Source of the DNA: Octopus bimaculoides
Lineage: Eukaryota
Length of the DNA stretch: 64,000 bases
Reading direction: 5' to 3'
NCBI RefSeq assembly: GCF_001194135.2
Contig: NC_069001.1
Location: forward strand, 33,113,158 to 33,177,157
Both the position numbers and the translations under genes were made by a program. Below the pieces are notes generated by a model. That model was not told the origin of the DNA, did no database searches, and worked only from the letters and a program-made list of their open reading frames with translations. Shown piece after piece: positions 1-64,000 of this stretch; the first letter of the stretch is position 1, and each line of letters opens with the position of its first letter.

Positions 1-3000
1 ACGAACGTAACTACGTAGGTAAGTTCGTTCGTTCTTTCATTCGTTCGTTCTTTCTTTCGTTAGGTCGTTCGTTAATTCGTTCGTTCTTATTTACGTAGGT
101 ACGTTCGATCTTTAATTCGTTCGATTGTTCTGTCGTACGTTCGTTCGTACGTACTTACGTTCTTTCGTTATTTCTTACCTGCGTACGTAGGTTCGTTCAT
201 TCAATCGTTCGTACGTACGTACGTTCGTACGTACGTACGTTCGTTCTTTCATTCGTTCGTACATACGTACGTAGGTTCGTTCGTTCTTTCATTCCTTCGT
301 ACGTACGTTCGTTCGTTCGGTCGTAAATACGTACGTTCGTTTATTCGTTTTTCGTTCGTTCTTTCGTTCTTACGTACGTACGTACGTATGTTTGTTCAGT
401 AGTGCGTTCGTTCGTTCATTCATTCATTCGTTCGTTCGTTCATACGTTCTTTCGTTATTTCCTAGCTACGTACGTAAGCACGTTCGTTCGTTCCTTCCTT
501 CGTTCGTATGTTCGTTTGTTCCTTCGCTCGTTCGTACGTATATACGTACGTACTTTCGATTGTACGTTCGTTCGTTCAATCGTTCTTTTGTTCGTACGTT
601 CGTTCGTTTGTTCTTTTGTTCGTTGGTTGGTCCATCCCTCCATTCGTACGTACGTACGTTCGTTCAGTTGTACCTACGAACGTATGTGCGTACGTTCGTT
701 CGTTTGTTCGTACGAACGTACGTACGCACATATGTTCGTTCGTTCGTACGAACATAACTACGTACGTACGTAAGTTCCTTCGTTCGCTCTTTCGGTCTTT
801 CGTTCATTCGTACGTACGTACGTGCGTACGATCGTTCGTTATTTCGTTCGTTCTTACGTAAGTACGTTCGATCTTGAATTCGTTCGATTATTCGTTCGTA
901 TGTACATACGTATGTTCGTTCGTACGTTCGTACGAACGTTCTTTCGTTATTTCTTCGCTGCGTACGTACGTTCGTACGTACGTACGTACGTACGTTCTTT
1001 CGTTATTCTTCCCTGCGTACGTACGTTCGTTCGTTCGTACGTACGTACGTTCGTTCGTTCGTTATTTCCTTCCTGCGTACGTACGTACGTTCTTTCCTTC
1101 AATCGTTCGTACGTACCTACGTGTATATGTACGTTCGTTCGTTCGTACTTACGTACATACGTTCGTTCGTTCGTACGTACGTTCATTCGATTGTTCGTTC
1201 ATACGTATGTTCGTTCGTACGTACGTACGTTCTTCCGTTATTTCCTACCTACGTAATACGTAGGTACGTTCCATCGTTCGTACGTACGTACGATGTTTCG
1301 TTAATTCCTGCCTACGTAATACGTACGTACATTCGTTCGTACGTACGTTCGTTCGTACGTTCTTGCGGTATTTTCTGCCTACGTACGTATGTACGTTCGT
1401 TCGTACGTACTTACGTTCTTTCTTTATTTCTTACCTGCGTACGTAGGTTCGTTCCTTCAATCGTTCGTACGTACGTACGTTCGTTCGTTCATACGTACGT
1501 TTGTTCGTACGTAAGTTCGTTCGTTCGTACGTTCGTTCGTTCGTACGTTCGTTCGTTTCTTCGTCCCTACGTACGTACGTTCGTTCGTACCTACTTACGT
1601 TCTTTCGTTATTTCTTACCTGCGTACGTACGTTCGTTCGATGAATCGTTCGTACGTACGTATAAATATACGTTCGTTCGTACTTACGAACGTACGTTCGT
1701 TCTTTCATTAGTTCGTGCATACGTACGTACATTCGTTCGATCGTTCATACGTACGTACGTACGTAAGTTCGTTCGTTCGTCCATACGCACATACGTAAGT
1801 ACGTTCGTTCCTTCATTCGTACGTTTGTACGTTCGTTTGTTCGTTCGTTCCTTCCTACGTACGTTCGTTCGTTCGTTCGTTCCTTCCTACGTACGTTCGT
1901 TCGTTCGTTCGTTCGGTCGTAATTACGTACGTACGTCTATTTGTTTGTTTGTTCGATCGTTTGTTCGTACGCACGTTCGTTCGTACGTTCGATCGTTCGT
2001 ACGTACGTACGTTTTTTGTTCTTTCCTGCCTACGTAAAACGTACGTACGTTCGTTCGTTCGTTCGTTCTTTCATACGTACGTTCGTTCGTTCGGTCGTAA
2101 TTACATACGTTCGTTTATTCGTTTGTTCGTTCGTTCGTTCGTTTTTACGTACGTACGTACGTATGATCGTTCGTTCATTCGTTCGATCGTTCATTCATTC
2201 GTTCGTTCGTACGTTCTTTCGTTATTTCCTAGCTACGTACGTACACACTTTCGTTCGTTCCTTCGTTCGTTTGTACGTTCGTTTGTTCCTTCGTTCGCTC
2301 GTACGTACGTTTGCACGTATGTACTTTCGATTATACGTTCGTTCGTTCAATCATTCTTTCGTTCGTACGTTTGTTCGTTCTTTTGTCCTTTCGTTCGTTC
2401 GTTCGTACGTAAGCTCATACGATCGTTCGTAAGTTCGTTCGTTCATACTTACGAAAGTACGACCGTTCTTTAATTCGTTCGATTGTTCGTTCGTACGTAC
2501 GTACGTTCGTTCGTTGGTTCGCACGTACGTACGTTCTTTCGTTATTTCCTTCCTGCGTACGTATGTCTCGTTCCTTCAATCGATCGTACGTACGTGTATA
2601 TGTACGTTCGTACATACATACGTTCGTTAATTCGTTCATACGTACGTTCGTTCGTTTGTATGTTGGTTCTTTCGTATGTACGTACGATCTTTCGTTAATT
2701 CCTGCCTACGTAATACGTTCATATGTACGAGCGAATGAGAGAACGACCGAACGTACGTACGTACAAACGAACCAACGTACGAACGAACGAACGTACGTAT
2801 GAACGAATTAACAAACGTACGTACGTACGAACGAATTTACGTACGTACGTATCAACGATCGAACGAACGTACGTACGTATGTACGATGGAATGAAAGAAC
2901 GAACGTACGTACGTATTACGTAGGCAGGAAATAACGAAAGAAAATACGTACGTACGTATTACGTAGGCAGGAAATAACGAAAGAACGTACGTAATTACGA

Positions 3001-6000
3001 TCGAACGAACGTACGAATGAACGAACGTACGAACGAACGAACGTACGAACCAACGAACGTACGTATGAACGACCGCACGAACGTACGTACGTACGAACGA
3101 GCGTAATTAAGTAAGTACGAACGGGCGTACATATATACGAAGTACATATACACGAACATACATATATACGTACGTACGTACGAACGATTAAAGGAACGAA
3201 CGTACGTACGCAGGAAGGAAATAACGAAATAACGTACGTGTGAACGAAGGAACTTACGTACGTATGAACGATCGAACGAACGTACGTACGTATATACGAA
3301 CGAATGAAGGAACAAACGTACGAACGTAAGTACAAAAAACGTACATATATACTTACGTACGAACTACTGAACGAACGATCGTACGTACGCCGGTAAGAAA
3401 TAACGAAAGAACGTAAGTACGTACGAACGAACGTACGTACGAACGAACGTACTTACGAACGAACGTACGTACGTATTACGTAGGCAGGAATTAACGAAAA
3501 ATCGTGCGTACGTACGAACGAAGAAACGTACGAACTTACGTACGTAAGTAAGAACGAACGAACGCACGCACTCATTACGTAGGCAGGAAATAACGAAAGA
3601 ACGTACGTACAAAAGAACCAACGTACCTCTGAACGAATTAACGAACGTACGTATGTACGAACGAACTTACGTACGTACGTACGTATGGCCGATCGAACGA
3701 ACGTACGTACGTATGTACGAACGAATGAAAGAACGAACCAACGAACATACGTACCAATGTACGTACGAACGTACGTACGAACTTACGTACGAACGAACGT
3801 ACTTACGAACGAACGTACGTACGTATTACGTAGACTGGAATTAATGAATGATCGTACGTACGAACGAAGAAACGAACGAACTTACGTACGTACGTAAGAA
3901 AGAACGAACGAACGTACGTATGAACGAATTAACGAACGTACGTACGTATGAACGATCGAACGAATGTACGTACGTATTACGGACGCAGGAATTAACGAAA
4001 GAACGTACGTAATTACGATCGAACGAACGTACGAATGAACGAACGTACGAACGAACGAACGTACGAACCAACGAACGTACGTATGAACGACCGAACGAAC
4101 GTACGTACGTACGAACGAACGAACGTAATTACGTAAGTACGAACGGGCGTACATATATACGAACGTACATATATACGAACATACATATATACGTACGTAC
4201 GTACGAACGATTGAAGGAACGAACGTACGTACGCAGGAAGTAAATAACGAAATAACGTACGTGCGAACGAAGGAACTTACTTACGTACGTATGAACGATC
4301 GAACAAACGTACGTACGTATATACGAACGAATGAAGGAACGAACGTACGAACGTAAGTACAAACGAACGTACATATATACGTACGTACGAACTACTGAAC
4401 GAACGATCGTACGTACGCCGGTAAGAAATAACGAAAGAACGTAAGTACGTACGAACGAACGTACGTACGTACGTAGGCGAGAAATAACGAAAGAACGAAC
4501 GAACGAATATACGGACGAACGTACGTATGAACGAACGTACTTACGAACGAACGTACTTACGAACGAACGTACTTACGAACGAACGTACGTACGTATTACG
4601 TAGGCAGGAATTAACGAAAGATCGTGCGTACGTACGAACGAAGAAACGTACGAACTTACGTACGTACGTAAGTAAGAACGAACGAACGTACGTACGCATT
4701 ACGTAGGCAGGAAATAACGAAAGAACGTACGTACAAACGAACCAACGTACCTATGAACGAATTAACGAAATTACGTCCGTACGAACGAACTTACGTACCT
4801 ACGTACGTACGTATGACCGATCGAACGAACGTACATATGTACGTAAGTAAGAAAGAATGAACATACGTGCGTTTTACGTAAGCAGGAAATAACGAAAGAA
4901 CGTACGTACGTACGGACGAACAAATGTACGTACGCAGGTAAGAAATAACGAAAGAACGTAAGTACGTACGAACGAACGTATGAACGAACGTACGTACGTA
5001 CGTAGGCAACAAATAACGAAAGAACGAACGAACGAACATACGGACGAACGTACGTACGTACGAACGAAGAATTGAACGAACGTACGTACGTAAGTACGAA
5101 CGAACGAACGAATGTACGTACGTATTACGTAGGCAGGAATAAACGAAAGATCGTACGTAAGTTAATTCGAACGTACATATGATCGAATTAACGAACGTAC
5201 GTACGTACGAACGAACTTACGTACGTACGTAAGGAAGAAAGAACGAAAGTACGTACGTATTACGTAGGCCGGAAATGACGAAAGAACATACGTACGTACA
5301 AACGAACGAACGTACGAACGAACAAACGTACGTATGAACGAATTAACGAACGTACGTACGTATGTACGAACGAATAAAAGAACGAACGTACGTACGTATT
5401 ACGTAGGCAGGAAATAAAGAAAGAACGTACGTTCGTACGAATGAAGAATTGAACGAACGTACGTACGTAAGTACGAAAGAACGAGCGTACGTACGTATTA
5501 CGTAGGCAGGAAATAACGAAAGAACGTACGAACAAACGAACGAACGTACGAACGAACGAACGTACGTATTACGTACGAACGGACATACGAACGTACGTAC
5601 GTACGTATTACGTAGTCAAGAAATAACGAAAGAACGTACGTACAAAGGAATCAGCGTACGAACGAACGAACGTACGTACGTATGTAGGCAAGAAATAACA
5701 AAAGAACGAACGAACGAACATACGTACGAACGTACGTACGAACGAACGTACATACGAACGAAGGTACATACGTATTATGTAGGCAGGAATTAACAAAAGA
5801 TCGTGCGTACGTACGAACGAAGAAACGTACGAACTTACGTACGTACGTAAGTAAGAACGAACGAACGTACGTATGCATTACGTAGGCAGGAAATAACGAA
5901 AGAACGTACGTACAAACGAACGAACGNNNNNNNNNNNNNNNNNNNNNNNNNNNNNNNNNNNNNNNNNNNNNNNNNNNNNNNNNNNNNNNNNNNNNNNNNN

Positions 6001-9000
6001 NNNNNNNNNNNNNNNNNNNNNNNNNNGTACATATACACGTACGTACGTACGAACGATTGAAGGAACGAACGTACGTTCACAGGAAGGAAATAATGAAAGA
6101 ACGTACGTAGACAGGAAATAACGAACAAACGTACGTACGCAAGAAATAAAGAAAGAACGTACGTACGTATATAGGCACGAACGTACGTACGTAGGCAGGA
6201 AATAACGAAAGAGCATACGTACATAAAAAGGAACGAACGAACATACGGACGGACGTATGAATGTTCGAACTAATGAAAGAACGTAAGTACGAACGAACGT
6301 GTATATATATACGTACGTACGAACGTACATACGTACGCAGGCAAGAAATAACGAATGAACGTACGAACGAACAATCGAACTAATTAAAGAACGAACGTAC
6401 TTACGTAAGTAAGAACGAACGATCGAATGTATGTACGTACGAACGAACAAACGAAAAACGTACGTACTTACGACCGAACGTACGTAGGAAGGAACAAACG
6501 AACGTACAAACGTACGAATGAAGGAACGAACGTACTTACGTACGTACCACCGAACGAACTTACGTACGTATGTATGAACGTACGTACGTATGTACGGACT
6601 AATGAAAGAACGAACGTAAGTACGTACGAACGAACGTACGTATTACGTAGGCAGGAAATAACGAAAGATCGTACGTACGAATGAACCAACGAAAGTACGA
6701 ACGAACATACATATACACGTACGTACGTACGAACGATTGAAGGAAGGAAATAACGTACGTACGCAGGAAGGAAATAACGAAAGTACGTACGTACGAACGA
6801 ACGTATTTACGTACGTACGAACGAACGTACGTGCGTACTTACGAATGCACGAAAGAACGAACGAACTTACGTACGTACGTAGTTACGTTCGTACGAGCGA
6901 ACGGCCATACGTGCGTACGTACGTTCGTACGAACAAACGTACGTACATACGTACGTAGGAACGACTGAACGAATGTACGTACGTACGAATGGACGATCGA
7001 ACCATCGAACGAACATACGTACGAACGAACGAACGTAGAATCGAAAGTACGTACGTACATACGAACGAAGGAACAAACAAACAAACGAACGAACGATCGT
7101 GCGTACGTAGGTAGGAAATAACAAAAGAACGTACGTATGAACGAACGAACGAACATACGTACGTAAGAACGAACGAACGAAAAACGAATAAACGAACGTA
7201 AAATTACTACCGAACGAATGAACGTACGAAGGAACGAACGAACGTACGTACGTATTACGTAGGGAGGAAAGAACGAAAGAGCGTACGAACGACCAAAAGT
7301 ACGTAAGAACGTATGAACGAACGTACGTATGGACGAACAAACGAACGAACATACAAACGAATAAACGTACTTACGACCGAACGAACGAATGAATGAACGC
7401 TCGTAGGAAGGAACGAAAGAACAAACGAACGTACGAATTAAGGAACGAACGTACTTACGTACGTACGGACTGACGAACGAACGAACGTACGTATGTACGT
7501 ATGAACGATCGAACGAACGTACGTACATATGTACGAACTAATGAAAGAATGAACGTACGTACGTAAGTACGAACGAACTTACATATATACGTACGTACGA
7601 ACGATTCAACGAACGAACGTATGTATGCAGGTAAGAAATAACGTAAGTACGTACGAACGAAAGTAAGTACGTATGAACGAACGTACGTACGTAGGAAGGA
7701 AATTACAAAAGAACGGACGTACGAACGATCGTACGTACGAACGAACGTACGTACGTATTACGTAGGCAGGAATTAACGAAAGAACGTACGTAGGTACTAA
7801 CGAAGAAACGACCGAACGTAAGTACGAACGTACGTATGTATTACGTAGGCAGGAAATGACGAAAGATCATTCGTATTTACGAACGAACGTACGTATGAAC
7901 GAAAGAACGAACGTACGTACGTAAGAACGAGCGAACGTACTTACGTAAGTACGAATGAACGTACATATATACGTACGTACGTACGAACGATTGAATGAAC
8001 GAACGTACGTACGCATGAAGGAAATAACGAAAGAACGTACGTACGCAGGGAAGAAATAACGAAAGTACGTACGTATGAACGAACATACGTACGTACGTAC
8101 GAACGAACAATCGAACGGATTCAAGATCGAACGTACTTATGCAAGTAAGAACGAACGAAATAACGAACGATCGTACGTACGTACTCACGTACGATTGAAC
8201 GAAAGACCGAGCGAACGTACGTACGTACGTGCGAACCAACGAACGTACGTACGTACGAACGAATTAAAGAACGAACGTACTTACCTAAGTATGAACGAAC
8301 GAATTAACGGACGATCGTACGTGCGTACGTACGAATGAGCGAAAGAATGAACGAACTTACGTACGTACGTAGTTACGTTCGTACTAGCGAAGGAACATAC
8401 GTAAGTACGTACGTTCGTACGAACGAACGTACGTACATACGTACGTAGGAAAGACTGAACGAACGTACGTACATACGAATGGACGAACGAATCAACGAAA
8501 GAACGATCGATCGAACGAACATACGTACGAACAAACGAACAAAATAACGAAAGAACGATTAAACGAACGAACGTACAATCGAAAGTACGTACGTACATAC
8601 GTACGTACGAACGAAACAAGCAACAAACGAAAGTAGTGCGTACGTACGTAGGAAGGAAATAACGAAAGAACGTACAAACGAACGACCAAACATACGTATG
8701 TACGTAAGAAAGAACGAACAAACGAATAAATGAACGTACGTAATTACGACCGAACGAACGTACGTACGAAGGAACATAAGTACGAACGAACGTAAATATA
8801 TACGTACGAACGATTCAAGGAACGAACAACGTACGCAGGTAATAAATAACGAAAGAACGTAAGTACGTACGAACGAACGTACGTACGTAGACAGGAAATA
8901 ACGAAAGAACGGATGTACGAACGTACGTACGAAAGAACGTACGTATGTATTACGTAGGCAGGAATTAACGAAAGAACGTACGTACGTAAGTAAGTAAGAA

Positions 9001-12000
9001 AGACCGAACGAACGAATGTACGTACGCAAGTAACAAATAACGAAAGAACGTAAGTACGTACAGACGAACGTACGTATGCAGGAAATGACGAAAGAACGTA
9101 CGAACGAACGTACTTACGAACCAACGTACGTACGTATTACGTAGGCAGGAATTACCGAAAGTTCGTCCCAACGAAGAAACGAACGAACTTACGTACTACG
9201 TAAGAACGAACGAACCTACGTACAAACGAATGAACGAACGTATAAACGAACAAACGAACGTAAGTACGAACGAATGTACATATACACGTACGTACTTACG
9301 AACGATTGAAGCAACGAATGTACGTACGCAGGAAGGAAATAACGAAAGAACGTACTACGTACGAACGAACGTACGTACACAGGGAAGAAATAACGATAAA
9401 ACGTACGAACGTGCGAACGAACATACGTACATACGTACGAACGAACAATCGAACGAATTCAAGATCGAACGTACTTACGTAAGTAAGAACGAACGAAATA
9501 ACAAACGATCGTACGTACGTACGAATGAACAAAAGACCGACCGAACGAATTCAAGAACGAACGTACTTACGCAAGTATGAACGAACGAATTAACGAACCA
9601 TCATACGTGCGTACGTACGAGTGAACGAAAGAACTAAAGTACGAAAGAAAGAACGAACAAACTTACGTACGTACATAGTTACGTTCGTACGAACGAACGA
9701 CCATACGTGCGTACGTACGTTCGTACGAACAAACGAACGAACGTACGTACATACGTATGTAGGAACGACTGAACGAACGTACGAATGGACGAACGAACGA
9801 TCGAACGAACATACGTACGAACCAACGAACGAAAGAACGAATGAACGTACGAACGAAAGAACGATTGAACGAACGAACATACAATCGAAAGAACGTACGT
9901 ACATACGTACGTAAGAACGAACGAAGTAACAAACGAACGTACGAACGAACAAAGGAACGAACGAACGAACGTGCGTACGAACGTAGGTAGGAAATAACGA
10001 AAGAACGTACGAACGAACGAACGAATGAATGAATGAACGAACGAAAGAATGAACGAACGAACAAACATACGTAAGTACGTACGTAAAAACGAACGAAAGA
10101 ACGAACAAACGAATAAACGAACGTACGTAATTACGGCCGAACGAACGAACGTACCTACGTATTACGTAGTCAGGAAAGAACGAAAGAACGTCCGAAGGAA
10201 CGAATGTACGTATGAACGAACAAAAGTTCGTGCGTACGAACAAAAGTTCGTGCGTACGAACAAACGAACGAATAAACGTTGGTAGGAACGAACGAACGAA
10301 CAAACAAACGTACAAATGAAGGAACGAACGTACTTACGTACGTATGTACGGACGAACGAACGGACTTACGTACGTATGTACGTATGAACGATCAAACGAA
10401 CGTACGCACGTATGTAAGAACTAATGAAAGAACGAACGTACGTAAGTACGAATGAACATACATATATACGTACGTACGAACGATTCAAGGAACGAACGTA
10501 CGTACGCAGGTAATAAATAACGAAAGAACGTAAGTACTACGAACGAACTACGTACGTAGGCAGGAAATAACGAAAGAACGGATTACGAAAGATCGTACGT
10601 ACGAACGTACATACGAAAGAACGTACGTACGTATTACGTAGGCAGGAATTAACGAAAGAACGTACGTACGTACGAACGAAGAAACGAACGAACTTACGTA
10701 CGTACGTAAGAACGAACGAACGTATAAACGAACGAACGAACGTACATATACACGTACGTACGTAAGTAAGAAAGACCGAACGAACGTACGTAAGTAAGTA
10801 AGAAAGACCGAACGAACGAACGTACGTACGCAGGTAAGAAATAACGAAAGAACGTAAGTACGTACAGACGAACGTACGTATGCAGGAAATGACGAAAGAA
10901 CGTACGAATGAACGTACTTACGAACGAACGTACGTACGTAAGTACGAACGAACGTACATATACACGTACGTACGAACAATTCAAAGAACGAACTACGTAC
11001 ACAGTTAAGAAATAACGAAAGAACGTAAGTACGTACGAACGAACGTACGTACGTAGGCAGGAAATAACGAAAGAACAGACGTACGAATAAACGTACGTAA
11101 GAACGAACGTACGTACGAACAAACGTACGAACGTATTACGTAGGCACGTACGCAAGTACGTGCGAACGAACGAACGAACGAACGAACGTACATATACACG
11201 TACGTACGTACGATCGATTAAACGAAAGAAACGTACGTACGTACGTAAGAACGAACGAACAAACGAATAAACGAACGTACGTAATAACGACCGAACGAAC
11301 GAACGTACGTACGTACGTATTACGTAGGCAGAAAAGAACGAAAGAACGTACGTATGTACGAACGAACGAACGTACGAAAGAACGAAAGTAGGTATGAACG
11401 AACGTACGTACGTACGAACAAACGAACTAACAAGCAAACGAATAAACGTACGTACGTACTTACGACCGAACGAACGAAAGAACGAACGTACGAATAAGGT
11501 ACGAACGTACTTACGTACGTACGTACGAACGAACGAAGTTAAGTACGTACGTATGTATGAACGAACGAACGAACGTACGTACATATGTACGAACTAATGA
11601 AAGAACGAACGTACGTAAGTACGAACGAACGTACATATATACGTACGTACGAACGATTCAACGAACGAACGTACTTAAGTACGAACGAACGAACGAACGT
11701 ACGTACGTACGCAAGTACGAACGAACGTACGTACGTACGCAAGTACGAACGAACGTACGTACGTACGCAAGTACGAACGAACGTACGTACGTATTACGAA
11801 GGAAGGAAATAACGAAAGAACGTACGTACTTACGAACGAACGTACGAACGTATGAACCAACGTGCGTGCGAACGAACGTACGAACGAACGAACTTACGTA
11901 TGATCGAACAAACAAACGAACGAACGAACGTACATATATACGTACATACGTACGAACGATTGAAGGAACAAACGTACGTTCGAACGACCGAACTTACGTA

Positions 12001-15000
12001 CGTACGTCCATATGAACGATCGAACGAACGTACGTACGCAGGTAAGAGATAACGAAAGGACGTAAGTACGTACGAACGAACGTACGTACGTACGTAGGCA
12101 GGAAATAACGAAAGAACGTACGAACGAACGTACGTACGTATTACGTAGGCAGGAATTAACGAAAGAACGTACGTACGTAAGAACGAAGAATTGAACGAAC
12201 GTACGTACGTAAGTACGAACGAACGAACGAACGTACGTACGTATAACGTAGGCAGGAAATAACGAAAGAACGTACGTACTTACGATCGAACGAACGTACG
12301 AACGAATGAGCGTACGTATGAACGACCGAACGTACGTACGTATATACGAACGAATGAAACAGCGAACGCACGTACGTATTACGTAGGCAGGAAATAAAGA
12401 AAGAAAGTACGTACGTACGAACGAACCAACGTACGAACGAACTAACGTACGTATGAACGAATTAACGAACGTATGTACATATACACGTACGTAGGATCGA
12501 TTGAAGGAACGAAACGTACGTACGCAGGAAGGAAATAACGAGAGAGCGTACGTACGTGTGAACCAACGAACGAACGAATTAAAGAACGATCGTACTTTCG
12601 TAAGTATGAACGAATATATACGTATGTACGAACGATTCAACGAACGAACGTACGTACGCAGGTAAGAAGTAACGAAAGAACGTAAGTGTGAACGAACGAA
12701 CGTACGAACGAACGAGCGTGCGTATGAACGAACGAACGTAGGTACTATGAACGAACGAACGTACCTACGTTAGTACGGACAAACGTACATATATACGAAC
12801 GTACATATATACGAACATACATATATACGTACGTACGTACGAAAGATTGAAGGAACGAACGTACGTACGCAGGAAGGAAATAACGAAAGAACGTACGTGC
12901 GAACGATGGAACTTACGTACGTACGTATGAACGATCGAACGAACGTACGTACGTAAGTACAAACGAACGTACATATATACGTACGTAAGTACGATCGTTT
13001 GAACAACGAACGTACGTACGCAGGTAAGAAATAACGAAAGAACGTAAGTACGTCCGAACGAACGTACGTATGTACGTAGGCAGGAAATAACAAAAGAACG
13101 TACGAACGAACATACGTACGAAAGAACGTACGAACAAGCGTACGTACGAACGAACGTATGTACGAACAAACGTACGTACGTGTTACGTAGGCAGGAATTA
13201 ACGAAAGATCGTACGTAAATATGAACGAAGAGACGAACGAACTTACGTATGTACGTAAGTAAGAACGAACGTACGTACGTACGTATTACATAGGCACGAA
13301 AGAACGTACGTACGAAAGAACCAACGTACGAACGAACGGACTAAAGAACAACAGAACGAACAAACGTACGAACGAAAGAACGATTGAACGAACGAACGTA
13401 CAATCGAAAGTACGTACGTGCATACGTACGTTCGAGCGAACGAAGGAACAAACGAATGTAAAAACGAACGAATGAACGAACGAAAGTGCGTACGTACATA
13501 GGTAGGAAAAAAGGAATGAATGAATGATCGAACGAACGAACAAACGATCATACGTACGTAAGTACGTAAAAACGAACGAACAAACAAACGAATAAACGAA
13601 AGTACCTCATTACAACCGAACGAAGGAACTACGTATGGAGGAACGAACGAATGAACGCACGTACGTTTTACGTAGGCAGGACAGAACGAAAAAACGTAAG
13701 TACGTACGAACGATCGAACGTACGAACGAACGAAAGTACGTATGAACGAACGAACGTACGTACGTACGAACAAACGATCGAACAAACAAACAAATAAACG
13801 TACGTACGTAATTACGACCGAACGAACGAACGTACATACGTATTACGTAGAGAGGAAATAACGAAAGAACGTACGTACTTACGGACGAACGAATATACGA
13901 ACGTACGAACGAACGAACGTACGAACGAACGAGCGTACGAACGAACGAACGTACTATGAACGAAGGAACGTACGTATGTACGACCGATTGACGGAACCAA
14001 CGTACGTACGCAGGAAGGAAATTGCGAAAGAACGTACGTACGAACGAACGAACTTACGTACGTACGTATGAATGATCGAACTAACGTACGTACGTGTGTA
14101 CGAACGAATGAAAGAACGAACGGACGTACGTAAGTACTTATATACGTACGTACGTATGAACGATTGAACAAACGAACGTACGTACGCAGGTAAGAAATAA
14201 GGAACGTACGTACGTACGAACGAACGTACGTACGAACGAACGTACGTAGTACGTAGGCAGGAAATATCGAAACAACGTACGAAAGAACGTACGTACGAAC
14301 GAACCAACGTACGAACTAACGAACGTACGTATGAACGAACGTACGTACGTACGAACGAACGTACGTACGTAAGTACGAACGAACGTACATATACAGGTAT
14401 GTACGTACGAACGAACTTACGTACGTATCACAAAGGAAGGAAATAACGAAAGAACGTACGTACTTACGAACGAACGTACGAACGTACGAACGAACGTACG
14501 AACGAACGTGCGTACGATCGAACGTGCGTACGAACGAACGTACGAACGAAGGAACTTACGTAAGATCGAACAAACGAACGAACGAACGTACTTACGTAAG
14601 TACAAACGAACGTACGTACGCAGGGAAGAGATAACGAAAGAACGTAAGTACGTACGGACGAACGTACGTACGTACGTAGGCAGGAAATAACGAAAGAACG
14701 TACGAATGTACGTACGTATTACATAGGCAGGAATTAACGAAAGAACGTACGTACGAACGAACAAACGATCGAACGAACGTACGTACGTGCAAACGAACGA
14801 ACGTACGTACGTAACGACAAACGAACGAACATATATAGGTACGTACGTACGAACGATTGAACGAACGATCGTACGTACGCAGGTAAGAAATAACGAAAGA
14901 TCGTACGAACGAACGTACGTACGTACGTAGGCAGGAATTAACGAAAGATCGTACGAACGAACGTACGAACGAACGTACGAACGAACGTACGAACAAACGT

Positions 15001-16492
15001 ACGTACGTATTACGTAGGCAGGAATTAACGAAAGAACGTACGTACGTACAAACGAACCAACGATCGAACGAACGTACGTACGTATGTACGAACGAATGAA
15101 AGAACGAACGTACGTACGTAAGTACAAACGAATGAACATATATACGTACGTACGTACGAACGATTGAACGAACGATCGTACGTACGCATATAATAAATAA
15201 CGAAAGAAATTCAGAACATACAATCGAACGTACGTACGTACGTAGGCAGGAAATAGCGAAAGATCGTACGCACAAACGAACGAAGAAACGAACGTACTTA
15301 CGTACATACATAAGTACGGACGTACGAACATACGTACGTACGTAAGTACGGACGTACGAACATACGTACGTATTACGTAGGCAGGAAATAACGAAATACA
15401 TATGAACGAACCAACGTACGAACGAACGAACGACCGAACTAAGGAACGAACGTACGAAGGAAGGAATGAACGAACAAACGAACGTACAAACGTACGAATG
15501 AAGGAACGAACTTAATTACGTACGTACGTACGGACGAACGAACTTACGTACGTACGTTCGTAAGAACGATCGAACTAACGATCGAACTAACGAACGGACG
15601 TATGTACGAATTAATGATAGACCGAACGTACGTAAGTACCAACGAACGTACGTACGTGCGTAGACAGGAAATAACGAAAGAACGGATGTACGAACGATCG
15701 TACGTACGAAAGAACGTACGTACGAACGAACGTACGTACATATTATGTAGGAAGGAATTAACGAAAGAGCGTACGTACGTAAGAACGAAGAATTGAACGA
15801 ACGTACGTACGTAAGAACGAACGAACGAACGTACGTACGTATTACGTAGGCAGGAAATATCGAAAGAACGTACGTACTTACGATCGAACGAACGTACGTA
15901 TGAACAACCGAACGAACATACGTACGTACGAATGAACGAACGTAATTACGTAAGTACGAACGGGGGAACATATATACGAACATACATATATACGAACATA
16001 CATGTATACGTACGTACGTAAGAACGATTGAAGGAACGAACGTACGTACGCAGGAAGGAAATAACGAGATAACATAGTGCGAAAGAAGGAACTTACTTAC
16101 GTATGTATGAACGATCGAACGAACGTACGTACGTATATACGAACGAATGAAAGAACGAACGTACGAACGAAAGTACAAACGATCGTATATATATACGTAC
16201 GTACGTACGTACGAACGACTGAACGAACGAACGTACGTACGCAGGTAAGAAATAACGAAAGAACGTAAGTACGTACGAACGAACGTAAGTACGTACGAAC
16301 GAACGTAAGTACGTACGAACGAAAGTAAGTACGTAGGCAAGAAATAACGAAAGAACGAACGAAGGAACATACGTACGAACGAACGTACTTACGAACGAAC
16401 GTACGTACCTATTACGTAGGCAGGAATTAACAAAAGATCGTACGTACGTACGAACGAAGAAACGTACGAACTTACGTACGTACGTAAGTAAA
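1..16492. repeat. CpG-rich satellite/minisatellite array of CGTA/CGAA (TACG/TTCG) tetramers with a recurrent GCAGGAAATAACGAAAGAAC box; contains a 100-N gap at 5927-6026
   Basis: Continuous degenerate (ACGT)n/(ACGA)n for 16.5 kb. T-rich strand on + from 1 to ~2720, A-rich strand on + from ~2721 to 16492. Ends at the 100-N gap 16493-16592. Confidence 0.97.
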
Positions 16493-16592
16493 NNNNNNNN
16501 NNNNNNNNNNNNNNNNNNNNNNNNNNNNNNNNNNNNNNNNNNNNNNNNNNNNNNNNNNNNNNNNNNNNNNNNNNNNNNNNNNNNNNNNNNNN

Positions 16593-16720
16593 GTTACTGC
16601 AACAGCTTGGGTTTCAGGGGCCCACAGCTTTTTAATATTCTCTTATTTTGTCAGATGAGTAAAATGACTTTCAGCCTGTGTAGTTTTTGCAGCCTGTCTT
16701 GCAGCAGGATGGTTCTGCTT
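16593..16720 (+). mobile_element. Possible non-LTR retrotransposon (L2/CR1-like) ORF2 C-terminal fragment
   Basis: Translates as LGFRGPQLFNIL, resembling the xxRGPxLFNxLP motif at the end of L2/CR1-group RT ORFs. Short and degenerate. Confidence 0.3.
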
Positions 16721-17797
16721 TATGGCAGTTGTAGTGTCCCTCATCAAAGCATGAGAGTAACTGCAGCTATTGAGAAACCTGCATTATGTGAAGAGAATAT
16801 AATAGAGACAAGATTAACCTAAAATAACATGCATCAAGATGAAACAATCCAATGTGTAAATACTTGGTTATAAGAAGACATTACTAGAAAGATGTAAGGT
16901 TTTGATGGTAGCCACAAACTTCTCTGAATCCACACTGCAGGATGCTCCTTCAAAGACAAAACTGTTCTAAAGATTCCATTCGAACTGATCAGCAGAAAAG
17001 ATCTAAATATGTCATTGGAGGAAGTATTTCAATTTGTGATATCCAGCTTCTTGTCTCTTTGACTGCCATTTCATTGAAGTTCCTTAGAAGCTCTTACAAG
17101 ATATACATGACACAAACAGACAAAATTTTAAGAAATACGACATAAAGAATTATTCCTGATGCTACTATGGATAAAAAAAAGTTACGAAGAAAGTGCTTCA
17201 CCATCGGTGTGCAAGAAAGATTGCTGAGGTTAGGAAGAAAAGATCTCTCACTGTAAGAGAGAAAAACCACTTCAAAAATATCTGCAGAAACAAGCGCAAA
17301 GTCTTATTTAAAGCATTTACATGTTGAGTGGGATGCATTTCAAGGCCTATATCCATTTACATATATCAACAAATCCATAATCTCATACAATGATATTTGA
17401 TCACCATCTCTGTGATCCAAATAGGTTCACAACCTCTTCCTTTCATTAATCTGTCAGCATCCTTTGCTGATAATTTGTCTACAGTTAATTATGGCCACAA
17501 GAAACTCAATCCTTTCAGTAATGACCGACACAGGATGTCAAAGCCACCAGGTATTGAAGTAATCCACTGAATTAGAATCAAATGAAGTTAATTAACATTG
17601 CCAACAACAAGAGAATTGGTGCTGCCATATTAAGATGCCTTGGGACATATTTCTACAATTCATAAAAGCAGCTTCGTACATCAATCTATCTGTATAAGCT
17701 TGATAAAGTGAAAAAGAAGGGTTTTTCTAGTGATTATTTTCCATTTTACTAACGATTAGATGTTTCCAAATTATCACACACACACACACACATATAT

Positions 17798-18279
17798 TGT
17801 TATGTATATCTATAATATAATGAAGGGAAAGAACTTACAATATTTTCCGAAGGTGGTGAGATAAACGTTTGTCAACGACCCTTTGGCAGAAGTGATTTTT
17901 CCAAGGATACATAGAGGGGACAAACAAGGAACATATAAGGTCAAATGTTGGTATGGATAACAAATACATATACGGGAAGTTAGCATCGTACGAGACAGGT
18001 AATCTCGTTTACTTACTATTACCAAGCGAGGCAGGTAATCTCGTACTTCCTGTTAAAAAGGGGAGTTGAGAAGACAGATGGAGCTTGGCACGGATGGTAC
18101 CAAAACCAGAGACGGAGCTGCATATGGGTCGGACCGTTCACCACCTACCTTTAAACAATTGAGGACTGGACATAATCTCAATATTTGAACATTAATTTCC
18201 CTGTTTGAACAATTTCTGTTGTTGCGATCAGAAGTTTACCCCCCTTTTTTTTTACATTAGAATTTGTCTGATCATAACA
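17798..18279 (+). repeat. 5' LTR (482 bp)
   Basis: 7-bp terminal inverted repeat TGTTATG/CATAACA. Internal 18-bp direct repeats at 17991-18008 and 18027-18044. TATA-like TTAAAAAG near 18052. Immediately followed by the PBS. Confidence 0.8.
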
Positions 18280-18282
18280 AAT

Positions 18283-18300
18283 TGGGGGCTCGTCCGGGAT
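18283..18300 (+). promoter_or_regulatory. Primer-binding site complementary to the 3' 18 nt of tRNA-Pro
   Basis: TGGGGGCTCGTCCGGGAT is the canonical tRNA-Pro PBS (includes the complement of CCA). Confidence 0.92.
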
Positions 18301-18339
18301 CCGAACCCGGGACCTCTCGCACCCCTAGACCAACGAGCC
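18283..18339 (-). pseudogene. Reverse-transcribed mature tRNA-Pro copy (CCA-tailed) lacking 18 nt of the D-arm 3' side and anticodon arm 5' side; not a functional tRNA gene
   Basis: Minus strand reads GGCTCGTTGGTCTAGGGGT|GCGAGAGGTCCCGGGTTCGGATCCCGGACGAGCCCCCA. This is the conserved eukaryotic tRNA-Pro with ATGATTCTCGCTTNGGGT removed. Confidence 0.9.
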
Positions 18340-18413
18340 TATTTCCGACATTATTAAGACTAAGGAGTAGTTTGTTTCAGAAGTTCACTCACCAAAGCCT
18401 GCTATTTTTGTTG

Positions 18414-18722
18414 CCTTTTATTTCAAAAGGGTTTGTCTCACTTGAGGGTGATAGGTCCACATTACGACCCATTACTATTTGGAGGGATACAGGCGCACTC
18501 CAGTCTCTAGTGTTGGAAGGTACTCTTCCTTTCTCGAAAGTGTCGTCTGCTAGTTCTGATGTTTTATTAGAGGGCATTAGTGGAATTTCAAGTGCACCTC
18601 TTCATTTTGTTGATTTGCAGTCAGATTTTGTGCCTGGTTTGGTGAAAGTTGGTGTTAAGAATACACTCCCAGTATCAGGTGTAGACTTGCTAATTGGAAA
18701 TGATTTAGCAGGGTCCAAGGTT
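18414..18722 (+). pseudogene. Gypsy-type retroviral aspartic protease (retropepsin) fragment
   Basis: PFISKGFVSL...IWRDTGALQSLVL...PLHFVDLQSDFVPGLVKVGV...GVDLLIGNDLAG. Contains the DTGA catalytic motif (18486-18497) and the LLGND-like C-terminal motif. No ATG start; gag, RT and IN are absent. Confidence 0.85.
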
Positions 18723-18849
18723 TTGTCTGATCGTAACAATATACATACAGACAGACAGATAGATAGATAAATAGATAGATAGATACACAGGTAGACATGT
18801 CTGCACATACACTGTCCCATATGATAGATTGGGGATAAATGAGAAGGAA

Positions 18850-19480
18850 AAACTTAGAAATAGTCCTAAAAAGAGGAAGCCAAATGGAGCTTATCTACAG
18901 AAAGCAACTGTGGTCTTAAAGGATGATTGAAACTGTTCAATGGAAAGATTATTAGTTGTTTTACAACAATAATCACAGGAGATTTAGAAAGATAATCATC
19001 TATAAAGGAAATATAGTAATAACATGGTAAACTTACAGGAACAGTAAAGCAGTTAAGTATTCAAAAACAACAAGGAGATATTTATCTAAATACATAATAT
19101 TATTCATAGATCATCAAATTAAAAGAAGAATACATCTTGAATAATTGGTATCAATTACTGAAATATTTGACAGATCTCAACTAACGGACATGAGATCAGT
19201 TATGAAAGTAATAGTGTGCATGAAATCAAAGAAAGATTAAGCAACGTTTGTGGTGCCACTGCTTTTTCTATTATAGCATATTTTCACTGACATTAAAACT
19301 AATGTTGTTATAATGATAAAGTTATCAGCTCTAGTTTTCTAGGGAAGAAAGACTGGGAAATTGAATGGAGAGAACAGCTAAAGACTTGAATGCTTCCAGA
19401 ATATGAAATTTAGTCATAGACTTTTTATAACCAACACTGACAGAGAGCAAATTCTAGGTCATAGTATTTAATCACTAAAA
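18850..19480 (+). mobile_element. Highly degenerate RTE-like LINE reverse transcriptase remnant
   Basis: Broken frames giving KYL..., HEIKERL... and LNAF... resemble RTE RT thumb-region motifs. Many stops and frameshifts. Confidence 0.35.
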
Positions 19481-19749
19481 ACATGGCTCAATAGTTAAAG
19501 AGTTCTTTTCTTAACAATGGAAGACACATGTATTGTACAAGAGCCAAGCTTTGGTCATTCTTCATTTTTGCAATAAACAATAATTCTTCCTAATTTTGAC
19601 ACAAGGTCAGCAATTTTAAGGGGTGGGGATAATCGATTACATTGACCCCAATATTCAACTGGTACTTATTTCATCAACCCCCAAAAGGATGAAACACAAG
19701 GGTAACCTCAGCAGAACAGTGGTACCATAATTAACCAAGGCAGAGAAAG

Positions 19750-19935
19750 GGTAATATGAGCCCAAGGGGAACAATAAACAGCAATATCAACCCAAAATGG
19801 ATAATACGGGGCAATATCAACCCAAGTGGGATAAAACACAATGTAAACCCAAAAGGATTAAAGGGCAATGTCAACTAAAGAGGGTTAATTGGTAATGTCA
19901 ATCCTAGAGGAATAAATGAAACATAAACCGAAAGA
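19750..19935. repeat. Degenerate ~27-30-bp minisatellite (~6 units)
   Basis: Units such as caatatcaacccaaaatggataatacgggg, caatgtaaacccaaaaggattaaaggg and caatgtcaactaaagagggttaattgg. Confidence 0.7.
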
Positions 19936-20169
19936 GTTCCCTCGTCATCAATTCAACATTAATTCTTACAAGCCACAAATTTCTAAAAGAAGTGGAGGGA
20001 TTACAGTAAATTCCAATGCATTACTACCAATCTTGGTATTTATTTTAACAGGAAAGGAAAAGTATTTGTAGAAAAGGAGATGAAAGCATTAATCATCTCT
20101 TATGTGAATGAAGTAAGCTAGGAATTAAAGGAGTATCAGTGAAGGTACGACTGTGTCAGTGAAAAAGTG

Positions 20170-20606
20170 TACAAGGAAGTTGGCCATATTTGTGGATTCA
20201 AAGTAAGAGAAAAGTGGTTTGAACACAAACCAGAGGTGAATAATAATTGCAGGATTTTATGGGGTTTCGCCATAGACTGACCATGACTATTGAATCAAGA
20301 AGACCAAATATGATTATGGAGGTAAAAAAAAGGTGTAAGATCATAGACATAGGTGAGTGAATATCAAAGAGACTTAGAAATATCAGGACAAAGCAAGAGA
20401 GGAGGAGAAGAGATGGTGGAAGACAAAAGATGACAGTTGTTCTTGTGGTAATTGATGCACTGCGGCACAAACACCCAATCTATTGGAATTGAAACATGCA
20501 TTGTCAACCTGCAGAAAAGTGTCATCTGCATTCTGCAAGAATCTTAAGAAAAATTTTTGAGATTTTAGGAAACTTATCATCACCAAGCTGCAGAATAACA
20601 TTCCTG

Positions 20607-20640
<34 letters not shown>
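20170..20640 (+). mobile_element. R4/Dong-clade non-LTR retrotransposon 3' remnant (restriction-like endonuclease domain) with (TAA)n tail
   Basis: KWFEHKPEVNNNCRILWGFAI*...TIESRRPNMIMEVKKRCKIIDIG matches the KWYEHKP...KILWDFxIQTD...RRPD...CxIID pattern. Followed by (TAA)n at 20610-20640. Confidence 0.65.
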
Positions 20641-20641
<1 letters not shown>

Positions 20642-20858
20642 CCTTTCTACTATAGGCACAAGGTCTGAAATTTGATGGGGTGGCAAGGCTAGTCGAGTAT
20701 ATTGACCTCAGTGCTCAACTGATACTTATTTCTTCCACCCCGAAAGGATGAAAGGCACAGTTGATCTTAGCAGAACTTGAACTCAAAACGTCAAACCAGG
20801 AGAAATGCTGCTAAGCATTTTGCTCGGCATGCTAACAATTCTGCCAGTTTGCTACTTT
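20641..20858 (-). mobile_element. tRNA-derived SINE, family A (~210 bp; core GACTTTGCCTTTCATCCTTTCGGGGTCGATAAAATAAGTACC)
   Basis: Many homologous copies in the window. Box-B-like GAGTTCAAATTC in the head, (TTA)n tail. Confidence 0.85.
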
Positions 20859-21814
20859 AATAATAATGATAAAAATAATGATGATGATAATAATAATAAT
20901 AATAATAATAATAGTCTGTCTCCTTTCCTTACAGTATATCATTGCTAATCATAAATAGCACTCATAGCAAAACATCCAACTTGCTGTTGCTTGAGGTCTC
21001 TTGGAGAGACTTGGAACATCTTGTATCAAACAAAGCAACAAAAACATAAAATGATAATAATAGCAACAGCAACAACAACAACAACAACAATAATAATAAC
21101 AACAACAACAGATAAAAGAAAAGATGACCATTAATATAAGAATAACAACAACAGAGCATTTATAGAGAATAAATGAATAAAATAGCAGAGACTGCAGTAA
21201 ATTTGGTGTCCAACCCTTTTGTTACCATTTTTCTATTGAAATACACTGCATTTGTTTCAATTAATTTTGAAAATAATGAAGAATTTAGTAAAATAGCTGT
21301 CATTATTAGACTGGCATTTGGAACAGAAGTTAACATGAAATTTTGAAAGAAGGTTTTTAACTAAGATCATTCTGAAGAAAGAAGTTTGTATCAAAGAACC
21401 ATGGGTATTCCCAGACAGGTTTGTATCAAAAGGGTTAAACTATTGGATGTCATGACCACATGGGAAAGAAAGATAACTGATTCCACATCAGATAAACTCA
21501 AGTTGTGAAGAGACAGGCCATGAGATATTTTGACATAGCTATTTCGACGTCATTGATTTGACTGATTTATTTGACATTAAGTATTCTAATGTCTCTCTCT
21601 CATTTTCTCCTTCCCTCTTTCTCTCTCTGTTTATGCGAGTGAGCATATTTATATTTATGTCTGAGAGGAAAATGCTGTCAATTGCAATGTCACTCTCCCT
21701 CTCTCTATCTGTATGCACATATTTCTGCTTGTCTTTTTTTATTTATTTGCTATTCTGGGCCATGCCCAAATCAAGGTGGACTTTTGGTATTGCCCTCACT
21801 GCACTCTTATTCTT

Positions 21815-22215
21815 TTCTTTTCTACTCTAGGCACAAGGCCTGGAATTTTGGGGGGAGGGAGCCAGTCGATTAGATCCCCCCAGTATGCAACTGGTACTTA
21901 AATTATCAACCCTGAATGGATGAAAGGCAAAGTCAACCTTGGTGGAATTTGAACTCAGAACGTAAAGACAGACGAAATACCACTAAGCATTTCACCTGGC
22001 GTCCTAACGTTTCTTTTCTACTCTAGGCACAAGAGGAGGCCAGTCGATTAGATTGACCTCAATATGCAACTGGTACTTAATCTATAGACCCCAAAAGGAT
22101 AAAAGGCAAAGTTGACCTTGGTGGAATTTAAACTCAGAACGTGAAGACAGACGAAATACTGTTAAACATTTCACCCAGTGTGCTAACATTTCTGTCAGCT
22201 CATTGCACTCTTTTG
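21815..22215 (-). mobile_element. Two tandem SINE family A copies
   Basis: Repeated ctactctaggcacaag...ggatgaaaggcaaagt...gaactcagaacgt motifs at ~200-bp spacing. Confidence 0.85.
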
Positions 22216-24812
22216 ACCGAGTTCTGTAGCCAGTGGAAAGAACCTTCTTGCATTCTGTTGTGCATTAGTGGTGAAAATGAGCAATTCTAAGTGTCATTAG
22301 ACCCAGTGTCTTCTGTTCAGAAGAACCTTCTGAAGAAGTTCCAAAAGTTCTTGGCCTGGTAGTCCAATTCAGAAGCATTGGCTGTTTGGGATAAACTTTA
22401 ATTATGGCCAAGTCTGAGTAGCCAGTAATTAAACAAGTTCTAGGTGTACCCAGGGTGGTGAGATTATGCAGCAAGTGTTCATAAAGCTAGTACAATGGAG
22501 TTATGCATGTGTGTATCTGTTTACCTCCAGTGTGTCACCCAAACAAGTTGAATGTCTAGTTAACCATATCAAATCGTCAGAGTCCAAACAGCCACACCCA
22601 ACCATCTCACTCCAGAAAAAAAAAAACAAACAAACAAACAAAATAGACATGGAAATTTAGATCTTTTTGTTTGCTTTTTTAGAATTATATATAAATTGAT
22701 ATGAAATTGTTAAAATTGAGACATTTTTTCATATTTAAAAAATTTTTTAAGGGGTAGTTGAAATTTGAATATTAAAAAAAAAAAAATTGATTTAAACTTT
22801 AAATTCAGGTCTGAAGACCACTTTTTCTATTACTTTTTTTTTAAAAGCCTTAAAAAAATTAATTCAAATTTTTTTTTAGGGAATTTCAAATTTATGAAAT
22901 TTTTCAATTTTGCCAGATTAAAAAATAAAAGAAAAAGACAAAAAAAAAAGAATCTGATTTTGGAACAATGGAAAAAAGGTAGAAATAAGAAATATTAAAA
23001 AATTCACATATCTGATGGGAAAAGATATTGCTGCTGCTCAACTGAAGCAGATGGACATTGTGTGTTTAATTAGTGGTCAAGTGGTGGAGAAATTAGTTTA
23101 AACTTTACAAAATAGTGAAGCAACCACTTCTACAGGGACAGTTCTAGATGGTTGATCTACCTGATAGAAATAGCAATTGATCTACCTTAATGAGAAATAG
23201 CAGTTGAACTGGCTCATTAGCAATCTTAATTATTTCAATGAAAACAATATAACAGAAAAATAATTAATTTTTTTTTTAATCAAAAACATTTTTGTTGTTG
23301 TTTGGCACTAGGTGAACTCTGACTGAGCCAACTTATGATCAAAAGCATTCCAACTGTGACCACCTCTATCTGTTTAGAAATACATCTAAAACTACAATAT
23401 TTAATGTGTCCTTTACAATTTTAAGACAAAAAAGAAATGGTGGGGTTGAACTGACATACAAATATAACATTGACTTTCCAGACAATGATGGCCCAGAGCC
23501 TCTTATGATCTGCACTAATTTATGAGCAGGAACTGCAGATTTATGCAGCTGCTGAACTAGTTTACCGAGCAGCCCTGTTTCACATTACCTGGCACAGTAC
23601 AGTGTTAATAAGCTTGTATCACTTATACTGATGTACAAGTACCTGTATTTCATTTAATTCTTGATTAACATCTGGCTCAGAAAAATCAGGAATTAGAAAA
23701 AGCTTTGGGAAGCAACGGTTCCAGAATATCAATGTTGTACCTATATTTGACTAGTATCTGCTCTATCTACCCACAAAATATGGAAGGTAAATGTTCACCT
23801 AATATTAATGACTTATTTGCCATAAGGGTGAACAGAAGTAAAAAACGGTACAAATAGTGAAAACAAGACAAAAAGAAAGAACTGATAGCATTTATCTATT
23901 TTATGCACTATTATATTACTGAATACTGGGTCATTGGATGTTTAGTTGTCACATGCCTTACTGCTTTTCAAAAGATATATTGTTATTCTTTAATCCCTGG
24001 CCAACTATGATTGTTAAAAATGTTCTAGCCATGATTATTCCGTTTTTTTAATTTCAGACGTTGTATATCCAGGACTACATTATGCAATGTGTCTTTTCTT
24101 TTTAGAAGATGCTGGGATGGGATTTGAAGGAGATTTTGCTACTATTTCTAGCAGGTCAAGCAACCACACAAAGTTTCCCTTCATTAAAATTTATTTATTA
24201 TGAAGACACTAAAAGGGATTAGTTCAATCCAAGGATGATCCATTTTGGGAATTTTTTCTGAAATTTGCCGAATGATATGTATAATAAAAAAAAGTGAGGG
24301 GAGCGGTAATTAAAAAATGATTTATTAATTACCGTCTACGTTGAGGCAAGATGGTTGTGAAATACATTTTATCACAAATAACCATTTTTTTCAAAAACAT
24401 CGTTTGGAATAAACATCTTTAAAAGTTTGTATATCATATAACAGTGACTTAAAATAAGAAAAAAGGAAGAAAAACAATAAAAATTTGTATAAACTAATGA
24501 ACATGATCAGTTTTGGCTTTGAAATTATTGATTTTGGAAATGAAGACTCAATTAGGTTCCCTAAAAGGCTGATCAATTCCTTAAGTCATAGGGCTTGTTT
24601 TAATAAGATCGACATTTGAAAATATGTGAACAAAATGTATATAAGTTTCCCCTTGAAATTATTACGAGGTTGCAAAACTGTACAATAATAGAAATTGTCA
24701 AATACCCAAAAAGGAATAAAATGCAAAACTGAAGCAAATCTGATGACAGAAAACATTTAAGATTAAGAAGAAAAAACAAACAAATAAGAACTAATAATAA
24801 TAATAACAATAA

Positions 24813-25043
24813 TGGTTTCAAATTTTGGCACAAAGCCAGCAATTTCAGGGGAGGGGCTAAGTTGGCTACATCGACCCCAGTGCTCAACTGGTAGTTATTT
24901 TATTGACCCTGAAAGGATGAAAGGCAAAATCAACCTTGGTGGAATTTGAACTCAGAATGTAAAGATGGATGAAATGCTGCTAAGCATTTTGCCCAGCTTG
25001 CTAACGATTCTGCCAGCTAACCACCGCCTAATAATAATAATAG

Positions 25044-25088
<45 letters not shown>

Positions 25089-26080
25089 TAATGGTTTCAA
25101 CTTTTAGGCACAAGGTCAGCAATTTTAGGGGGGAAGTAAGTTGATTTAATTGACCCCAGTGCTTAATTGGTTCTTATTCTATTGACCCCGAAAGGATGTA
25201 AGGCAAAGTCAACCATGGTGGAATTTCAACTCAGAACATAAGGAACATTTGAACTCAGAACAACAGCCATTTTGTCTGGTGTGCTAACAATCCTACCAGC
25301 TTGCTACCTTCCTTTCTATCATAGACACAAGGCCTGAAATTTGGGGGAAGGGGGCCAGTTGATTACACCACCCCAGTGTTTAACTGGTACTTAATTCATC
25401 GACCTTGAAAGGATGAAAGGCAAAGTCGACCTCGGTGGAATTTGAACACAGAATGTAAGGCTGCCTCTGAGTATTTTGTTCAGTGTGCTAATGGTTCAAC
25501 CAGTTCGTCGTCTTAATAATAATAATAACAACAACAACAATTGTTTCAAATTTTTAGCACAAGACCAGTAATTTAGAAAGGAGGGACAAATTTATAACAT
25601 CAACCTTGCCAGTACTTGACAGGAACTGAGAGCAGAAAGAAAAGACACTCAGCTGGGCTCAAATTTTAGCACAAAGCTAATAATTTTTTCTTGGGGAGAT
25701 GGGGATGAATCGATTATGTCAACCCCAGATACTTATTTTATTTTCTCCAAAAGAGCTAAAGACAAACTCAACCTCACAAGAAATTTGAACTCTGAACATA
25801 AATATGGATGAAATGCCACTAAGCACTTTGTCCAGCACGGTAAGGATTCCTACTATAGGCACAGGGCCTGAAATATTTTGGGGTGGAGGGAGGGGATAGT
25901 CGATTACATTGACCCCCACCCCCAACCCCATCAGTGCTCAACTGGTACTTGTTTCATCAAACTTGAAAGGATGAAAGGCAAAGTCGACCTTGGTGGAATT
26001 TGAACTCAAAGCGTAAAAGCAGACAAATGGCTTAGCAGCATTTTATTCAGCATGGTAATGATTCTGCCAGCTAGCCACCC

Positions 26081-26081
<1 letters not shown>
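24813..26081 (-). mobile_element. Head-to-tail cluster of ~5 SINE family A copies, mostly separated by (AAT)n
   Basis: Copies at about 24813-25030, 25093-25310, 25311-25515, 25665-25850 and 25845-26081, all in the same orientation. Confidence 0.85.

Positions 26082-26131
<50 letters not shown>
26082..26131. repeat. (AAT)n microsatellite
   Basis: Near-perfect trinucleotide run. Confidence 0.95.
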
Positions 26132-26134
<3 letters not shown>

Positions 26135-26929
26135 TTAGCAAGTAAGGCACATTAGTGGAGAGAAATATTCTCCAATCCCAACAATTCCAAACACAAAAAA
26201 TTCTTAAAATTTTGCCATAAAATAAAAAAATTCTACCATTTTACAAGGTGTGTATTTATATTTGTCTTTTTTGTTTATTGCAAAACAGGAATGATAGAAG
26301 AAATGGGAAGTTGTCATGTTTTATGCTTCACCCAAGGAATATTTTTATTTTTTTAATTAAAAGAAAGCAGTTTGCCACAACAAGGAATTCAAAATGTTGT
26401 AGAATTGGTTCTTATAGAAACCAGAGTAAAAGAATGATTTCCAAAGTAAGGAAAAGTTTAAATTAGGGTTCCACCATGAACTTTCTTGAATAGTAAGCTT
26501 GTTTTTAATTTTAAGAATTTCTTTTATTGATGGGCAACATTAACAGTAATTAGTTTTTATTAATGTTAAGTAATGGTAATAATTTCTTTTTATTACTGAT
26601 AACCATTAATGTTAACTTTATGAAGGATAAGTAGTAATGGCAATCATTTTTATTAACATTAACAAATAATGTTAACTATCTTTGCAAAGGATAACTAGTA
26701 ATGTTAACTAGTTTTATTAACCATAATCATCGCAAACAGTAAAATGTTTATTTTTTAAACATAAAAGGTTTTAAATTCTGGTGTCTTCAGGTTAGGGGTT
26801 GGGTATTGTTGATTAAAATGTCAGGTTGGAGCTGGTGGAAATATGAATTTCCAGAACAGGTGAATTAGTCTCTAATTTGGTCATAAATCATTGCAACTCT
26901 CAGTTTGTAAAGATATTCTAACTTCTTGG

Positions 26930-27320
26930 CAATTGATAGGCTCAGCAGAGTATTGAGCATCCTGTGGGAGAGATGAGGAGACAGCAATAGCTGCTGTCTA
27001 ATATATACATGACATTCATAAGACAAAGGCAAATGAGGGAGTCTCTGTATCATTGTTAGACTTGCTAGAAATAGAAGTCAAAGGCTGTCTACATACACAT
27101 GACATTCACAAGACAGAATTAGTCTTAATATCATTGCTAGACCTGCTACATATAAAAGTTAAAGTCCCCTAAAATTACATGCTACTGTTTTTTTTTTTAA
27201 ATAAAGTATAAAAAGAAGAGTAGTATTCATTAATATTCGATATACAAGATGAGATGGTCCTGACTGCAATGCCTTTGATCATAAGTTGACCAATTAAAGC
27301 TGACCTAGGCTACACAATAA
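26930..27320 (+). mobile_element. Interspersed repeat family E (CTGCTAGAAATAGCAGCCAAATC-type motif), with an internal ~85-bp degenerate duplication
   Basis: Related segments at ~23130-23230, 24000-24190(-), 32940-33090, 47320-47590(-), 48860-49030 and 54840-55040. Confidence 0.5.
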
Positions 27321-28816
27321 CACAGAGATGCATTCAAACACACACACACACACAAAAAGAAAAATTAAATGCAAAGAGAGGGTTGATAAGTGACCCTGAG
27401 GAAGATAGCAAACCTTAATTGAAGAAAGAAAGACCAGAAAGTGGTAGGGATTTATGCAGCAACCTATACTGTGGTAGTAAACTGGATGATGATGATGATG
27501 GCAGAAACCATGGTAACTTAATGTTAGGTTCTATTCATTAAAAATTGTCCTTTACAAAATACAATTTGCTGAGATGTTAACAGCAAGTTTTTTTTTGGCG
27601 GGGGGGGGAGGTTCTTTAATATTCCTTATTTCACTCTAGGATTAAACTGATGAAAATACGGTGAAAAACCTTCCATTTCCAAAGATGAGATTTATAGTAA
27701 TAAAAACGACAATCCTATTAAAGTGCTTAGAAAGCCAGAAACTATTAAACATATTCTCGCTAATCTATTTGGAAGTAAAATGGTAGAATTTCTTGTTGGG
27801 CACCTCTGTTATAGAAAATATTACTAAATCAATATTTTCTATTTAATAAAAAAAAAAAATAAATANNNNNNNNNNNNNNNNNNNNNNNNNNNNNNNNNNN
27901 NNNNNNNNNNNNNNNNNNNNNNNNNNNNNNNNNNNNNNNNNNNNNNNNNNNNNNNNNNNNNNNNNNNNNNNNNNNNNNNNNNNNNNNNNNNNNNNNNNNN
28001 NNNNNNNNNNNNNNNNNNNNNNNNNNNNNNNNNNNNNNNNNNNNNNNNNNNNNNNNNNNNNNNNNNNNNNNNNNNNNNNNNNNNNNNNNNNNNNNNNNNN
28101 NNNNNNNNNNNNNNNNNNNNNNNNNNNNNNNNNNNNNNNNNNNNNNNNNNNNNNNNNNNNNNNNNNNNNNNNNNNNNNNNNNNNNNNNNNNNNNNNNNNN
28201 NNNNNNNNNNNNNNNNNNNNNNNNNNNNNNNNNNNNNNNNNNNNNNNNNNNNNNNNNNNNNNNNNNNNNNNNNNNNNNNNNNNNNNNNNNNNNNNNNNNN
28301 NNNNNNNNNNNNNNNNNNNNNNNNNNNNNNNNNNNNNNNNNNNNNNNNNNNNNNNNNNNNNNNNNNNNNNNNNNNNNNNNNNNNNNNNNNNNNNNNNNNN
28401 NNNNNNNNNNNNNNNNNNNNNNNNNNNNNNNNNNNNNNNNNNNNNNNNNNNNNNNNNNNNNNNNNNNNNNNNNNNNNNNNNNNNNNNNNNNNNNNNNNNN
28501 NNNNNNNNNNNNNNNNNNNNNNNNNNNNNNNNNNNNNNNNNNNNNNNNNNNNNNNNNNNNNNNNNNNNNNNNNNNNNNNNNNNNNNNNNNNNNNNNNNNN
28601 NNNNNNNNNNNNNNNNNNNNNNNNNNNNNNNNNNNNNNNNNNNNNNNNNNNNNNNNNNNNNNNNNNNNNNNNNNNNNNNNNNNNNNNNNNNNNNNNNNNN
28701 NNNNNNNNNNNNNNNNNNNNNNNNNNNNNNNNNNNNNNNNNNNNNNNNNNNNNNNNNNNNNNNNNNNNNNNNNNNNNNNNNNNNNNNNNNNNNNNNNNNN
28801 NNNNNNNNNNNNNNNN

Positions 28817-29067
28817 GAGAGTTAAGAGTTTTGTTAGGTTTAAAAAAAGGGTTAAAAGTTTGTGTTAAGCAGGAAATGTGGTGTCAAAACAGGAAGTGTG
28901 TGTAAGGGGAGACAAATGTTTTTAGTTGGAGTTAACTCCAAAGAGTTCATAACTCCAACTAAAAACATTTGTCTCCCCTTACACACACTTCCTGTTTTGA
29001 CACCACATTTCCTGCTTAACACAAACTTTTAACCCTTTTTTTAAACCTAACAAAACTCTCAACTCTC
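28817..29067. repeat. 118-bp inverted repeat (palindrome) with a 15-nt spacer, abutting an assembly gap
   Basis: 28817-28934 is the reverse complement of 28950-29067 with one mismatch. Confidence 0.95.
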
Positions 29068-30330
29068 ATGCATCCTTATTTTGCCTACCATTATATACAT
29101 GAACTATTATTGAACTTCAAAAGCTCAGACAATATAATGTATGGGTAAATTTATTTTTTTATATATTATTGTTTTATACATTATTTTCTTCATTTTATAC
29201 TTCTTTGTAAAAAACATTTTCATTCTCCTTCTTGATAATTTGCTTTCGCAATGAAAACCGGTTAGAAATCTTTATTAAAATATGCTTCCAGTTTAGCATT
29301 CTGCCTTTTTTTTCATTTTCCTATTATTTCTCCACGTGCGGTTAACACAACCCCACTATTTACTGACATATATATATATATCTTTGCAGTGCTAATGTCC
29401 ATTCTATGATATTTCTTACTTTAAACAGTTTAAGCACTGCATGTGTGTGTGTTACTATTCACTCCTTCATTTTACTAAATGAAAAGGTACAAACTAAAGG
29501 AGCCAATAAAGAGAGTTGGCTTAGCAGAGGAGATGCAAGAGGTTTTTTGTTCACAGTATTGTGTCCCTTAGCAAAAGCCATTTAACGTTCAATGGATTAA
29601 TTCTTCTAAATCAAAACAGATACCATGAGGAGGTGCAAGAAAATCGTAAAACAGATAAGTGCTTTTTTTTTAATTACTTTCTATTAGTGAATTTAAATCC
29701 TCCTTTAAGGTAGGGGACAAATGGATGGGTGAGGAGGGACCTTCAATATTGTCCTAATATCATAATGTATCATTTTTCAATAAATTACTATCTTTTAGAA
29801 CACTCTGTACTTTATACTGGAATGTTAAAAATCCACATATTGCTTTAAAATTGTTCAGTAACAAGAGTCATGATGAAGTTTTGTTACGTACAAGCTGGAT
29901 AATGCAATGACTGAATACAAAAATATATCTTTGTAATGTGTGTGTGTGTGTGTGTATGTGTGTGTGTTACAATAATGATGATACTGATATATTTATATAT
30001 TTATATATTTATATATATATATACATTGAAAAGGTTGTGGAATTTCATTAAAAATTCAACCAAAACTTGGTTCCCATTTTTTTTTTTTTTTGCTAATATT
30101 ACAATTCTTGATGTGGAAGAACAAAAAAAAGAAAAAATGGAAAATGGAATAAACTCTAAAGCAAGAAAAATATCCTTAACCTACATTGTTACTATATGAG
30201 ACATTAAATCAGAATAAAAGAAAATGAAAACCAATGAAATAGTATGATATAAAAGAGAGAATAATAATAATAATAATAATAATAATTCACAGCCATTATT
30301 TATAGAAACTAATTCCTTTGATGACTTGTG

Positions 30331-64000
<33,670 letters not shown>

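Follow-up and report, generated by a model that had tools for sequence, protein, structure and literature searches.

In the normal cycle of reverse transcription, plus-strand synthesis starts from the polypurine tract, copies U3-R-U5 and the first 18 nt of the primer tRNA, and halts before m1A58. Ohshima and Okada are said to have proposed, in the early 1990s and partly on the basis of squid and octopus SINEs, a strong-stop-DNA model for the birth of tRNA-derived SINEs. On both tRNA-Pro and tRNA-Lys3, reverse transcriptase (RT) halts one base before m1A58 and continues if the methyl group is missing; it stops again at m5U(m)54, and in lentiviral genomes complementarity to the tRNA reaches position 55 (PMC8599865, PMC13191261). 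Depending on its 3' neighbour, m1A can lead to misincorporation as well as arrest (PMC4787781).

RT stops mainly before m1A58 and to a lesser degree at positions 55, 54, and 37, and an unmodified tRNA is copied to its 5' end; of these products, those ending at positions 58 to 54 are the only ones that can be used (PMC13191261). The tail of a read-through product blocks completion of the plus strand (PMC8599865). Because the long products are unusable, they would be expected to leave no progeny, or to be rescued by illegitimate transfer with loss of sequence beside the tRNA 5' end. Two further retroviral observations are cited in PMC12220202: a circular MLV DNA from 1986 in which reverse-transcribed tRNA lies next to an LTR end, and HITME (2006), in which 63-65 nt of tRNA inside a retroviral genome, together with a deletion, arose via RT template switching. 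A review of PBS mutations in mouse endogenous retroviruses is confined to the 18 nt of the PBS (PMC7472051).

Here we describe a locus in the window (the whole stretch of Octopus bimaculoides DNA that was analysed, 64 kb in length) at which the PBS of a Gypsy-type element runs on as the complement of tRNA-Pro to the first base of the tRNA. We consider it likely that this locus is the dead, integrated product of faulty reverse transcription by a tRNA-Pro-primed Ty3/Gypsy LTR retrotransposon.

Anatomy of the 941-bp element

The tRNA copy sits in a 941-bp Gypsy-type LTR retrotransposon remnant on the forward strand (17798-18738), which the first-pass annotation had missed. The remnant opens with a 482-bp 5' LTR (17798-18279) bounded by inverted termini (TGTTATG...CATAACA) and a 3-nt spacer, AAT, between the LTR end and the PBS (18280-18282; 2-6 nt in relatives, commonly (G)AAAT). 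The PBS and the tRNA copy (18283-18339) are followed by 65 nt that are either element leader or the stretch just upstream of the protease (18340-18404), by a retropepsin-like protease (PR) fragment (18405-18722), and, joined directly to PR, by the last 17 nt of the LTR (TTTGTCTGATCGTAACA; 18722-18738), which form the right end of the element. The right end matches 18263-18279 at 16 of 17 bases, with zero such matches expected by chance (100 shuffles); the two differ at one base only, where the right end has CG and the 5' copy has CA, against a family consensus of CGTAACA. PR is fused to this LTR remnant via a run of T (TTT microhomology). The element is flanked by an ATAT target-site duplication on the forward strand (17794-17797 and 18739-18742), which is weak evidence by itself because the flanks are low-complexity AT/CA microsatellite, namely (CA)n(TA)n at 17775-17797 and (GACA/GATA)n at 18739-18790.

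The PR fragment is an intact open frame of ~106 codons with the motifs RDTGA and LIGNDLAGSKV; it keeps every invariant column of the PR alignment and is 50-61% identical to the PR of nine database proteins (P0001-P0009). A tblastn search of the window with the PR of one relative (L001) matched 18414-18725 (E = 2e-37). The Pfam RVP model matched two of the 10 aligned PR sequences, weakly, and there was no match of Pfam to the window ORF or of the PR alignment profile to PDB sequences.

No other coding domain was recovered: the window contains no gag, IN, RT, or RH anywhere (tblastn with the L001 domains matched PR only), there is no polypurine tract (PPT), with PR coding sequence abutting the LTR remnant, and self-BLAST of 17001-19500 against the 64 kb identified no second LTR or element copy. 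The 65-nt stretch gave chance matches only (blastn-short), none of them significant in the window or in 61 loci, and the sequence downstream of the relatives' PBS is too divergent for this stretch to be placed by alignment. Two full direct LTRs are not present, with only the last 17 nt of the second remaining; the locus is a truncated derivative and not an intact LTR retrotransposon. Both integrase-recognised termini are kept in the 941-bp unit.

Relatives of the element come from other genomes, with PR identities of 37-61%; scanning metagenomes with the PR alignment contributed 56 further loci. Full-element relatives have the layout LTR, PBS, gag (with a SCAN-like capsid domain), PR, IN (H2C2, rve), RT, RNase H, LTR, and in L001-L003 the domain order is gag(SCAN)-PR-IN(H2C2, rve)-RT-RNaseH. 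Integrase upstream of RT (PR-IN-RT-RH) is what we take to be the order of the Gmr1-like Gypsy clade. The window copy is 61% identical to L001 in PR but, as it retains only PR, its own domain order is not readable. The LTR start TGTTATG and end (C/G)(A/G)TAACA are common to L001-L003 and about 25 further relatives, and 4-bp target duplications were identified in L002 (TAAA) and L003 (TGTG). In L001, a gag zinc knuckle (CAYCKKKGHLMSEC; 9851-10090) is followed by a single in-frame stop, after which the frame continues into PR; this could reflect stop-codon read-through of pol or a mutation in that copy. In L003, gag and PR are apparently in different frames.

Elsewhere in the window, a tandem satellite of ~16.5 kb (23-16490) is made of ACGA/ACGT tetranucleotides, organised at higher order in periods of 20-36 nt and about 99-139 nt, and yields long spurious ORFs (e.g., FVRSYVRT...). 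A tRNA-derived SINE-like repeat with the core ...GAGTTCAAATTCCGCCGAGGTCGACTTTGCCTTTCATCC... on the minus strand is present in at least a dozen copies (20671-26085, 36000-36408, 45519-45879, 58967-59038, and 63541-63732), and another tRNA-like head is located on the minus strand at about 63731-63800; both are unrelated to tRNA-Pro. An ORF on the minus strand (44959-45357) resembles a phospholipase D catalytic (HKD-region) exon, and presumably the window is in or near a PLD gene. Runs of N (39351-39360, 44735-44744, about 52300-52548, and 61962-61971) are assembly gaps, several of exactly 10 and mostly within microsatellites.

A tRNA-Pro copy continuous with the primer-binding site

The PBS (TGGGGGCTCGTCCGGGAT; 18283-18300, forward strand) begins 3 nt after a genuine LTR end, matches tRNA-Pro's 3' end at 18 of 18 bases (positions 76-59, CCA included), and is identical to the MLV PBS quoted in PMC4587795. 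It is contiguous with 18301, the base opposite position 58, and with the complement of positions 57 to G1 minus 18 nt (18302-18339, forward strand), as judged from the alignment, the natural genes, and the direct repeats. The entire segment 18283-18339 (TGGGGGCTCGTCCGGGATCCGAACCCGGGACCTCTCGCACCCCTAGACCAACGAGCC) reads as mature tRNA-Pro, CCA included, in reverse complement; it keeps the register of the PBS, runs antisense to the element, and ends exactly at G1. Aligned to tRNA-Pro, 55 of the 57 bases are identical, with mismatches at T-loop positions 57 and 58 and one 18-nt gap; the match is not due to chance, and the tRNA-Pro pieces occur once within the 64-kb window. The base at 18301 is C, which reads as G58, where a faithful copy of A58 would be T; 18302 is also C and reads as G57. 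Both the run of tRNA-Pro complement past the PBS to G1 and the G58 at its first base had been reported in the first-pass annotation, and sequence and coordinates were confirmed here. Neither ARAGORN (window) nor Rfam (17500-19000) called a tRNA at 18283-18339, as expected from the loss of the anticodon arm and half of the D arm; because the anticodon is deleted, the isoacceptor of the copied tRNA-Pro is not readable. A SCARNA7 match (Rfam, 17500-19000) was discarded as a microsatellite artefact.

Natural genes for comparison were obtained by scanning a prokaryote genome collection for the tRNA-Pro 5' half, which returned 11 contigs, evidently eukaryotic contamination, carrying 18 tRNA-Pro genes (ARAGORN). 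The T-loop is TTCAAAT in 14 of these and TTCGAAT in four (L065:200, L068:136, L070:5, and L070:947), which bears out the proposal that G57 in the copy is a natural isodecoder variant. All 18 eukaryotic genes have A58, and none encodes CCA or has the 18-nt deletion. Compared with the TTCGAAT genes, the copy is identical at 56 of 57 bases; apart from the 18-nt deletion, its sole substitution is A to G at position 58. CCA is present in the copy and absent from the genes, which indicates that a mature tRNA, as opposed to a gene, served as the template. Eukaryote-type tRNA genes are densely clustered (up to 24 genes in 4.4 kb) in bacterial MAG contigs (L063, L065, L066, and L068) and in a SUP05 assembly (L070), and almost certainly represent host or other eukaryote contamination of these MAGs.

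A readable LTR end (...TAACA), a 2-6-nt spacer, and a PBS were identified in 29 relatives, and all 29 have a tRNA-Pro PBS. Relatives often extend 3-5 nt past the 18-nt PBS, with one variable base followed by bases complementary to positions 57-54/53. L001 has T opposite position 58, and L002 and L007 have A, in each case followed by CGAA; C is found there in L009 and L022 (followed by TGAAC) and in L047 (TGAA), and A in L026 and L032 (TGA). Across these eight relatives, which extend by at least 3 nt, the tally is one T, four A, and three C; in the window, the base is C, followed by CGAACCCGGG... The motif YGAA at +2 to +5 is present in 5 of 18 relatives from the first scan (P about 2e-7 if the loci were independent, which is only partly the case). 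A conserved flank around one unconstrained base is the pattern that would be left by a template base that is unable to pair, such as m1A.

The C at 18301 is therefore discussed here as a putative scar of m1A58, and we regard this attribution as very probable given that it is the sole substitution, that G58 is found in 0 of 18 natural genes, and that the corresponding base varies in relatives; these comparisons support the miscoding originally proposed for this position. It may also be that the C was inherited from a parent with an extended PBS (C+CGAA) and was not made in this event. In four relatives (L016 1328, L018 238, L050 963, and L023 56), the PBS is followed by TGAA or GAAC, but the 58 site is one base short or has an additional base, which could represent nucleotide skipping or insertion at m1A58, or chance. 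In L035 (206-245; PBS region ...GTCCGGGAATTTGTACCC), apparent complementarity to tRNA-Pro extends to ~position 51 with a faithful T opposite 58 and one mismatch, and may represent an intermediate read-through.

The 18-nt gap has five equivalent placements because GGGT flanks both of its ends, and the ambiguous block is ACCC at 18321-18324 (positions 38-35 or 20-16). The skip between two GGGT motifs thus stands as first described, but the endpoint lies somewhere within positions 35-38 and not exactly at position 37. The tRNAs for CCN codons are expected to carry m1G37. On tRNA-Lys3, HIV synthesis has been shown to stop at position 37 (PMC13191261). About 8-9 direct repeats of at least 4 nt are present in tRNA-Pro, and 2-3 of them involve positions 35-38, so that any microhomology-mediated deletion would have a ~30% likelihood of landing there. 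If all 4 nt of microhomology were used, RT must have copied G37 correctly; a stall before position 37 would have left only one base of homology on hand. Replication slippage after integration gives the same 18-nt-deleted sequence. A stall at m1G37 followed by a jump, also proposed in the first-pass annotation, is plausible, but with this ambiguous endpoint and likelihood of chance landing the evidence for it is weak, and we put it forward only tentatively, at somewhat less than an even chance, as what may have produced the deletion.

Origin of the locus

A tRNA that serves as template is represented by its complement in the newly made strand. Here that complement lies in the plus strand of the element directly after U5 and the PBS, from which it follows that plus-strand synthesis copied the tRNA. 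Read-through by RT of its own primer, as claimed in the first-pass annotation, is well supported by the antisense orientation of the copy, its contiguity and register with the PBS, the CCA, and the genuine LTR end. RT would have passed position 58, inserting C instead of T, and would then have copied the remaining tRNA to G1, skipping 18 nt between the two GGGT motifs. Rescue of the plus strand probably came about through illegitimate template switching, which is proposed to account both for the absence of gag right after the tRNA copy and for the fusion of PR to the last 17 nt of U5. One derailed cycle of reverse transcription would have given a short double-stranded DNA with both termini, and integrase would have inserted this 941-bp DNA with a 4-bp duplication, in agreement with the duplication length of the family. 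The loss of sequence predicted beside the tRNA 5' end is present, in that gag is missing and 65 nt separate G1 from PR. As the evidence comes from one locus, a single copy with no full-length parent, donor and acceptor sites of the two large deletions are not definable. A splice junction was also considered for the loss of gag and rejected, since acceptor-like sequence would not survive in a spliced template and no donor is definable.

It is unlikely that the read-through was real but that the scars and the large deletions are later genomic events, with G58 as a T-to-C point mutation, the 18-nt loss as GGGT slippage, and the losses of gag and of PR-to-LTR sequence as chromosomal deletions in a once full-length element. 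Such internal deletions would yield an identical sequence with its duplication preserved; the 4-nt direct repeats that flank the 18-nt deletion are a classic slippage substrate, and a PR/LTR junction with only TTT microhomology is typical also of end-joining. Later decay has occurred but is slight: the 5' LTR end carries a single CpG-to-CpA change, the PR frame is intact, and the 56 other tRNA positions, several CpGs included, are unchanged; the one changed position is 58, which has a chance of 1 in 57 if random. Relatives, moreover, independently show non-T bases opposite position 58. It would be unparsimonious to assume three separate rearrangements in 460 bp of a fragment with no other decay, and a 39-nt non-complementary tail should have kept a full-length element from finishing its plus strand (PMC8599865, PMC13191261). 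A full-length insertion followed by two genomic deletions is consequently less parsimonious than an origin in a single cycle, and conflicts with the replication block.

Inheritance of the tRNA segment as the leader of a host-specific, possibly non-autonomous subfamily, going back to one ancestral read-through, appears very unlikely. Families do inherit PBS extensions of 3-5 nt, but none of the 29 relatives has tRNA complement beyond position 53, whereas the window copy reaches G1, so that the whole-tRNA segment is not an ancestral leader of this group. The first-pass annotation had allowed for the possibility that intact family members all carry the 57-nt segment as a normal leader; this is not so in the 29 relatives from other genomes. 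ARAGORN, run on 60 loci as well as on the window, called no tRNA at the site, scans of viral_contigs found neither the tRNA-Pro 5' half nor a PBS with T-stem read-through, and the read-through pattern had 0 matches in genome_contigs. The tRNA-encoded N-terminal part of the window ORF is found in no protein of a 5.8-billion-sequence database, the nine matches there being to the PR part only (61-64% of the query), and the exact ORF has no other record in the contig collection. There is also no second copy in the 64 kb, and an element without a PPT and nearly all of its 3' LTR is not the product of normal replication of a like template.

We regard three further origins as highly improbable: a tRNA-Pro retropseudogene or SINE that landed by chance beside an LTR, recombination between the PBS and a gene for tRNA-Pro, and a template switch of the minus strand to a free tRNA (HITME type). 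The genome is rich in tRNA-derived SINEs, and both CCA-bearing tRNA retrocopies and cases of tRNA inserted into a retroviral genome have been described (PMC12220202). However, the copied tRNA has its 3' end at exactly the base where the PBS lies in 29 relatives; the segment lacks poly-A, a LINE tail, and its own duplication, occurs once in the window (where the SINEs are not Pro-like), and has its pol III B box hit at A58 and an A-B spacing 18 nt short; tRNA genes lack CCA, and gene flank would follow G1, yet PR starts within 65 nt; and a minus-strand switch would leave the tRNA in sense, whereas here it is antisense.

Faulty reverse transcription through the primer thus remains our preferred explanation of the locus. 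A more specific version of it, on which we place distinctly less confidence, would treat the 941-bp unit as a one-cycle integrate that records m1A58 misincorporation and an m1G37 stall and jump along with two illegitimate transfers, and would take post-PBS bases generally as a heritable readout of T-loop modification. What the data show directly is the anatomy of the sequence, the identity of the tRNA, the orientation and register of its copy, the absence of the segment from relatives, and the variability of the base opposite position 58; an origin of all the anomalies in one reverse-transcription cycle, and not partly in later genomic deletion, is inferred, as is a role of m1A58, and possibly of m1G37, in causing the scars.

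Comparison with known systems and significance

Primer read-through is a textbook failure of retroviral replication, and the locus suggests that such a product can reach a chromosome, with loss of most of the element. The first-pass annotation had further proposed a route by which LTR elements capture tRNA; this is unsupported because the copy, without gag, IN, RT, PPT, and nearly all of the 3' LTR, is dead and unable to propagate, and the locus shows no working route for either tRNA capture or the birth of SINEs.

The 29 relatives appear to carry two points known from lentiviruses over to Gypsy elements, namely that the base opposite A58 behaves as non-templated and that copying often ends at positions 54/53; both family patterns support m1A58 and T54 as stops in vivo. 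Post-PBS bases may therefore offer a cheap genomic proxy for tRNA modifications. If the base opposite m1A58 is indeed non-templated and copying does stop at T54, the post-PBS bases of LTR elements could be mined across genomes for tRNA modification in non-model animals. In our literature search we found no report of an integrated LTR retrotransposon with its cognate primer tRNA copied to the 5' end, or of the position-58 pattern in LTR retrotransposons.

With respect to the strong-stop-DNA model of SINE origin, the minus strand of the locus reads tRNA(+CCA)-ATT-U5-R, which is the junction postulated for a SINE ancestor. Signs of SINE activity are lacking at the locus: its B box is altered at A58, 18 nt are missing from the A-B spacing, and a single copy was seen.

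In the complementarity of lentivirus and spumavirus PBS regions to positions 55/54 (Fukuda et al., 2021, PMC8599865), the relatives are alike, with x+(C/T)GAA(C) extending to positions 57-54/53 as in HIV and SIV; they differ in being invertebrate-type Gypsy elements primed by tRNA-Pro, in which the base opposite position 58 is mostly not T. According to the account in PMC12220202, the 1986 MLV circle likewise kept an RT-copied primer tRNA beside an LTR end, but it was unintegrated and derived from a mutant virus with a spurious tRNA-Gly primer, whereas the window copy involves the cognate primer and PBS and is integrated. HITME, as described in the same source, involves non-primer tRNAs at an internal site, in contrast to the primer tRNA of the locus, which is in PBS register and antisense and hence points to plus-strand copying.

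The closest counterparts are HIV-1 P1-P5 and the products of M-MLV RT on tRNA-Pro, which represent the same reaction, with the main stop before m1A58 and minor stops at 55/54/37 (PMC13191261, PMC8599865); M-MLV has the same tRNA-Pro PBS as the window element. Aberrant retroviral products run to the tRNA 5' end if the stop fails, and their tail blocks strand transfer, as proposed here. The window copy differs from them in belonging to a Gypsy-type retrotransposon, in its internal tRNA deletion, and in the flanking deletions of the element. Furthermore, the retroviral products, which were obtained in vitro or in cell culture, have been called dead ends, whereas the product in the window is fixed in an animal chromosome. 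Each step proposed for the locus has a precedent in retroviruses in vitro or in cell culture, and it is the chromosomally integrated example that may be new.
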